From assembly GCF_050699915.1 (NCBI RefSeq), contig NZ_JBOHGA010000005.1, forward strand, positions 278 through 64,277: a DNA stretch of 64,000 nt. Direction: 5' to 3'. This stretch comes from Actinophytocola sp. Its GTDB lineage: Bacteria > Actinomycetota > Actinomycetes > Mycobacteriales > Pseudonocardiaceae. Each line of letters begins with the position of its first letter. Positions within the stretch are counted from its first letter, which is position 1. The notes under the pieces are model-generated. The model was given only the letters and a program-made list of their open reading frames with translations, made no database searches and was not told the origin of the DNA. Below, piece by piece: positions 1 to 64,000 of the stretch. A program made the translations under genes and the position numbers.

Positions 1-981
1 GTTGACCGAGGCGCGCGCGCCGGCCGCGTGCTTGCGCACGTTGGTGAGCGCCTCCTGCACCGTCCGGTACACCGCGTGGGACACCGAGCGGGGCAGCCTG
101 GACGGCTCGGCCTCGACGTTCAGCGCGACCGGGACCGCCTCGCAGCGGAAGTTGCGCACCAGGTCGCCCAGTTCGTCCACGCCGGGCTGCTGGCCCTCGC
201 CGCCGTCGCCCGAGCGCAGCAGGCCGACCAGGCTGCGCAGCTCCTCGAGCGTGCGGGTGGACAGCCGGCGGATGGTCGTCGCGGTCTCCTTCGAGTCCTC
301 GTCGCTCGCCGCGACCTGCATCGCGCCCGCCTGCATGGCGATGAGCGTGACCTGGTGGGACACCACGTCGTGCATCTCGCGCGCGAGCTTGGTCCGCTCG
401 GCGGCGCGCACGGTCTCGGCGTAGAGGGCCTTCTCCCGTTCTCGACTGTTGGCGAGCTCGGTGATGCGGGCGGAGAGCTCCTTGCGAGCGGTGATCAGCA
501 GGCCGATGGCCACCGGCATACCGGCGACGACGACGGCCCACATGAACTCCAGCGCGTGCTCGCGCCAGGTCATGGCGGCGAACTCTTGCAGCGGCCAGAT
601 GATGAAGTAGCAGCAGAACACCAGGATCGAGCTGACCACCAGCTGCCAGCTCCAGCCGCGGCGCTTGGCGAGCGTGCCGAGCGCGACCATCGCGGCGAGC
701 TGACACCAGCCGGTGAGGAAGCCTGGGACCGTGACCAGCACGGCGAGGAACGGCACGTGCCGGCGCATGACCATGGCCGCCACACCGGCTCCGGAGAGCC
801 ACACCTGATAGTTCTGCGTGTCCTCGGGGATCACCAGCCACACGTCGAGCACGGCCAGCACGACGGCGACGACATCGGAGGCGAGGTTCTTGGCACGCGT
901 GCTCGCGCGGAACGCGATGACCCAGCGCGGCAGTGCGCGAGTGACCAGCCGGGGGCGCGGGATGAGCCGGAACTCGTCCAT
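1..981 (-). CDS. Membrane sensor histidine kinase (HisKA_3/NarX-like), runs off the window edge
   Basis: Minus-strand translation from ATG 981 gives N-terminal TM segments, the H-box IAREMHDVVSHQVTLIAMQAGAMQ and AVYRTVQEALTNVRKHA at the window edge. Start could be further upstream. Confidence 0.9.
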   Translation of the reverse strand, partial: MDEFRLIPRPRLVTRALPRWVIAFRASTRAKNLASDVVAVVLAVLDVWLVIPEDTQNYQVWLSGAGVAAMVMRRHVPFLAVLVTVPGFLTGWCQLAAMVALGTLAKRRGWSWQLVVSSILVFCCYFIIWPLQEFAAMTWREHALEFMWAVVVAGMPVAIGLLITARKELSARITELANSREREKALYAETVRAAERTKLAREMHDVVSHQVTLIAMQAGAMQVAASDEDSKETATTIRRLSTRTLEELRSLVGLLRSGDGGEGQQPGVDELGDLVRNFRCEAVPVALNVEAEPSRLPRSVSHAVYRTVQEALTNVRKHAAGARASVN

Positions 982-1393
982 CGGTGGGGTGAGCGTTGAC
1001 GCGACCAGGGCGCTACCTCCTGTCTGGGTGCTGGCCTCTCCCTCCGCGGCGTCTCGTGTAGGCAGCTCGCGGACACCAGCTCGTTGTCGCGGCAGCTCCA
1101 TCCCGGCGGGCGCGCTGTGGCGCGCTGTGGCAGGGTGGTGCTGTTGCCGTGGCGACATGGTCGACCTCCCTCCGGAGTTTTGCTCCGCACCCATTGAAGA
1201 CAGAAGCATCGTCCGCGTGGGACGTTTCATTACAGATAACTGTGCTGGAGCAAATCACCAGTTACCGGTTTGCCCTATTTGGACGTTCGCCGGGGCCGAA
1301 TCGACGAAGGTGGCTGGGCCAGTCGGTCCAGCGTGTTTTCGCAGCTCTTCGGCCTGTGTCGGCGCCTGGAGGCGAGTTTTCGGCCATCATCAG

Positions 1394-1429
1394 GCCACGA
1401 GAATGACATTCCGTGTTCATTTTCGTGGC
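1394..1429. terminator. Imperfect inverted repeat downstream of pgl, probable operon terminator
   Basis: gccacgagaatgac ... gttcattttcgtggc, about 30 nt past the pgl stop. Confidence 0.5.
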
Positions 1430-1461
1430 TGAGCGGCGAAATTGGGCCGCGGGCGCGCGGC

Positions 1462-2229
1462 CTAGCTCACCCGCGCGGAGGAGACGCCGGGTGCCTTGGC
1501 CGCGGCCGCCGTGTCGAGAAGCCACCGGGTGTGGCGCTGCCCGCGCGCGCCGGCGGCTGGGATCGCCACCTCGTCCGCGCCGCCGAGTGCCATCGCCACC
1601 GGGGCGGCCTTGCCCTCTCCGGCCGTGACGAGCCAGACCTCCGCCGCGCGGCGGATCGCGGGCAGGGTCAGGCTGACCTGGACCGGCGGCGGCTTCGGGC
1701 AGTCGTGCACGGCGACGACCGAGCGCTCGGTCTCGTGCACCGCCGGCGAGTCGGGGAAGATCGAGGCCGTGTGGCCCTCCTCGCCCACGCCGAGCAGACA
1801 CACGTCGAAGCTCGGCACGTGGTCCACCGCCCCCGCGGCCGCGGCCAGCAGCTCGGCGTACCGCTCCGCCGCCTCCTCGGGGGAGAGCCCGGCGTCCGAG
1901 GGCGCCATCGCGTGCACGCGGGACGGCGCCACCGGCACGTGGTCCAGCAGGGCCTGCCGCGCCAGCGTCTCGTTGCGCTCGGGGTCGCCGGCGGGCAGGA
2001 AGCGCTCGTCGCCCCAGTAGACGTCCACCGCGGACCAGTCGACGGCGTCGCGGGCCGGCGCCGCGCGCACCTGTTCCAGCACGGCCGCGCCGGTCCGGCC
2101 GCCGGTGAGCACCACCGACGCCGTGCCACGGGCGGCCTGCGCGTCGACCAGGCAGGTCACCAGGCGCGCCGCGGTCGCCGCGGCGAGCAGCTCGGGGCTG
2201 CCGTACGCGACCACCTGCGGTGTCGTCAC
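1462..2229 (-). CDS. pgl: 6-phosphogluconolactonase
   Basis: VLTGGRTG, WGDERF, CLLGVGEEGHTASIFP and DCPKPPP motifs; last gene of the PPP operon; GTG start overlaps the opcA stop. Confidence 0.95.
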   Translation of the reverse strand: MTTPQVVAYGSPELLAAATAARLVTCLVDAQAARGTASVVLTGGRTGAAVLEQVRAAPARDAVDWSAVDVYWGDERFLPAGDPERNETLARQALLDHVPVAPSRVHAMAPSDAGLSPEEAAERYAELLAAAAGAVDHVPSFDVCLLGVGEEGHTASIFPDSPAVHETERSVVAVHDCPKPPPVQVSLTLPAIRRAAEVWLVTAGEGKAAPVAMALGGADEVAIPAAGARGQRHTRWLLDTAAAAKAPGVSSARVS

Positions 2230-3269
2230 GGCGTGGCCCCGGCCTTCGCCTTCGGGGACTCCTTCGCCGCGGACTTCCCGTCGGACTTGGCGGTCGACTT
2301 CGCCCGGCTGGACTTGTCCGCCGCCGGCTTCGCGGCGGTGGCCGCCCGGGCGCGGCGGTCGATCTTGCCCAGCGACTTGAGCGCCAGCGCGTAGATCTCG
2401 TCCGCGTCGAGCCGGCGCAGCTCCTCCGCGAGGCAGTCGCGCACCGGCCGCCGCTGCAACGCCACCCGGCGGTTCGGCTGGCCCGGCTGGGTCAGCTCGC
2501 CGACCGTGCCATCCGGCCGGTGCAGCTCGACCGTGCCGGACCGGCGCTCCAGCTCGACCTTCACGATTCCCTCGCCGTAGCGGGCCTTCAGCCGCCGCAC
2601 GGGCACCCGCAGCCGCGCGGCGAGCCACGCGGCGAGCAGGTCCGCCGAGGGCGAGTCACCCTCGCCGCTGACCGTGGCCGTGGTGACCCGCTCGTAGGGC
2701 GGCAGGTCCAGCGCGGAGGCGAGCACCGCCCGCCACAGCGTGAGCCGCGTCCACGCCAGATCCGTGTCACCGTCCATATAGGACTTCGCGCGGGCTTCCA
2801 TGGCCTTCGTCGGGTTGCGCGACGCCGCGGCGTCGGTGATCCGGCGGGTGGCGAGCGCCCCGATGGCGTCCTTGGCCGGCACGGCCGGCGCCTCGAACGG
2901 CCACCAGGCGACGACCGGCGCGTCCGGCAGCAGCATCGGCACCACGCACGAGGCGCCCTCGTTGGCGAGCGGGCCGTACAGCCGCAGCACGATGACCTCG
3001 CTCGCGCCGGCGTCGCCGCCGACGCGGATCTGCGCGTCCAGCCGCGGCGAGGCCTTCTTCGCGCCCCGCGCCACCACGATCACCCGGCACGGGTGCTCGC
3101 GGCTCGCGTGGTTGGCCGCGTCGATGACCTCCTCGGTGCGCTCGCTGTCGTCGGTGACGATGACCAGCGTGAGCACCCGGCCGATGGTGTTCGCACCGCC
3201 CTGCTCGCGCAGGTGCACGAGCTTGCTGTTCACCTGTGAGGTCGTTGTGGCCGGCAGGTCGATGATCAC
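2226..3269 (-). CDS. opcA: Glucose-6-phosphate dehydrogenase assembly protein OpcA
   Basis: MIIDLPATTTSQVNSKL, REHPCRVI, LLPDAPVVAWWP, DTDLAWTRLT; directly after zwf. Confidence 0.93.
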   Translation of the reverse strand: MIIDLPATTTSQVNSKLVHLREQGGANTIGRVLTLVIVTDDSERTEEVIDAANHASREHPCRVIVVARGAKKASPRLDAQIRVGGDAGASEVIVLRLYGPLANEGASCVVPMLLPDAPVVAWWPFEAPAVPAKDAIGALATRRITDAAASRNPTKAMEARAKSYMDGDTDLAWTRLTLWRAVLASALDLPPYERVTTATVSGEGDSPSADLLAAWLAARLRVPVRRLKARYGEGIVKVELERRSGTVELHRPDGTVGELTQPGQPNRRVALQRRPVRDCLAEELRRLDADEIYALALKSLGKIDRRARAATAAKPAADKSSRAKSTAKSDGKSAAKESPKAKAGATP

Positions 3270-4795
3270 GGACGCCTCCAGTGTCGACCGGTACGGGCGA
3301 GCATCTTGTTTGCCGAGCCCGGCCCCCACGTGCCGGCCGAGTAGGACTCCGGCCGACCGCTGGCGTGCCATGCCCGGATCACCGGGTCGAGGATCTCCCA
3401 GGACCGCTCGACCTCGTCGTTCATCGGGAACAGCGAGGGCTCGCCCAGCAGCACGTCCAGGATCAGCCGCTCGTAGGCCTCGGGGGAGGACTCGGTGAAG
3501 GAGTGGCCGTAGCTGAAGTCCATGTTGACGTCCCGGACCTCCATCGTGGAGCCGGGGACCTTCGAGCCGAACCGCATGGTGACGCCCTCGTCCGGCTGCA
3601 CCCGGAACACGAGCGCGTTCTGGCCGAGCTCCTCGGTGGACGTCGCGTCGAACGGCAGGTGCGGGGCGCGCTTGAACACGACCGCGATCTCGGTGACCCG
3701 CCGGCCCAGCCGCTTGCCGGTGCGCAGGTAGAACGGCACGCCCGCCCAGCGGCGGGTGTCGATCTGCAGCTCGATCGCCGCGAAGGTCTCGGTGGTGGAG
3801 TCCTTCGCGAAGCCGCCCTCCTCCAGCAGGCCGGGCACCTTCTGCCCGCCCTGCCAGCCGCCGGTGTACTGGCCGCGCGCTGTCGTCTCGGAGAACGGGC
3901 TCGCTGCCTTGGTCGCCGCGAGGATCTTGGCCTTCTCCGCCCGGACCGCCTGCGGCCCGAAGGAGATCGGCTCCTCCATCGCGGTCAGTGCGAGCAGCTG
4001 CAGCAGGTGGTTCTGGATCACGTCGCGGGCGGCGCCGATGCCGTCGTAGTAGCCGGCGCGCCCGCCGAGGCCGATGTCCTCGGCCATGGTGATCTGCACG
4101 TGGTCGACGTAGTTCGAGTTCCAGATCGGCTCGAACAGCTGGTTCGCGAACCGCAGCGCCAGGATGTTCTGCACGGTCTCCTTGCCGAGGTAGTGGTCGA
4201 TGCGGAACACCGACTCCTCGGGGAAGACCCCGTTGACGATCTCGTTCAGCCGCCGGGCGCTGGTCAGGTCGTGCCCGAACGGCTTCTCGATGACCACCCG
4301 GCGCCACTGGTCGAACGTCGGCGCCGCCAGCCCGGTGCGGGCGAGCTGCTTGATGACCTTCTCGAACGCGCCGGGCGGGATCGACAGATAGAAGGCGTGG
4401 TTGCCGGCCGTGCCGCGGATGCGGTCGAGGTCGGTGACCGTCGTGACGAGGTTGTCGAACGCGCCGTCGTCGTCGAACGAGCCCTGCACGAACCGGCACC
4501 CCTCGGCGAGCCGGTCCCAGACCGACTGCCGGAACGGGGTCCGCGCGTGCTCCTTGACCGCGTCGAACACGACCTGGCTGAAGTCCTCGTCGGCCCAGTC
4601 CCGGCGGGCGAAGCCGACCAGCGAGAAGCCGGGCGGCAGCAGGCCGCGGTTGGCCAGGTCGTAGATCGCCGGCATCAGCTTCTTGCGGGAGAGGTCGCCG
4701 GTGACCCCGAAGATCACCAGGCCGCACGGCCCGGCGATCGTGGGCAGTCGCTTGTCCCGCCCGTCGCGCAGCGGGTTCTGCCAGGTACGTGTCAT
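3266..4795 (-). CDS. zwf: Glucose-6-phosphate 1-dehydrogenase
   Basis: IFGVTGDLSRKKL, RIDHYLGKETVQN, RWAGVPFYLRTGKRL. Confidence 0.97.
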   Translation of the reverse strand: MTRTWQNPLRDGRDKRLPTIAGPCGLVIFGVTGDLSRKKLMPAIYDLANRGLLPPGFSLVGFARRDWADEDFSQVVFDAVKEHARTPFRQSVWDRLAEGCRFVQGSFDDDGAFDNLVTTVTDLDRIRGTAGNHAFYLSIPPGAFEKVIKQLARTGLAAPTFDQWRRVVIEKPFGHDLTSARRLNEIVNGVFPEESVFRIDHYLGKETVQNILALRFANQLFEPIWNSNYVDHVQITMAEDIGLGGRAGYYDGIGAARDVIQNHLLQLLALTAMEEPISFGPQAVRAEKAKILAATKAASPFSETTARGQYTGGWQGGQKVPGLLEEGGFAKDSTTETFAAIELQIDTRRWAGVPFYLRTGKRLGRRVTEIAVVFKRAPHLPFDATSTEELGQNALVFRVQPDEGVTMRFGSKVPGSTMEVRDVNMDFSYGHSFTESSPEAYERLILDVLLGEPSLFPMNDEVERSWEILDPVIRAWHASGRPESYSAGTWGPGSANKMLARTGRHWRRP

Positions 4796-6423
4796 GTGCC
4801 CGCCTCTTGAACGGCCTTGACGAGGTGGGCCAGACCCGCGGCCCGGTCGGTGAGATGCAGGCGCAGCACCGGACGGCCGTGTTCGCGCAGGACCTGCCCG
4901 TCGCCGAGCGCCTGCGCCTGCTGCAGGGTGCCCAGCGTGTAGGGCCGCCCGGGCACCTGGATGTCGTCGGTCACCGCGCCGGTCAACTGGAGGAAGGCGC
5001 CGTTCTGGTGGCCGCCCTTGTGGTACTGGCCGGTGGAGTGCAGGAACCGAGGTCCCCAGCCGAACGTGGTCTGCACGCCCGTCCGGCGGGCGAGCTCGGG
5101 CCGCAGCACGATCGCCGAGGCGTCCGCGATCCGGTCGAGGTAGGCCTGCACGGACAGGTAGCCGAACTCCGGGACGGTGCCGAGGAAGGCGGTGAGCGCG
5201 CCGGCGAGCGTGTCGGTGCCCTCGGGCAGCAGGCCATCGGGAGCGTGCACCTCGACTGGACCGTCTACAAAGGATGGTGCGGCGACGTCCGCGGACGGCG
5301 CGTCCAGCAGCGAGCGGGCCGCCTTCTTCGCCGCCTCGACATCCGGCTGGTCGAACGGGTTGATCGAGAGCAGTCGGCCGACGAGCGCGATCGCGGTCTC
5401 CCACAACTGGAACAAGCCGCCGAGTGTGCCCTCGGTGGCCAGCAGCACGCCCTTCGGCGACGGGCCGATGGCGACCGGCGTCGCGTCCTCCCGCGCGTCG
5501 GTGAAGCCGGGGCTGTCCGGGTTCTCGACCACGACGGGCAGCAGCCCGGTGCCGTCCTTGCCGGTGGACTCCGCGATGAGCTGCTCGGCCCACTCGCCGA
5601 AACCGGAGATGCCCGAGCCGGTGTCGGCCAGCACGAGCTTCTCCGAGCCGCGGGTGTGCGCCGCGCCGAGCGCCGCCGCGAGCAGGATCGCCGGGTTGTC
5701 CTCGACGTCGCTGCCGAGCTTGGGCGCGGGGTTGTGCGCGTCGTCGAGGAGCCTGCGCAGGTCGGCGCCGGCGAGGCCGGAGGGGACGAGCCCGAACGCG
5801 GTCAGCGCCGAGTAGCGCCCGCCCACGTGCGGGTCGGCCCGGAACACCTTGCGGTAGCCGGCTTCCGTGGCCGCCTCGTCCAGCGGTGAGCCCGGGTCGG
5901 TGACCACGACGATCCGGCTGGCGGCGTCGATGCCGGCGTCGGTGAACGCCTGCTCGAAGATCCGCCGGTGGCTGTCGGTCTCCACCGTGGAGCCGGACTT
6001 GGACGACACCACCAGCACCGTGCGGGTCAGGTCGCCCTCCAGCGCGTCGGCGACCTGGCCCGGGTCGGTGGTGTCGAGCACGACCAGCGGCACGCCGGCG
6101 GTGCTCGTGATCACCTCGGGGGCGAGTGACGAGCCGCCCATGCCGGCGAGCACGACCCGGTCCAGGCCCTCGGCCCGCAACTCGGCGTGCAGCGTCTCGA
6201 TCTCGCGGACCACCGGTACCGAGGTCTCGTGCAGCCCGGTCCAGGCCAGCCGGATCGATGCCTCGGACTCGGCGTCGGGGCCCCACAGGGTGGCGTCCTG
6301 CGCGGCGAGGCGGGACGCGACCCGATCCGCCACCATCTGCTCGATCAGCGGCCTGGCCTCGGCCAGCAGCCGCTCCTGTGCCGTCCCGGCCGTCTCGTCG
6401 GGCCGTTCGTCCGGCTGTGTCAT
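4792..6423 (-). CDS. pgi: Glucose-6-phosphate isomerase (tal-associated actinobacterial type)
   Basis: LAGMGGSSL, SSKSGSTVET, GGRYSALT, EQLIAESTGK, NPFDQPDVEAAK. Confidence 0.9.
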   Translation of the reverse strand: MTQPDERPDETAGTAQERLLAEARPLIEQMVADRVASRLAAQDATLWGPDAESEASIRLAWTGLHETSVPVVREIETLHAELRAEGLDRVVLAGMGGSSLAPEVITSTAGVPLVVLDTTDPGQVADALEGDLTRTVLVVSSKSGSTVETDSHRRIFEQAFTDAGIDAASRIVVVTDPGSPLDEAATEAGYRKVFRADPHVGGRYSALTAFGLVPSGLAGADLRRLLDDAHNPAPKLGSDVEDNPAILLAAALGAAHTRGSEKLVLADTGSGISGFGEWAEQLIAESTGKDGTGLLPVVVENPDSPGFTDAREDATPVAIGPSPKGVLLATEGTLGGLFQLWETAIALVGRLLSINPFDQPDVEAAKKAARSLLDAPSADVAAPSFVDGPVEVHAPDGLLPEGTDTLAGALTAFLGTVPEFGYLSVQAYLDRIADASAIVLRPELARRTGVQTTFGWGPRFLHSTGQYHKGGHQNGAFLQLTGAVTDDIQVPGRPYTLGTLQQAQALGDGQVLREHGRPVLRLHLTDRAAGLAHLVKAVQEAGT

Positions 6424-6431
6424 CTGGTTGC

Positions 6432-7544
6432 TCAGCTCCCTGCCGCTGCCTTCAGTTGGCCGTCGACCGACTCGAGAAGCTCCTCCCAGGACTTCTCGAA
6501 CTTCTCCACGCCCTCGTTCTCGAGCGTGAGGAAGACGTCGGTGACGTCGATCCCGGCGGCGGACAGGTCGTCGAACAGCTGCTGGGCCTCGCCCGCCCGG
6601 CCGGTCACGGCGTCGCCGCTGATCTTGCCGTGGTCGGCGACCGCGTGCAGGGTGTTCTCCGGCATCGTGTTCACCGTGTCGTTCACGACCAGGTCGTCGA
6701 CGTACATCGTGTCGGCGTAGTCGGGGTTCTTGACGCCGGTGGATGCCCACAGCGGACGCTGCGGCCGGGCGCCGGCATCGGCCAGCGCCTGCCAGCGCGG
6801 TGAGCCGAAGACCTCCTGGAACGCCGCGTAGGCCAGCCGCGCGTTGGCCACCGCCGCCTTGCCGCGCAACGCCTTCGCCTCGTCCGTGCCGATCGCGTCG
6901 AGCCGCTTGTCGACCTCGGTGTCCACGCGGGAGACGAAGAACGAGGCGACCGAGGTGAGCGTCGAGATGTCGTGTCCGTTGGCCTTCGCCTGCTCCACGC
7001 CGGCGATGAACGCGTCCATCACCTCGCGGTAGCGCTCGACGGAGAAGATCAGCGTGACGTTGACGCTGACGCCCTCGGCGAGCGTGCGGGTGATCGCCGG
7101 GAGGCCATCGGCCGTGGCCGGGATCTTCACCAGCAGGTTCGGCCGGTCCACGGTCTTCCACAGGTCCAGCGCCTCGGCGACGGTCTTGTCCGCGTCGTGC
7201 GCCGAGCGGGGGTCGACCTCGATCGACACCCGGCCGTCCACGCCGCCGGTGGCCTGCCACACGTCGCGGAACAGGTCGCAGGCGTTGCGGATGTCGGTGG
7301 TGGTGATCTCCTTGACCGCCGCGTCGAGCGAGGCGCCGCGGGCGGCGAGCTCGCGCACCTGGTCGTCGTAGTCCGCCGCGTCGGCGAGCGCCTTCGCGAA
7401 GATCGTCGGGTTGCTGGTCACGCCGACCACGTGCTTGTCGCGCACGAGGTCGGCCAGGTTGCCGGTGTTGAGCCGCTTGCGGGAGACGTCGTCCAGCCAG
7501 ATGGAGACTCCGGCCTCGGACAGCTTGGCGAGTGTGTCGCTCAT
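6432..7544 (-). CDS. tal: Transaldolase
   Basis: [48 protein letters not shown]. Confidence 0.97.
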
Positions 7545-9664
7545 GCCTGCCCCTCCAATTTCCGTAGCGAGTTGCGAGCCGCCGTCACCACCGCTTCGGA
7601 GGTGAAGCCGAACTCGCGAAACAGAGTCTTGTAGTCCGCCGAGGCGCCGAAGTGCTCGATCGAGACGACCTCGCCGGCATCGCCGACGAACCGGTGCCAC
7701 GGCTGCGCGATGCCGGCCTCCACGGCCACCCGGGCCCGCACCGACGGTGGGATCACCTCGTCGCGGTAGGCCTCGTCCTGCGCGTCGAACCATTCCACGG
7801 ACGGCATCGAGACCACTCTGGTTGGAACGCCGTCGGCCTCCAGGATCTTCCGTGCCTCCACCGCCATCTGCAGCTCCGAGCCGGTGGCGACCAACACGAC
7901 CCGGGGCACCCCGGCCGAGGCCGCGGTGGATTCTCTGGCCAACACGTAGCCGCCCCGGCGCACGCCCTCCGCGGCGAGCTCCTTGGTGCCCTCGAGCACC
8001 GGCAGGTTCTGCCGGGTCAGCGCCAGGCCCACCGGCTGGGTGTGCTGGCCGAGGATCGCCCGCCAGGCCGCGGCGGTCTCGTTCGCGTCGCCCGGGCGGA
8101 GAATGACCAGGCCGGGGATCGCCCGCAGCGCGGCGAGGTGCTCGATCGGCTGGTGGGTCGGACCGTCCTCGCCGAGGCCGATCGAGTCGTGCGTCCAGAC
8201 GTAGGTGACCGGCAGCTGCTGCAGCGCGGCCAGCCGCACCGGCGGGCGCATGTAGTCGCTGAACACCAGGAACGTCGCGCCGTACGGGCGGGTCGGGCCG
8301 TGCAGCACGATGCCGTTGAGGATCGAGCCCATCGCGTGCTCGCGGACGCCGAAGTGCAGCGTGCGGCCGTAGGGGTCGGCGTTCCACTGCGTCGTGGACG
8401 CCTTGTGCGGGCCGAACGAGTTGGCACCCTTCATCGTGGTGTTGTTGCTCTCCGCGAGGTCCGCGGAGCCGCCCCACAGCTCGGGCAGGACGTCCGCCAG
8501 CGCGCTCAGCACCTCGCCGGACGCCTTGCGGGTGGCCAGGCCCTTTTCGTCGGGGTCCCAGCTGGGCAGGGCGTCGGTCCAGCCGTTCGGCAGCCGGTAG
8601 GCCGACGCCCGGTCGAGCAGCTCCTTGCGCACCGGGTTGGCCCGCGCCCAGCTGTCGAACGCGACCTCCCACTCGGCGCGGACCTGCTTGCCGCGCTCGG
8701 CGACCATCCGGGAGTGGGCCAGCACGTCGTGCTCCACGGCGAACTTCTGGTCCGGGTCGAAGCCGAGGATCTTCTTGACCTCGCGGACCTCGTCCTCGCC
8801 CAGTGCCGCGCCGTGTGCCTTGCCGGTGTTCATCTTGTTGGGCGCCGGGTAGCCGATGACGGTCTTGAGCAGGATGAACGAGGGGCGGCCGGTCTCCGCC
8901 TTCGCCGCCTCGACGGCCGCCAGGATCGCGGTGACGTCCTCGCCGCTCTCCACGACCTGGACGTGCCAGCCGTAGGCCTCGTACCGCTTCGCGGTGTCCT
9001 CGGACAGCGCGATGTTCGTGTCGTCCTCGATGGAGATCTTGTTGTCGTCGTAGATCAGCACGAGGTTGCCGAGCTCCTGGCGGCCGGCGATCGAGGACGC
9101 CTCGGAGGACACGCCCTCCTCGATGTCGCCGTCGGAGGCGATGACGTAGATGAAGTGGTCGAAGACACTCTCGCCCGGCGCGGCGTCGGGGTCGAAGAGC
9201 CCACGCTCGCGGCGGTTGGCCATGGCCATGCCGACCGCGGAGGCGACGCCCTGGCCCAGCGGCCCGGTGGTGATCTCCACGCCGCGGGTGTGGCCGTGCT
9301 CGGGGTGGCCGGGGGTCAGCGAGCCCCACTTGCGCAGCGCGGCGATGTCGTCGATCTCCAGGCCGTAGCCGGAGAGGAAGAGCTGCAGGTAGAGCGTGAG
9401 GCTGGAGTGGCCGGCGGAGAGCACGAACCGGTCCCGGCCGATCCACTCGGGGTCGTTGGGGTCGTGCCGCATGACGCGCTGGTAGAGGGCGTACGCGGTC
9501 GGCGCCAGGCTCATCGCCGTGCCCGGGTGGCCGTTGCCGGCCTCCTGGACGGCGTCGGCGGCGAGCACCCGGATCGTGTCGACGGCTCGTTTGTCGAGAT
9601 CCGTCCAGTCGTCCGGGGTGTTCTGCGTGGTCAGGCGGGCGAGTTCGTCACTGGTGATGGACAC
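7541..9664 (-). CDS. tkt: Transketolase
   Basis: [30 protein letters not shown] (TPP binding), [16 protein letters not shown]; GTG start inferred. Confidence 0.97.
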
Positions 9665-9860
9665 GGACCAAGGCTCCCATTGACTCGACTGCGTGATCGT
9701 TCGAGCGGCCCGCGTGTCGCGTCCCCTCGACCGTGCGACCCGCGCGTCTACCTCGTAGTACCTCGTCAGCGCCAAGACTAACGAAGGCACCCGAGGCGGG
9801 CGGGTCATGGTCACGCGGCTACGATTCCGTCGTTGCCGAGTTGACCAAATGGGGAGTTGC

Positions 9861-10808
9861 ATGCCGCCGGTGAGCGCTGCCGCGGACTCCGTCCGCGCCG
9901 CGGGTGGCAGACGTCGTCGCAAGGACGCGCTGCTGGCCTACGTCGCGCTGACCAAGCCCCGGATCATCGAGCTGCTGCTGGTCACGACGGTGCCGGCGAT
10001 GATGCTCGCGGAGCGCGGCATCCCGTCGCCGTGGCTGGTGTTCGCCACGCTGTTCGGCGGGACCATGGCCGCCGGCTCGGCGAACGCGCTCAACTGCGTC
10101 GCGGACGCCGACATCGACGCGGTGATGAAGCGCACCCGCTCGCGGCCGCTGCCCCGCCACAGCGTCCCGCCGCGGAACGCCCTGATCTTCGGCGTGACGC
10201 TCGGCGTGCTGTCGTTCGCGTGGCTCTGGCCCACGACGAACCTGCTGGCCGCGTCGATGGCGGTCGGCGCGATCCTGTTCTACGTCTTCGTCTACACCTT
10301 GTTCCTGAAGCGGCGGACCGCGCAGAACATCGTGTGGGGCGGGGCGGCCGGCTGCATGCCGGTGGTCATCGGCTGGTCGGCGGTGACCGGGTCGATCGAG
10401 TGGCCGGCGCTGGTCATGTTCGGCGTGATCTTCTTCTGGACGCCGCCCCACTTCTGGGCCCTGGCGATGAAGTTCCGCGACGACTACGCGCGGGCGGGCG
10501 TCCCGATGCTCCCGGTGGTGACGACGGCCGAGCGCGTGGTGCGCCAGATCGTCACGTACTCGTGGGTGATGGTCGTGTGGACGCTGCTCCTGGTGCCGGC
10601 CACCGGCTGGGTGTACACGGCGTTCGCGGCCGTCTCGGGCGGCTGGTTCCTGGTGGTCGCACACCGGCTCTACGCGACGGTGCGCCGGGGCGAGCCGGGC
10701 CGGCCGATGAAGCTGTTCCACATGTCGAACACCTACCTGACCTTGGTGTTCGTGGCGCTGGCCGTGGACTCGGCACTGGGCCTGCCCGTTCTCGGCTGGC
10801 CGTTCTAG
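9861..10808 (+). CDS. ctaB: Protoheme IX farnesyltransferase (heme O synthase)
   Basis: [50 protein letters not shown]; divergent from tkt. Confidence 0.95.
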
Positions 10809-10852
10809 CCCACGGCGGACAAACGTGCGTGGTCTCGTGTCGACCAACGCAA

Positions 10853-10865
10853 CCTCAGGGGAACG
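10853..10865 (+). repeat. Truncated copy of the interspersed repeat core
   Basis: cctcaggggaacg is 13/13 identical to the start of the reverse-complemented 54238-54274 core; upstream aacgcaa resembles that copy's flank. Confidence 0.55.
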
Positions 10866-11010
10866 TCGATGTCGCCGCTGTTCAGCAGCGCGCAGCGGGC
10901 GCCGGGGTGGTGCTGGGCCAGGTACGCCGCAGTCACCGCCGGCGCGGTGAGCACATGGTTGACGCCCACCCCGAAACCTCGATCAGCACCGCCTCGACCG
11001 TGCGGCTCAC
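10866..11010 (-). pseudogene. Deleted and frameshifted remnant of a HAD-IIA hydrolase (TIGR01458-like)
   Basis: GTG-SRTVEAVLIE (HAD motif-I-like start), then in another frame GFGVGVNHVLTAPAVTAAYLAQHHPGARCALLNSGDID, then runs into repeat sequence. Confidence 0.7.
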
Positions 11011-11067
11011 CGTAGTTGACGCCGCACGCGGTGAGAAATTACCGTCTGGTTATTGAACCTGGAGGTG

Positions 11068-11409
11068 ATGGACCTGACCGCGACTCTAGAGCGGCTGGAC
11101 GCCACGTTCGCCGCGCTGGCGGATCCGACCCGGCGCGCGATCCTCGCCCGGCTCGCGCGCGGCGAGGCGTCGGTCAAGGAGCTGGCCGAGCCGTTCGCGA
11201 TGACGCAGCCGGCCATCTCCAAGCACCTCAAGGTCCTCGAGCGCGCCGGCCTCGTCTCGCGCGGCCGCGACGCGCAGCGGCGGCCCTGCCGGCTGGAGGC
11301 CCAGCCCCTGCGCGACGCCGCCGAATGGCTCGTCGGGTACCGCCAGTTCTGGGCCGAGAGCTACGAGCGCCTCGAGTCGCTCCTCGGCGACCTGCGGGAG
11401 GAACCGTGA
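11068..11409 (+). CDS. ArsR/SmtB family transcriptional regulator
   Basis: FAALADPTRRAIL, MTQPAISKHLKVLERAGLV; GGAGG upstream. Confidence 0.92.
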   Translation: MDLTATLERLDATFAALADPTRRAILARLARGEASVKELAEPFAMTQPAISKHLKVLERAGLVSRGRDAQRRPCRLEAQPLRDAAEWLVGYRQFWAESYERLESLLGDLREEP

Positions 11410-11894
11410 TCGTCAGCACCCCGAGCGACCGCGAGATCGCGCTCACCAAGGAGTTCGCCGCCCCGCGCCGGCTCGTGTTCGACGCGCACACCAGGCCCGA
11501 GCTGCTCAAGCGGTGGTTCGGCCCGCACGACTGGCGGCTCGTCGTCTGCGAGATCGACCTGCGCCCCGGCGGGACCTGGTACTACCTCATGCGCGGCCCG
11601 GGCGGCGCGGAGATGACCCTGCGCGGCACCTACCTGGAGATCGTCCACCCGGAGCGCATCGTCACCACGGAGTCCAATGTGGACTGCGACGCCCGCGCCG
11701 AGCACGAGTCGCTCGCCACCGTGGTCCTCGTCGAGCACGGCGGGCGCACCACGCTGACCAACACCGTTCGCTTCCCCAGCAAGGAGATCCGCGACGCCGT
11801 GCTCGAGTCCGGGATGGCGCGCGGGGTGGGGGAGGGCTTCGACCGCCTCGCCGACCTGCTGGCTACGAGCCGGGAGTCGCCGGCAGACCGATGA
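11406..11894 (+). CDS. SRPBCC/AHSA1-like protein
   Basis: DREIALTKEFAAPRRLVFDAHT, WFGP, DLRPGG; GTGA overlap with ArsR, a common pairing. Confidence 0.9.
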   Translation: MIVSTPSDREIALTKEFAAPRRLVFDAHTRPELLKRWFGPHDWRLVVCEIDLRPGGTWYYLMRGPGGAEMTLRGTYLEIVHPERIVTTESNVDCDARAEHESLATVVLVEHGGRTTLTNTVRFPSKEIRDAVLESGMARGVGEGFDRLADLLATSRESPADR

Positions 11895-12576
11895 TCCCGA
11901 GCGCGGTCAGCGCGTCGAGCAGGTCGGCGACGTCGTGGTCGTCCAGCGACTCGCGGATGTGCTGCCACAGCATCAGGTTCGTCGCCGCCCAGCGGGAGTA
12001 GGCGGCCGCCGCGTCCGGGTTGTAGAAGTAGTAGCCGTCGTCGTGCACGGACTGCTGCTCGCCGACGATCTTGTCGGCGAGCTCCCGCAAGGTGATGCCG
12101 TTCTCCTGCAGGTACCTGTGCGACAGCATCACCGGGGTCACCGGCAGCGCCTTGAACAGCGTGTCGGCGTCTGAGAGCGCCTGTGCCTCCACCGAGATGC
12201 GCGGTCCGCGGTTGGCCATCTCCGCCTCGATCACGATGTCGTCGATCCATCGCGCGGTGGCCGGCCCGATACCGGCGCGGGCGAGCACGTCGAGTCGCAG
12301 CCGCTCGCCGGCCGACGCGGCGGAGTTGCGCCGCACGAGGTAGTTGACGTCGTGCACGAGGGCGGCCGTCTCCACGACGCTGACTTCGGCGCCGTTGGCC
12401 CGGGCGAAGTGCACGGCCTTGGCCCGGACGAAGCTCACGTGGTGCCAGCCGTGGAAGGGCAGGCGCTGCGCGTAGCGCGCGCACAGCCGGCGGACCTGCA
12501 TGTCGACCGACGCCAGCACCCCAGGCGGAACGGCCGGGACGGCCGTCCGTACCGGTACGGCGTTCTCGGTGTGCAT
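11863..12576 (-). CDS. HD-domain metal-dependent phosphohydrolase
   Basis: FHGWHH, AALVHDV and ALSDAD motifs; GGAGG RBS before ATG. Confidence 0.8.
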   Translation of the reverse strand: MHTENAVPVRTAVPAVPPGVLASVDMQVRRLCARYAQRLPFHGWHHVSFVRAKAVHFARANGAEVSVVETAALVHDVNYLVRRNSAASAGERLRLDVLARAGIGPATARWIDDIVIEAEMANRGPRISVEAQALSDADTLFKALPVTPVMLSHRYLQENGITLRELADKIVGEQQSVHDDGYYFYNPDAAAAYSRWAATNLMLWQHIRESLDDHDVADLLDALTALGIIGLPATPGS

Positions 12577-12585
12577 CCAGCCTCC

Positions 12586-12615
12586 CCAGCACCCCGCCCA
12601 CCGACGGGGTGCTGG
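12586..12615. other. Perfect 11-bp hairpin immediately 5' of the HD gene RBS
   Basis: ccagcaccccg-N8-cggggtgctgg. Confidence 0.65.
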
Positions 12616-12708
12616 ATGATGGTAGACGCCGCGTGCGGCCCATGTCTGCTGTCGGAGTTCCTCCAGGTGGCTGAATGCGGAATGGGTCAGGGAATGGTCA
12701 CGCTCGGT

Positions 12709-13347
12709 TCACAGGCGGCTCGCCAGTTTCTCCAGCCGACTCTCGACCGGGACGTGGCGCTGGCTCTCGTGGGTGTCGGGGTCGTAGGACAGGCTCCACG
12801 GCGTCACCTCGCGGGACTTCACGAGGAACGTCATGGTGCCGTCCGCGGCGCGGGGGATCCGGTGGAAGTCCGACGCGAGCAGGAAGGCGGACGCGCCGAC
12901 CGGACACGGCGTGGCGGTCACCAGCTCCGCCGACCGGACCAGCTCGGTGCCCGGGTTGATCGTCGCGGCGTAGCGTTCGTGCAGGTAGCCGCCGCGCAGG
13001 ATCGTCGTGCAGAAGTGGTAGCGGTGGTTGTGCACGGAGTCGGCGTAGCCCACCCGCCAGTCCCGCTGCTCCTTGTACTCGTGCAGCCAGAACGTGAACG
13101 GCTCGTCCGCCACGTCGCGCAGACACCAGGCGAAGTGGGTCGTCGTCTCGCGCGACCGTCTGATGACCGCCGCGGCCTGCTCGTCGGGTAACTCCAGCAG
13201 GTGGTGGCGCAAGCTGGCGCGAAGCCCGGGCCGCTCGGCCCAGACCTCGAACCACTTGTCGACGTTGTCCCAGCGCTGGGACAGGTCGAACTCGGCCGAT
13301 CGCAGCTGCTCGGCCAGCTCGCTCAGGGCGGAGACCCTGTTGGGCAC
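12709..13347 (-). CDS. Cupin-fold protein, cysteine-dioxygenase-like (HxH...H)
   Basis: SVHNHRYHFCTTILRGGYLHERY and SDFHRI motifs; starts 6 nt after the upstream stop. Confidence 0.7.
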   Translation of the reverse strand: MPNRVSALSELAEQLRSAEFDLSQRWDNVDKWFEVWAERPGLRASLRHHLLELPDEQAAAVIRRSRETTTHFAWCLRDVADEPFTFWLHEYKEQRDWRVGYADSVHNHRYHFCTTILRGGYLHERYAATINPGTELVRSAELVTATPCPVGASAFLLASDFHRIPRAADGTMTFLVKSREVTPWSLSYDPDTHESQRHVPVESRLEKLASRL

Positions 13348-13353
13348 GAGATA

Positions 13354-14355
13354 TCAGCTCCCCAACTCGGCGGTGACGGAGAACTCCCGGAGGAAGTTGT
13401 AGAACTCGGCGTTCAGCTCGAGGAACTGGTCCTCGGACAGCGGCGTGTTGGTGATCTTCTGGAACTGCTCGATGAAGTCCTTCCGCGAGGTGTCCGGCGT
13501 GATCACCAGGTGGTGCGCGTGCGGCGAGGCGGAGATGCGGGTGAACTCGGCGCGCTCCATGTTGTAGATGAACGAGCCCTCGGAGAAGCGCAGCGTGCGC
13601 GGGAACTCGTTGCTCGCCCGCGCGTCGCTGAAGAGCGTGACCCAGACGCTCTCGTCGAAGATCTCCAGCCGGTCGGTCGGCGGGTCGGAGATCACCGTGA
13701 CCTCCATCCGGGTGCAGCGGCTGCGCGCGAGGTACAGGCCGACCAGCCCGATGCGGATCTCGTCGTGCAGCCGGGAGTGGATGGTGTCGAAGTCGACGTC
13801 CGCCGCCGAATGCCTGATCAGGTATCGGGCCCGTCCGCTGATCCCGCTCAAGTTCCCCGGATCCGCGACCACCGCGCGGAACTCCCACTCCGCCTTGGAC
13901 AGCAGCAGCCGCGCGGCCGCGTGCCGGCCGGAGAACCCGCGGAACAGGTACTGCCGGGTGCCCTGCAGGTCCTGCATCATCAGCCGGTTGAAGGCCGGGT
14001 CGGGTTCCGCCGTTGGCTCGAAGATGTGAGTGGGGAAGAACTCGCGGTTCATCGAGCGGTACTCGGATGCCAGGTCGTGCAGCGCCTGGCGGCTCTCGTC
14101 GATGAGCGGGGTCAGCATCGCGCGCTGGGTGGCGGTGGCCGTGATGAGGGTCTGCCCGAAGCCGACGATCGCCGACACCAGGGTGCCGGTGGATACGGCG
14201 GTGAGCAGGTTCCTGCCCGTACCGGGTGCCATGCCGCTGGTGGCGATCATCGCCGCGCCCGAAATCACCAACAAGATCAGGAGGAGGAGGCCGGTTCTGG
14301 TCCAGAAGATCTCTTGAATCGGGTTCTTGCGGAGGCCCTTGGCTTCCGCGGGCAA
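13354..14355 (-). CDS. Hypothetical 2-TM protein with a cytoplasmic DUF5919/PLD-like domain
   Basis: Two N-terminal hydrophobic segments, then YLFRGFSGR, RAVVADP, PTDRLEIFDESVWV, FPRTLRF, EFTRI. In-frame TTG at 14355 has an AAGGAGGTGA SD (the ORF track starts at GTG 14379). Confidence 0.7.
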   Translation of the reverse strand: MPAEAKGLRKNPIQEIFWTRTGLLLLILLVISGAAMIATSGMAPGTGRNLLTAVSTGTLVSAIVGFGQTLITATATQRAMLTPLIDESRQALHDLASEYRSMNREFFPTHIFEPTAEPDPAFNRLMMQDLQGTRQYLFRGFSGRHAAARLLLSKAEWEFRAVVADPGNLSGISGRARYLIRHSAADVDFDTIHSRLHDEIRIGLVGLYLARSRCTRMEVTVISDPPTDRLEIFDESVWVTLFSDARASNEFPRTLRFSEGSFIYNMERAEFTRISASPHAHHLVITPDTSRKDFIEQFQKITNTPLSEDQFLELNAEFYNFLREFSVTAELGS

Positions 14356-14530
14356 GTAATTCACCTCCTTGGGCGACACTCGATCGGCCGAATGCTCTGA
14401 GTAAATGATCGAGCGCGGGGAGTTACTCTACCCCTGGGGACAATTGTGAGAAATAGGCGAAACGAGTGACCAGCACGGTTACCGATAGCCGCCGTTCGGC
14501 GCCGGGACGCGCCCCTTAAGCTCGCGAACC

Positions 14531-15139
14531 ATGCGCAACGTGAGCAAGGTCCTCCTGGCGGTGGCCGCCGCGGTGAGCCTCACCGGGTGTGTCGCCGACG
14601 AGCAGGCCTCCAGTGAGCCGCCCGGGGACACCGTGAGCTTCCCGCCGCCGAGCACCGAGGAGCCGGCGCCGCCGGAGTCGGAGACCAGCGCGCCGCCGAG
14701 CGACGACGCGAGCACCGCGGTGGAGTGCACCGCGAAGGACATCGAGGTGACCGGCGGGGCGAACGCCCACCCGACGATCACCCTGCCGAAGAACTGCTCC
14801 GCGCCCACCAAGCTGATCGTCGAGGACCTGCAGCCGGGCACCGGCCCGGAGGCCGCCTCGGGTGCCAAGATGCAGGCTCACTACGCGCTGTCCGCGTGGT
14901 CGAGTGGACAGGAGCTGGAGACCTCCTACCCGCCGTCGGGCCAGGGCCCGCTGGACATCCCGACCGTCGGCGAGGGGCTCATCGAGGCGTGGAATCAGGG
15001 CCTGGTGGGCATGAAGCAGGGTGGCCGGCGGCTGATCGTCGCGCCGCCGGAGACCGCCTACGGCGGGCAGCAGGGCCACCAGCTGGCGAACGAGACCCTG
15101 GTGTTCGTCATCGACGCCGTGAAGGTGACCGCCGCCTAG
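14531..15139 (+). CDS. FKBP-type peptidyl-prolyl isomerase lipoprotein
   Basis: Lipobox LTGC, Pro/Ser linker, LIEAWNQGLVGMKQGGRRLIVAPPETAYG, LVFVID. Confidence 0.88.
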   Translation: MRNVSKVLLAVAAAVSLTGCVADEQASSEPPGDTVSFPPPSTEEPAPPESETSAPPSDDASTAVECTAKDIEVTGGANAHPTITLPKNCSAPTKLIVEDLQPGTGPEAASGAKMQAHYALSAWSSGQELETSYPPSGQGPLDIPTVGEGLIEAWNQGLVGMKQGGRRLIVAPPETAYGGQQGHQLANETLVFVIDAVKVTAA

Positions 15140-16130
15140 CTCCGGGCCGGCCGGCGGGTCCGGGGATGAGCAGCAGCTTCCCGGTGGTCCGCCGGCCTTC
15201 GAGGTCCTCGTGGGCCTTGCGGGCGTCGGCGAGCGGATAGCGGCCGCCGATCCGCACGTCGAGGCGACCGCCGGTGATCGCGGAGAACAGCTCCTCGCAG
15301 CGCCAGCGAAACTCTTCTGGCGTCGCGAGGTGGTGCCCGAGCGTGGGCCGGGTGAGGAACACCGAACCGGCCGCGTTCAGCCGCTGCGGGTCCACCGGTG
15401 GCACCGGGCCGCTGGACGCGCCGAACAGCACCAGCATGCCGCGCCGGGCGAGGCAGGCGAGGCTGCGGTCGAACGTGTCCTTGCCGACGCCGTCGTAGAC
15501 CGCCGCGACACCCACGCCGCCGGTGATCCGCTCGACCTCCTCGGCGAAGTCGTTCTCGGTGTAGCGGACGACCTCGTCCGCGCCGGCGCCGCGGGCGAGC
15601 TCCTCCTTCTCGGCGGTGGACACCGTCGCGATCACCTTGCCGCCGCGGGACTTCGCGGTCTGGACGAGCAGCAGCCCGACTCCGCCCGCGGCGGCGTGGA
15701 TCAGCACCGTGTCGCCCGGCTTCACGGGGTAGGTGGACGTCACGAGGTAGTGGGCGGTGAGCCCCTGCAGCATCGACGCCGCGGCGATCTCGTCGGAGAC
15801 GCCGTCCGGGACGGCGAACGCCGAATGGGCCGGCACGATCGCCCGCTGCGCGTAGGACCCCGCCACCTCCGCCCAGGCGACGCGGTCGCCGGCGGCGAAC
15901 CCGGTGACCTCCGGGCCGACCGCGGCGACCACGCCCGCGCCCTCGTTGCCCGGCGTGAACGGCAGGTCCTTCGGGTACAGACCGCGCCGGTGATAGGTGT
16001 CGATGTAGTTGACGCCGGCCGCGGCGACATCCACCAGCAGCTCACCCGTGCCGGGCTCCGGCACGTCGATCCGGGCGAGCTCGAGCACCTCCGGTCCGCC
16101 GGTGGCGCGTACCACGACCGCGTCGACCAC
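15108..16130 (-). CDS. qor: NADPH:quinone oxidoreductase (zeta-crystallin family)
   Basis: GVNYIDTYHRRG, LQGLTAHYL, HAAAGGVG, VYDGVGKDTF, TTGKLLL. Confidence 0.93.
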   Translation of the reverse strand: MVDAVVVRATGGPEVLELARIDVPEPGTGELLVDVAAAGVNYIDTYHRRGLYPKDLPFTPGNEGAGVVAAVGPEVTGFAAGDRVAWAEVAGSYAQRAIVPAHSAFAVPDGVSDEIAAASMLQGLTAHYLVTSTYPVKPGDTVLIHAAAGGVGLLLVQTAKSRGGKVIATVSTAEKEELARGAGADEVVRYTENDFAEEVERITGGVGVAAVYDGVGKDTFDRSLACLARRGMLVLFGASSGPVPPVDPQRLNAAGSVFLTRPTLGHHLATPEEFRWRCEELFSAITGGRLDVRIGGRYPLADARKAHEDLEGRRTTGKLLLIPGPAGRPGARRRSPSRRR

Positions 16131-16169
16131 GTTTGTTCCTCCGCGTGGGTTGTCCAGCTTTCCCGGACC

Positions 16170-17126
16170 CTATCCCGCGGTGGGCACCCGCTTCGCGGCG
16201 AGCCGCTCCGGCCGTGGCCAGCGCACGTTGGTCGCCCAGCCGAACTTCTCGAAGATCCAGATGAGCCGCGCCGAGATGTCGAGCTGCCCGCGCAGCACGC
16301 CGTGCCGGGCGCCGGTCGGGTCGGCGTGGTGGGAGTTGTGCCAGGACTCGCCCATCGACAGGATCGCGAGCGGCCAGAAGTTGGCGGCCTTGTCCCGGCT
16401 CTCGAAAGGCCGCGAGCCGACCATGTGGCAGATCGAGTTCACCGACCAGGTCACGTGGTGCAGGAAGGCGATTCGCACGAGGCCGGCCCAGAACATCGCG
16501 GTGACGCCGCCCCAGACGGACCACGTGATGAGCCCGCCCAGCACGCCCGGCAGCGCGATGGTGGCCACGGTCAGCGGGATGAACAGCTTGTCCACCACGC
16601 GGAGGTCGCGGTCGGTGAGCAGGTCCGGAGCGAAGCGTTCGGCGTTGGTCACGTCGCGCTCGAAGAGCCAGCCCATGTGCGCGTGCCAGAAGCCCTTGGC
16701 GATCGCCGCGGGGGAGGTGCCGAACAGCCAGGGGGAGTGCGGGTCGCCCTCGCGGTCGGAGAAGGCGTGGTGGCGGCGGTGGTCGGCGACCCAGTCGATG
16801 ACCGAGCCCTGCGCGGCCATGCCGCCGGCGACGGCCAGCGCGATCCGCAGCGGCCGCTTGGCCTTGAAGGAGCCGTGGGTGAAGTGGCGGTGGTAGCCAA
16901 CGGTCACGCCGAGGGAGGAGACGAGGTAGAACGCCGCGGCCAGGGAGACGTCGGTCCAGCCGAGCCCCCAGCCCCACAAGAGCGGCACGGCAGCGACCAG
17001 CGCGAGGAACGGGATGAGGATGAAGAGCTTCACGACATACGTCTCCGGCAGCGAGCGCCGGCGACCGATCAGGGGTTTGGGCTGGGGACGGGGTTCCTCG
17101 CGCTGGGGCGAGAGCGTGGCAGTGAT
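16170..17126 (-). CDS. Acyl-CoA (delta-9-type) fatty acid desaturase; start ambiguous (ATC 17126 or GTG 17033)
   Basis: His boxes GYHRHFTH, DHRRHH, ESWHNSHH. Confidence 0.9.
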   Translation of the reverse strand: MTATLSPQREEPRPQPKPLIGRRRSLPETYVVKLFILIPFLALVAAVPLLWGWGLGWTDVSLAAAFYLVSSLGVTVGYHRHFTHGSFKAKRPLRIALAVAGGMAAQGSVIDWVADHRRHHAFSDREGDPHSPWLFGTSPAAIAKGFWHAHMGWLFERDVTNAERFAPDLLTDRDLRVVDKLFIPLTVATIALPGVLGGLITWSVWGGVTAMFWAGLVRIAFLHHVTWSVNSICHMVGSRPFESRDKAANFWPLAILSMGESWHNSHHADPTGARHGVLRGQLDISARLIWIFEKFGWATNVRWPRPERLAAKRVPTAG

Positions 17127-17173
17127 GAGCTCGACGACCTCGTAACTCGGCCGGGACGCGGCCTCTCAACGTT

Positions 17174-17197
17174 ACCTACGGTTACGTAGCCGTAGGT
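17174..17197. promoter_or_regulatory. 24-bp near-perfect palindrome upstream of the desaturase, probable TF operator
   Basis: acctacggttacgtagccgtaggt; 2 mismatches against its reverse complement. Confidence 0.65.
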
Positions 17198-17218
17198 TCA
17201 CGTCTCACGGTAGGTCGT

Positions 17219-18184
17219 TCAGGGCGTGGGCGCCACAAGCGCGTCGTCGCCTTCACGCCGATCCGACACCGGCCGGCCGTAGCCGCGGATCCCGCACCAC
17301 AGCGAGGCAGTCGCGACGATCACCGTCATCGCGCCGAGCACGTGCAGCGACACGAGCAGCTCCGGGACGCCGGCCCAGAACTGCACGAGGCCGATGGTTC
17401 CCTGCGCGAGCACCACGCCGACCAGCACCTGGTAGCGGCGCCACGGGGCGTTCGGCAGGCCGCGAAGCAGGAAGCCGAGCAGCACCAGCGAGCCGAGGAA
17501 GGCGTAGAGGAACGACGCGTGCACGTGGGCCAACGTCTCGACCGGCAGGTCCAGTCGTGGCGTGTCCGGGTCGCCGCCGTGCGGGCCGGCGCCGGTGACC
17601 ATGGTTCCGGTGACGAGCAGGCCGGCGAGGAGCGCGGTCTGCACGTAGAGCCAGGCGCCGACCGGCCGGCTGCCGGCGCCCGGTCGTGCGTCGTCGCCGG
17701 GCACGGCGTGCACGAGGAGGGTGGCGAGCCAGACCATGACGGTCGAGGCGAGCAGGTGGATGGCCACGGTCCACCAGACGAGGTCGAGCCGGACGGTGAC
17801 CCCGCCGAGCACGGCCTGCACCACCACGCCGACGGGCATGGCGATCGCGAGGCGCAGGTAGCGCCGGTCGCGCGGCTTGTTCAGCAGCGCGAGCACCAAC
17901 GCGGCGCCGGCGACGATCCCGACGATGCCGGTGAACAGCCGGTTGCCGTACTCGATCCACTGGTGCAGCGCGGCGTACTCGGGGTGCGCGACCGGCACCA
18001 TGCTGCCGGGGAAACATTCCGGCCAGGTGGGGCAGCCGAGCCCGGAACCGGTGACGCGCACGACGGCCCCGGTCATCGCGATGAGCGCCTGCGTGGCGAC
18101 TACCGCGATCGCGACGCCCAGCTGCAACCGCCGGCTTGGGCTTGGCAGGCGACCGATACGGGCCCGCAACGAGTCGAACGACAC
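17219..18184 (-). CDS. ctaA: COX15/CtaA family heme A synthase
   Basis: GAVVRVTGSGLGCPTWPEC, IEYGNRLFT, HLLAS, TGAGPHGGD, HVLGA. Confidence 0.9.
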   Translation of the reverse strand: MSFDSLRARIGRLPSPSRRLQLGVAIAVVATQALIAMTGAVVRVTGSGLGCPTWPECFPGSMVPVAHPEYAALHQWIEYGNRLFTGIVGIVAGAALVLALLNKPRDRRYLRLAIAMPVGVVVQAVLGGVTVRLDLVWWTVAIHLLASTVMVWLATLLVHAVPGDDARPGAGSRPVGAWLYVQTALLAGLLVTGTMVTGAGPHGGDPDTPRLDLPVETLAHVHASFLYAFLGSLVLLGFLLRGLPNAPWRRYQVLVGVVLAQGTIGLVQFWAGVPELLVSLHVLGAMTVIVATASLWCGIRGYGRPVSDRREGDDALVAPTP

Positions 18185-18222
18185 GGCCCAGATCGTAGGC
18201 AGGGCGGGCGGGCCGGCCCCGG

Positions 18223-18999
18223 TCAGGCCAGCTTGGTGGTGCGCGCGGCGAGCAGGGCGGCGACCGCGCCCCAGCCGAACAGGACCGCGAAGGCCGACCA
18301 CCCGGGCACCGCGCCGTCGACGAGCGCCACCCGCAGGCCCTCGGCCAACGCACCAGAGGGCAGCAGGCCGACGATCGTGCTCAGCCCGTCCGGCATCGAC
18401 GCGACCGGCACCGCGAGGCCGCCCGCCAGCAGCAGCACGAACCACACGATGTTGGCCAGTGCCAACACGACATCCGCCTTCAGCGCGCCGCCCAGCAGCA
18501 CGCCCAACGCGCCGAACGCGAGCGTGCCCAAGATCACCAGCAGCACCGCCCAGCCGATGCCCGCTGCGGACGGGGACCAGCCGAGCACGGCCGCCACGAC
18601 CGCGAGCACCACCAGCTGGATCGCCACCACGACGAGGCCGGCGATGGTCCGCCCGCCGACCAGCAGCCAGCGCGGCAGCGCGGTGGCCGCGAGGCGCTTG
18701 AGCACGCCGTAGCGCCGGTCGAAGCCGAGCGCGATGGCCTGGCCGGTGAACGCGGACGACATCACCGCCAGCGCGAAGATCCGCGGCGCCACCGAGTCGA
18801 TGCGTGGCTCCGGCACGGAGAAGACGTCGAGCACGGTCAGCCCGATCAGCAGCGCGAGCGGGATGAGCAGGGTGAGCAGGATCTGCTCGCTGTTGCGCAG
18901 CGTCAGCATCGCCTCGGTGCGCACGTGGATGGCGAGCATGTGGCCCACCCGGCCGCGACCGGGTGCCGGGGTGAAGGTGCCGGCGGGGAACGTGGTCAT
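18223..18999 (-). CDS. ABC-2 type transporter permease
   Basis: LRNSEQILLT, FTGQAIALGFDRRYGVLKRL; multiple TM segments. Confidence 0.9.
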   Translation of the reverse strand: MTTFPAGTFTPAPGRGRVGHMLAIHVRTEAMLTLRNSEQILLTLLIPLALLIGLTVLDVFSVPEPRIDSVAPRIFALAVMSSAFTGQAIALGFDRRYGVLKRLAATALPRWLLVGGRTIAGLVVVAIQLVVLAVVAAVLGWSPSAAGIGWAVLLVILGTLAFGALGVLLGGALKADVVLALANIVWFVLLLAGGLAVPVASMPDGLSTIVGLLPSGALAEGLRVALVDGAVPGWSAFAVLFGWGAVAALLAARTTKLA

Positions 19000-19934
19000 C
19001 AGCGCAGTTCCCGTCCCGTCAGCTCCAGGAAGACGTCCTCGAGGCTGCGCCGGCCGACGTGCAGCTCCTCGGCCAGCACGCCCTGTTGCGCGCACCAGGC
19101 GGTCACGGCCGACACCACCTGCGGGTCCACCTTGCCGGTCAGCAGGTACGCGCCCGGAGTCAGCTCGACGATGCTGCAGTCGTCCGGCAGCGCCGCGCAC
19201 AGCTGGCTCGTGTCCAGACCCGGCTGCGCGCGGAAGCGGAGCTGCGCGGCCTCCGGCTGCTCGGCGGTGAGCTGGCGCGGGCTGCCCTCGGCGACCACCC
19301 GACCGCGGTCGATGATCACCACATGGTCGGCCAGCTCCTCGGCCTCCTCCATCGCGTGCGTGGTCAGCAGCACCGAGACGCCGTCCGCGCGCAGGGCCGA
19401 CACCAGCTCCCACACCAGCCGCCGTGCCTGTGGATCCAGGCCCGCGGTCGGCTCGTCGAGGAACACCAGCTCCGGGCGACCCACCAGCGCGCACGCCAGC
19501 GACAGCCGCTGCTGCTGACCGCCGGAGAGCCGCTTGTACGGCGTCCGGCGCGCGGCGGACAGGCCCAGCACCTCGATGAGCCACGCCGGGTCGATCGGGT
19601 TCGCCGCGCACGCGGCCACGAGCGCGAGCATCTCCTCGGCGCGGACGCCCGGGTACGCGCCGCCGCCCTGCGGCATCACGCCGATCCGCGGGCGCAGCCG
19701 CTCGCCGTCGGTGGTCGGGTCCAGGCCGAGCACGCGCACCGAGCCCGCGTCGCGGCCCAGGAAGCCCTCGCAGATCTCGATCGTCGTCGTCTTCCCGGCA
19801 CCGTTCGGACCCAGCAACGCGAGCACCTGCCCGGGCAGCAGCCGCAGGTCCAACCCGTCCACCGCGACGGTCGATCCGAAACGCCGGACCAGACCCGACA
19901 CGTCAACCGCGGGATCAGGGGTGCTGGCGCTCAC
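18999..19934 (-). CDS. ABC transporter ATP-binding protein
   Basis: GPNGAGKTT, LSGGQQQ, FLDEPTAGLD. Confidence 0.95.
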   Translation of the reverse strand: MSASTPDPAVDVSGLVRRFGSTVAVDGLDLRLLPGQVLALLGPNGAGKTTTIEICEGFLGRDAGSVRVLGLDPTTDGERLRPRIGVMPQGGGAYPGVRAEEMLALVAACAANPIDPAWLIEVLGLSAARRTPYKRLSGGQQQRLSLACALVGRPELVFLDEPTAGLDPQARRLVWELVSALRADGVSVLLTTHAMEEAEELADHVVIIDRGRVVAEGSPRQLTAEQPEAAQLRFRAQPGLDTSQLCAALPDDCSIVELTPGAYLLTGKVDPQVVSAVTAWCAQQGVLAEELHVGRRSLEDVFLELTGRELR

Positions 19935-19943
19935 GCGCTAAGG

Positions 19944-20561
19944 CTATGACGTGGCGCGCACCATGGACTCGCTAGCCTCCTCGAACGTCGTCGCGAACGC
20001 CGCCGGGTACCGCTCCCGCACCCGCTCGATGTGCCGGATCCGACTGGTCTCACCCCAGCGGAGCCGGTCGAAGTCGGTGAACGGCCGCTCGAGGGCGTCG
20101 AGGGCGTCCACCGTGGTGCGTAACTCGTTCCGCCACGCGGGGTCGTCCTCGGCGGGCGCCGCCACCAGCACCTCGACCCGGCGGACGAGCCGGTACTTCT
20201 CGGCCATCGCCTCCGGCGTGACCGAGCGCAGACACACGCCGAACTGGCCGCTCAGAAAGCCGGCCCAGTCCTCGGCGGCGTCCGCGTCGGCGGTCGGCAC
20301 CGTGCCGGCGGCGGCCAGGTAGCGGGCCCGGAACAGGGCGGGCAGCGCGTCGACGCCGCCGGCCTCGTCGACCAGCGCGAAGTAGTCCGGCGGGAAGCGG
20401 GCCTCGCCGGAGGGCAGCACGTACGTGGCCCGCGGTAAGCGGCCGGCGGAGATCAGGGCACGGACCTCGGCGACGCTCTCGGTCCGGCCGTGGCACAGCT
20501 CGTCCAACGTCCGGTACTCGGCGAGCACGTACCGGATGTCCGACTCGGAGAAGGTCACCAT
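19944..20561 (-). CDS. Hypothetical protein, resembles the DUF6058 family
   Basis: TFSESDIRYV, LPRATYVLPSG, FPPDYF, YGVC-like FGVCLRSVTPE, FTDFDR; family assignment recalled, not searched. Confidence 0.55.
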   Translation of the reverse strand: MVTFSESDIRYVLAEYRTLDELCHGRTESVAEVRALISAGRLPRATYVLPSGEARFPPDYFALVDEAGGVDALPALFRARYLAAAGTVPTADADAAEDWAGFLSGQFGVCLRSVTPEAMAEKYRLVRRVEVLVAAPAEDDPAWRNELRTTVDALDALERPFTDFDRLRWGETSRIRHIERVRERYPAAFATTFEEASESMVRATS

Positions 20562-20618
20562 GCCGCGAAGGCTAAGCGCGGGCACCGACAGTTCCGGAGG
20601 GCCGAGCCATCGGGCCGG

Positions 20619-20969
20619 TCATTCAGCCCCGGCGATGTTGCCGGAGACCACCAGAGCCACCACCGGCAACGCCCACGCCAGCACGAGCCACGGGTACGGA
20701 CGGCGGTCGCGTTTGACGGCGAAACCGCCGGCGAGGCCGCCGACGAGCAGTCCGGCGACGACGGCGCCGGCGGGAATCTGCCAGACCAGCTGCTGTGTCG
20801 CCGGCGAGCAGATGGGCCGGTCGGGATCACCGCTGCATGCGTCGCTCGCGATGGTCATGAACGCGCCCAACGACACCATGAAGGGCGCGGCGATGGCGAG
20901 GAGTCCCATGGTCAGCGCCAGCACCAACCCCCGCCGGTTCCGGCGGGCGCGCTGCTCGTCGGCGGTCAC
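20619..20969 (-). CDS. Small membrane protein (3 TM, C-x8-C loop)
   Basis: GTG overlaps the mptB stop; hydrophobic segments around DACSGDPDRPIC. Confidence 0.6.
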   Translation of the reverse strand: MTADEQRARRNRRGLVLALTMGLLAIAAPFMVSLGAFMTIASDACSGDPDRPICSPATQQLVWQIPAGAVVAGLLVGGLAGGFAVKRDRRPYPWLVLAWALPVVALVVSGNIAGAE

Positions 20970-22564
20970 CGGGTGACGCGGCGGGGCCGGCTCGGGATGT
21001 ACTTGCGCACCGCCAGCAGGGCCAGCCCGACCACGATCACCGCGGCCACGTACGAGTAAGGAAGCTGGTAGGTGCGCCCGTCGAACGTGGTCCCGGTCGG
21101 CGGCAGCGCCACCGCGAACGCCGCGCTGATCCCCATGGCCATCGTCCGGAAGCGGATGTTGCCGGCCGCCACCGCCAGCGGCAGCGCGGCCCACAGCAGG
21201 TACCACGGCTGCACGGTCGCGCCGAACACCAGCACCGCGCCCAGCGCCGCGCCAAGCCCGATCATCGGTCGCAGCCGCCACCGGAAGCTGTCCAGCAGGA
21301 GCTTCGCGGCGAGCAGCGGCCCGAGCAGCGTGCCAACCATGCGGCTGACCGTGATCGCCGCGTCGATGTGGTTGCCCAGGCCCAGCATGATGCCGAGCCC
21401 GCCCGCGCCGAACCCGAGCGCGGTCATCGGCGCCATCCAGCTCTTGATGGCGTTGGCAGTGTTCAACGTCATCGCCCAGCCGTAGCCGAGCCCGCTGCCC
21501 AGCGACGCGATCGTGAGCACGGCCAGGAACAACACCATCAGCACGGCGCCCGTGCTGAACAGATGGCTCCACCGCCCGCCCCGCCGCCGGGCGATCATCA
21601 CACCGAGGAAGCCGAGCGCCAGCGCCGCGGGGATCTTCACCGCGGCGCCCAGCGTGATGACCGTGGCGCCGATGCCGTACCAGAGCAGCTCGCCCTGTTG
21701 CCATGGCGGGAACGGCCCGTCCGGCGTCACCCGCGGCATCCGTTTCAGCGCGAGCTCGATGCCGACGAGCATCAGGCCGATCGCGAGCGCCTCGTTGTGC
21801 ACGCCCACGACCAGGTGGAACAGCACCAGTGGGTTCGCCGCGCCGAGCCACAGCGCGCTGACCGGGTTGATGCCGAACCGGCGGGCCAGCCGCGGCAGCG
21901 CCCACACGATCATGGCGAACCCGATCAGCGCCAGCAGCCGGTGGAACGCCACGCCCATGACCACGTGGTCGCCGGTGACCCAGGTGATGCCCTTGCCGAT
22001 CGTGATGAACAGCGGCCCGTACGGCGACGGCGTGTCCCGCCACATCGTGGGCACGGTGCGGGTCAGCGGGTCGGCGTTGCCGAGCGCCTCGGCGGGCCCG
22101 GTCGTGTACGGGTCCAGGCCGCGCGCGGCGATCTCGCTCTGCGCGAGGTAGCTGTACACGTCCTTCGAGAACATCGGGACCGTGAACACCAGGGGCGTGG
22201 TCCACATGATCAGCGTGCGGGCCATCTGCGGCAGCGACACCATGCGCTCGCGGCCGGGCAGCGACAGCCGGCCCAGCCCCAGCCAGGCCAGCACGATCAT
22301 GAACATGCCGGTGAACGCGAGCGCGATGGACACCGTCGGCATCCGGCTGAACAGGCTGAAGAAGGGCAGGCTCCACACCGGGTTGAACACCGGCGCGGCT
22401 CCGGCGCCGAGCGAGCCCGCGGCCAGCAGCAGCGAGCCGACCGTGCCGAACCGGCGGACCACGTCGAGCTGGCGCCGCTCGCGGTCGTCGAGTTGGTCGG
22501 TGCCGGGTTCGGGCACGGTGGCACGGCCGTTCACGTCCCCACGCACCGTGTTGCCCACCGCCAC
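20966..22564 (-). CDS. mptB: Polyprenol-phosphomannose alpha-1,6-mannosyltransferase MptB (start uncertain)
   Basis: MFSKDVYSYLAQ, PSPYGPLF, NPLVLFHLVVGVHNEAL, VQPWY; divergent from sufR as for Rv1459c. Confidence 0.88.
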   Translation of the reverse strand: MAVGNTVRGDVNGRATVPEPGTDQLDDRERRQLDVVRRFGTVGSLLLAAGSLGAGAAPVFNPVWSLPFFSLFSRMPTVSIALAFTGMFMIVLAWLGLGRLSLPGRERMVSLPQMARTLIMWTTPLVFTVPMFSKDVYSYLAQSEIAARGLDPYTTGPAEALGNADPLTRTVPTMWRDTPSPYGPLFITIGKGITWVTGDHVVMGVAFHRLLALIGFAMIVWALPRLARRFGINPVSALWLGAANPLVLFHLVVGVHNEALAIGLMLVGIELALKRMPRVTPDGPFPPWQQGELLWYGIGATVITLGAAVKIPAALALGFLGVMIARRRGGRWSHLFSTGAVLMVLFLAVLTIASLGSGLGYGWAMTLNTANAIKSWMAPMTALGFGAGGLGIMLGLGNHIDAAITVSRMVGTLLGPLLAAKLLLDSFRWRLRPMIGLGAALGAVLVFGATVQPWYLLWAALPLAVAAGNIRFRTMAMGISAAFAVALPPTGTTFDGRTYQLPYSYVAAVIVVGLALLAVRKYIPSRPRRVTR

Positions 22565-22640
22565 GCGGGAAGGGTATCGATCGGTCCCGACAGTGACGCC
22601 GCTCACCTCCGGGAACCCCGTCTTTGCGGGCCGGAACGAA

Positions 22641-22666
22641 ATACGACACACTGATGTTGTGAAAAA
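22641..22666 (+). promoter_or_regulatory. Leaderless suf promoter / SufR operator region
   Basis: CACACT -10-like hexamer 6 nt before GTG; acgacacactgatgttgtgaaaa resembles the mycobacterial sufR upstream motif (recalled). Confidence 0.6.
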
Positions 22667-23386
22667 CGAGCAGCAGGCCGAGGGCCGCACCAGGCATGGT
22701 GTGGCGCGTCTGCTGCTGGAGGAAGGGCCGATCGCCACGACCGCCGTCGCCGACACGCTGGGGCTGAGCCCAGCTGCTGTGCGCCGGCACCTGGACGTGC
22801 TGGTCGCCAACGGGGAGGCCGAGTTCCGCGACGCCCCCCGGCGCGGTCAGCGAGGTCGCGGCCGGCCGGCCAAGCTCTGGCTGCTGACCGAGACCGGCCG
22901 GGCCCGGTTCGGCCACGCCTACGACGACCTGGCCATCGCGGCCATCCGGTTCGTCGCGGAGGCCGGCGGCGAGACCGCCGTGCGCGCCTTCGCGGAGCGT
23001 CGGGCGGCCACGCTGGTCGACCGGCACCGCACCGCGGTGACCGCCCAAGCAGAGGTCACGGGCCGCGCCAAGGCCCTCGCGACCGCCCTCACGCGAGAGG
23101 GTTACGCTGCGTCGACGCGGCGGGTCGGGACAGGGGAGCAGCTCTGCCAGCACCACTGCCCGGTCGCTCACGTCGCCGCGGAGTTCCCCCAGCTGTGCGA
23201 GGTCGAGACGGCGGCGTTCGCCGACCTGCTCGGCACCCACGTCCAGCGGCTCGCGACCATCGCACGCGGAGACGCCGTGTGCACCACCCACGTACCGCTC
23301 GGCGGCCCCGAACCCGCAGAGCCGGGCGCGCAAGGGTTGATCCAGATCGACCCGCCTGCGACCACCACAACCGAAGGGACGCCTTC

Positions 23387-23390
<4 letters not shown>
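22659..23390 (+). CDS. sufR: SUF operon regulator SufR
   Basis: N-terminal HTH ([14 protein letters not shown]) with Cys motif QHHCPV...LCEVE...CTTHV. Confidence 0.9.
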
Positions 23391-24829
<1,439 letters not shown>

Positions 24830-25987
24830 ATGACGTCCGTTGCACAGACACCGCACTCGCATGGCGCGGTGGTTCCGAAGGCGTCCAGGGCCGAACATTT
24901 CGCCTCCTTCGACGTCGAAGCGTTCGAGATTCCCGGTGGTCGCGAGGAGATCTGGCGCTTCACGCCGATGAAGCGCCTGCGCGGCCTGCACGACGGGACC
25001 GCACGAGCCTCCGGCGACCTGACCGTCGAGGTCGACGGTCCGGACGTGACCGTCGAGTCCGTCGGCCGCGACGACGAGCGGCTCGGCAAGGCGGGCACCC
25101 CGGGCGACCGGATCGCCGCACAGGCGTACTCGTCGTTCGGTAAGGCCACGATCGTGACCGTGCCGAAGGAGACGAAGGCCGGCGTCGCAACGGTGACGAT
25201 CACCGGCCCCGGCGAGGGCGAGGTCGCCTACGGGCACCTGCAGGTCCACGCCGAGCAGTTCGCCGAGGCGGTCGTCGTGCTCGACCATCGGGGGAGCGGC
25301 ACGGTCGCCGACAACGTCGAGATCCTCGTCGGCGACGGCGCGAAGCTCACCGTGGTCAGCGTGCACGACTGGGCCGACGACGCGGTCCAGGTTTCCGCGC
25401 ACCACGCGAAGCTCGGCCGGGACGCGACGTTGCGGCACCACCTCGTGGCGCTGGGCGGTGACGTGGTGCGGATCAGCCCGACCGTGGTCTACGCGGGCCC
25501 GGGCGGCGACGCTCAGCTCAACGGGTTGTACTTCGCCGACGCGGGCCAGCACATCGAGCTGCGTACATTCGCCGACCACGCCCAGCCGAACTGCAAGTCC
25601 GACGTGGTCTACAAGGGCGCGCTGCAGGGCGATGGCGCTCGGACCGTCTGGATCGGCGACGTGCTGATCCGCGCGGCAGCCGAGGGCACCGAGACGTTCG
25701 AGCTGAACCGGAACCTGGTGCTCACCGAGGGCGCGCGCGCCGACTCGGTGCCGAACCTGGAGATCGAGACCGGCGAGATCGCGGGCGCCGGGCACGCGAG
25801 TGCCACCGGCCGGTTCGACGACGAGCAGCTGTTCTACCTGCAGGCACGGGGAATCCCGGAGGACTCGGCCCGCCGGCTGGTCGTCCGCGGCTTCTTCCAC
25901 GAGCTGCTGATGAAGATCGCCGTCCCGGAGATCCGGGAGCGCTTGGAGGCGGCCATCGAGGAAGAGCTCGAGGCGGTCGGGGTATGA
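24830..25987 (+). CDS. sufD: Fe-S cluster assembly protein SufD
   Basis: REEIWRFTP, YKGALQG, PNLEIETGEI, GHASATG. Confidence 0.95.
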   Translation: MTSVAQTPHSHGAVVPKASRAEHFASFDVEAFEIPGGREEIWRFTPMKRLRGLHDGTARASGDLTVEVDGPDVTVESVGRDDERLGKAGTPGDRIAAQAYSSFGKATIVTVPKETKAGVATVTITGPGEGEVAYGHLQVHAEQFAEAVVVLDHRGSGTVADNVEILVGDGAKLTVVSVHDWADDAVQVSAHHAKLGRDATLRHHLVALGGDVVRISPTVVYAGPGGDAQLNGLYFADAGQHIELRTFADHAQPNCKSDVVYKGALQGDGARTVWIGDVLIRAAAEGTETFELNRNLVLTEGARADSVPNLEIETGEIAGAGHASATGRFDDEQLFYLQARGIPEDSARRLVVRGFFHELLMKIAVPEIRERLEAAIEEELEAVGV

Positions 25988-26298
25988 GTCGCGCGTGTGC
26001 ACTGTCCGATCTGGACGACGGCAAGCCGTTCGCCGTCGAGGTGGATGAGGTCGACGTGGTGCTGGTGCGCCAGGGCGACGCGGTGCACGCGCTGCGCGAC
26101 GAGTGCTCGCACGCCGAGCTGGCTCTGTCGGAGGGCGAGCTGACGCCCAAGGGCATCGAGTGCTGGCTGCACGGGTCCTGTTTCGACCTGCGCACCGGCG
26201 CGCCCTCCTCGCCGCCGGCCACCGAGCCGGTCGAGGTGTTCCCCATCGAGATCCGCGACGGTGAGGTCCACGTGGACGTCACCGCCGCCACGAACTGA
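25984..26298 (+). CDS. Rieske-type [2Fe-2S] ferredoxin
   Basis: CSH...CWLHGS ligand set. Confidence 0.92.
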   Translation: MSRACALSDLDDGKPFAVEVDEVDVVLVRQGDAVHALRDECSHAELALSEGELTPKGIECWLHGSCFDLRTGAPSSPPATEPVEVFPIEIRDGEVHVDVTAATN

Positions 26299-26326
26299 CT
26301 TACCCACCAAGGAGAAAGCAACAGAG

Positions 26327-27100
26327 ATGGCCACGCTGGAGATCAAGGGTCTGCACGTCTCCGTCACCACCGACGAGACGAAGAAGGAGATCCTGTCCGG
26401 GGTCGACCTGACCATCAAGGCGGGCGAGACGCACGCCATCATGGGCCCCAACGGGTCCGGCAAGTCCACGCTGTCCTACGCGGTCGCCGGCCACCCCAAG
26501 TACGAGGTGACCTCCGGCGAGGTGCTGCTCGATGGCGAGGACGTGCTGTCGATGACCGTCGACGAGCGCGCCCGCGCGGGCCTGTTCCTCGCCATGCAGT
26601 ACCCGGTCGAGGTGCCCGGTGTGTCGATGTCGAACTTCCTGCGCACCGCGGTCACCGCCGTGCGCGGCGAGGCGCCGAAGCTGCGGCACTGGGTCAAGGA
26701 GGTCAAGGAGGCGATGTCCGACTTGGACATCGACCCAGCCTTCGCCGACCGCAGCGTGAACGAGGGCTTCTCCGGCGGTGAGAAGAAGCGGCACGAGATC
26801 CTGCAGCTCGCCCTGCTCAAGCCGAAGATCGCGATCCTCGACGAGACCGACTCCGGCCTCGACGTGGACGCGCTGCGCGTGGTGAGCGAGGGCATTCACA
26901 AGGTCAAGGAGAGCGGCGAGGTCGGCATCATGCTGATCACCCACTACACCCGGATCCTGCGCCACATCACGCCGGACTTCGTGCACGTGTTCGCCGGTGG
27001 CCGGATCGTCGAGTCGGGCGGCGCGGAGCTCGCCGACCAGCTCGAGGAGCACGGTTACGTGCGGTTCACCGGCAAGCAGGAGCCGGCCAGCATCGGCTGA
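26327..27100 (+). CDS. sufC: Fe-S cluster assembly ATPase SufC
   Basis: GPNGSGKST, FSGGEKKR, LDETDSGLD. Confidence 0.97.
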   Translation: MATLEIKGLHVSVTTDETKKEILSGVDLTIKAGETHAIMGPNGSGKSTLSYAVAGHPKYEVTSGEVLLDGEDVLSMTVDERARAGLFLAMQYPVEVPGVSMSNFLRTAVTAVRGEAPKLRHWVKEVKEAMSDLDIDPAFADRSVNEGFSGGEKKRHEILQLALLKPKIAILDETDSGLDVDALRVVSEGIHKVKESGEVGIMLITHYTRILRHITPDFVHVFAGGRIVESGGAELADQLEEHGYVRFTGKQEPASIG

Positions 27101-27118
27101 GAATCGAGGGGTTCCCGG

Positions 27119-28378
27119 ATGAGCACCACCACAGCCGCACCGCTGGATGTCGAGACGATCCGCAAGGACTTCCCGATCCTGTCCCGGCTGGTGCACGGCG
27201 ACCGGCCGCTGGTGTACCTGGACAACGCGGCGACCTCGCAGAAGCCGCGGCAGGTGCTGGACGCGCTGGTCGAGTACTACGAGAAGCACAACGCCAACGT
27301 CCACCGCGGCATCCACACCCTGGCCGAGGAGGCCACCGCGCTGTACGAGGGCGCGCGGGACAAGGTGGCCGGCTTCATCGGCGCGCCGAGCCGCGACGAG
27401 GTGGTGTTCACCAAGAACTCGTCCGAGGCCATGAACCTGGTGGCCCGGGTGCTCGGCGACGCCGACCCCGGCTACCGGGTCGGTCCCGGCGACGAGATCG
27501 TCATCACCGAGATGGAGCACCACTCCAACATCGTGCCGTGGCACCAGCTCGCGGAGCGGACCGGCGCGACCGTGCGGTGGTTCCGGATCACCGACGACGG
27601 CCGACTCGATCTGTCCACTCTGGACTCCGTGATCACGGAGCGGACGAAGATCGTGTCGATGGTGCACGTGTCGAACCTGCTCGGCACGATCAACCCGGTC
27701 GAGCGGGTCATCGCCCGCGCCCACGAGGTCGGCGCGCTGGTGCTGCTGGACGCCTCGCAGTCCGTGCCGCACCTGCCACTGAACGTGGTCGAGCTGGGCG
27801 CCGACTTCGTCGCGTTCACCGGCCACAAGATGCTGGGCCCGACGGGGATCGGCGTGCTGTGGGGCCGCCACCAGCTGCTGAACGAGCTGCCCCCGTTCCT
27901 CGGCGGCGGCGAGATGATCGAGCTGGTCACCATGGAGCGGTCGACGTTCGCCGCCCCGCCGCACAAGTTCGAGGCCGGCACTCCGCCGATCGCGGAGGCG
28001 GTCGGGCTCGGTGCCGCGGTCGACTACCTCACCGGCGTCGGCATGCCGGCGATCGCCGCGCACGAGCACGCGCTCACGGAGTACGTGCTGGCGGCGCTCG
28101 CCGAGGTGCCCGGTGTGCGGATCATCGGCCCGCCGACCGCGCAGGACCGGGTCGCCGAGGTGTCGTTCTCGGTCGAGGGCATCCACCCGCACGACGTGGG
28201 CCAGGTGCTCGACGAGCTGGGCATCGCGGTGCGGGTCGGTCACCACTGCGCACGGCCGGCCGTCGTGCGGTACGGAATTCCGGCGACCACCAGGGCGTCG
28301 TTCTACCTGTACAACACCCCCGCCGAGGCGGACGCCCTCGTCGCGGGCCTGGCGCAGGTGAAAAAGGTCTTCGGATGA
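27119..28378 (+). CDS. sufS: Cysteine desulfurase SufS
   Basis: YLDNAATSQKP, NVHRG, FTGHKMLGP, RVGHHCA. Confidence 0.96.
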   Translation: MSTTTAAPLDVETIRKDFPILSRLVHGDRPLVYLDNAATSQKPRQVLDALVEYYEKHNANVHRGIHTLAEEATALYEGARDKVAGFIGAPSRDEVVFTKNSSEAMNLVARVLGDADPGYRVGPGDEIVITEMEHHSNIVPWHQLAERTGATVRWFRITDDGRLDLSTLDSVITERTKIVSMVHVSNLLGTINPVERVIARAHEVGALVLLDASQSVPHLPLNVVELGADFVAFTGHKMLGPTGIGVLWGRHQLLNELPPFLGGGEMIELVTMERSTFAAPPHKFEAGTPPIAEAVGLGAAVDYLTGVGMPAIAAHEHALTEYVLAALAEVPGVRIIGPPTAQDRVAEVSFSVEGIHPHDVGQVLDELGIAVRVGHHCARPAVVRYGIPATTRASFYLYNTPAEADALVAGLAQVKKVFG

Positions 28379-28503
28379 ACTCGAAACAGGTCCCTAAGGG
28401 GAACGGGACGCGAACCGGCCACAAGTACGTGGCCAAGCCGCACCCGACGGCGGAACGTGACCAACGCTTTGAGTCGCGGGGAGGCGGGACGGTCTTCACA
28501 TGA
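28375..28503 (+). other. MIRU-like intercistronic element with a 42-aa ORF coupled to sufS and sufU
   Basis: ATGA overlaps at both ends; MNSKQVPKGNGTRTGHKYVAKPHPTAERDQRFESRGGGTVFT; contains the repeat core; ends are imperfect direct repeats. Confidence 0.65.
28393..28429 (+). repeat. Interspersed repeat core, copy 1
   Basis: cctaaggggaacgggacgcgaaccggccacaagtacg; 32/37 identical to the reverse complement of 54238-54274. Confidence 0.8.
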
Positions 28504-28943
28504 ACCTCGAGTCCATGTACCAGGAGATCATCCTGGACCACTACAAGAACCCGCACGGGCGCGGTCTGCGCGAGCCGTTCGACGCCGAGTCCTTTCAGGT
28601 CAACCCGACGTGCGGGGACGAGGTGACACTGCGCGTCGCGGTGTCGGACGACAAGGTCGCTGACGTGTCGTACGAGGGGCAGGGCTGTTCGATCAGCCAG
28701 GCCTCGACGTCGGTGCTGACGGACCTGGTGACCGGCCGGCCCGTCGGCGAGGCACTGTCCACGATGGACGCCTTCGTAGAGATGGTGCAGGGCCGCGGCC
28801 AGGTCGAGCCGAACGAGGAAGTACTGGAGGACGGCGTCGCGTTCGCCGGCGTCGCGAAGTACCCGGCCCGCGTGAAGTGCGCGCTGCTGGGTTGGATGGC
28901 GTTCAAGGACGCGGTGTCCCGAGCGGAAGGAGCCACCCGATGA
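28500..28943 (+). CDS. sufU: SUF system NifU-like protein SufU
   Basis: YQEIILDHY, NPTCGDE, GCSISQAS, RVKCALL. Confidence 0.95.
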   Translation: MNLESMYQEIILDHYKNPHGRGLREPFDAESFQVNPTCGDEVTLRVAVSDDKVADVSYEGQGCSISQASTSVLTDLVTGRPVGEALSTMDAFVEMVQGRGQVEPNEEVLEDGVAFAGVAKYPARVKCALLGWMAFKDAVSRAEGATR

Positions 28944-29323
28944 CCGATGTGGACCGCGGCGTGGAGTCGCTGCCCGAACCCCCCGCCCCCAAGGCCGACG
29001 TGGCCGCGATCGAGGACCTCGAGGAGGCCATGCGCGACGTGGTCGACCCCGAGCTCGGGATCAACGTCGTGGACCTCGGCCTGGTGTACGACATCCGGGT
29101 GGAGGAGGACAACACCGCGACCCTGGACATGACGCTGACGTCGGCGGCCTGCCCGCTGACGGACGTCATCGAGGACCAGACCCGCGCGGCGCTGACCGCC
29201 GGCCCGGGCGGCGGCCTAGTCGGCGACTTCCGGATCAACTGGGTCTGGATGCCGCCGTGGGGCCCGGAGAAGATCACCGACGACGGCCGCGAGCAGCTGC
29301 GCGCGCTGGGCTTCACGATCTAG
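28940..29323 (+). CDS. sufT: DUF59 Fe-S maturation protein SufT
   Basis: DPELGINVVDLGLVY, TSAACPL, WMPPW. Confidence 0.92.
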   Translation: MTDVDRGVESLPEPPAPKADVAAIEDLEEAMRDVVDPELGINVVDLGLVYDIRVEEDNTATLDMTLTSAACPLTDVIEDQTRAALTAGPGGGLVGDFRINWVWMPPWGPEKITDDGREQLRALGFTI

Positions 29324-29332
29324 CCGGACCCG

Positions 29333-29722
29333 TCACGCCGGGGTGGCGCTCACCCCGGTCTCGCTCAGCACGCCCTTGTAGTAGCCGATCTTCCCGCGGA
29401 TGTGCTCCTGCTCGGAGTGCAGCTGCGCGATCTTCGCGTCGACGTCCCGGTCGTGCTCCTCGAGCAGCTCGATCCGTTCCGGGATCGTCTCCTCGCCGCC
29501 GCGGGCCAGCTCCGCGAACCGGATCATCCGCTGGATCGGCATGCCGGTCTCGCGCAGGCAGCGCAGGATCATCAGCCAGCCCAGGTCGTCCTCGGTGAAG
29601 ACTCGCTGGCCGCCGGAGTTGCGTTCGATGTCGTCGAGCAGGCCGATCCGCTCGTAGTAGCGCAGGGTGTCGATGCTGAACCCCGTCCGCTCGGCGATCT
29701 GGCCGGGTGAGTAGCGCCGCAT
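29333..29722 (-). CDS. MerR family transcriptional regulator
   Basis: TLRYYERIGLL, RNSGGQRVF, LRETGMPI. Confidence 0.93.
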   Translation of the reverse strand: MRRYSPGQIAERTGFSIDTLRYYERIGLLDDIERNSGGQRVFTEDDLGWLMILRCLRETGMPIQRMIRFAELARGGEETIPERIELLEEHDRDVDAKIAQLHSEQEHIRGKIGYYKGVLSETGVSATPA

Positions 29723-29763
29723 GGGTGAAGTCTAGGCGGGCCGGCGGACGGCGCGGCCCCGAT

Positions 29764-30927
29764 CTATCGCCGGAACGCCATGGTCCGGCGCAGCGGCCAC
29801 GGCGCCGCGCGGAAGAGGGCGGCCATCGCGGCCGCGGCGCCGGGGAGGTCCTCGCGGCCGGAGAGGTAGGCGTACTGGCGTTCCCGCGGGAGCGCGAAGA
29901 AGAGCTCGAAGAAGTCCGGCAGCCGTTCGGGCGGGAGGGCGAGCAGGGTGTGCAGTCCCGCGCGGCGGAGCCGGAACACCGCCCGGGCCCGGGCCGACCA
30001 GATCGTCTGCCGCGCCGCCTCGGCCCCGCCGTCGACGATCGCGTCAGCCACCCGAGGCGCGAGCCGCAGGGCGTCGCTCACGCCGAACCCGGTGGCCGGA
30101 TGCACGAGCCCAGCGGCGGCCCCGAACGGCACGACATTCCACTCGCGACCCGAAGTTGTCCACAGCCCCCGCGCATACCCCAGGAGCGTCGGCCCCCACC
30201 GGTAGACTGGCATCGGGGACGCCCCCCGGGAACGGGTGGGGGCTGGGTACCGGGGGTTGACGCGGGTCGGCAGGGGGATGCGGACCCGTTCCACCTGGGC
30301 GTCGCCGGGGTCGATGTCGTGTCGGGCCAGGCGGGTCAGGAGTCGGTCCCGCAGTTCGGTCGTGGGTAGACCCGGGCGGCGGGCCAGCGAGGTCTCCTCC
30401 AGCAGCACGCGGCCGTCCGGCAGCGGGACGGCGTAGAGAAACGTGGCCGGGCCGGGGCGCGGCTGGCGCCAGTCCATGAAGACCGCCTCGCCCGGCCCGA
30501 CGATCGGCGCGGCGACAGCGGCCGGCACGAGGACCCCGTACGCGGTCTGCTCGGCCGCCTCAGCCGGCCGCCGCGCACCGGTCGCGTCGATCACCACCGG
30601 CGCGTCGACGTCCCCGAGCCGGCCGGTGCGCACCTCCACAGCCGGGTGCGAGAGCGCCGCCCGCACCGACGGGTTGTCCAGTACCGCGTACTCGCGAGCC
30701 AGCCATCGCGCAGAGCCGGCGAAAACCCGCGCCCGGGCCACGACGTACCCGGCTCCCGGCGGGAGGAGCTGGGCCTCGTCGAGCCACATGCCGTAGGTGG
30801 CGGGCCAGGGTGCGGCCGGCCGCGGCGCCAACAGCACCGTGCGCAGGCCGCGCGACGCACAAGCCCGCGCGACCGCCCAACCCGCCGGCCCCGCCCCGGC
30901 GACGACGACATCCGCGGCGACACCCAT
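29764..30927 (-). CDS. Lycopene cyclase family FAD protein with an apparent ~39-aa in-frame insertion
   Basis: VAGAGPAG, TYGMW, FLYAVP, EETSL, GAAAGLVHPATG, FFELFF. Confidence 0.85.
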   Translation of the reverse strand: MGVAADVVVAGAGPAGWAVARACASRGLRTVLLAPRPAAPWPATYGMWLDEAQLLPPGAGYVVARARVFAGSARWLAREYAVLDNPSVRAALSHPAVEVRTGRLGDVDAPVVIDATGARRPAEAAEQTAYGVLVPAAVAAPIVGPGEAVFMDWRQPRPGPATFLYAVPLPDGRVLLEETSLARRPGLPTTELRDRLLTRLARHDIDPGDAQVERVRIPLPTRVNPRYPAPTRSRGASPMPVYRWGPTLLGYARGLWTTSGREWNVVPFGAAAGLVHPATGFGVSDALRLAPRVADAIVDGGAEAARQTIWSARARAVFRLRRAGLHTLLALPPERLPDFFELFFALPRERQYAYLSGREDLPGAAAAMAALFRAAPWPLRRTMAFRR

Positions 30928-31284
30928 CACGGCACCACCGCCGGCCACCCCGCTCGCACCACCGCCCGCTTCGACGGCCACGCCGTCGACCGCGCTACCA
31001 GCCAAGCCGCTGGCCAATCCTTCGATCGCGCAGTCGCCTGCGCCAGTGGCGGCGCCGCGTTCGTCGCCGTCCACAGCAGTCGCGCTGTCATGCGAGGCAC
31101 CGGCCGCGCCACAGCCCAGACCGCCGGCCGCGCCGCCGGCCGGAGATCCGCGACGGCACCGCCTGCGCTTGTCGTGCCGCGGGCTGGGGGAGCGACCGCG
31201 ATGCCATCAGCCGCGGCGCGGGCGTCACCGTCCACACCTCTGCCTCACCACGGGAGATATCCCAGCACAGTAGGGTCAGCTGGC

Positions 31285-32829
31285 ATGGGCGAGGGACGTG
31301 ACGCGCGGCGATCGGGCACCGAGTCCGGCGATCTCGCCGTCAGCCCCTTCCGCGCCGACCGTGATCGGATCGTCGCGTCGCCCTTCTTCGCGCGGCTCGG
31401 TGGCGTCACGCAGGTCGTCAGCGCCAGCGGGTCCGGGCTGCTGCACAACCGGCTCACGCACAGCCTCAAGGTCGCTCAGGTCGCCCGCGCGATCGCCGAG
31501 CGGATCAACGCCGACCCGCAACTCGCGCCATTGGTCGACGACCTCGGTGGCTGCGATCTCGACGTCGTGGAGGCCGCCGCCCTCGCGCACGACCTCGGGC
31601 ACCCACCGTTCGGCCACCTCGGCGAGCAGGAGCTCGACCGGCTCGCCCGGCACCGGTTCGCGCTGCCCGACGGGTTCGAGGGCAACGCCCAGAGTCTGCG
31701 CATCGTGACCACCACCGACACCGGCGGACCGGGCGCCGTCGGCCTCGACCTCACCGCCGCCGTGCGCGCCGCGATGCTGAAGTACCCGTGGTCCCGCCGC
31801 TCCCACCCCGAACCGCACCCGCGCGACATGCCCGACCCGCCGCGCGGCGCGTCCGAGCCACCCGGCGAGCCGGGGACCGGGTCGAGCAAGTTCTCCGTCT
31901 ACGTCACCGAGCTCGACGACCTCGTCCAGGCCCGCGAGCCCTTCGCCGGCCGCGTCGCCGGCTGGCAGCAGACCGTCGAGGCGTCCGTCATGGACACCGC
32001 CGACGACATCGCCTACGCCATCCACGACCTCGAGGACTTCCACCGCATCGGCGTCCTCCAACACGCCCCGGTCGCCGCCGAGCTCGGTCGCTGGCTCGGC
32101 TCCGCGCTGGAGCTCGCCGAGCTGACCGACGCCGAGCTCGCCGCCTACTCACGCCGCCCCGGCTACTCCCTCGAACAGCTCCGCCGCCGGCTGCACCGCC
32201 GCGACTCGTGGATCGTCGACGACGACGCGTTCGTCGCCGCCGTGTCGCGGGTGCGCACCGAGCTCGTCGACACCCTGCTCGCCACCCCCTTCGACGGCTC
32301 GGTGGAGGCCGAGCAGACGGTCGGCCGGTTCTCCTCCGGCTGGACCGTCCGGCTCGTCACCGACATCGGCGTGGCGCCCGACCCGCCGACCCGCTCCGGA
32401 CACGTGCAGCTCGCCCCGGCGCAGTGGCACGAGGTCCAGGTCCTCAAGTTCGTGCACCGCCGCTTCGTCCTACTGCGCCCCGACCTCGCGCTGCACCAGC
32501 GCGGCCAGGCGCAGCTGCTCGGCTCCCTCGTCCACGCCCTCGAACAGTGGCTCACCGACCGCTACGAGGCCAACCGCCTGCCGCGCCGGCTGCAGGACCT
32601 CGTCGCGCTCGCCGAGCACGAGTACGGCGTGCTCGCCGAGACCGATATGTCCACTTTGGTCGGTGCGGTCGGCGAGCCGCCCCAAGGCAGCGCCGGAGTC
32701 CGGGAACTGGCCAGGGGACGCGCGGTAATCGACTTCGTCGCGTCGCTCACTGACAGTCAGGCCGCCGCGCTCCTCGACGCGCTCTCTGGTCGCAGCGCAC
32801 AACCGTGGTCAGACGCATTCGTTCTGTGA
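31285..32829 (+). CDS. dGTP triphosphohydrolase (dGTPase) family HD protein
   Basis: DRDRI, HNRLTHS, AHDLGHPPFGH, FEGNAQ, DDIAYAIHD. Confidence 0.9.
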   Translation: MGEGRDARRSGTESGDLAVSPFRADRDRIVASPFFARLGGVTQVVSASGSGLLHNRLTHSLKVAQVARAIAERINADPQLAPLVDDLGGCDLDVVEAAALAHDLGHPPFGHLGEQELDRLARHRFALPDGFEGNAQSLRIVTTTDTGGPGAVGLDLTAAVRAAMLKYPWSRRSHPEPHPRDMPDPPRGASEPPGEPGTGSSKFSVYVTELDDLVQAREPFAGRVAGWQQTVEASVMDTADDIAYAIHDLEDFHRIGVLQHAPVAAELGRWLGSALELAELTDAELAAYSRRPGYSLEQLRRRLHRRDSWIVDDDAFVAAVSRVRTELVDTLLATPFDGSVEAEQTVGRFSSGWTVRLVTDIGVAPDPPTRSGHVQLAPAQWHEVQVLKFVHRRFVLLRPDLALHQRGQAQLLGSLVHALEQWLTDRYEANRLPRRLQDLVALAEHEYGVLAETDMSTLVGAVGEPPQGSAGVRELARGRAVIDFVASLTDSQAAALLDALSGRSAQPWSDAFVL

Positions 32830-32985
32830 GTCGCTAACAGCCGGCAATTGGTAACGCACATCCGGTGTGGTTGAGCCGAATGGCCGCTGTGGCGGAAAGC
32901 CACGAACCATAGGTTTGGCGCGGCCGGGGGTACCCGGTAGGGCTGTCCGTGAGTCGGGGCACGGCCCAATCGCGGAGGACGATCC

Positions 32986-35823
32986 GTGCGTAGACCTGCT
33001 CACGCATCCCGAAGATCCCGAGTCTTGTTCACCTCAGCCGCCTGCCTGCTCGCCGTCGTGGGGTTGGCGAGCCCGGCGGCCGCGGCCCCGCCGCCCGAGG
33101 ACCAGAAGGCCTCGGCCGCCGCTGAGAACGCGGCCAGGCAGATCGGCGCCCTGCAGGACATCAAGGCGAGCGCCGACAAGGTCGAGTCCAAAGTAGACAG
33201 TAAGCTCCTCGTGGCGCTCACTGCGCGGGCGGACGCGGCCGCGACGCGCGCGCTGCCGAAGCTGCAGAGCGGAGTCGCGGTCACCGGCAACCGGACCCTG
33301 GTGGACATCCGCGCCACCGTGTCCAACGACCTGCGCAAGACGCTCACCAACGCGGGCGCCACGCTGCGCTCGGTGTCCACGCGGTACGGAACGATCCGCG
33401 CCGACCTGCCGCTGTCCGCGATCGGTGCGATCGCGGCCCGGACGGACGTCAAGCGGATCGAGGTCGCCGGCGGCGCGATGACCGCGCGCGAGCTCGACCG
33501 CGGGGACACGTCGGCCAAGCCGGCCAAGCCGGAGTCCAAGCAGGCCAAGGTGACTCGGATCGCGCAGCGCACCCGCGCGGCGCTGGAGAACCGGGCCGGG
33601 CCGATCAACAGTGAGGGCGACCGGACGCACAACGCCGACACCTCGCGCGAGCAGATCGGCGTCACCGGCGTGGGCGTGAAGATCTGCGCCCTGTCCGACG
33701 GTGTGGACTCGCTGGCCGCCTCGCAGGCCGCCGGTGAGCTGCCGGCCGTCGACGTGCTGCCGACCCAGGCGGGCGGGGGCGACGAGGGCACCGCGATGCT
33801 GGAGATCATCCACGACGTGGCGCCGACCGCGGAGCTGGGCTTCGCGACCGCGTTCAACGGCGACGCCAGCTTCGCGGACAACATCCGCGCGCTGCGCTTC
33901 GACCTGGACTGCGACGTGATCGTCGACGACATCATCTACTTCAAGGAAGCGCCGTTCCAGGACTGGATCATCGCCCAGGCCGTGAACGACGTGATCGCCG
34001 ACGGCGCGCTGTACTTCTCCTCGGCGGGCAACGAGGGCAACACCGTCGACGGCACCGCCGCGCACTGGGAGGGTGACTTCGTCAACTCCGGCCAGGTGAT
34101 CGGCAAGTTCGCCGGGTACGCGCACGACTTCGACACCTCCGCGGCCACCCAGGTCTACCAGCCGATCTCGAACGCGTCGTCCGCGGGCGTGCCGGTACTG
34201 CTGAACTGGTCGGACCCGCTGGGCGCGTCGAACAACGACTACGACCTGTACCTGCTCGACGCGGCCGGCAACGTCGTCTCGATGAGCCAGGACTACCAGA
34301 CCGGCACGCAGGACGCCTACGAGCGGGTGGACACCCCGATCTTCGGCGGCAGCGGTCTGCGCCTGGCCGTGGTGAAGTTCCGCGGCGACGACCGGTACCT
34401 GTCGCTCTCGGCGCTGCGCGGCCGGTTCTCCGACTCGGCCGACGGGCTGAAGGCGTTCAACACGCCGGGCGTCACGTTCGGCCACTCGGCGGCGCGGGGC
34501 GCGTTCAGCGTGGCCGCGGCACCGGCGAACGACCCGTTGCCGTTCGACCTCGAGCCGGGCGACCCGCCGAACCCGCGGGGACCGTTCCCGGACGCGTACG
34601 ACGCCGACTCCGCGCTCGAGCGGTTCACCTCCGACGGCCCACGCCGGGTCTTCTACGAGGCCGACGGCACCGCGATCACGCCGGGCGACGTCAGCTCCAC
34701 CGGTGGCGAGGTGCGGCAGAAGCCGGACATCACCGCCGCGGACGGCGTGCTCACCAGCGTGCCCGGGTTCGATCCGTTCTTCGGCACCTCAGCGGCCGCC
34801 CCGCACGCGGCGGCGATCGCGGGCCTGGTCCTGTCGGGCAACCCCGGCATCGACCCGGCCGAGGTTCGCGAGGCGCTGACCAGCACGGCGATCGACATCG
34901 TCGAGCCGGGCGTGGACGGACGCAGCGGGCACGGCGTGATCCTGGCCGACAGGGTCCTGGCGTTCACCGGGGCCAGCCCGCAGCCGCTTGCCCAGGCGGC
35001 CGCGCCGACGGTCACCCCGAACGACGGCGGCCAGTTCCTGCACCCGGGTGACACCGCGACGGTCGACCTGCCGGTGACCAACATCGGCGACGCCACCGCG
35101 GTGTCGACGAGCGTGGTGCTGACCAGCCCGACCCCGGGTGTGACGATCACGCCGCGGGCGCAGTCCTACGGCACGATCGAGAAGAACGCCAGGGTGACGA
35201 AGTCGTTCCAGGTCACCGTGCCCTCGTCGCACCAGGTCGGCACTCCGCTGCGGCTGAACAGCCGGGTCACGTTCGCCGGGGCCTACTCGCCGAGCAACGC
35301 GAGCTTCACCGTCGAGGTGGGCGAGCCCTCACCGACCACTGTGGACTACGCGTACGCGGGTGCGCCGGTGGCGATCCCGGACAACAGCACGGTCGGCTCG
35401 AGCGTGACGATCCCGGTCAGCGGCATGGGTCCGGCGTCCAAGGTGACGTTCTCCATCGACGGCGCGACCTGTAACGCGACCGCGGGCTCGACCACGGTCG
35501 GCCTGGACCACACGTTCGTCGGTGACCTCGTCGGCATCGTCACCTCGCCGTCCGGGGCCACCGCGACCGTGTTCAGCGGTAACGGCGGCGGCGGAAACAA
35601 CCTGTGCCAGGTCGTGTTCGCCGACGACGCGGCGAACCCGTTCGCGTCGGTGACGCCGGTCCAGGCGCCGTTCACCGGCACCTGGCGTCCGGCCGACGCG
35701 TTCTCCGGCCTGCGCGGCCCGGCGGACGGCGACTGGACGTTCAGCGCGTTCGACCTCGCCGGCGCCGACACCGGTTCGATCCGGTCGGTTTCCTTGCACA
35801 TCAACGGGTACGTCACACCGTGA
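32986..35823 (+). CDS. Secreted subtilase (S8/S53-like) with C-terminal proprotein-convertase P domain
   Basis: Signal peptide, prodomain, LSDG, DEGTAM, SSAGN, KPDITAADG, GTSAAAPH, HTFVGDL...GDWTF. Confidence 0.88.
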   Translation: MRRPAHASRRSRVLFTSAACLLAVVGLASPAAAAPPPEDQKASAAAENAARQIGALQDIKASADKVESKVDSKLLVALTARADAAATRALPKLQSGVAVTGNRTLVDIRATVSNDLRKTLTNAGATLRSVSTRYGTIRADLPLSAIGAIAARTDVKRIEVAGGAMTARELDRGDTSAKPAKPESKQAKVTRIAQRTRAALENRAGPINSEGDRTHNADTSREQIGVTGVGVKICALSDGVDSLAASQAAGELPAVDVLPTQAGGGDEGTAMLEIIHDVAPTAELGFATAFNGDASFADNIRALRFDLDCDVIVDDIIYFKEAPFQDWIIAQAVNDVIADGALYFSSAGNEGNTVDGTAAHWEGDFVNSGQVIGKFAGYAHDFDTSAATQVYQPISNASSAGVPVLLNWSDPLGASNNDYDLYLLDAAGNVVSMSQDYQTGTQDAYERVDTPIFGGSGLRLAVVKFRGDDRYLSLSALRGRFSDSADGLKAFNTPGVTFGHSAARGAFSVAAAPANDPLPFDLEPGDPPNPRGPFPDAYDADSALERFTSDGPRRVFYEADGTAITPGDVSSTGGEVRQKPDITAADGVLTSVPGFDPFFGTSAAAPHAAAIAGLVLSGNPGIDPAEVREALTSTAIDIVEPGVDGRSGHGVILADRVLAFTGASPQPLAQAAAPTVTPNDGGQFLHPGDTATVDLPVTNIGDATAVSTSVVLTSPTPGVTITPRAQSYGTIEKNARVTKSFQVTVPSSHQVGTPLRLNSRVTFAGAYSPSNASFTVEVGEPSPTTVDYAYAGAPVAIPDNSTVGSSVTIPVSGMGPASKVTFSIDGATCNATAGSTTVGLDHTFVGDLVGIVTSPSGATATVFSGNGGGGNNLCQVVFADDAANPFASVTPVQAPFTGTWRPADAFSGLRGPADGDWTFSAFDLAGADTGSIRSVSLHINGYVTP

Positions 35824-35903
35824 CGTCCTGACCAACGCGCACGGCCGTCGTCGGCACCAGCCGGCGGCGGCCGTGCCTTGTCACCAGCCGCTACCGTCGG
35901 CGC

Positions 35904-36572
35904 GTGGGCAGAGCCAGGGCGGTGGCCGGGGGCGGGCGCGCGGTCGAGGTCGAGCCGGAGCGGGTGGCCGGCTGGTTCGAGCGCTTCGCCGGCCGGCACG
36001 GGGGAGTGGTCGGCACCGTCCGCGAGCCCGCTGCGGTGCGGGTCGACGCGGTCGACGGCTCCACAGCCACCTGCGCGGTGCCGTTCGGACCGCTCGGGTC
36101 CACCGGGTCGTTCGCGGGGCTCGCGATCGACCCACTGGTGGCTCACCTGCTCACGCCGCGCCGCATCGGGCTGCTGCTCGTCCGGTTGGGCGGTCACGCC
36201 GTCGGCGTCTCGCGGGACGGCGTGGTGGAGGTGTCGCGGACCGACCGGCGGCCGGTGCACGGGCGCAGCGCCGCGGGCGGCTGGTCGCAGCAGCGGTTCG
36301 CCCGCCGCCGCGACGGGCAGGTTCGGGTGGCGCTGCGGGCGGCGGCCGACGACGCGGTGGCGGTGCTGGTGCCCCGGCTGTCCGAACTGGACGCGGTGGT
36401 GCTCGGCGGCGACCAGCGCGCACTCGACGTCTTGCGCGCCGATTCTCGACTCGCGAAGCTGTTCGCGCTCGCGCAGCCGCGAGCGCTCGACGTGCCCGAG
36501 CCGCGCCGCACCGTCCTCGAGGACGCGGCCCGGCGGTCGCGCGACGTCGAGATCGTGGTGCGGGAGGCGTAG
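35904..36572 (+). CDS. acVLRF1 family peptidyl-tRNA hydrolase / release factor
   Basis: LLVRLGGHAVGV, VHGRSAAGGWSQQRFARRR, LGGD, VPEPRR. Confidence 0.88.
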   Translation: MGRARAVAGGGRAVEVEPERVAGWFERFAGRHGGVVGTVREPAAVRVDAVDGSTATCAVPFGPLGSTGSFAGLAIDPLVAHLLTPRRIGLLLVRLGGHAVGVSRDGVVEVSRTDRRPVHGRSAAGGWSQQRFARRRDGQVRVALRAAADDAVAVLVPRLSELDAVVLGGDQRALDVLRADSRLAKLFALAQPRALDVPEPRRTVLEDAARRSRDVEIVVREA

Positions 36573-36580
36573 GAGGACGA

Positions 36581-37012
36581 GTGGCCAAGGTGAACGCGTC
36601 GGTCTCGGTGCCGGCGACGCCCGAGCGGACCTGGGCCACGGCCGCTGACCTGTCCCGCTTCGGCGAGTGGCTGACCCTGCACGAGGGCTGGCGCGGCGAG
36701 GTGCCGGCCGAGATCGGCGAGGGCACCGACCTGACGTCGGTGGTCGCGGTGATGGGCCTGCGCAACCGCGTGCGGTGGCATGTCGAGCGCTACGCCCCGC
36801 CGACCGGCCTGACGATCTCCGGCCGGGGCGTGGGCGGCGTGCGGATCGCGCTGGACCTGACGGTCCGCGGCGACGGCGACGGCCACTCGAAGATCACGGT
36901 CGACGCCGACGTCACCGGCCGGCCGGTCTTCGGCCCGGTCGGCATGGCGATCGGCCGGGCCGTGCGCGCCGACCTGCGCAAGTCGGTCGCCACCCTGGCC
37001 ACGCTCGTCTAG
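36581..37012 (+). CDS. SRPBCC family protein (Rv0910-like)
   Basis: WATAADLSRFGEWLTLHEGWRG; AGGAGG RBS overlaps the upstream stop. Confidence 0.8.
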   Translation: MAKVNASVSVPATPERTWATAADLSRFGEWLTLHEGWRGEVPAEIGEGTDLTSVVAVMGLRNRVRWHVERYAPPTGLTISGRGVGGVRIALDLTVRGDGDGHSKITVDADVTGRPVFGPVGMAIGRAVRADLRKSVATLATLV

Positions 37013-37023
37013 CCGGCCGGTTG

Positions 37024-37791
37024 TCAGCCCAGGGTGCCGGTGGCCAGCATGCCGCCGTCCACCCGGACGGTCTCGCCGGTGATCCAGCTCGCCTGGTCTG
37101 AGGCCAGGAACGCGACGAGCTGCGCGACGTCGGCCGGTTCGCCGAGGCGCTTCATCGGGTACGCGTTCGCCGCCTGCTCCTCGCGCTCGCTGTAGAGCAT
37201 CTCGGCGAACTTCGTCTTCACCACGGCCGGCGCCACGGCGTTGACCCGCACGCCCGGCCCGAGCTGCCAGGCCAGCTCCTCGGTCAGCCGGATCAGCGCG
37301 GCCTTGCTCGCGCCATACGCGGCGAGCAGGCCGGACGAACGCAGCCCGGCGATCGAGGCGATGTTCACGATCGAGCCGCCGTGCTCGGCCATCCACGCCT
37401 TCAGTGCCAGCTGGACGAAGCCGAGCGCGCCGACCACGTTGACGTCGAAGATCTTGCGCACCGCCCCGAGGTCGGCCTCGGCCAGCGGGCCGTAGGTCGG
37501 GTTGATGCCGGTGTTGTTGATCAGCACGTCGAGCCGGCCGAACTCCTCGGTCGTGCGCCGGACGACCTCCTCCCGGTCCTCGTCGCGGCCGGTGTTCGCG
37601 GGGACGGCGAGCACCTTCGCGTCCGGCACGTCGGCGCGCACCGCCTCGGCCGCGGCCTCGACCTGTTCCGGCTTGCGTGAGGAGATCGTCACCGCCGCCC
37701 CGCCGCGAGCCAGCTCGGTCGCTATCGCGAGTCCGATGCCGCGGCTGGCACCCGTCACCAGCGCGACCTTGCCGTGGAAGTCAGGAGTCAT
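37024..37791 (-). CDS. Short-chain dehydrogenase/reductase
   Basis: TGASRGIG, NIAS, YGASK, VNAVAPAVVKT. Confidence 0.93.
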   Translation of the reverse strand: MTPDFHGKVALVTGASRGIGLAIATELARGGAAVTISSRKPEQVEAAAEAVRADVPDAKVLAVPANTGRDEDREEVVRRTTEEFGRLDVLINNTGINPTYGPLAEADLGAVRKIFDVNVVGALGFVQLALKAWMAEHGGSIVNIASIAGLRSSGLLAAYGASKAALIRLTEELAWQLGPGVRVNAVAPAVVKTKFAEMLYSEREEQAANAYPMKRLGEPADVAQLVAFLASDQASWITGETVRVDGGMLATGTLG

Positions 37792-37858
37792 AGCCGCTGA
37801 CTCTACTAAGCGGCTGCTTAGCGCACACCGTGCGCTCAATTACGTTGCCGGCAACCCG

Positions 37859-37967
37859 TAGACTCGGGTCCGTGGTGGTTCGTACGGACTAGGCCGCAGG
37901 CGGGCTCGCCGGTCACGACCGGCGAGCGGACGAGGCCTGCCCACCACCACCTCCACGGAGTCTCCGC
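37859..37967 (+). promoter_or_regulatory. Putative attenuator leader of the ABC-F gene with leaderless uORF MVVRTD (37872-37892)
   Basis: TAGACT -10-like hexamer, then GTG GTG GTT CGT ACG GAC TAG; nested stems gtggtggt/accaccac, gcaggc/gcctgc, ctcgccggt/accggcgag. Confidence 0.5.
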
Positions 37968-39596
<1,629 letters not shown>

Positions 39597-39727
39597 TCCC
39601 TCGTCCGGGGGTGTGCGAGTTCATAGCTATTTTCGATCTCGTCTGGCATTCCTCGCGGTCGTGTTCGATCATTGCGTCGGCAGGTGTCATCAGAATCCTC
39701 CGTCACACGCTACGGAAGGCGGACGAC

Positions 39728-39937
39728 GTGGCCGATCTGAAGAAGGGCGCGCGGATCACGGGCAGTACGCGCGACAAGCTGGCCGCTGACCTCAAGAAGA
39801 AGTACGAGAAGGGCGCCAGCATCCGCGCCCTGGCCGAGTCCACGGGTCGGTCCTACGGTTTCGTGCACCGGGTGCTGTCGGAATCCGGTGTCACGCTGCG
39901 GGGTCGTGGCGGCGCCACCCGTACCAAGAAGAAGTAG
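39728..39937 (+). CDS. Small HTH protein (Rv1473A-like)
   Basis: YEKGASIRALAESTGRSYGFVHRVLSESGV; syntenic after the ABC-F. Confidence 0.9.
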   Translation: MADLKKGARITGSTRDKLAADLKKKYEKGASIRALAESTGRSYGFVHRVLSESGVTLRGRGGATRTKKK

Positions 39938-39945
39938 GTTCCGTC

Positions 39946-41262
39946 CTAGGGTTGGCTGCCGCGGGTGTCGGGGTTCGCGACCAGTTCATCGGTCGGTCCC
40001 GCGGTTGTCCGGTCCGTCCGGCGCCGCCCCGGCGTCGTTCCGCCGACGGAAGCGAACCCGATCATCGCGCCGAGCAGGGCCAGCGGGTAGATCAGGTAGC
40101 CCCAACGCGTGGCCGGCGCGAGGATGATCGCCGCCCCGAGACCGGTGGCGATCCGCAGCGTCGCATCCGCGGGATCCCGTGGTGGGCGCAGGAACAACCA
40201 TGCGACGATCGCGCATGCCGCCGTGGCGAGCAGCGCCAGCGACAGGGCGTGCCCGACCGGTCCCAGGCCCGCGATCAGGTGTCCCGGCAGCGGACTCCGC
40301 GCCGGTGAGCCGGCCTGACCGAGCCCGGCCGGGTAGAGGATCACGTGCTCGGCGAACGACGCCGGGTCGACAAGCAGCACGGGCACCACGATCACCGCGC
40401 TCGCCGCGACGGTCGTGCCGAGGAAGATCGCGAGGCCGCGGCGGCCGCCGCGGTAGGCCAGCACCGCGACCGCGAGTACCACGAGCGCGGGCAGGGCGGT
40501 CAGCTTCATCGTGACCACGACCGCACACACCACACCCGCCCAACCCGGTCGGCCGCGGTGGACCAGCGCGACGGCGAGCACGATCAGCGCGATCACCGGG
40601 AGGTCGTCGCCCGCGACGGTCATCGTCAGCAGCGTGAGCGGGCTGATCGCGGCGAGCTGCGCGGCCGCCACCGGCACGCGCGGCCACCCCAGGACCGCGA
40701 ACGCCAGCACGATGATCAGCACGCTCGCCACGGCGAACGCCACGCGGGCGTCGGTGAGCGCGGCGTCGCCGAGCAGCGCACGCGGCAGGCCGAGCACGGT
40801 CATCGACGGGCCGTAGGGCGTGTAGTCGTCCGGGTGCGCCGGCCGGTCGAGCAGGCTCAGGTCGGGGTAGGGCGTGCCGTTGTCGAGCAGGAGGTCCGCG
40901 GATCGCTCGACGACCCACACCTCGGGCTGGGCCGGGAACGACCACGGCCACGGACCCCACACGAAGTCCGGCGCCCGGCGGAAGACCAGCACGAGCAGCG
41001 GCACGATCCCGCCGAGCAGACCGGCGACGGCGATCGGCGTCCACCGCGAACGCAGCAGCCCGGCGAAAACTGTCGGTGGTGTCCGCGACACTAGAGCCAA
41101 CCCGGTGAGTGCGGTGGCGAGCAGGTAGCCGACCGAGGCGAGGTTGCCCCAGACGCGGTAGCCGTAGAACTCGGAGAACACCGCGGTCGCCGCCGCGAAC
41201 AGCAGGCTCACCAGGTAGAAGAGCAGGTCGAAGCGGCGTGCGCGCTGCCCGGTCTGCTCCAC
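39946..41262 (-). CDS. GT87-like membrane glycosyltransferase
   Basis: Multi-TM protein with QPEVWVVE, GTPY, YTPYGP, GDDLPV. Confidence 0.75.
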   Translation of the reverse strand: MEQTGQRARRFDLLFYLVSLLFAAATAVFSEFYGYRVWGNLASVGYLLATALTGLALVSRTPPTVFAGLLRSRWTPIAVAGLLGGIVPLLVLVFRRAPDFVWGPWPWSFPAQPEVWVVERSADLLLDNGTPYPDLSLLDRPAHPDDYTPYGPSMTVLGLPRALLGDAALTDARVAFAVASVLIIVLAFAVLGWPRVPVAAAQLAAISPLTLLTMTVAGDDLPVIALIVLAVALVHRGRPGWAGVVCAVVVTMKLTALPALVVLAVAVLAYRGGRRGLAIFLGTTVAASAVIVVPVLLVDPASFAEHVILYPAGLGQAGSPARSPLPGHLIAGLGPVGHALSLALLATAACAIVAWLFLRPPRDPADATLRIATGLGAAIILAPATRWGYLIYPLALLGAMIGFASVGGTTPGRRRTDRTTAGPTDELVANPDTRGSQP

Positions 41263-41367
41263 GCGGGCAGGCTACTAGTGCGGCGCGTTCGCTCTCCGGG
41301 TAACCGGGAAGGCCCGCGCGATGGCCGGCGTTGTGCCGGGGCGACGGGGGAAGGAAGTGGGGCTGTA

Positions 41368-43233
41368 GTGGACAACGCCTGGAGCGTCATGTACGGCGCC
41401 ATGCGCGCGGCGAACGCGCCGAAGGGCCTGCACAAGGGCACGATCCGGCGGGTGTTCCGGTTCACCGGGCCACACCGGGGCAAGCTGGTCGTGTACCTGC
41501 TGCTGACGATGATCTCGGCGGTGCTCGTCGTGTCGACGCCGCTGCTCGCCGGGCAGGTGGTGAACGCGATCGTCGGCGGGCACGACGTGTCGCTGGTGGT
41601 GTGGCTGGCGGTGGCGATCGCGGGTGTGGCGGTACTGGACGCCGGGCTGGGGCTGGCCGAGCGGTGGCAGTCGTCGCGGATCGGGGAGGGGCTGATCCAC
41701 GACCTGCGCCGGGCGGTGTTCGAGCACGTGCAGCGGATGCCGGTGGCGTTCTTCACCCGGACGCGGACCGGCGCGCTGGTGTCGCGGCTGAACAACGACG
41801 TGATGGGGGCGCAGCGGGCGTTCACTTCGACGCTCGCCGGGCTGGTGACGAACGTGATCCAGCTGGTGCTCTCGGTCGTCGTGATGTTGACGTTGTCCTG
41901 GCAGGTGACCGCGCTCGCGCTGATCCTGTTACCGGTCTTCGTGCTGCCCGCGCGACGGATGGGCCGGCGGATGGCCGACATGCAGCACGAGTCGGCCACG
42001 CTGAACGCGTCGATGACCACCCAGATGGCGGAGCGGTTCTCCGCGCCGGGCGCGACGCTGGTGAAGCTGTTCGGTCACCCGCGCGCGGAGGCGACCGAGT
42101 TCGGCGACCGGGCGGCGCGGGTGCGCGACATCGGCGTCCGGACGGCGATGTTGACCCGGTGGTTCATGACGAGCCTGACGCTGGTGTCGGCGCTGGCGCA
42201 GGCGTTGGTGTACGGGCTCGGCGGGTACCTGGCGATCACCGGTCAGCTCGATGCGGGCACCGTGGTGGCGCTGGCGTTGCTGCTGACGCGGCTGTACTCG
42301 CCGCTGACCGCGCTCGCGAACGCGCGGGTGGACGTGATGACCGCGCTGGTGTCGTTCGAGCGGGTCTTCGAGGTGCTCGACCTGCCGCCGATGATCACCG
42401 AGTCGCCGACGCCGAAGACGGTGCCGGCGGGTGGGGTGTCGGTGTCGCTGGACGACGTGCGCTTCGGGTACCCGGCGGCGGACAAGGTGTCGCTGGCGTC
42501 GTTGGAGGAGGTGGCCGTTCTCGATCAGCGGGGCGGCCAGGAGGTGCTGCACGGCATCTCGTTCCGGGCCGAGGCCGGGCAGATGGTGGCGTTGGTGGGG
42601 CCGTCCGGCGCGGGCAAGTCGACGATCGCCTCGTTGGTGCCGCGCCTCTACGACGTCGAGGCGGGCGCCGTCCGTCTGGCCGATGTGGACGTTCGCGAGC
42701 TGTCATTCGACGCGCTGCGGGACACGGTGGGCGTGGTGACCCAGGACGGCCACCTGTTCCACGACACGATCCGGGCGAACGTGGCGTACCCGCGGCCGGC
42801 CGCGACGGACGAGGAGATCTGGGCGGCGCTGCGGCAGGCGCGGTTGGCGGACCTGGTGGAGTCGCTGCCGGACAGGCTGGAGACGGTCGTGGGGGAGCGC
42901 GGCTACCGCCTGTCGGGCGGCGAACGCCAACGGCTGACGATCGCGCGGCTGCTGGTCGCGCAGCCCCGAGTGGTGATCCTCGACGAGGCGACCGCGCACC
43001 TGGACTCGGAGTCGGAGGTGGCCGTGCAGGAGGCGCTGACCTCAGCACTGGCCGGCCGCACGGCGATCGTCATCGCGCACCGCCTGTCCACCGTCCGGGC
43101 GGCGGACCAGATCCTGGTGGTGGAGGACGGCCGAATCGTGGAACGCGGCGACCACGACTCACTGCTGGAAGCGGAGGGCAGGTACGCGGACCTGTACCGC
43201 ACCCAGTTCGCCACCCAGGCCACCGCCGCCTGA
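41368..43233 (+). CDS. ABC exporter, fused permease/ATPase
   Basis: TM domain with SRLNNDV, then GPSGAGKST, LSGGE, ILDEATAHLD. Confidence 0.95.
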   Translation: MDNAWSVMYGAMRAANAPKGLHKGTIRRVFRFTGPHRGKLVVYLLLTMISAVLVVSTPLLAGQVVNAIVGGHDVSLVVWLAVAIAGVAVLDAGLGLAERWQSSRIGEGLIHDLRRAVFEHVQRMPVAFFTRTRTGALVSRLNNDVMGAQRAFTSTLAGLVTNVIQLVLSVVVMLTLSWQVTALALILLPVFVLPARRMGRRMADMQHESATLNASMTTQMAERFSAPGATLVKLFGHPRAEATEFGDRAARVRDIGVRTAMLTRWFMTSLTLVSALAQALVYGLGGYLAITGQLDAGTVVALALLLTRLYSPLTALANARVDVMTALVSFERVFEVLDLPPMITESPTPKTVPAGGVSVSLDDVRFGYPAADKVSLASLEEVAVLDQRGGQEVLHGISFRAEAGQMVALVGPSGAGKSTIASLVPRLYDVEAGAVRLADVDVRELSFDALRDTVGVVTQDGHLFHDTIRANVAYPRPAATDEEIWAALRQARLADLVESLPDRLETVVGERGYRLSGGERQRLTIARLLVAQPRVVILDEATAHLDSESEVAVQEALTSALAGRTAIVIAHRLSTVRAADQILVVEDGRIVERGDHDSLLEAEGRYADLYRTQFATQATAA

Positions 43234-43441
43234 CCTGGCCGCCTCGGCGTCAGCGGCGTGGGCCAGAAGCCGGCTGTCCGCCGCGAATCCGGGTCTGGTC
43301 GCGGACCGGAACCAGCCACACCGGCTGGTCCCGCGAGTTGCGAGGCTCCCCGCCTCTGGTGCGGGCTCGCCACGAACGCTTCCGGGGTCCGATCGGCCGC
43401 GTTGTGGGCGGGTGCTCTGCGGACAGTCGCTTCGGGCGAAA

Positions 43442-43768
43442 TCAGTCGAGCATGTCCTTCTGGTGGGCGATCGCCTCGTGAAGTAGGGCTGCGAGCTCCT
43501 TCGGGTGCTCCATCACCGTCGCGTGGGGGACTTGGCGCACGTAGCGGGCCTCCCCGCGCAGCAGCTGGGCCGGATCGTCAAGCAGTGCGCCCTTGTGGAA
43601 CATCAGCGACACGCCATTCGACGAGGCCGCCACCGCGCATACCCAGTGGTGCCAGTCGCCGCCTGCGGTGAACGTCAGGCGGCGCCACTTCACCGCCTCC
43701 TCCAACTCGGGCGCGGCGCCGCGCACCAGGTCGGCCAGCTCGTCTTTCTGCGCCTCTCGGCCGGTCAC
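43442..43768 (-). CDS. DUF1801 (YdhG-like) protein
   Basis: APELEEAVKW, FHKGALLDDP, LRGEARYVR. Confidence 0.8.
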   Translation of the reverse strand: MTGREAQKDELADLVRGAAPELEEAVKWRRLTFTAGGDWHHWVCAVAASSNGVSLMFHKGALLDDPAQLLRGEARYVRQVPHATVMEHPKELAALLHEAIAHQKDMLD

Positions 43769-43781
43769 GGGAGGGACCTCC

Positions 43782-44390
43782 TCATTCGTCGGGGTACCCG
43801 GTCACCTTCTCACCGGGGTCCGACAGTTCCGGGAGGTCCGACGGGCGATCCACGTCATCTCCGCTGGCCACGTCCTCGCACGGCACCTCGAGCGGCGGGT
43901 GCGACGACAGGTACGGCCGCGCGCCCGCGTCCCCGACGGCCGCCTTCACGACGTCCGGCCAGCGGTCGCGGCCGATCAGGACCGGGTGGCCCGGGCGGCC
44001 GAAGTAGGTCGCCCGCGCGAGGGCGTCCGGTGCGGCCAGGTCGGCGAGCCGGCGTATCGCCAGTGCCGTCACCCCCGGCGTGTCGACCGGAAGCACCACC
44101 ACGGCCTGCGCGACCGACGACGCGAGCGTCGACAGGCCGGCCCGCAGCGACGAACCCATCCCGGTCGTCCACTCTGGATTGTCCACAAGAGCCGACCCGG
44201 GCAACGACGCCGACGCCCGCACCGCGTCGGCCGACGCACCGAGTACGACCACCACCGGCACGCACCCGCCCTCGTGCAGCACCTGCGCCGCATGCTCCAC
44301 GAACAGCCGCCCACGGTGGCGCACCAACGCCTTCGGCATCCCGAACCGGCGTCCGGCGCCGGCCGCGAGCAGCAGCCCGGCCACGGTCAC
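43782..44390 (-). CDS. MocA/MobA-like nucleotidyltransferase
   Basis: LLLAAGAGRRFGMPKAL, GMGSSL, VDTPGV, GHPVL, DVD. Confidence 0.9.
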   Translation of the reverse strand: MTVAGLLLAAGAGRRFGMPKALVRHRGRLFVEHAAQVLHEGGCVPVVVVLGASADAVRASASLPGSALVDNPEWTTGMGSSLRAGLSTLASSVAQAVVVLPVDTPGVTALAIRRLADLAAPDALARATYFGRPGHPVLIGRDRWPDVVKAAVGDAGARPYLSSHPPLEVPCEDVASGDDVDRPSDLPELSDPGEKVTGYPDE

Positions 44391-44410
44391 GGTCACGAAA
44401 CCGAGCCTAG

Positions 44411-45286
44411 TCAGCGGAAGTCGGCCACGTGATCGACCGCCCACCGCGCGAACGTCCGCGCCGGCCGACCGGTGACCTCCTCGACCGTCGGCAGCGGCCG
44501 GATCGACTCCGCCAGCTCCTCGGTCGTCATGTCCGGCAGGGAGGACGCGGAGTACGCCTCGAACCCGGTCAGGAAGTCCGCGTTGTCCGCGGCCCAACCA
44601 CCCTGCCGCTTCAGGATCTCCCGCGACTCGGCCGGCGTCACCTCCTCGAACCGCACCTTCTCACCCAGCGCTGCCGAGATTGCCCGCGTTTGCTCGCGCG
44701 CGCTGATCCGCTCCGGGCCGGTCAGGTCGTACGCGCGCCCGTGATGTCCGGCCGACAGCAGGGCGGCCACCCCGACCGCGGCGACGTCCGCCTCGTGGAT
44801 CGGCACGCCTCGCCAGTCCGGGTAGTGGTAGCGCACGACCCGCTCGGCCCGGATCGACGGTCCCCACAGCCGCAGGGTGTTCGAGGCGAACTCGCCGGGA
44901 CGCAGGTGGGTCCACTCGCACCCCGACGCCTCGACCGCCTGCTCGACCGGAAACTGGAAGTCCGTGTCGTACCCGCCGGTCACCGCGCCCGAGGACAGCG
45001 TGACGATCCGCCGCACCCCGGCCTCGACCGCACGGGTCACGACCGCCCGGGCACTGCGCGGCTCGGGGAACAGGAACAGCGCGGTCGCCCCGTCGACCGG
45101 CAGGGTCGCGGGCTCGAGCAGATCGCCCCGCACCACGGAGACGCCCGCCGGGACCGGGGCGCCGGTCGCCGACGCGAAGTCGTCCGGGTGGCGTGTCATG
45201 GCCCGCACGGGCACATCCGCCGCCGCGAGCTGAGCCACCACGTGCCGGCCCACCTGGCCCGTCGCGCCCGTCACCAAGATCGTCAT
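44411..45286 (-). CDS. NAD(P)H-binding NmrA-like/atypical SDR
   Basis: ILVTGATGQVG, LRPGEFASN, PIHEADVA, LTGPE. Confidence 0.9.
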   Translation of the reverse strand: MTILVTGATGQVGRHVVAQLAAADVPVRAMTRHPDDFASATGAPVPAGVSVVRGDLLEPATLPVDGATALFLFPEPRSARAVVTRAVEAGVRRIVTLSSGAVTGGYDTDFQFPVEQAVEASGCEWTHLRPGEFASNTLRLWGPSIRAERVVRYHYPDWRGVPIHEADVAAVGVAALLSAGHHGRAYDLTGPERISAREQTRAISAALGEKVRFEEVTPAESREILKRQGGWAADNADFLTGFEAYSASSLPDMTTEELAESIRPLPTVEEVTGRPARTFARWAVDHVADFR

Positions 45287-45308
45287 GAGACCTCCCTGCA
45301 GAAAGTGG

Positions 45309-45319
45309 GTACACTGTAC
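45309..45319. promoter_or_regulatory. Probable TetR operator
   Basis: gtacactgtac palindrome between the divergent SDR and TetR genes. Confidence 0.55.
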
Positions 45320-45349
45320 GCGAATTTAGCACAATACGATGGGCCCGCG

Positions 45350-46117
45350 ATGACCAAGGACGACACGGCCTCGTCGAGCTTCGGTGGCTCGGCCACCGCG
45401 GCCCGCAGCATGGAGCTCCTCTGGGGCACCAAGCCGGCGCCCAGCCGGGGCCGAAAACCCGGTATGACCGTCGAACGGATCGTCGCCGCCGCCGTCGAGC
45501 TCGCCGACGCCGAGGGCCTGGACGGCGTCTCCATGCGCCGCGTCGCCGACCGGCTGGGCGCGGGCACGATGTCGCTGTACCGGTACGTCCCGGCCAAGGC
45601 CGAGCTGCAGGACCTGATGCTCGACTCGGTCATGGGTGACGCCGCGTCGGTGGTCGCCGGCGCGGGCTGGCGCGCGGCGCTCGAGCGGTTCGCGCGCGCG
45701 AGCCTCGAGGGCTACCAGCACCACCCGTGGCTGCTGCGCGCGTCGCTGACCAGGGGCGTGATGGGCCCGAACCAGGCCGCCGCGCTCGACGCGGTACTGG
45801 CCGCGGTCGGTGACCTCGGGCTGACCAGCGGCGAGCGGATGGCGGTCGTCGGCCTGGTCACCGGCTACGTCCGCGGCGTGGCCCAGCAGCTGGTGGAGGA
45901 AACCCAGGTCCAGCGGCGCACCGGGGTCAGCGACGAGCAGTTCTGGACCGACTTCGCGCCGCTGCTCGACGGCCACCTCGACCCCGCGCGGTACCCGGCG
46001 CTCACACAGGTGTGGCGCGACGAGGAGCTGGACTGGGGAGACCCGTTCGACTTCGGACTGCGGCGGGTCCTGGACGGCATCGAGGCGCTGGTCGAGTCCC
46101 GCCGGATCGGCTCGTGA
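45350..46117 (+). CDS. TetR family regulator (TetR_C type)
   Basis: LLWG, VSMRRVADRLGAGTMSLYRYV, FDFGLRRVLDGI. Confidence 0.93.
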   Translation: MTKDDTASSSFGGSATAARSMELLWGTKPAPSRGRKPGMTVERIVAAAVELADAEGLDGVSMRRVADRLGAGTMSLYRYVPAKAELQDLMLDSVMGDAASVVAGAGWRAALERFARASLEGYQHHPWLLRASLTRGVMGPNQAAALDAVLAAVGDLGLTSGERMAVVGLVTGYVRGVAQQLVEETQVQRRTGVSDEQFWTDFAPLLDGHLDPARYPALTQVWRDEELDWGDPFDFGLRRVLDGIEALVESRRIGS

Positions 46118-46800
46118 CCGCGCCCGACCTGCGCGTGCTCGGCCGGACCGGTGTGCGCGCGGTGGCGCTCGTCCTGCACGGCGGGCAGGAGACCAGCAAG
46201 GTCCGCGCGCACCGGCTGCGCCCCGCCTACCTGCGGATGCTGCCGTTCGCCCACGACCTGCGGTGGGCGGGGCGCCACGCCGGACTCGCGGCGTGGCAGC
46301 TCTGCTATCGCTACCGCGGCTGGAACGGTCCGGACCGCGACCCGGTCGTCGACGCCCGCTGGGCGCTCGGGGAGATCGGTAGGGCGCATCCGGGCGCGCC
46401 GGTCGTCGTGGTCGGGCACTCGATGGGCGGCCGGACGGCGCTGCACGTCGCCGGCGCCGAGCGGGTGGCGGCCGTGTGCGCGCTCGCGCCGTGGACTCCC
46501 GAAGGCGACGTCGTCGACCAGCTCGCCGGGCGGACCGTGTTGATCGCGCACGGTGACCAGGACACGGTGACCGCCCCCGGGCGGTCGCTGCGCTACGCGG
46601 TGCGGGCCAAGGAGGTCACCGACGCGGTGTGCCGGTTCGACGTGCTGGGCGAGGGACACTCGATGCTGCGCCGGGCGCGCGAGTGGCGGCTGCTGGTGCG
46701 GCGCTTCACGCTCGGCGCACTGGGTATCACTGAGCTGGACCACGTCATCGCCAGCGCGCTGGCCAAATCCTCGCCCGGTGGGTTGAGCGTTCCGCTCTGA
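46114..46800 (+). CDS. Alpha/beta hydrolase
   Basis: LHGG, GHSMG, AHGDQD, GEGH. Confidence 0.88.
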   Translation: MTAPDLRVLGRTGVRAVALVLHGGQETSKVRAHRLRPAYLRMLPFAHDLRWAGRHAGLAAWQLCYRYRGWNGPDRDPVVDARWALGEIGRAHPGAPVVVVGHSMGGRTALHVAGAERVAAVCALAPWTPEGDVVDQLAGRTVLIAHGDQDTVTAPGRSLRYAVRAKEVTDAVCRFDVLGEGHSMLRRAREWRLLVRRFTLGALGITELDHVIASALAKSSPGGLSVPL

Positions 46801-46884
46801 CTCGCGTCCCCTACGGTGTGAGCGGTACCACTGGCAACCTCGACAGCGGTCCCCACGTCTTGGGAATCGACGGAAGGTGGGGAG

Positions 46885-48063
46885 ATGAGCTACGGCCAGC
46901 AGGGCCCGCCGCGGCGGCCCGGGTATGGAGGCGGCCCAGGTGGTTATGGGCGGCCGCCCGCGCAGGGCCGGCGTCCGGCGTACCACGAGACCAAGGCGCT
47001 GCCCATGCCGCCGACCGACGCGCCGCCGCGCCGGGGTCACTACGACGGCCCGCCGCCGGACGGGTACGGCCCGCCGCCGCGCGGTGACGGTTACCCACCG
47101 CGACCGCGCCGGCCCCGCAAGCGCCGCCGCTTCGGCCGCACGCTCGGCATCATCGTGCTCATCCTGGTCGTGCTGCTCGCCGGCATGTACTTCTGGGTCG
47201 ACTCCTCGCTCAACCGCGTCGCGGCGCTCGCCGACTACCCGGGCCGGCCCGCGGAGGCGGCCGGCACCAACTGGCTGATCGTCGGCTCGGACAGTCGCGA
47301 GGGCTTGTCGCAGGAGGAGAAGGACAAGCTCATCACCGGCGACACCGAGGGCAAGCGCACCGACACCATGCTCATCGCGCACCTGCCGGACAACGACACG
47401 CCGGCGACGCTGATGAGTCTGCCGCGCGACCTGAACGTCGAGGTCCCGGGCAACGGCGTCAACAAGATCAACGCCGCGTTCTCGATCGGCGGGCCGAAGC
47501 TGCTCGTGCAGACCATCGAGCAGGCGACCGGGCTGCGCATCGACCACTACGCCGAGATCAACTTCGCCGGCTTCGCGAACATGGTCGACGCCGTCGGGGG
47601 AGTCGAGATCAACATCCCGAAGACGATCAAGGACAACGCGACCGGCGTGACGATCAAGGCCGGCCCCCAGACGCTGGACGGCGCGCAGGCGCTGGCGTTC
47701 GTCCGCACCCGCAAGAGCGCGGCCACGCCGAGGTCGGACCTCGACCGGGTGGCGAACCAGCGGACGTTCATCGGCGCGCTGGCCGCGGAGATCGCGAGCC
47801 CGGCGACGCTGCTCAACCCGTTCGACGTCTTCCCGTTGCTCTCGGAGGTGCCGAACGCGCTGACCGTCGACGACGGCGACCACCTGTACCACCTCGCGGG
47901 CCTGGGCTTCGCGATGGGCGGAATCTCCGACGGCGGCACGATCACCACGACGGTGCCGGTGACCGACGGCTCGGCGACACAGATGGACGAGGCCAAGTCG
48001 CAGGCGTTGTTCGACGCGCTGAAGACCGACGCGGCGGTGCCGAAGGACGCGCTCTACAACTAA
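46885..48063 (+). CDS. LCP (LytR-CpsA-Psr) family protein
   Basis: Pro/Gly-rich N-terminus, one TM, GSDSR, RTDT, SLPRD, KINAAF, RVANQR. Confidence 0.92.
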   Translation: MSYGQQGPPRRPGYGGGPGGYGRPPAQGRRPAYHETKALPMPPTDAPPRRGHYDGPPPDGYGPPPRGDGYPPRPRRPRKRRRFGRTLGIIVLILVVLLAGMYFWVDSSLNRVAALADYPGRPAEAAGTNWLIVGSDSREGLSQEEKDKLITGDTEGKRTDTMLIAHLPDNDTPATLMSLPRDLNVEVPGNGVNKINAAFSIGGPKLLVQTIEQATGLRIDHYAEINFAGFANMVDAVGGVEINIPKTIKDNATGVTIKAGPQTLDGAQALAFVRTRKSAATPRSDLDRVANQRTFIGALAAEIASPATLLNPFDVFPLLSEVPNALTVDDGDHLYHLAGLGFAMGGISDGGTITTTVPVTDGSATQMDEAKSQALFDALKTDAAVPKDALYN

Positions 48064-48515
48064 GGAGTGCGGCGGCGAAGGATCTCGAGGGCGCGGTCGG
48101 CGTGCACGGCCATCCGGAGCTCGCTCTTGACCACCTCGAGCACGGTGCTGTCGGTGTCGATGACGAACGTGTGGCGGCGGGTGAGCAGCGGCCCGAACGC
48201 TCGCCGCACGCCGAACCGTGTGGCCACCTCGCCGTCCGGGTCGGACAGCAGCGGGAAGTCGAACGTGTGCTTGTCGCTGAAGGCCCGCTGCTTGGCCACG
48301 TCGTCCGGGCTGATGCCGACCCGGGAGGCCTTCAGCTCGGCGAACTCGCCGGCGAGGTCGCGGAAGTGGCAGCTCTCGACCGTGCAGCCGCGAGTCATCG
48401 CGGCCGGGTAGAAGAACAGCACCAGCGGTCCGGTCTCCAGGAACTCACCGAGCCGGCGGGGCGTGCCGGTCTCGTCGGGCAGCTCGAAGTCGGGGGCGGT
48501 GTCGCCGGCCTTCAT
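48060..48515 (-). CDS. bcp: BCP/PrxQ peroxiredoxin
   Basis: FFYPAAMTRGCTVESCHFRD, LLSDPDG. Confidence 0.9.
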   Translation of the reverse strand: MKAGDTAPDFELPDETGTPRRLGEFLETGPLVLFFYPAAMTRGCTVESCHFRDLAGEFAELKASRVGISPDDVAKQRAFSDKHTFDFPLLSDPDGEVATRFGVRRAFGPLLTRRHTFVIDTDSTVLEVVKSELRMAVHADRALEILRRRTP

Positions 48516-48537
48516 CGACTCTCCTCGCGCAGGGATC

Positions 48538-49137
48538 ATGGTGTACGTGGACACTACCGCCCGCCGCGCGGCGCTCATCGTGACCGAGGTGCTCTCGCCG
48601 GCCGTCGTGGTCGTGGCGCTCCCGCTGGCCGTCGCCTGGCACGCGACGGGATACGAACCGCTGCAGACGCTGGGCTGGGGCGTGCTCGTCGCGATCTTCT
48701 ACAGCGTGCTGCCGATGGCGTTCCTCGTACGTGGCGCGCGCCGCGGGCGATGGGAGGGCCGCTGGGTGCGCGACCGCGCCCACCGGACGGTGCCGCTGCT
48801 GGTGTGCCTCGCGTCCGCCCTGGCCGGCACGGCGATCATGCTCGCCGGCGGCGCGCCGACCGAGCTCGTCGCGCTGGCCTGGGCGTTGATCGTGACCGGG
48901 GTGGCGTGCCTGGTGATCACCCGCTGGTGGAAGGTGTCGGTGCACGCGACGGTGGCCGGGGGAGCGGTCGCGATGATCAGCTACGTCTACGGGCCGTGGC
49001 TGTTGCTGCTCGCCCTGCTCGTGGCGTTGGTGTGCTGGGCGCGCGTGGTGGTGGAGGACCACACGGTGGCGCAGGTCTTGGTGGGCGCGCTGCTCGGCCC
49101 GGTGGTGGGGGGCGCGGTGTTCCTCGCCTTGAGCTGA
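48538..49137 (+). CDS. PAP2-like membrane protein (start uncertain)
   Basis: Multi-TM protein with WWKVSVHA, WARV, DHTVAQV. Confidence 0.7.
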   Translation: MVYVDTTARRAALIVTEVLSPAVVVVALPLAVAWHATGYEPLQTLGWGVLVAIFYSVLPMAFLVRGARRGRWEGRWVRDRAHRTVPLLVCLASALAGTAIMLAGGAPTELVALAWALIVTGVACLVITRWWKVSVHATVAGGAVAMISYVYGPWLLLLALLVALVCWARVVVEDHTVAQVLVGALLGPVVGGAVFLALS

Positions 49138-49149
49138 CGCGAGTGGCGG

Positions 49150-49491
49150 TCAGGCCGGGCCGCCGCCGAAGCCGATCTCGTTGCCGTCGGGGTCGGCGTA
49201 GGTGATCTTCCGGACGCCGTCGCCGTACGTCTCCCGGTTCGCGGGCTCCAGCCCGCGCTCGGCGATCGCGGCCATGCGGGTGTCGAGGTCGTCGACGAAG
49301 AGGGTGAGCCGGGCGTGGCCGGCGTGCTCGGGATCTTCGACGATGTACACGTACCGGTGCTCGGCGACCTCCCACACGGCCTCCGTGTCGTGTGGGAAGA
49401 ACGCCGGCGGGGTGCCGAACAGCCGCTCCCACCAGGCCAGCGCGGTGGCGTAGTCGGCGACGGGGACTCCCGCGAACAGGTCGGCGGCCAT
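49150..49491 (-). CDS. VOC/glyoxalase family protein
   Basis: LFAGVPVADY, DPDGNEI. Confidence 0.85.
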   Translation of the reverse strand: MAADLFAGVPVADYATALAWWERLFGTPPAFFPHDTEAVWEVAEHRYVYIVEDPEHAGHARLTLFVDDLDTRMAAIAERGLEPANRETYGDGVRKITYADPDGNEIGFGGGPA

Positions 49492-49500
49492 GCCGGCAGG

Positions 49501-49893
49501 CTAGCTCCTCAGCGTGCGGCTGCGGCCGCGGAACTCCGCGATCACGTCGTCGTCCCGGCGGACCGTCACGTCGCACAGCCCGCTGCGGCCGTACACGACG
49601 CGCTCCTCCGCCCGCGCCTCGAGCACGTCGCCGCGTCGCGCGGTCGCCACGAAGGTGACATCGGCGCCCGCGGCGACCGTGACCGGGCCGTGACTGTTGC
49701 ACGCGCAGGCGAACGCGGTGTCCGCGAGCAGGAACACGTACCCGCCGTGGGCGATGTCGTGGCCGTTGACCATCGTGTCGGTGACCGTCATCCGGACCAC
49801 CGCGAAGCCCGTGCCGGCGTCCACGAGGGTCATGCCGAGCGAACGCGAGGCGAGGTCGTCGTCGAGCATGCGGCGTACGGACTCGGGAACCAT
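49501..49893 (-). CDS. PaaI-like hotdog thioesterase
   Basis: MVNGHDIAHGGYVFLLADTAFACACN, AEFRGRS. Confidence 0.9.
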   Translation of the reverse strand: MVPESVRRMLDDDLASRSLGMTLVDAGTGFAVVRMTVTDTMVNGHDIAHGGYVFLLADTAFACACNSHGPVTVAAGADVTFVATARRGDVLEARAEERVVYGRSGLCDVTVRRDDDVIAEFRGRSRTLRS

Positions 49894-49968
49894 CGCGCCA
49901 TCATGGCAGTTCGGCCCACTTCGACCGTGCCCGAACGGGGAGACCTCGCCCACATCGGTTGCACGTCG

Positions 49969-49990
49969 AATAGTAGGACGTCAAACTATT
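49969..49990. promoter_or_regulatory. Palindromic operator upstream of icmF
   Basis: aatagt-ag-gacgtc-aa-actatt, ending 3 nt before the ATG. Confidence 0.6.
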
Positions 49991-49993
49991 ATC

Positions 49994-52900
49994 ATGGCCA
50001 TCACGCTGCACCGTCCCGCGAACCCGGTTCGGTTCGTCACCGCCGCGAGCCTGTTCGACGGGCACGACGCGGCCATCAACATCATGCGCCGCATCCTGCA
50101 GTCGCAGGGCGCCGAGGTCATCCACCTCGGCCACAACCGCTCGGTGCGCGAGGTCGTCCGTGCCGCCATCCAGGAGGACGTCCAGGGCGTCGCGATCAGC
50201 GCCTACCAGGGCGGCCACGTCGAGTACTTCAGCTACCTCGTCGAGCTGCTGAACGAGCACGGCGCGGGCCACATCAAGGTCTTCGGCGGCGGCGGTGGCG
50301 TGATCGTCCACGAGGAGATCCAGCTCCTGCACGAGCGCGGCGTCGCGCGCATCTTCTCCCCGGACGACGGCCAGCAGCTCGGCCTCGCCCCGATGATCAA
50401 CTCGATGGTCGAGGCCTGCGACACCGACCTCGCCGACCGGCCGGAGCCGCCGCTCGACGCGCTCTACGCCGGCCAGCACGACGCGCTCGCCCGCGTCATC
50501 ACCAAGATCGAGGCCGGCAAGCTGGACGAGGCCACGCTCGAGCGGATCCGCGAGACCGCGAAGAGCCGGCAGGTCCCGGTCCTCGGCATCACCGGCACCG
50601 GCGGCTCCGGCAAGTCCTCGCTCACCGACGAGCTCGTCCGCCGCTTCCGCCTCGACCAGGAGGACAAGCTGCGCGTCGCCGTGCTCGCGGTCGACCCGAC
50701 CCGCCGGCGCGGTGGTGGCGCGCTGCTCGGCGACCGGATCCGGATGAACACCCTCGGCGGCATCGCGGGCCTGCCCGGCGGGGACGGCGAACAGGTCTAC
50801 TTCCGCTCGATGGCCACCCGCGGCGCGGCGACCGAGGTGCCCGACGGCCTGACGGACGCGGTCGCCGCGGCCAAGGCGGCCGGCAACGACCTCGTGATCG
50901 TCGAGACGCCCGGCATCGGCCAGGGTGACGCGGCCATCGTGCCGTTCGTCGACACCTCGCTGTACGTGATGACGCCCGAGTTCGGTGCCGCGTCGCAGCT
51001 CGAGAAGATCGACATGCTCGACTTCGCGGACGCCGTGGCCATCAACAAGTTCGAGCGCCGCGGCGCCGAGGACGCCCGCCGCGACGTCGCCCGGCAGCTG
51101 GTGCGCAACCGCGAGGCGTTCGGCTCCTCCTGGGAGGACATGCCGGTCTTCGGCACCAGCGCGGCCACGTTCAACGACGACGGCGTCACCGCCCTCTACC
51201 ACCACACCCGCGACCTGCTCGCCGAGCGCGGGCTGGCGGTCAGCGAGCCGACCCTGGCCTCGGTCGGGAGCAAGGTGTCCACCAGGGCCGCCACCGTCGT
51301 GCCGCCGCAGCGGGTGCGCTACCTCGCCGACATCGCCGACACCGTGCGCGACTACCACGAGCGGACCGACGAGCAGGTCGCCGCGGTGGCCGAACGGGCC
51401 GCGCTCACCCGGGCCCGCTCGGCGCTCGACCGGGCCGGGTTGTCCACAGTGGACATCGACGCGCTCGCCGAGGAGGCCGCGCGCCGGGTACAGCGCGACA
51501 CCGAGGACCTGCTGGCTCGTCACCGCACGCTGGCCGAGGACTACGCCGGCGACGAGCTCGTCGTGCGGGTCCGGGACAAGGAGCTGCACACTCAGCTGTG
51601 GCGCGAGACCCTGTCCGGCAGCCGGATCCCGCGGGTCGCGCTGCCCCGGTACGACGACGAGGGGTCGCTGCTCCGCTTCCTGCGCAAGGAGAACCTGCCC
51701 GGCTACTTCCCGTTCACCGCGGGCGTGTTCCCGTTCAAGCGCGACGGCGAGGACCCGGCCCGCATGTTCGCCGGCGAGGGCGACGCGTTCCGCACCAACC
51801 GCCGCTTCCGCTACCTGTCCGAGGGATCCGAGGCGACCCGGCTGTCGACCGCGTTCGACTCGGTGACGCTCTACGGCCACGACCCGGACACCCCGCCGGA
51901 CATCTACGGCAAGATCGGCACCTCCGGGGTGTCGATCGCGACGCTGGACGACATGAAGGCGCTCTACGAAGGCTTCGACCTCACCGCACCGTCCACATCG
52001 GTCTCCATGACGATCAACGGCCCGGCGCCGACGATCCTCGCGTACTTCCTCAACACCGCGATCGACCAGAACGTCGAGAAGTTCGCCGCCGAGCACGGTC
52101 GCCAGCCGACCGAGGACGAGCGCGCGGAGATCGCCGCGTGGGCGCTCGCCAACGTCCGCGGCACCGTGCAGGCCGACATCCTCAAGGAGGACCAGGGCCA
52201 GAACACCTGCATCTTCTCCACCGAGTTCAGCCTGCGGATGATGGCCGACATCCAGGAGTGGTTCATCGCCAAGAAGGTCCGCAACTTCTACTCGGTGTCG
52301 ATCTCCGGCTACCACATCGCCGAGGCCGGCGCGAACCCCATCAGCCAGCTGGCCTTCACGCTCGCCAACGGGTTCACCTACGTCGAGTCCTACCTCGCTC
52401 GTGGCATGCACATCGACGACTTCGCGGCGAACCTGTCGTTCTTCTTCTCCAACGGCCTCGACGCCGAGTACAGCGTGATCGGCCGGGTGGCGCGGCGGAT
52501 CTGGGCGGTGGCCATGCGCGAGCGCTACGGCGCTAACGAACGCTCGCAGAAGTTCAAGTATCACGTGCAGACCTCGGGCCGGTCGCTGCACGCGCAGGAG
52601 ATGCACTTCAACGACATCCGCACCACGCTGCAGGCGCTCTGTGCGCTGTACGACAACGCGAACTCGTTGCACACCAACGCCTACGACGAGGCGATCACCA
52701 CGCCGACCGAGTCGTCGGTGCGCCGCGCGATGGCCATCCAGCTGATCATCAACAAGGAGTGGGGGCTGTCGAAGAACGAGAACCCGCTGCAGGGCTCGTT
52801 CATCGTCGACGAGCTGACCGACCTGGTCGAGGAGGCCGTGCTGGTCGAGTTCGAGCGCCTCGCCGAACGCGGCGGCGTGCTCGGCGCGATGGAGACCGGC

Positions 52901-53260
52901 TACCAGCGCGGCCGCATCCAGGACGAGTCGATGCTCTACGAGCAGCGCAAGCACGACGGCTCGTTGCCGCTGATCGGCGTGAACACGTTCCTGCCGAACA
53001 AGGAGAACGCCGAGGCACTGCCGACGATCGAGCTGGCCAGGGCCACCGAGGAGGAGAAGCGCTCGCAGGTCGACCGAACCCAGGCGTACCAGCGCAAGCA
53101 CGCCCAGGACGCGCAGCAGGCCCTTCGTCGGCTGCGCGAGGCGGTCGCCGCGGACGAGAATGTCTTCGGCGTGCTGATGGACGCGGCTAGGGTGTGCACG
53201 CTCGGTCAGATCACCGACGCCTTCTTCGAGGTCGGCGGCCAGTACCGGCGCAACGTCTGA
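49994..53260 (+). CDS. icmF: Fused isobutyryl-CoA mutase / MeaB GTPase IcmF
   Basis: N-terminal B12-binding DGHD, GTGGSGKSS, RMFAGEG (Phe specificity position), QADILKEDQGQN. Confidence 0.95.
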   Translation: MAITLHRPANPVRFVTAASLFDGHDAAINIMRRILQSQGAEVIHLGHNRSVREVVRAAIQEDVQGVAISAYQGGHVEYFSYLVELLNEHGAGHIKVFGGGGGVIVHEEIQLLHERGVARIFSPDDGQQLGLAPMINSMVEACDTDLADRPEPPLDALYAGQHDALARVITKIEAGKLDEATLERIRETAKSRQVPVLGITGTGGSGKSSLTDELVRRFRLDQEDKLRVAVLAVDPTRRRGGGALLGDRIRMNTLGGIAGLPGGDGEQVYFRSMATRGAATEVPDGLTDAVAAAKAAGNDLVIVETPGIGQGDAAIVPFVDTSLYVMTPEFGAASQLEKIDMLDFADAVAINKFERRGAEDARRDVARQLVRNREAFGSSWEDMPVFGTSAATFNDDGVTALYHHTRDLLAERGLAVSEPTLASVGSKVSTRAATVVPPQRVRYLADIADTVRDYHERTDEQVAAVAERAALTRARSALDRAGLSTVDIDALAEEAARRVQRDTEDLLARHRTLAEDYAGDELVVRVRDKELHTQLWRETLSGSRIPRVALPRYDDEGSLLRFLRKENLPGYFPFTAGVFPFKRDGEDPARMFAGEGDAFRTNRRFRYLSEGSEATRLSTAFDSVTLYGHDPDTPPDIYGKIGTSGVSIATLDDMKALYEGFDLTAPSTSVSMTINGPAPTILAYFLNTAIDQNVEKFAAEHGRQPTEDERAEIAAWALANVRGTVQADILKEDQGQNTCIFSTEFSLRMMADIQEWFIAKKVRNFYSVSISGYHIAEAGANPISQLAFTLANGFTYVESYLARGMHIDDFAANLSFFFSNGLDAEYSVIGRVARRIWAVAMRERYGANERSQKFKYHVQTSGRSLHAQEMHFNDIRTTLQALCALYDNANSLHTNAYDEAITTPTESSVRRAMAIQLIINKEWGLSKNENPLQGSFIVDELTDLVEEAVLVEFERLAERGGVLGAMETGYQRGRIQDESMLYEQRKHDGSLPLIGVNTFLPNKENAEALPTIELARATEEEKRSQVDRTQAYQRKHAQDAQQALRRLREAVAADENVFGVLMDAARVCTLGQITDAFFEVGGQYRRNV

Positions 53261-53317
53261 GCGAGAGCGACGGAGCGGAGCGAACCGTTCAACACGTCTG
53301 AGTGCTACGGAGGATTT

Positions 53318-54175
53318 GTGGTTATCGAGAGTGTCGGGGTTGTCGGCTGCGGGCTGATGGGGTCGGGCATCGCGGAGGTCTGCGCGCGTGCCGGGCTGGA
53401 CGTCGTGGTCACCGAGGTGAACCAGGACGCGCTCACCGCCGGTCGCGCGCGGGTGGAGAAGTCCCTCGCACGGGCGGTGCGCAGCGGCAAGCTCGACGAG
53501 GCCGGCCGGGACGCCGCCCTCGGGCGGATGCGGTTCAGTGAGGACCTCGGCGACTTCGCCGACCGGCAGCTCGTCGTCGAGGCCGTCGCGGAGAACGAGC
53601 AGATCAAGACCGACGTGTTCACCACTCTCGACAAGGTCGTCACCGACCCGGAGGCGATCTTCGCGTCCAACACGTCCTCGATCCCGATCATGAAGCTGGG
53701 CATGGCCACGTCGCGGCCCCAACAGGTGATCGGCATCCACTTCTTCAACCCGGTGCCGGTGCTCAAGCTGGTCGAGCTGGTGCCCTCGCTGCTCACCGGC
53801 GAGACCACCAAGGAGCGCGCGGACAGGTTCGTCGAGGACCAGCTGGGCAAGGAGGTCATCCTGTCCCAGGACCGCGCGGGCTTCGTGGTGAACGCGCTGC
53901 TCGTGCCGTACCTGCTGTCCGCGATCCGGATGCTGGAGTCCGGGTTCGCCTCGCCCGAGGACATCGACACCGGCATGGTGCAGGGCTGTGCGCACCCGAT
54001 GGGCCCGCTGCGGCTGACCGACCTGATCGGCCTGGACACGACGAAGGCCATCGCCGAGTCGATGTACGCCGAGTTCAAGGAGCCGCTCTACTCACCGCCA
54101 CCGCTGCTGCTGCGCATGGTCGACGCGGGTCTGCTTGGCAAGAAGAGCCAACGCGGCTTCTACGACTACCACTAG
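53318..54175 (+). CDS. hbd: 3-hydroxybutyryl-CoA dehydrogenase
   Basis: GCGLMGSG, SNTSS, HFFNP, HPMGPL. Confidence 0.93.
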   Translation: MVIESVGVVGCGLMGSGIAEVCARAGLDVVVTEVNQDALTAGRARVEKSLARAVRSGKLDEAGRDAALGRMRFSEDLGDFADRQLVVEAVAENEQIKTDVFTTLDKVVTDPEAIFASNTSSIPIMKLGMATSRPQQVIGIHFFNPVPVLKLVELVPSLLTGETTKERADRFVEDQLGKEVILSQDRAGFVVNALLVPYLLSAIRMLESGFASPEDIDTGMVQGCAHPMGPLRLTDLIGLDTTKAIAESMYAEFKEPLYSPPPLLLRMVDAGLLGKKSQRGFYDYH

Positions 54176-54213
54176 CCAGTCCGCCTCCCCGGAATTCAAA
54201 CGTTCGGTCGCCT

Positions 54214-54291
54214 GAGTTCGCACCTTCCGGTTTCGTGCGTACTTGTGGCTGGGTTGCGTCGCGTTCCCCTGAGGTGCGGTTTTGCGCACTC
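54214..54291 (-). repeat. Interspersed repeat, copy 2 (core 54238-54274) within inverted arms
   Basis: Core matches 28393-28429; cgcacct (54219) pairs with aggtgcg (54272), and gagttcgca with tgcgcactc. Confidence 0.8.
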
Positions 54292-54295
54292 TGAG

Positions 54296-54321
54296 TGATA
54301 CAATGAGGCGGAAGTGTCTCA
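54296..54321 (+). promoter_or_regulatory. Extended -10 (TGa-TACAAT) overlapped by a probable TetR operator
   Basis: tgataca-N12-tgtctca inverted repeat upstream of the MpaB-TetR operon. Confidence 0.55.
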
Positions 54322-54341
54322 TCGGCTCAGAGGAGACTGCT

Positions 54342-55196
54342 GTGACCGCATCGGCGCGCGCGGAGCCCGAAGTTGAGGTGCCCGGGCCGGGGTCGTTGCA
54401 CTGGCGCTGGGCCGGCGAGGTGCGTGGGTACCTGCTGCTGGTCAAGGCCGGCCTGCTGCAGCTGATGCATCCCGGGCTCGGCGCCGGGGTCGAGCAGCAT
54501 TCGGACTTCTTCCACGAGCCGTGGGAGCGGGTGCTGCGCTCGGTGCCGGAGATCCAGGGCGTCACCTTCGACTGGCCGCACGGCGGTCGCACCGCGCGCA
54601 GGATCCGCGACTTCCACACGCACATCAAGGGAGTGGACGGTCAGGGCAGGCGCTATCACGCGCTCGACCCGGACGTGTACTTCTGGGCGCACGCGACGAT
54701 CTTCGACGCGCTGTTCCAGATGATCGACCTGTTCGACCATCCGATGACCGACGCGGAGAAGGAGCAGCTCTACGCCGAGAGCCGGGTGGTGTTCCGGGCA
54801 TACGGCGTCAGCGACCGTGCGGTGCCGCCGGACTGGGCGAGCTTCCTCGCCTACTTCGACCGGATGTGCCGCGAGGAGCTGGTGATCACGCCGGCCGCCC
54901 GCGGGCTGGTCGAGTTCGCCAAGGAGCCGCCGGCCACGTTCCCGCTGGTGCCGGCGCCGCTGTACCGGCTGCTGCGCAAGCCGACCGCGAAGCCGCTGTG
55001 GTGGCTGTCGGTCGGCACGCTCCCGGAGCCGGTCCGCGACCTGATCGGCGAGCGGTGGACCGCCCGCGACGAGCGCCGACACCAGCGGTTCCGCCGCGCG
55101 GTGCGGACGTCCTGGCGCGTGGTGCCGCCGCGACTGCGCTACACCGAGCGGGCCCGCCGGGGTTACGCCCGCGCCGGGGTGGGGCCGCGCGGATGA
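54342..55196 (+). CDS. Oxygenase MpaB / DUF2236 family protein
   Basis: PGSLHW, LLQLMHP, IRDFHTHIKG, YHALDP, WAHAT. Confidence 0.88.
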   Translation: MTASARAEPEVEVPGPGSLHWRWAGEVRGYLLLVKAGLLQLMHPGLGAGVEQHSDFFHEPWERVLRSVPEIQGVTFDWPHGGRTARRIRDFHTHIKGVDGQGRRYHALDPDVYFWAHATIFDALFQMIDLFDHPMTDAEKEQLYAESRVVFRAYGVSDRAVPPDWASFLAYFDRMCREELVITPAARGLVEFAKEPPATFPLVPAPLYRLLRKPTAKPLWWLSVGTLPEPVRDLIGERWTARDERRHQRFRRAVRTSWRVVPPRLRYTERARRGYARAGVGPRG

Positions 55197-55801
55197 GCCT
55201 GCTGGAGCTGGTGCTGGCCGAGCCCGACACGGACGCGGTCGGAGAGTCCATTGTGGACGCCGCGCTCGAGGAGTTCCTCGCCTACGGGTTGCGGCGCACC
55301 AATGTCGACGTCGTGGCGCGGCGGGCCGGTGTGTCCCGGGCGACTCTGTACCGGCGCTTCGAGGGCAAGGACGCGCTCGTGCAGGCCGTGCTGGTGCGCG
55401 AGTCGCGGCGGTTCTTCGAGACGATCGCGACCGCGGTGCGCGACCTGGCCGGCGCGGAGGAGCGGCTCGTCGAGGGCTTCGTCGTCGGCGTGCGCCACGC
55501 CAGGGAGGACCGGCTGCTCAACCGGTTGTTGGCGTCGGACCCGGAGGCCCTGCTGCCGTACCTGACCACACACGGCCACCTCGTCGTCGCCGCGGCGCGG
55601 GAGTTCCTCGTCCGGCAGGCGGCGAACGTGCCGGTGGCCGGCCGCACGCCGGCCGGCGTCGCCGAGGTGTTCGTGCGGCTCGCGATCTCGTTCACGCTGC
55701 TGCCGCAGGGGGCGATCCCGTTGGACACCGACGAGGAGGTCCGGGCGTTCGCCAGTGCCTACCTGGCCCCGCTCATGCGGACCGACGGCTCCGAGGGCTG
55801 A
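55193..55801 (+). CDS. TetR family regulator
   Basis: VARRAGVSRATLYRRF; ATGA overlap with the upstream gene. Confidence 0.92.
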   Translation: MSLLELVLAEPDTDAVGESIVDAALEEFLAYGLRRTNVDVVARRAGVSRATLYRRFEGKDALVQAVLVRESRRFFETIATAVRDLAGAEERLVEGFVVGVRHAREDRLLNRLLASDPEALLPYLTTHGHLVVAAAREFLVRQAANVPVAGRTPAGVAEVFVRLAISFTLLPQGAIPLDTDEEVRAFASAYLAPLMRTDGSEG

Positions 55802-56421
55802 GCGAGCCCGGCGTCGATCAGCTGCCGCAGGCCGGCCTTCGCGCTCTGCCACCAGGCTTCCAGCTGCGCGGTGTCCGGGTTGGACAGGCCGAGCAGGGCG
55901 ATGCCGCGTGCGGTGTCCAGGCAGGTACGTGCGAGGCGCCGGTACAGCCCGCGGTCTCCATGGTGGTTGGCGAAGACGGCCGCACAGAAGTCGATGAGAT
56001 CCTCACGGGCGACCGGCGCCACGGCGGCCATCTTCTCGCGCAGCTCGGGATCGGTCCGCGCGGCGATCCACATCTCGACCGTCGCGTGCTGGATCGGGTC
56101 CAGGTGCACCTCCCACACGAGGTCGAGCGTCGCGTCGATCGGGTCGGGCGCATCGCGCACCACGTCGAGCCGCGAGGTGGCGAGTTCCGTGCGCAGGGTC
56201 GCGAGGTGCCGAGCGGCCGCGGCCACGAGGTCCGCGCGGGTGGGGAAGTGGTGCACCTGCGCGCCTCGGGTCACGCCGGCGAGCTCGGTGACCCTGGTCG
56301 TCGTGGTGCCCGCGTAGCCGTACTGGACGAGGCAGTCGACAGTGGCGTCCAGCAACCGTTGGCGCATGGCGGCGCTGCGCTCCTGCTGAGTGCGGCCGGT
56401 CTTGGACTTTCGGGCGGGCAT
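55759..56421 (-). CDS. TetR family regulator
   Basis: RQRLLDATVDCL, AGVTRGAQVHHFPT. Confidence 0.92.
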   Translation of the reverse strand: MPARKSKTGRTQQERSAAMRQRLLDATVDCLVQYGYAGTTTTRVTELAGVTRGAQVHHFPTRADLVAAAARHLATLRTELATSRLDVVRDAPDPIDATLDLVWEVHLDPIQHATVEMWIAARTDPELREKMAAVAPVAREDLIDFCAAVFANHHGDRGLYRRLARTCLDTARGIALLGLSNPDTAQLEAWWQSAKAGLRQLIDAGLAQPSEPSVRMSGAR

Positions 56422-56425
56422 CCCA

Positions 56426-57370
56426 TCAGGTTACTGATTCATGCACCGATGTCGGAAAATCACGACGCCGGGAGTCACCCGTACGTCGGTACAGCGCGCC
56501 GTAGCCGGCGAGCCCGCCGGCGGTGACCAGCGCGGCGAGCCCGGCCAGCGACAGCAGCGTCGGCACGATCGGCGCGGCCAGCGGGGACACCCGGGCGATC
56601 GACTCGGCCACCACGACCGCGCTGAGCAGCAGGTATCCGAAGGCGCCGAGCCGAACGACCCGCATCCGGACGGACTCGGGCCACGCGGTGAACGTCAGCA
56701 GCCAGGCCAGCCCGGGGATCACGAGGATCGCGTGCATGGTGACCGCGTGGGCGGGCTTGAGGAACCCGGCCGTCTCGAACGCGGCCCGCGGGTCGGCCCG
56801 CGACAGCGGCACGCCGACCGCGATCATGGCCGCCCCGAGCGCCATCGCGACGGCCAGCACGACGAACCCGAAGCGCACGGCCAGCCGCATGCTCGGCGTG
56901 CTCCGCCCGACGTGGCGGAAGGCTGCCAGCGTGAACGCCAGCACGAGCACGACGATCGCCAGCCCGCCGAAGGCCAGCGTGAACGCGACCGTCGCGTCGA
57001 ACGGCGTGGTGAAGTTGAAGTGCGACGGCACGCCGCGCCACGACTGCATCGAGACCAGCGTGGTCTCCAGCGCGCAGGCGAGCGTGAACCCGCCGAGCAG
57101 CACCTGCCGGGGGCGTGGACGGAGCGCCACGAAGTGGGTGACCCACACGACCGAGGCCAGCGTGAGGCCGAACGACAGCCCGAACGTGGCCGCCTTGCGC
57201 AGCGAGGTCGGCCCGGTCCACGGCCCGCCGGAGACGACCAGGACGACGAGGTGCACCAGCCCGCTCGCGAACAGCACCGCGCCGACCACGAACGCGGCCC
57301 GCTCGACCCGGATGCCCTCGTCCCAGCTGCGCCGCAGCGAGCGGCCCGTTGTGCGAATCGCCGTGCTCAT
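56426..57370 (-). CDS. Hypothetical multi-pass membrane protein
   Basis: RKAATFGLSFG, QSWRGVPSHFN, HAVTMHA; several TM segments. Confidence 0.75.
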   Translation of the reverse strand: MSTAIRTTGRSLRRSWDEGIRVERAAFVVGAVLFASGLVHLVVLVVSGGPWTGPTSLRKAATFGLSFGLTLASVVWVTHFVALRPRPRQVLLGGFTLACALETTLVSMQSWRGVPSHFNFTTPFDATVAFTLAFGGLAIVVLVLAFTLAAFRHVGRSTPSMRLAVRFGFVVLAVAMALGAAMIAVGVPLSRADPRAAFETAGFLKPAHAVTMHAILVIPGLAWLLTFTAWPESVRMRVVRLGAFGYLLLSAVVVAESIARVSPLAAPIVPTLLSLAGLAALVTAGGLAGYGALYRRTGDSRRRDFPTSVHESVT

Positions 57371-57462
57371 ACCGGTGAGGCTCCTCCGCGGCGGCCCCGG
57401 TGTCGTCACCGTGGGGAGGACTCCGCGGCTACGCCCACGGGCGTACGCCGTCAGGCGATCTG

Positions 57463-58011
57463 TCAGTGGCTGGCCATCGGCGCCGGCTGGTCTCGCCTGG
57501 CCTTCGCGCGGTGGCGGCGCACCGCGTCGCGGTTGGCGCAGGCGGGGGAGCAGTAGCGCTGGCGGCCGCCGCGAGTGAAGTCGCCGAAGGGCAGGTCGCA
57601 CTCGGCGAGAGCGCAACGGCGCAGCCGGTCCATGCCCCGGCCGGTGAGGTGCAGCGCGGTGCCGACGCTGATGAGCGCCCGCAGCACCGCGCCCAGCCGC
57701 AGTCCGGCGTCGCGGTAGTGGATGTGCCAGCCGTCGCCCGCGTGGTCGGTGAGCCGGGGATACGCCGACGCCTCGGCGAGCAGCACGTTGAGCCGTTCGG
57801 CGCGCAGTCGCGGCGTGTCGGCGTCGACGACAGTGAGCCACCGGGCGAGGAACGCCTCGACCTCACGCAGGTCCGCCGGCCCGGCCGGCCGCTCGATGAC
57901 CACGCCGGCCTCGGTGCACCGTTCGGCCAGCTCACCGGCGGTCCGCGGCGGCTTGGCGACGAGCTCGGTCGCCAGTCGCACGGGGTACTCGCCGTAAGGG
58001 TTCAAAAGCAC
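57463..58011 (-). CDS. CGNR zinc-finger (ABATE) protein
   Basis: LTDHAGDGWHIH, C-x4-C...RQRYCSPACANR. Confidence 0.9.
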   Translation of the reverse strand: MLLNPYGEYPVRLATELVAKPPRTAGELAERCTEAGVVIERPAGPADLREVEAFLARWLTVVDADTPRLRAERLNVLLAEASAYPRLTDHAGDGWHIHYRDAGLRLGAVLRALISVGTALHLTGRGMDRLRRCALAECDLPFGDFTRGGRQRYCSPACANRDAVRRHRAKARRDQPAPMASH

Positions 58012-58036
58012 AAGCCCATTACAGCAGACTGGGGCC

Positions 58037-58252
58037 ATGACCGCGACACACCGCTGGGAGACCACCTCGAGCCACGTCACCAGTGAGGGCTGGGTCCGCT
58101 ACCAGCGCTGCGGCTGCGGCTGCGGCGCGACCCGCGTCCTGTTGGGCAGCGAACCGGTCGGCCGATCGATCGACACCGCGGCCGGAATGATCCCGAACGG
58201 CGCGGGGTTGTCGTTGAGCGACGACGATCACGTCGGGGATGTCGGCCGGTAG
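58037..58252 (+). CDS. Small Cys/His protein
   Basis: SSHVTSEGWVRYQRCGCG motif; divergent from the CGNR gene. Confidence 0.6.
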   Translation: MTATHRWETTSSHVTSEGWVRYQRCGCGCGATRVLLGSEPVGRSIDTAAGMIPNGAGLSLSDDDHVGDVGR

Positions 58253-58294
58253 GGCTAGCTTGGGGCGGTACCCGGGCAGAGCCGAGCGGGAGGG

Positions 58295-60886
58295 GTGTCC
58301 GTGACCGAGGGTTTCGTGCCCAACGAGTCAGCGATCCGCCGGGCGCTACGGCGCGCCAGGGACGGCGTCGCGCTCGACCGGACCGAGGCCGAGACGCTGC
58401 TGCACGCCCGCGGCGAGCAGCGCGACCAGCTGTTCGCCGCCGCGTCCCGGGTCCGCGACGCCGGGCTCGAGGCGACCGGCCGCCCGGGTGTGATCACGTT
58501 CTCGCGCAGTGTCTTCGTGCCGCTCACCAAGCTGTGCCGGGACCGCTGCCACTACTGCACGTTCGCCACCGTGCCGGGGCGCGTGCCGGCCGCGTTCCTC
58601 GGTCCGGACGAGGTGCTCGACATCGTCCGCCGGGGTGCGGAGCTCGGCTGCACCGAGGTGCTGTTCACCCTCGGCGACCGGCCCGAGGACCGGTGGAGCG
58701 CGGCGCGCGAGTGGCTGGAGGAGGCGGGCTACCCGGACACGCTGTCCTACGTCCGCGCCATGTCGATCAAGGTGCTCGAGGAGACCGGCGTCCTGCCCCA
58801 CCTCAACCCGGGCGTGCTGAGCTGGACCGACTTCCAGCGACTCAAGCCGGTGTCGGCGTCGATGGGCATGATGCTGGAGACGACGGCCACCCGCCTGTGG
58901 TCGGAGAAGGGCGGCCCGCACTTCGGCTCGCCGGACAAGGAGCCGGCGCTTCGGCTGCGCGTGCTGGAGGACGCCGGGCGCAACAACGTCCCGTTCACCA
59001 CGGGCATCCTGATCGGCATCGGCGAGACCCTGGCCGAGCGGGTCGACTCGCTGTTCGCGATCCGGCGGGTCGCGCGGGAGTACGGCGGGATCCAGGAAGT
59101 CATCGTGCAGAACTTCCGCGCGAAGCACGACACCGCGATGGCCGCCACGGCCGACGCCTCGACCGAGGAGCTCGCCGCGACGGTCGCCGTCGCGCGGCTG
59201 GTGCTGGGGCCGAAGATGCGGATCCAGGCGCCGCCGAACCTGATCGGCGGCGAGTACGAGCTGCTGTTGCGTGCCGGGATCGACGACTGGGGCGGCGTGT
59301 CGCCGCTGACCATCGACCACGTGAACCCCGAGCGCCCCTGGCCGCGGCTGGACGAGCTCGCCGCGCGGACCGAGGCGGCCGGGTTCGCCCTGGCCGAGCG
59401 CCTGCCGATCTACCCCGAGTACGTCCGGCGCGGCGAGCCGTGGCTGGACCCGCGGATCGCCGGGCACGTGGCCGCGCTCGCCGACTCCGCCACCGGTCTC
59501 GTCGCGGCGGACTCCGCGCCGGTCGGCAGGCCGTGGCAGGAGCCGGAGGTCGCGCTGGTCGACTCGGGTCGCACCGACCTGCACGAGAGCATCGACACGG
59601 TCGGGCGCACCGGCGACCGCCGCGACGACTTCGACTCGGTCTACGGGGACTGGGACGAGCTGCGCTCGCGGGTGTCGGCCCAGCCCGCTCGCGACACCGG
59701 CCCGGTCGACCGGCTCCGCCCGGCGTTCGCCACCGCGCTGCGCCACGCCGAGTCCGACCCGAGTGGACTGTCCGATGAGGACGCTCTGACACTACTCTCC
59801 GCCGGTGCCGGGGCGGAGATCTCCGCCTTGGCCGCCCTCGCCGACGCCCTTCGCGCGGACACCGTCGGCGACGAGGTGACCTACGTGGTCACCCGCAACA
59901 TCAACTTCACGAACGTCTGCTACACCGGCTGCCGCTTCTGCGCGTTCGCCCAGCGCCGCACCGACAGTGACGCCTACACGCTGTCGCTGGACCAGGTGGG
60001 CCAGCGCGCGACGCAGGCGTGGGAGGTCGGCGCGACCGAGGTCTGCATGCAGGGCGGGATCCATCCGGACCTGCCGGGCACGGCGTACTTCGACATCGCG
60101 GCGGAGGTGAAGCGGCGCGCGCCGGGCCTGCACGTGCACGCGTTCTCCCCGATGGAGGTCGTGAACGGCGCGTCCCGCACCAACATGTCCATTCGGGACT
60201 GGCTGGTCGCGGCCCGGGAGTCCGGTGTGGACTCACTGCCGGGCACCGCGGCGGAGATCCTCGACGACGACGTGCGCTGGATCCTCACGAAGGGCAAGCT
60301 CCCGACGGCGGCGTGGGTCGAGGTCGTGACGACCGCGCACGAGCTGGGCATGCCGACCACCTCGACGATGATGTACGGGCACGTGGACAACCCGTCGCAC
60401 TGGGTCGCGCATCTGAAGCTGATCCGGGACCTGCAGGCGCGCACGGGTGGCTTCACCGAGTTCGTCCTGCTGCCCTTCGTCCACACCAACGCCCCGCTGT
60501 ACCTGGCCGGCATCGCCCGTCCGGGCCCGACGCACCTGGAGAACCGTGCGGTGCACGCGATGGCCCGGCTGCTGCTGCACGGCCGGATCGCGAACATCCA
60601 GACCAGCTGGGTGAAGCTGGGGGAGCAGGGAGTGGTCGACGTGCTGCGCGGTGGCGTGAACGACCTGGGCGGCACGCTGATGGAGGAGACCATCAGCCGC
60701 ATGGCGGGCTCGGAAAACGGCAGCTACAAGACGATCGCCGACCTGGAGGCTCTGGCCCGAGCGGCGGACCGGCCGGCGCGGCAACGAACCACCACCTACG
60801 GCGAGGTCGGAGAGGAACGCCTGACCACGGCGAGGAGACACGACGGCGTCTGGCGCCCGAACCTGCTGCCGCTCGTCAGCGGCTAG
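58295..60886 (+). CDS. fbiC: Bifunctional FO synthase (CofG/CofH), F420 biosynthesis
   Basis: Two radical-SAM motifs, CRDRCHYC and CYTGCRFC; [17 protein letters not shown]. Confidence 0.96.
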
Positions 60887-61068
60887 TAGCCGAGGCGAGC
60901 CCAGCCCACGAAGACGCCGCTGCTCTCCGCGTCGGTCATGTCTCCGTCGGCGGTGACCTCGGAGTACCGGTGATCCGCTCCACCCGAACGGCCTAGGGTG
61001 TTGCCGTGTGGTGCGATCGCTCGGGCGGCTCGCACCTGTCGACACCTGACGGAAGGCGAGGAACGCAG

Positions 61069-62154
61069 ATGGCTCAGCAGGTTCGGGGCATCATCGCGAG
61101 GACCGAGGGCGCGCCGGTCGAGCTGGAGACGATCGTCGTTCCCGACCCGGGGCCGGGGGAGGCCGTGGTCGCGGTCCAGGCCTGCGGCGTCTGCCACACC
61201 GACCTGCACTACCGCGAGGGCGGCATCAACGACGAGTTCCCCTTCCTCCTCGGGCACGAGGCGGCCGGCACGGTCGAGTCCGTCGGCGAGGGCGTCACCG
61301 GGCTCGAGCCGGGCGACTTCGTCATCCTCAACTGGCGCGCGGTCTGCGGCACCTGCCGCGCCTGCCTGCGCGGCCGTCCCTGGTACTGCTTCAGCACCTT
61401 CAACGCCGCCCAGCCGATGACGCTCACCGACGGCACGCCGCTCTCTCCCGCGCTGGGCATCGGTGCGTTCGCCGAGAAGACACTCGTCCACAGTGGACAG
61501 TGCACGAAGGTCGACCCGACGGCGAGCCCGGCCGCGGCCGGACTGCTCGGCTGCGGGGTCATGGCCGGCCTCGGCGCCGCGGTGAACACCGGCGGCGTCA
61601 CCCGCGGCGACAGCGTCGCCGTGATCGGCTGCGGCGGCGTGGGCTGCGCGGCCGTGGCGGGCGCCGCGCTCGCCGGCGCGACGACGATCGTCGCGGTCGA
61701 CCTCGACGAGCGGAAGCTCGAGTGGGCCAAGGGACTCGGCGCGACCCACACGGTCAACGCGCGCGATGTCGACGTCGTCGCGGCCGTCCAGGAGCTCACC
61801 GGCGGGTTCGGCGCGGACGTCGTGATCGAGGCGGTCGGCCGGCCCGAGACCTGGCGGCAGGCGTTCTACGCCCGCGACCTGGCCGGCACGGTGGTCCTGG
61901 TCGGCGTGCCGACCCCGGACATGCGGCTGGAGATGCCGATGATCGACTTCTTCGCCCGCGGCGGCTCGCTCAAGTCCAGCTGGTACGGCGACTGCCTGCC
62001 CACCCGCGACTTCCCGTACCTGATCGACCTCTACCGGCAGGGCCGCCTCGACCTCGACGCGTTCGTCACCGAGACGATCGCGCTGGACCAGGTCGAGGAG
62101 GCGTTCACGAAGATGCACCACGGTGACGTGCTGCGCTCTGTCGTGGTCTTCTGA
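61069..62154 (+). CDS. mscR: S-(hydroxymethyl)mycothiol dehydrogenase / S-nitrosomycothiol reductase
   Basis: [37 protein letters not shown]. Confidence 0.92.
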
Positions 62155-62180
62155 GGCCGCCTGCCCTAGGCTCCTCCGTA

Positions 62181-62196
62181 GGATTGTAGACAATCC
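62181..62196. promoter_or_regulatory. Palindromic operator, GntR-like
   Basis: ggattgt-ag-acaatcc. Confidence 0.65.
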
Positions 62197-62211
62197 CGAC
62201 GAGGAGTGCTG

Positions 62212-63459
62212 ATGGCTGACCTGTCCCCGATTCTCAAGCAGGCGACGCCCGTGCTCGCCGAACGTGGCGAGGGTGTCTACCTCTACGGCGAGGACGGACG
62301 CCGCTACCTGGACTTCACCGCCGGCATCGGGGTCACGAGCACCGGCCACTGCCATCCGAAGGTCGTCGAGGCCGTACGGGAGCAGGCCGGCAAACTCATC
62401 CACGGCCAGTACACGACGGTCATGCACCGGCCGCTGCTGACGCTGTCCGAGCGGCTCGGCACGGTGCTCCCCGAGGGGCTCGACGCGCTGTTCTACGTGA
62501 ACTCCGGCAGCGAGGCGGTCGAGGCGGCGCTGCGTCTGGTCCGGCACGCCACCGGCCGGGCGAACGTCGTGGTCTTCCACGGCTCCTTCCACGGGCGCAC
62601 GATCGGCGCGGCCTCGATGACCACCTCGGCCACCAAGTTCCGGGCCGGCTTCGCGCCGCTGATGGGCGGGGTCGTGGTGGCGCCGTTCCCCACCGCGTAC
62701 CGGTACGGCTGGTCCGAGCAGGAGGCGACCCGCTTCGCGCTGCGCGAGCTCGACTACGTGCTGACCACCATGTCCGCACCCGCGGAGACGGCGGCCTTCT
62801 TCGTCGAGCCGGTGCTCGGCGAGGGCGGGTACGTGCCGGCGAACACCGAGTTCCTGCAGGGCCTGCGGGAACGCGCCGACCGGCACGGCATCCTGCTCGT
62901 CGTCGACGAGGTGCAGACCGGCTTCGGGCGCACGGGCCGGTTCTGGGGCCACGACCACTTCGACGTCCGGCCCGACGTGGTCATCACCGCGAAGGGCCTC
63001 GCCAGCGGCTTCCCGATCTCGGCCATCGCCGCGCCGCGCGACCTGATGGCCAAGGCGTGGCCGGGCTCGCAGGGCGGCACGTACGGCGGCAACGCGGTCG
63101 CCTGCGCCGCGGCGATCGCCACGCTCGACGTCGTGCAGTCCGAGGGCCTGGTCGACAACGCCGACCGGATGGGCGCGCGGCTGCGCGAGGGGCTCGCGAA
63201 GGTGGCCGCCGACGTGCCGGCGATCGGCGACGTCCGCGGCCTGGGTCTGATGCTGGGCAACGAGTTCGTCGACCGCGACGGCGAGCCCGACCCGGCCACG
63301 GCCGCCCGCGTGCAGCAGGCCGCCGCGGCCGCCGGGCTGCTGCTGCTGACCTGTGGCGCGGCCGGGAACGTGGTCCGGATGATCCCGCCGCTCGTGGTCA
63401 CCGCCGAGCAGGTCGACGAGGGCCTCGCCCTGTGGCGGGAGGCGATCACGGCCGTCTAG
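62212..63459 (+). CDS. Class-III PLP aminotransferase (4-aminobutyrate aminotransferase-like)
   Basis: LDFTAGI, NSGSEAVE, FHGRT, EPVLGEGG, DEVQTGFGRTG, AKGLASG. Confidence 0.92.
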   Translation: MADLSPILKQATPVLAERGEGVYLYGEDGRRYLDFTAGIGVTSTGHCHPKVVEAVREQAGKLIHGQYTTVMHRPLLTLSERLGTVLPEGLDALFYVNSGSEAVEAALRLVRHATGRANVVVFHGSFHGRTIGAASMTTSATKFRAGFAPLMGGVVVAPFPTAYRYGWSEQEATRFALRELDYVLTTMSAPAETAAFFVEPVLGEGGYVPANTEFLQGLRERADRHGILLVVDEVQTGFGRTGRFWGHDHFDVRPDVVITAKGLASGFPISAIAAPRDLMAKAWPGSQGGTYGGNAVACAAAIATLDVVQSEGLVDNADRMGARLREGLAKVAADVPAIGDVRGLGLMLGNEFVDRDGEPDPATAARVQQAAAAAGLLLLTCGAAGNVVRMIPPLVVTAEQVDEGLALWREAITAV

Positions 63460-64000
63460 AGGCGGTCGGCGTACTCCTTCGCCAGCTCCTCGACGCGGTC
63501 CGCGTCCCACGCGCAGCGGACGTCGCCGTGGACGGCGGAGAAGAACAGGTCGAGCTGCAGGTGCCAGGCAGCCAACGCCGTCGCCCGCACCTCCGCGAGG
63601 TGGGCGGGCACGGTCTGGCTCAGCTCGACCCGCACGCCCAGCTTGTCGTCGGAGACGATCGTCCAGCGCACCCGGCCGGCCGGCTCGCCGTCGTGGCGCC
63701 ACTCGTACGCCAGCACCCGCGGCGGGTCGACCTCGGTGAGCGGGCCGGCCGGTGCGTGGTCGTTGGTCGCCCGCACCGGCGGCTCGCCGCCTGCCTCGGG
63801 ACTCGTGTCCTCGACGAGCAGCGCCCACACGTCGGCCGGCGGCTTCCACACGAGGTCACGGGCGAAACGCAGCTCCCAGCCGTCGCCGGCCGGCCGCACC
63901 TCGCCGAAGCCGAGCCCGAACTCGTCGTGGTAGCGCAGCATCGGCGTGAGCCAGTTCTCCCACGGCTCGGTGGTCCCGCCGTCGAGCACGGTCACCAGCT
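63456..64000 (-). CDS. SRPBCC/AHSA1-like protein, probably 5'-truncated by the window
   Basis: WELRFARDL, PADVWALL, AAWHLQLD; no in-frame stop visible before the edge. Confidence 0.7.
   Translation of the reverse strand, partial: LVTVLDGGTTEPWENWLTPMLRYHDEFGLGFGEVRPAGDGWELRFARDLVWKPPADVWALLVEDTSPEAGGEPPVRATNDHAPAGPLTEVDPPRVLAYEWRHDGEPAGRVRWTIVSDDKLGVRVELSQTVPAHLAEVRATALAAWHLQLDLFFSAVHGDVRCAWDADRVEELAKEYADRL

What the first reader, a model, noticed from the sequence alone, without database searches (positions are those of the whole stretch)
11863..14355. Candidate undescribed system: 2-TM/DUF5919-like protein + CDO-like cupin + HD hydrolase
Seen: three co-oriented minus-strand genes in a variable slot between ctaB and qor. 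The first two are 6 nt apart, the first has an AAGGAGGTGA SD, and the upstream region and first gene look less GC-rich than the backbone by eye. Established: 2-TM proteins with a ligand-binding domain are typical effectors in nucleotide-signal immune systems (CBASS, Pycsar), and HD enzymes make or break nucleotide signals. Inference: the cupin and HD produce or turn over a small-molecule or nucleotide signal read by the membrane protein, possibly an anti-phage or conflict module. I do not recognise this combination as a named system.
Basis: partly seen in the sequence, partly recalled or inferred. Interest (0 to 1): 0.78.

Follow-up and report, generated by a model that had tools for sequence, protein, structure and literature searches.

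The report
Conserved membrane, cupin, HD gene trio
Three neighbouring genes (a two-helix membrane protein of an undescribed family, a three-histidine cupin distantly like cysteine dioxygenase, and an HD nucleotide phosphohydrolase) form a strictly conserved, vertically inherited unit in Actinophytocola and related soil actinomycetes; its function is unknown, and it looks like a fixed chromosomal relative of mobile modules rather than an active phage-defence island.

Summary
The three minus-strand genes are real: TM2 13354-14355, cupin 12709-13347, HD 11863-12576. TM2 and cupin lie 6 nt apart, and an AAGGAGGTGA ribosome-binding site precedes a TTG start. The host is Actinophytocola, not Streptomyces.

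The trio is not variable. TM2 is in 22 of 23 genomes of the genus, and presence is all-or-none by genus across the family. The order TM2, cupin, HD holds in 79 of 80 species loci and survives where the flanks differ. Third-position GC matches the neighbours, so codon usage is native.

- **TM2:** no Pfam, NCBIfam, PADLOC or PDB match, and DUF5919 is not detected.
- **Cupin:** a rare family with an invariant His-x-His...His triad and weak but consistent similarity to cysteine dioxygenase.
- **HD:** a YpgQ-type mononuclear H..HD..D enzyme.

Distant TM2 relatives pair instead with Nudix or HAD hydrolases. Some sit on low-GC islands, on a pSAM2-type integrative element, or beside TIR-WD40 giants. 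This gives partial support for a conflict-system ancestry.

Best reading (about 45%): a fixed module that binds and turns over a phosphate-bearing small molecule at the membrane. A defence role is about 20%. I also found a conserved TM2 leader and a hairpin that sequesters the HD ribosome-binding site and start codon.

The genome search and the look-up of sequencing runs closed mid-session.

The parts
13354..14355 (-). TM2 gene: 333-aa protein with an N-terminal hairpin of two hydrophobic helices (about residues 15-45 and 50-73) and a roughly 250-residue cytoplasmic alpha/beta domain rich in conserved Arg. Undescribed family.
   Evidence: ORF and TTG start. Start and SD conserved in relatives. 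No Pfam/NCBIfam/PADLOC/PHROG/PDB match. Family-wide invariant residues P108 N123 F138 G140 R149 P166 R211 R229 P252 F257 S261 Y264. Hydropathy and positive-inside N-terminus. AF2 pLDDT 62.
12709..13347 (-). Cupin gene: 212-aa soluble protein with an N-terminal helical part and a 3-His cupin core (H106, H108, H162). Remote relative of thiol dioxygenases.
   Evidence: 6 nt after the TM2 stop. H106 H108 G119 H162 S185 are invariant across 68 diverse relatives. Profile against PDB: the top 19 hits are all cysteine dioxygenase type 1, E 0.008-0.3, with the three His aligned. PHROG 4786 'cysteine dioxygenase' E 1.2e-5. CDO_I and Cupin_2 hit a few members weakly.
11863..12576 (-). HD gene: 237-aa HD-domain phosphohydrolase, YpgQ/YedJ-like, with the mononuclear H..HD..D motif (H42/H46, H75-D76, D138).
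   Evidence: Invariant columns. Profile against PDB: 3djb 5.4e-7, YpgQ 5dqv 2.9e-5, 2pjq, 3dto. Weak PF01966 and HDIG hits. Relatives are named 'HD family phosphohydrolase' by their sources.
14361..14370 (-). Shine-Dalgarno AAGGAGGTGA of TM2
   Evidence: Read directly. GGAGGTG is conserved 5-9 nt before the start in relatives.
14425..14430 (-). Putative -10 box TAGAGT (consensus GCGTA[G/A/C]AGT) of the TM2 promoter
   Evidence: Conserved in position and sequence across Actinophytocola, Lentzea, Amycolatopsis and Actinokineospora. It fits the actinobacterial TANNNT -10 (own knowledge). No mapped transcription start.
14376..14416 (-). Conserved hairpin in the TM2 5' leader (GCGCUCGAUC...GAUCGAGUGU), preceded by a conserved ACUCC that could pair with the SD
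   Evidence: 80% of cells are paired, against 34-42% with slid partners. Covarying pairs: 15-52 (AU17/GU12/GC9) and 21-46 (UA17/AU9). RNAalifold keeps only a 5-bp core. The single-sequence z-score is not significant. No Rfam match.
12574..12624 (-). Conserved TACCAT box followed by a stable hairpin whose 3' arm contains the SD (GGAGG) and start codon of the HD gene
   Evidence: Present in all genera examined. The apical stem differs in sequence and length but pairing is kept. MFE z-scores are -3.7 to -6.2 in 8 of 9 diverse examples; window copy -33.5 kcal/mol, z -4.4. At least 3 of 4 SD bases are paired in 37 of 49 distinct sequences.

Best explanation
The three genes are one functional module, fixed in the chromosome of a sub-clade of Pseudonocardiaceae. 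It works on a phosphate-bearing, probably nucleotide-derived, small molecule at the cytoplasmic face of the membrane. TM2 is anchored by a two-helix hairpin and exposes an Arg/Ser/Tyr-lined alpha/beta domain that binds this molecule (inferred). The cupin is probably translationally coupled to TM2, and so probably made in step with it. It uses a 3-His metal centre, by analogy Fe(II) and O2, to modify the molecule or a thiol-containing precursor (inferred). The HD enzyme hydrolyses a phosphoanhydride or phosphoester of the molecule and so turns it over (inferred from its YpgQ-type site). Its translation is held back by a hairpin that buries its ribosome-binding site and start codon. Shown: gene structure, strict co-inheritance, native codon usage, intact metal ligands, conserved cis elements, and replacement of HD by Nudix or HAD in relatives. 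Inferred: the ligand, the chemistry and the physiological output. The module probably descends from mobile two- or three-gene cassettes still seen as low-GC islands in other actinomycetes. Here it behaves like a housekeeping or physiological signalling unit, not a mobile defence island.
For: Co-inheritance: TM2 is in 22/23 genomes of the genus and 117/301 of the family, all-or-none by genus. The cupin is single-copy and adjacent to TM2 in every genome hit. The order TM2-cupin-HD is the same in 79/80 species loci. The block is kept where flanks differ and in other families at 35-53% identity. The 6-nt TM2-cupin gap occurs in 42/51 loci. Native: GC3 0.945-0.953 matches the neighbours, and the flanks are housekeeping genes. 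Regulation: promoter and leader are conserved across genera, and a hairpin sequesters the HD RBS. Chemistry: the 3-His triad is invariant in 68 diverse cupins and aligns to CDO H86/H88/H140. The HD carries H..HD..D with YpgQ-family PDB hits. YpgQ is a Mn-dependent (d)NTP pyrophosphohydrolase and PenF a nucleotidase of the same fold (PMC8177086, PMC11592144). Partner swapping: distant TM2 relatives are coupled to Nudix (L031, L036, L130) or HAD (L037-L039, L131, L132) instead of HD. That makes three unrelated phosphohydrolase folds. TM2 conserves six Arg plus Ser, Tyr and Asn and no obvious catalytic dyad.
Against: No ligand, activity or phenotype is known. Both AlphaFold models were poor (pLDDT 62 and 50) and Foldseek gave nothing significant, so the TM2 domain fold is unassigned. 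The CDO similarity is marginal: hhalign to this genome's own CDO_I proteins gave probability 0.6-3.9%, and the Ser-His-Tyr residues of CDO are not conserved. The HD has a 132-nt gap and a possible promoter of its own, so co-transcription is unproven. Relatives on mobile, low-GC islands and beside a PDC-S07-like Nudix or TIR-WD40 proteins point towards a conflict role, which this reading plays down.
Confidence: 0.45

Rival explanations
1. The trio is an anti-phage or abortive-infection (or toxin-antitoxin-like) system that happens to be fixed in these genera. TM2 would be a membrane-disrupting effector triggered by a nucleotide-like ligand. HD (or Nudix/HAD in relatives) would keep the ligand low in uninfected cells, and the cupin would make or destroy the trigger.
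For: The architecture, a 2-TM hairpin plus a cytoplasmic ligand-type domain, resembles the membrane effectors of CBASS, Pycsar and Thoeris (own knowledge). A TM2 paralogue with a Nudix forms GC 0.44 cargo between tRNA-Ala and the integrase/RepSA of a pSAM2-type element, in a genome with GC3 0.95. That Nudix and the one in L031 match the PADLOC candidate PDC-S07 (E 2.8e-14 and 2e-13). HAD-TM2 pairs lie beside TIR-NA-iREase-WD40 giants in five loci. A TM2-cupin-FkbM island has GC3 0.56-0.60 against 0.96 for its flank. Tight translational control of HD fits a dosage-sensitive partner.
Against: The window trio gives no PADLOC hit even at E<=1. It is core and single-copy, with identity tracking taxonomy and native GC3. 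That is unlike the patchy, mobile distribution typical of defence genes. No signal synthase belongs to the block: an adenylate cyclase neighbours it only in Amycolatopsis nigrescens. There are no TM2 relatives in IMG/VR. The PDC systems are themselves untested candidates (bioRxiv 10.1101/2024.01.29.577857).
Confidence: 0.22
2. The trio is a membrane-associated tailoring or salvage module for a cell-envelope or secondary-metabolite precursor, such as a nucleotide-sugar, a phospho-sugar or a thiol conjugate like mycothiol. TM2 would be an unrecognised enzyme or scaffold rather than a sensor.
For: The partners seen across the family are classic small-molecule tailoring enzymes: HD, Nudix, HAD phosphatase, an FkbM-type and a class I methyltransferase, and a dioxygenase-like cupin. 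The fixed chromosomal location lies among respiratory and redox housekeeping genes. The cupin's nearest relatives oxidise thiols.
Against: TM2 has no recognisable catalytic motif or transferase fold. No biosynthetic core genes are conserved next to the trio, and the flanks vary outside the tkt-ctaB...qor region. The CDO substrate-binding residues are not conserved.
Confidence: 0.18
3. The genes are functionally unrelated neighbours, kept together only by a conserved chromosomal backbone.
For: In many genera the trio lies in the same conserved tkt-ctaB...qor-ctaA region. The HD has a 132-nt gap and possibly its own promoter.
Against: The block stays intact and collinear in loci with entirely different flanks (L017, L021, L025-L030, L125) and in other families. 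Flanking genes such as FKBP, ArsR and AHSA1 come and go while the trio does not. The 6-nt TM2-cupin spacing is conserved.
Confidence: 0.04

Closest known systems
YpgQ / YedJ / PenF subgroup of HD-domain phosphohydrolases (PDB 5dqv, 3djb, 2pjq, 3dto)
   Same: About 210-240 aa stand-alone HD protein with the mononuclear H..HD..D metal motif. The profile matches these structures over residues 40-140. YpgQ hydrolyses (d)NTPs and PenF hydrolyses nucleoside monophosphates.
   Different: The relationship is only remote (E 5e-7 to 2e-3 with a profile; the single sequence falls below the Pfam HD cut-off). The C-terminal half is unmatched and the substrate is unknown. Unlike its relatives, it is embedded in a fixed trio and preceded by an RBS-sequestering hairpin.
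Thiol dioxygenases of the cupin superfamily (cysteine dioxygenase type 1, 3-mercaptopropionate dioxygenase; Pfam CDO_I)
   Same: The His-x-His...His triad aligns with CDO H86/H88/H140. The spacing HxH(x)4C(x)6G in this copy mirrors the mammalian CDO motif. All of the best PDB hits and one PHROG hit are CDOs.
   Different: It falls below every curated threshold. Cys113 is not conserved across the family. The CDO Ser153-His155-Tyr157 positions align to T173/V/K177. It has an extra N-terminal helical region and its own conserved SRET.TH.KW motif. hhalign to the genome's own CDO_I proteins does not support homology.
Two-TM effector proteins of nucleotide-signalling defence systems (CBASS, Pycsar and Thoeris membrane effectors; from own knowledge)
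   Same: N-terminal two-helix membrane hairpin plus a cytoplasmic domain that looks like a ligand binder. Association with nucleotide hydrolases, and relatives on mobile islands.
   Different: There is no cyclase, CD-NTase or TIR partner in the trio and no PADLOC model hit. The C-terminal domain matches no SAVED, SLOG, Macro or cNMP-binding model. The module is core and vertically inherited.
PADLOC phage-defence candidate PDC-S07 (single-gene Nudix candidate, untested)
   Same: The Nudix proteins coupled to distant TM2 relatives (L036, L031) match it over nearly full length.
   Different: It concerns relatives only; the window has an HD in place of a Nudix. PDC-S07 is defined as a single gene without a TM2 partner, and its defence activity is untested.
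DUF5919 (PF19319) / PLD-like degenerate domains
   Same: The predicted alternating beta-alpha secondary structure of the TM2 soluble domain fits in outline. The weak top Foldseek hits include PLD-fold proteins (TrmBL2, SauUSI, MITD1), but all with probability below 0.1.
   Different: No HMM hit to PF19319 for any of 38 family members, nor anywhere in the genome. There is no HxK motif.

Membership tests
HD superfamily, mononuclear YpgQ-type phosphohydrolase | Metal ligands H...HD...D conserved | tested here: met
   H42/H45/H46, H75-D76 and D136/D138 are invariant in 25 relatives. They align to the HD motifs of 3djb, 5dqv and 2pjq.
HD superfamily, mononuclear YpgQ-type phosphohydrolase | Score above the Pfam PF01966 gathering cut-off (22 bits) | tested here: not met
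   13.8 bits, E 0.075 for the window protein. One relative (P0351) carries a precomputed PF01966 hit. The profile against PDB reaches E 5.4e-7.
Dinuclear HD oxygenases and phosphodiesterases (PhnZ/MIOX, HD-GYP) | Extended H...HD...H...H...D motif with two extra His between HD and the last D | tested here: not met
   No invariant His lies between D76 and D138; only E117 and E119 do. The motif definition is from PMC8177086. TIGR03276 Phn-HD scores 12.5 bits against a cut-off of 214.6.
Cysteine dioxygenase type I (PF05995) | 3-His metal triad in a cupin fold | tested here: met
   H106, H108 and H162 are invariant in 68 diverse relatives. They align to the CDO 'IHDH' and 'LHRVEN' motifs.
Cysteine dioxygenase type I (PF05995) | Significant match to the family model | tested here: not met
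   No hit for the window protein. 2 of 68 relatives hit, best E 0.0028. PF05995 finds three other genes in this genome but not this one. hhalign probability is 0.6-3.9%.
Cysteine dioxygenase type I (PF05995) | Ser-His-Tyr catalytic triad and Tyr157 (Cys-Tyr cross-link partner) | tested here: not met
   The aligned positions are T173, V and K177. Cys113 is present here but not conserved in the family.
DUF5919 (PF19319) | Match to the family HMM | tested here: not met
   Absent from all hits at E<=10 for 34 members and at E<=0.01 for 4 distant members. No match anywhere in the genome at E<=10.
CBASS / Pycsar / Thoeris | A signal-producing enzyme (CD-NTase, PycC cyclase or TIR) encoded with the effector | tested here: not met
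   The trio holds only TM2, cupin and HD. A class III cyclase neighbours it in one species only. A TIR protein occurs only beside distant HAD-TM2 paralogues.
CBASS / Pycsar / Thoeris | Match of any component to curated defence models | tested here: not met
   PADLOC gives 0 families at E<=1 for all three proteins.
Mobile defence island | Patchy distribution, atypical composition, and mobile-element or defence neighbours | tested here: not met
   22/23 genomes of the genus and all-or-none by genus. GC3 equals the neighbours. The flanks are tkt, ctaB, FKBP, qor, desaturase and ctaA. These features are met only for distant relatives.
Operon (single transcription unit) | Co-transcription of the three genes | not testable with these tools
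   No terminator-like site was found. But a conserved TACCAT box and hairpin lie before HD.

The most novel reading that the evidence does not exclude
TM2 founds a new family of membrane effector/receptor proteins for a nucleotide-derived signal. Its partners are interchangeable signal-degrading hydrolases (HD, Nudix, HAD) and a thiol-dioxygenase-like cupin that makes or inactivates the ligand. The canonical trio would then be a defence or programmed-cell-death module domesticated as a core gene set in a whole clade of filamentous actinomycetes, controlled by two new cis-regulatory RNA structures.
Probability: 0.2. Interest if true: 0.8.

Novelty: new variant of a known kind. Interest (0 to 1): 0.5.

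Why it matters
Two of the three proteins belong to families with no curated model. Yet they are kept together in the same order in at least 79 species and are likely present in about 277. This marks a real, untested piece of actinomycete biology.

The membrane protein recurs with phosphohydrolases of three unrelated folds, and sometimes on mobile low-GC islands or beside TIR-STAND proteins. That gives a concrete, testable lead on what it binds. It also offers a possible example of a conflict-type cassette becoming a fixed chromosomal function. The hairpin that buries the HD start site is a simple, conserved translational control element that can be tested directly.

Tried and rejected
1. Pfam, NCBIfam, PADLOC and PHROG scans gave nothing for TM2 and only sub-threshold hits for the cupin and HD.
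2. AlphaFold2 on alignments of close relatives gave low confidence (TM2 pLDDT 62, cupin 50).
3. Foldseek of the TM2 model against PDB found no match at E<=0.001. I did not run a fold search on the cupin model because it was too poor.
4. hhalign of the cupin family against this genome's own CDO_I proteins gave no support. The CDO link rests on hmmsearch against PDB and on PHROG only.
5. PF19319 (DUF5919) has no hit in the genome.
7. An Rfam scan of 11000-15500 found no family.
8. Weak TM2 matches inside roughly 730-aa proteins were rejected as compositional. The one I inspected (L040) reads, by eye and not confirmed by Pfam, like a PAS-GGDEF-EAL-type signalling protein.
9. The adenylate cyclase next to the trio in Amycolatopsis nigrescens is not conserved elsewhere.
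10. No TM2 relative was found in viral contigs, and only three weak cupin matches in jumbo-phage contigs.
11. The sigma-70 consensus scan found no promoter. The candidate -10 boxes came from comparative alignment instead.
12. An exact look-up of the window protein in the contig index found nothing on record.


Full report
**1. What is there**

The region holds three minus-strand ORFs.
- TM2 is best started at the TTG at 14355. AAGGAGGTGA (14361-14370) lies 5 nt upstream. In related genomes this SD and a start codon 5-9 nt downstream are conserved, while the GTG at 14379 that the ORF listing picked is not.
- The cupin GTG at 13347 follows the TM2 stop by 6 nt. The same 6-nt gap is found in 42 of 51 related loci that I could measure.
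- The HD ATG at 12576 follows the cupin stop by 132 nt.
- The HD 3' end overlaps the 3' end of a convergent AHSA1/SRPBCC gene, which follows an ArsR-type regulator.
- The wider flanks are transketolase, ctaB (UbiA), an FKBP lipoprotein, qor, a fatty-acid desaturase, ctaA and an ABC transporter.
- Names attached to close homologues show the organism is an Actinophytocola (Pseudonocardiaceae), not a Streptomyces.

**2. Composition**

However, third-position GC is 0.949, 0.953 and 0.945 for TM2, cupin and HD, against 0.92-0.97 for the neighbours. The dip comes from first-position GC (amino-acid composition) and from intergenic DNA. It is not a sign of recent acquisition.

**3. Distribution and linkage**

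- TM2 is present in 22 of 23 genomes of the genus; the one miss is 73% complete.
- It is present in 117 of 301 sampled genomes of the family, in an all-or-none pattern by genus: 13/13, 14/14, 14/14 and 13/13 against 0/14, 0/14 and 0/12.
- Identity falls with taxonomic distance: 78-91% within the genus and 54-67% in other genera.
- The cupin is single-copy and always lies beside TM2.
- In 20 loci from different genera, tblastn found the three genes adjacent and co-oriented in 18. One locus was cut by a contig end, and in one the HD lay 2.9 kb away. This includes loci where the tkt/ctaB/FKBP/qor flanks are absent, and a genome of another family at 38/37/53% identity.
- A scan of one genome per species found 277 stretches that encode a relative of the cupin, each from a species-representative genome. 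Of the best 80 (Actinophytocola, Actinokineospora, Lentzea, Amycolatopsis and one Jatrophihabitantaceae MAG), 79 have TM2, cupin and HD in that order on one strand. The remaining locus is truncated 153 nt before the cupin.

The 'variable slot' description does not hold for the trio. Only the ArsR/AHSA1 pair and FKBP come and go.

**4. The proteins**

*TM2*
- It has a strongly hydrophobic helix (about residues 15-45) and a second, weaker one (about 50-73). The second is clearly hydrophobic in distant relatives.
- The N-terminus is K/R-rich, which places the C-terminal domain of roughly 250 residues in the cytoplasm.
- It matches no Pfam, NCBIfam, PADLOC or PHROG model and no PDB sequence. DUF5919 in particular is not detected.
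- Across relatives down to 20% identity, the invariant residues are P108, N123, F138, G140, R149, P166, R211, R229, P252, F257, S261 and Y264. S142, C214, D234, R256, R268 and R273 are nearly invariant.
- That pattern suits binding of an anionic or phosphate-bearing ligand better than it suits catalysis.
- AlphaFold gave an alternating beta/alpha domain at low confidence (pLDDT 62). Foldseek found nothing significant.

*Cupin*
- It belongs to a rare family: 194 representatives at E<=1e-3 among 1.84 billion proteins, nearly all 200-225 aa.
- In 68 diverse members only H106, H108, G119, H162 and S185 are invariant. E67, T70, H71, W74, K92, R109 and Y110 are nearly so.
- A profile of these members finds cysteine dioxygenase type 1 as its 19 best PDB hits (E 0.008-0.3), followed by 3-mercaptopropionate dioxygenase. 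The three His align to the CDO iron ligands.
- PHROG 4786 'cysteine dioxygenase' hits at E 1.2e-5. CDO_I and Cupin_2 hit a few members weakly.
- hhalign against this genome's three genuine CDO_I proteins gives no support. The CDO Ser-His-Tyr residues are not kept.
- It is therefore a remote, CDO-like 3-His cupin, not a member of the CDO family.

*HD*
- H42/H45/H46, H75-D76 and D136/D138 are invariant.
- A profile matches the YpgQ group of structures: 3djb 5.4e-7, 5dqv 2.9e-5, 2pjq 1.1e-4 and 3dto 1.8e-3.
- That group uses a mononuclear H..HD..D site. YpgQ is a Mn-dependent (d)NTP pyrophosphohydrolase and PenF a nucleoside-monophosphatase (PMC8177086, PMC11592144).
- The two extra His of dinuclear HD oxygenases and phosphodiesterases are absent.

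**5. Relatives with other partners**

Distant TM2 homologues (20-38% identity) reveal a wider family.
- L031 and the metagenomic contig L130 read TM2, Nudix, cupin.
- L036 reads TM2, Nudix with no cupin.
- L033 reads TM2, cupin, FkbM-type methyltransferase.
- L037-L039, L131 and L132 read HAD phosphatase, TM2 (overlapping genes). These pairs lie next to a class I methyltransferase and a giant protein of about 1,950 aa. In L038, Pfam confirms TIR, NA-iREase and WD40 domains in that giant. In the others I read the same kind of protein by eye.

The TM2 protein is thus repeatedly coupled to phosphohydrolases of three unrelated folds: HD, Nudix and HAD. This is the strongest clue that its ligand or substrate carries a phosphoanhydride or phosphoester, most simply a nucleotide derivative.

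Several of these relatives are clearly foreign to their genomes.
- The L036 pair has GC 0.44 and GC3 0.41 in a genome with GC3 0.95. It lies between tRNA-Ala and the integrase and RepSA genes of a pSAM2-type integrative element.
- The L033 triple has GC3 0.56-0.60 against 0.96 next door.
- The two Nudix partners match the PADLOC candidate PDC-S07. That candidate belongs to a set of 145 untested systems proposed by guilt-by-embedding.
- No TM2 relative was found in viral contigs.

**6. Regulation**

The TM2 upstream region is conserved across genera.
- A box GCGTA[G/A/C]AGT (window 14425-14430) is followed by a leader: AACUCC..CGC.CUYGAUC...GCAUUCGUCCG.UCGGGU...AGGAGGUG.
- A hairpin (window 14376-14416) is 80% paired across 40 sequences, against 34-42% for shifted controls, with some covariation.
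- RNAalifold keeps only its 5-bp core, and the single-sequence energy is unremarkable. I rate this element as likely but not proven.

The element before HD is much clearer.
- A conserved (T)TACCAT box is followed by a hairpin whose 3' arm contains the HD SD and start codon: CAUC...GGAGG..GAUG.
- The apical stem differs completely between genera but always pairs.
- Energies are -16 to -51 kcal/mol, with z-scores of -3.7 to -6.2 in 8 of 9 diverse examples.
- HD translation from a read-through transcript should therefore be blocked.
- One untested possibility is that TACCAT is a -10 box whose transcript starts inside the 5' arm and so leaves the ribosome-binding site open.
- No Rfam family matches.

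**7. Interpretation**

The evidence shows a fixed, natively expressed three-gene module. Its core, TM2 plus cupin, is probably translationally coupled, and its third member is a nucleotide-type phosphohydrolase.

I commit, at about 45%, to a physiological role. TM2 binds a phosphate-bearing small molecule at the inner face of the membrane. The cupin modifies that molecule or a precursor with a 3-His metal centre. The HD turns it over.

Two alternatives remain live. A defence or abortive-infection reading gets about 22%: it gains support from the mobile relatives but is contradicted by the core, vertical, housekeeping-embedded nature of this locus and by the absence of any signal synthase. A membrane-associated tailoring or salvage reading gets about 18%. 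Chance neighbourhood is essentially excluded.

**8. Novelty and limits**

The gene combination matches no named system, and two of the families have no curated model. The parts nevertheless belong to known superfamilies, and the logic resembles known pairings of a membrane effector with a nucleotide hydrolase. I therefore rate it a new variant of a known kind, of moderate interest.

- The genome search closed before a DUF5919 comparison and a family-wide census could be run.
- The look-up of sequencing runs closed, so transcription could not be examined.
- The scan had not noted this module on other DNA.

Noticed in passing
window 12574-12624 (-): A conserved TACCAT box is followed by a very stable hairpin (-33.5 kcal/mol, z -4.4). 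The hairpin buries the SD and ATG of the HD gene. The same design, with unrelated apical stems, occurs in Lentzea, Amycolatopsis, Actinokineospora and other Actinophytocola. This is a candidate translational control element with no Rfam match.
   Followed up: partly
window 14356-14430 (-): The TM2 promoter-like box (TAGAGT) and a roughly 70-nt leader are conserved across genera. The leader has a hairpin (14376-14416), a conserved loop GCAUUCG, and an ACUCC that could pair with the SD. Covariation support is moderate.
   Followed up: partly
L036 9042-14513: In another Pseudonocardiaceae genome a second, distant TM2 copy sits with a Nudix hydrolase (PADLOC PDC-S07-like). Together they form a GC 0.44 cargo between tRNA-Ala and the integrase and RepSA genes of a pSAM2-type integrative element.
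   Followed up: partly
L037, L038 (9275-17701), L039, L131, L132: This is a conserved cluster of a HAD phosphatase overlapping a TM2-like gene, beside a class I methyltransferase and a giant protein of about 1,950 aa. Pfam confirms TIR, NA-iREase and WD40 domains in the L038 giant; the giants in the other loci were read by eye. The cluster occurs in at least two genera and two soil metagenomes, and looks like a STAND-type conflict locus.
   Followed up: partly
L033 8556-11389; L031 748-2983; L130 450-2560: Other architectures of the family exist: TM2-cupin-FkbM methyltransferase on a GC3 0.56-0.60 island, and TM2-Nudix-cupin triples.
   Followed up: partly
L125 7182-8800 (Amycolatopsis nigrescens): A universal stress protein and a class III adenylate/guanylate cyclase lie directly upstream of the trio and are co-oriented with it. 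This was not seen next to the trio in any other locus examined.
   Followed up: yes
window 11053-11894 (+): An ArsR-type regulator and an AHSA1/SRPBCC protein overlap each other by 10 nt. They converge on the HD gene with a 32-nt 3' overlap. The pair is absent from this position in other genera, so it is the variable part of the slot.
   Followed up: partly
own genome contigs C202, C156, C128 (L042-L044): The genome has three genuine CDO_I-family proteins elsewhere. By eye, one (L044) is followed by what looks like a rhodanese-like gene. The trio's cupin is therefore not the organism's ordinary cysteine dioxygenase.
   Followed up: partly
L126-L128 (IMG/VR contigs of 78-369 kb): Three large viral contigs encode weak (22-29% identity) matches to the HNHRY core of the cupin. 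These are probably the phage 'cysteine dioxygenase' PHROG 4786 type.
   Followed up: no

What the first reader, a model, noticed from the sequence alone, without database searches (positions are those of the whole stretch)
28366..28510. MIRU-like coupling mini-ORF between sufS and sufU
Seen: a 42-codon ORF whose ATG overlaps the sufS TGA and whose TGA overlaps the sufU ATG. Its ends are imperfect direct repeats (ggtcttcggatgaac-tcga at 28366 and ggtcttcacatgaacctcga at 28491). It has internal stems (actcgaa/tttgagt, gtccc/gggac, ggccac/gtggcc, gccg/cggc) and the repeat core. Established: mycobacterial MIRUs are intercistronic units whose small ORFs overlap flanking stop and start codons. Inference: an inserted element that keeps translational coupling, so it is tolerated in an essential operon and might tune SufS:SufU ratios.
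Basis: partly seen in the sequence, partly recalled or inferred. Interest (0 to 1): 0.65.

Follow-up and report, generated by a model that had tools for sequence, protein, structure and literature searches.

The report
MIRU-like relay repeat between sufS and sufU
The 125 bases between sufS and sufU are one copy of a small repeat, undescribed as far as I could find, that sits in the overlapping stop/start junctions of operon genes in Pseudonocardiaceae and keeps a throw-away reading frame open across itself, probably to pass ribosomes on to the next gene, as proposed for the MIRU repeats of mycobacteria.

Summary
sufS ends at TGA 28376-28378. A 42-codon ORF runs from ATG 28375 to TGA 28501-28503. 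sufU starts at ATG 28500. The two ~20-nt end repeats are real.

Thirteen congeners have an empty site, AAGGTCTTCGGATGAACCTCGAG, so the 125 nt are an insertion that duplicated the ATGA junction.

The insert is one of 61 copies of a 105-145-nt repeat in this Actinophytocola genome. A sequence model finds the family in 33 of 151 sampled genomes (18 of 60 genera) of the same family.

Of 18 sense copies with NTGA on both sides:
- 15 have a spacing of 2 mod 3 (p = 2e-5).
- 13 form a complete relay ORF.
- The frame from the retained start is open in 15 of 18, against 7 of 36 for the other two frames.

Seven copies from five other genera all show the same arrangement. All nine filled or remnant sufS-sufU junctions keep a bridging ORF, through compensating indels in three lineages.

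All three element frames are used, so the peptide is not conserved. The stems fold no better than shuffles. Translation itself is not shown.

Verdict: a new family of a known kind, MIRU-like. This scan has already noted such families on other DNA. Unexplained: target duplications of 16-68 nt and repeated precise loss.

The parts
27119..28378 (+). sufS (cysteine desulfurase); its TGA stop at 28376-28378 overlaps the mini-ORF ATG
   Evidence: ORF list; TIGR01979 SufS E 7e-179
28366..28384 (+). Left copy of the target duplication (ggtcttcggatgaac-tcga). It holds the native sufS end and the former sufU start, ATGA
   Evidence: the empty site GGTCTTCGGATGAACCTCGA in 13 congeners
28375..28503 (+). 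42-codon relay mini-ORF: ATG overlaps the sufS TGA, and its TGA overlaps the sufU ATG
   Evidence: A bridging ORF is kept in all 9 filled or remnant alleles
28388..28493 (+). Copy of the dispersed repeat (B-type, 5'-shortened), as matched by the family HMM
   Evidence: nhmmer (C5:28668-28769, E 8.5e-19); alignments
28393..28410 (+). Conserved 5' block CCTAAGGGGAACGGGACG of the family
   Evidence: 90% or more conserved columns; spacing to the 3' block is fixed at 79-81 nt
28478..28489 (+). Conserved 3' block GGGGAGGCGGGA with a Shine-Dalgarno-like GGAGG at 28480-28484. Here it lies 15 nt before the sufU ATG, because the right target-duplication copy intervenes
   Evidence: Invariant GGAGGCGG. 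In other copies it lies 3-9 nt before the downstream start
28491..28510 (+). Right copy of the target duplication (ggtcttcacatgaacctcga), holding the working sufU start
   Evidence: It is trimmed by 7-8 nt in G023, G009, G011 and G022
28500..28943 (+). sufU (sulfur transfer protein)
   Evidence: TIGR01994 E 7e-50
54175..54279 (-). Second full copy of the same repeat family in the window. Its 3' end abuts the stop codon of a gene that reads towards it
   Evidence: nhmmer (C5:54454-54555, minus strand); context

Best explanation
The sufS-sufU spacer is a copy of a dispersed, formerly mobile repeat family of Pseudonocardiaceae. Full-length B-type units measure about 140 nt from NTGA to NTGA. A-type units are about 145 nt.

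Shown: the copy was inserted into the ancestral ATGA stop/start overlap of sufS and sufU, and about 20 nt of the junction were duplicated. sufS therefore keeps its stop in the left copy and sufU keeps its start in the right copy.

Inferred mechanism: the old sufU start codon, still overlapping the sufS stop, now opens a 42-codon frame that runs through the element and stops on the TGA overlapping the new sufU ATG. Ribosomes that finish sufS restart on the mini-ORF, translate it, and terminate on top of the sufU start, where they reinitiate. This is termination-reinitiation coupling at -4 spacing, performed twice. The element also carries a GGAGG ribosome-binding site at its 3' end. In most copies it lies 3-9 nt before the downstream start. 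In this copy it is 15 nt away, so the relay should matter more here.

What selection keeps is the open frame and its phase, not the peptide. The result is that an insertion into an Fe-S assembly operon costs little.
For: Insertion:
- Thirteen congeners have the empty junction. Five have the full element, one has an internal deletion, and three have 13-23-nt remnants of the element's 3' end.
- Metagenome contigs hold the exact empty allele, a joint from 28365 to 28491 that skips 125 nt.

Family:
- 61 copies in the genome, with two conserved blocks at a fixed spacing of 79-81 nt.
- Found in 33 of 151 sampled genomes and 18 of 60 genera of the family, and in named Actinophytocola, Actinokineospora, Labedaea, Actinocrispum and Saccharopolyspora records.

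Phase constraint, in 18 sense copies with NTGA on both sides:
- 15 have an NTGA-to-NTGA distance of 2 mod 3 (binomial p = 1.9e-5), although lengths range from 119 to 188 nt.
- The frame from the retained NTG is open in 15 of 18, against 7 of 36 for the other two frames.
- 13 are complete relay ORFs (p = 2e-12 under one third times the open rate of the other frames).

Independent set: 7 of 7 copies from few-copy genomes of five other genera are ATGA-to-ATGA relay ORFs of 140-161 nt, all 2 mod 3.

Orthologues:
- All 9 sufS-sufU alleles keep a bridging ORF.
- In G009 (-2, -7), G011 (-1, -1, -7) and G022 (-4, -48, -8) separate indels sum to multiples of 3.
- An antisense copy (C20 site) also forms an ATGA-to-ATGA bridge in G000, G008 and G012.

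The peptide is not conserved: all three element frames are used.

The same design is described for MIRUs in PMC12548453 and PMC3184786.
Against: - There is no direct evidence that the mini-ORF is translated, or that sufU expression depends on it. The RNA libraries laid came from relatives and mixed communities and do not show a transcript of this allele.
- Part of the phase bias could be inherited from a 140-nt master unit rather than selected at each site.
- Gene calls rest on GC-by-codon-position heuristics, and I chose the downstream start codons myself.
- About a third of the copies lie between convergent genes or antisense to the operon. No relay is possible or found there, apart from the C20 site. 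Coupling therefore cannot be the only reason the element is tolerated.
- Two of the nine sufS-sufU alleles (G023, G012) end 8 nt inside sufU rather than on the start codon.
Confidence: 0.75

Rival explanations
1. The element is a plain selfish repeat whose own GGAGG site drives the downstream gene. The mini-ORF has no coupling role. Its phase is either inherited from a 140-nt master copy or kept only so that ribosomes starting at the leftover ATG do not read out of frame into sufU.
For: GGAGGCGG is invariant in 16 of 16 aligned copies and lies 3-9 nt before most downstream starts. Five of seven copies from other genera are 140 nt long, or 143, so phase could be built in.
Against: Lengths vary from 119 to 188 nt and still fall in one phase class. 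Orthologous alleles reach a multiple of 3 through two or three separate indels. Remnants of 14 and 23 nt still keep the phase. In this copy the GGAGG is 15 nt from the ATG, a poor spacing.
Confidence: 0.17
2. The spacer is a structured cis-regulatory RNA of the suf operon, for instance an attenuator, a processing site or an iron-sulfur-responsive switch, built from the stems the first reader listed.
For: Complementary segments exist, and the minimum-free-energy fold uses some of them.
Against: Fold z-scores are -0.10 and -0.15. An A-type unit folds worse than its shuffles (z = +2.3). RNAalifold finds no shared helices in 21 or 36 copies. There is no Rfam match and no promoter or terminator pattern. 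The same element sits in unrelated operons (a nuo junction and a pyr-like junction, read from their N-termini, and a cox-like junction). Most congeners lack it.
Confidence: 0.03
3. The mini-ORF encodes a functional micro-protein acting with SufS or SufU.
For: An ORF of 22-43 codons is kept in every filled allele.
Against: The sufS-sufU orthologues read the element in two different frames and give unrelated peptides. Across the family all three frames are used. Conservation in the blocks covers all three codon positions equally. There are no protein family hits.
Confidence: 0.02

Closest known systems
MIRUs, mycobacterial interspersed repetitive units (Supply et al. 1997, as summarised in PMC12548453 and PMC3184786)
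   Same: - Tens of copies of a roughly 100-nt unit per genome.
- Sits inside polycistronic operons at start codons.
- Filled and empty sites, with a tetranucleotide direct repeat (NTGA here).
- A small ORF whose ends overlap the flanking stop and start at -4 spacing.
- Can occur as tandem arrays (L040 and L064).
   Different: - A different actinobacterial family (Pseudonocardiaceae); similarity to MIRU sequences could not be tested here.
- Units are longer (105-145 nt against 40-100).
- It carries an invariant GGAGG at its 3' end.
- Some insertions carry target duplications of 16-68 nt.
- A second subfamily (A-type) lies mainly between convergent genes, abutting a stop codon, with no relay ORF.
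MITEs (miniature inverted-repeat transposable elements)
   Same: Small, non-coding, dispersed, intergenic. Ends are better conserved than the middle. Flanked by direct repeats of target sequence.
   Different: Terminal inverted repeats are weak and inconsistent: a 9-bp CCGCCTCCC/GGGAGGCGG pairing is seen only in some copies. The target duplication has no fixed length. No longer element with the same ends was found in this genome.
REP/BIME and other palindromic extragenic repeats
   Same: Dispersed, and enriched after gene ends and between convergent genes.
   Different: There is no conserved hairpin. Folding energy is no better than for shuffles.
Rickettsia palindromic elements (RPEs), from my own knowledge
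   Same: A repeat tolerated because it can be translated through.
   Different: RPEs insert in frame inside genes and become part of the protein. Here the element stays between genes as its own ORF.
Other MIRU-like relay repeat families noted earlier in this scan (Acidimicrobiia, Gaiellales, Rokubacteria)
   Same: The same ATGA-to-ATGA relay design at operon junctions.
   Different: Word look-up found no shared sequence. Several of those families are described as hairpin-rich, whereas this one is not.

Membership tests
MIRU (mycobacterial interspersed repetitive units) | Dispersed unit of about 40-100 bp, tens of copies per genome | tested here: met
   61 copies. The unit is 105-145 nt, somewhat longer than MIRUs.
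MIRU (mycobacterial interspersed repetitive units) | Lies between genes of an operon, in their orientation | tested here: inconclusive
   By GC-frame heuristics, about 24-29 of 57 copies are sense and between co-directional genes, about 10 lie between convergent genes, and about 9 are antisense.
MIRU (mycobacterial interspersed repetitive units) | Small ORF whose ends overlap the flanking stop and start codons | tested here: met
   13 of 18 NTGA-flanked copies in G000, 7 of 7 in other genera, and 7 of 9 sufS-sufU alleles exactly.
MIRU (mycobacterial interspersed repetitive units) | Filled and empty sites with a short direct repeat of the target | tested here: met
   Empty sites were found for the sufS-sufU, C20 and two nuo junctions. 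The minimal repeat is NTGA, but some duplications are 16-68 nt.
MIRU (mycobacterial interspersed repetitive units) | Tandem arrays with variable unit number | tested here: met
   Two units with period 125 in L040 and three units with period 145 in L064. These arrays are A-type and lie between convergent genes.
MIRU (mycobacterial interspersed repetitive units) | Sequence homology to the mycobacterial MIRU consensus | not testable with these tools
   No MIRU sequence was available from a tool. BLAST gave no element matches in the 16 genomes of other families of the order. I therefore file this as a functional analogue, not a member.
MITE | Conserved terminal inverted repeats | tested here: not met
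   No conserved end pairing in RNAalifold or in the alignments. It is present only in some copies, such as C20.
MITE | Target site duplication of fixed length | tested here: not met
   Duplications range from 4-9 nt up to 15-20, 48 and 68 nt.
MITE | A parent insertion sequence with the same ends | tested here: inconclusive
   All paired 5' and 3' blocks are 76-81 nt apart, and no pairs are kilobases apart. The assembly has 364 contigs, so an insertion sequence could be missing.
REP-type palindromic repeats | Conserved stable hairpin | tested here: not met
   z-scores from -0.9 to +2.3; no consensus helix.
Rfam RNA families | Match to a curated covariance model | tested here: not met
   No match over the element at E up to 10.

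The most novel reading that the evidence does not exclude
The family may spread by a route unlike ordinary transposition. The evidence is 3' ends that are complete and precisely placed, 5' ends of variable length, target duplications of 16-68 nt that are later trimmed, strong preference for SD-plus-NTGA junctions that resemble the element's own 3' end, and reuse of the same junctions in different genera. These fit a copy-choice or template-switching mechanism, or a reverse-transcription-primed one. The flanking duplications would also allow precise excision, which would make these junction insertions reversible.
Probability: 0.2. Interest if true: 0.75.

Novelty: new member of a known kind. 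Interest (0 to 1): 0.5.

Why it matters
This gives a second, sequence-independent and well-populated case of the MIRU design. A repeat can colonise the zero-length junctions of essential operons (suf here, and junctions that read like nuo, pyr and pur) because it rebuilds translational coupling through a disposable ORF.

The natural series at one junction is a ready-made experiment on how much termination-reinitiation and how much a Shine-Dalgarno site contribute to expression of a downstream gene in high-GC actinobacteria. The series runs from empty through 125, 128, 118, 116 and 65 nt to 23, 14 and 13-nt remnants.

Together with the similar families this scan has noted in other phyla, it suggests that relay repeats are a general feature of genomes rich in 4-nt gene overlaps. 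It also matters for annotation: these mini-ORFs and long 'intergenic' spacers inside operons are usually left unexplained.

Tried and rejected
- Rfam scan of 27800-29000 at E up to 10: nothing over the element.
- RNAalifold on 21 A-type and 36 B-type copies: only trivial 2-5-bp helices and no covariation.
- Single-sequence folds with shuffles: no excess stability. I therefore dropped the structured-RNA reading.
- Promoter and terminator scan: none in the element.
- Search for an autonomous parent element, meaning 5' and 3' blocks far apart: none found.
- Reverse transcriptase search: one gene of unclear class on contig C18. I found no link to the element and did not pursue it.
- Literature: 'MIRU' plus Pseudonocardiaceae returned only false hits on 'mirum'. 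'Actinophytocola' plus 'repeat' gave nothing relevant.
- Sequencing runs: only metagenomes and metatranscriptomes holding relatives (share 0.40 or less). They show empty, 7-nt-shorter and remnant-like alleles but cannot show transcription of this allele.
- My first context analysis confused shadow ORFs with genes. I redid it with a GC1 > GC2 filter.
- My early idea that the 5' arm is purely target duplication was wrong. The arm ATGAcccccttgtgccagagccgcgtg recurs at unrelated sites, so it belongs to the full-length element.
- Micro-protein reading: rejected because all three frames are used.

Full report
**What is at the site.** The window carries the actinobacterial suf operon: sufR, sufB, sufD, a Rieske-type ferredoxin, sufC, sufS and sufU.
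- sufS ends with TGA at 28376-28378.
- The ATG at 28375 overlaps that stop and opens a 42-codon ORF (MNSKQVPKGNGT...TVFT) ending with TGA at 28501-28503.
- That TGA overlaps the sufU ATG at 28500.

**It is an insertion.** I compared the junction across 40 relatives.
- Thirteen genomes of the same genus have the undivided sequence AAGGTCTTCGGATGAACCTCGAG, in which the sufS TGA overlaps the sufU ATG.
- Five genomes besides this one have an insert of 116-128 nt at exactly this point, and one more has a 65-nt version with an internal deletion.
- Three have 13-23-nt remnants that match the element's 3' end (GGCGGACCAG).
- The two repeats in the window are therefore a duplication of about 20 nt of the native junction.
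- Metagenome contigs also contain the exact empty allele (a joint skipping 28366-28490), a 7-nt-shorter allele and a remnant-like allele.
- No claim here rests on the unpublished genome G031.

**It belongs to a repeat family.** BLAST and iterated nhmmer find 61 copies in this 6.6-Mb genome.
- Copies share a 5' block (CCTMAGGGGAACGKGACG...CAGCCAC) and a 3' block (GACCAACAC..TTGAATTCCGGGGAGGCGG), separated by a variable middle. The spacing between blocks is fixed at 79-81 nt.
- There are two subfamilies. The B-type (AAGTACGT middle) lies mostly between co-directional genes. The A-type lies mostly with its 3' end (GGCGGACTAG) against the stop codon of a gene reading towards it. The A-type also forms tandem arrays of period 125 and 145 in relatives.
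- Copies are old: median pairwise identity is 66% and the maximum is 91%.
- The genome aligns at 80-89% identity to named Actinophytocola contigs and not to other genera.
- A pattern scan finds the family in Actinophytocola, Actinokineospora, Labedaea, Actinocrispum and Saccharopolyspora indica.
- A sequence-only model finds it in 33 of 151 sampled genomes, 18 of 60 genera, of the same GTDB family.
- It has no Rfam match, and I found no description of it in the literature searched.

**It is not a structured RNA.** The sufS-sufU copy folds no better than dinucleotide shuffles on either strand (z = -0.10 and -0.15). An A-type unit folds worse than its shuffles. RNAalifold finds no shared helices. 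There is no promoter or terminator pattern.

**The relay ORF is a property of the family.** I used GC-by-codon-position heuristics to place flanking genes. In 18 sense copies with NTGA at both the upstream stop and the downstream start:
- 15 have an NTGA-to-NTGA distance of 2 mod 3 (p = 1.9e-5), although distances range from 119 to 188 nt.
- The frame that starts at the retained NTG is free of stops in 15 of 18, against 7 of 36 for the other two frames.
- 13 are complete bridges from one overlap to the next, and two more are fused in frame to the downstream gene.

As an independent set, I fetched seven copies from genomes of five other genera that have only one to four copies. All seven are ATGA-to-ATGA bridges of 140-161 nt, all 2 mod 3. 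By their downstream N-termini, some occupy the same junctions as copies in this genome: one that reads like nuoJ/nuoK and one that reads like pyrB/dihydroorotase. I assigned these gene names by eye, not by a family search.

One copy (C20) is antisense to its operon and still forms an ATGA-to-ATGA bridge on the gene strand in three genomes.

All three frames of the conserved 5' block are used by one bridge or another. The nucleotide conservation has no codon periodicity. So the open frame is kept, not the peptide.

**The orthologous series at sufS-sufU shows the same constraint.**
- The filled alleles are 71-88% identical to each other, each closer than to any paralogue in this genome (63-78%). 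This fits one old insertion.
- All nine filled or remnant alleles keep a bridging ORF. Seven stop on the TGA overlapping the sufU start, and two stop 8 nt further on.
- The alleles differ by several indels that compensate: -2 and -7 in G009; -1, -1 and -7 in G011; -4, -48 and -8 in G022.
- G009, G011 and G022 read the element in a different frame from G000, G006 and G023.

**Loss of the element.** On a tree of the flanking sufS and sufU sequence, filled and empty alleles are interleaved, including inside two well-supported clades. Either the element was lost precisely several times, which the 20-nt flanking repeats would allow, or alleles were exchanged between species. I cannot tell which.

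**How it most likely works.**
- Shown: the insertion, the duplication of the junction, the conserved GGAGG, and the phase and openness bias.
- Inferred: ribosomes terminating sufS reinitiate on the overlapping ATG, translate the 42 codons, terminate on the TGA overlapping the sufU ATG, and reinitiate there. In most copies the element's GGAGG, 3-9 nt upstream of the next start, can add independent initiation. In this copy the right duplication pushes GGAGG to 15 nt from the ATG, so the relay should carry more of the load.
- No translation data exist for this organism, and any effect on the SufS:SufU ratio is untested.

**What remains odd.**
- Target duplications are not of fixed length. Many copies show only NTGA plus 1-5 nt. 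The sufS-sufU copy has about 20 nt, C100 has 16, C277 has 19, C20 has 48 and C113 has 68.
- At the C20 and sufS-sufU sites, relatives with the orthologous insertion have shorter right-hand duplicates. Long duplications therefore seem to be trimmed with time.
- The 3' junction is tight: GGAGGCGG, then 2-9 nt, then NTGA. The 5' arm varies from 13 to 51 nt. The full arm (ATGAcccccttgtgccagagccgcgtg...) recurs at unrelated sites, so it belongs to the element.
- Native junctions resemble the element's own 3' end, for example GGAGGCGAGTCAGCGTGA at one nuo junction.
- These features would fit template switching or a primed copying mechanism better than a cut-and-paste transposase, but nothing here proves it. 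The single reverse transcriptase gene in the genome has no shown link.

**Placement and novelty.**
- The element works like a MIRU and meets the architectural criteria I could test. Homology to MIRU sequences could not be tested, and the host family differs, so I file it as a new family of a known kind rather than a MIRU.
- It fails the MITE criteria of conserved inverted ends and fixed target duplication, and the REP criterion of a conserved hairpin.
- This scan has already recorded 38 MIRU-like notes on other DNA (Acidimicrobiia, Gaiellales, Rokubacteria and others). None shares words with this sequence.
Its suggestion of variable inverted arms is not borne out.

Noticed in passing
G000:C87:20482-20587 and 23348-23453 (L159:583-688 and 3449-3554, minus strand): Two junctions about 3 kb apart in one operon each carry a relay copy of the family. 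The downstream N-terminus MTPTVYLLLSALLF reads like nuoK. Most congeners are empty at both sites. G017 has a 50-nt 5'-shortened version that still bridges ATGA to ATGA. A genome of another genus (L230) has a copy at the same first junction.
   Followed up: partly
L164:540-790 (G000:C113:9540-9790): This copy is flanked by a 68-nt duplication covering the last ~50 nt of the upstream gene, the ATGA, and the first ~14 nt of the next gene. The relay ORF reads through the element into the duplicated gene tail, in frame, and stops on the real junction.
   Followed up: partly
L064:3050-3430 and L040:40-320 (Actinophytocola MAG SMAG_U3546): Tandem arrays of three units (period 145) and two units (period 125, second unit 5'-shortened) of the A-type. 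They fill the gap between two convergent genes from stop codon to stop codon.
   Followed up: partly
G000:C18:50487-50915, minus strand (L229:793-2334): The only reverse transcriptase gene found in the genome, 513 aa. It has weak matches to group II intron RT, Drt3a and AbiA models, all far below their cut-offs, so its class is unclear. No element copy was examined next to it.
   Followed up: partly
L231 and L233 (two other genera) and G000:C77:13291-13396: The same junction holds a family copy in three genera. The gene downstream starts M(S/T)..LLKDVRPYGEG, which looks like a dihydroorotase. This points to either a very old retained insertion or a recurrent hot spot.
   Followed up: no
window 54175-54279 (minus strand): Second full copy of the family in the window. 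Its 3' end lies directly against a reverse-strand stop codon (GGCGGACTGGCTAG). No relay ORF was found.
   Followed up: partly
window 28365/28491, in runs X3, X7, X1 and X8: Environmental libraries hold three other alleles of this junction: the exact empty form, a form 7 nt shorter at 28491 (like G023), and one with 22 other letters between 28379 and 28501. The site is therefore polymorphic in nature.
   Followed up: no
G000:C36:8732-8836 and 9089-9195 (L163): Two family copies lie only about 250 nt apart, with a short ORF-sized gap between them. I did not examine what lies between.
   Followed up: no
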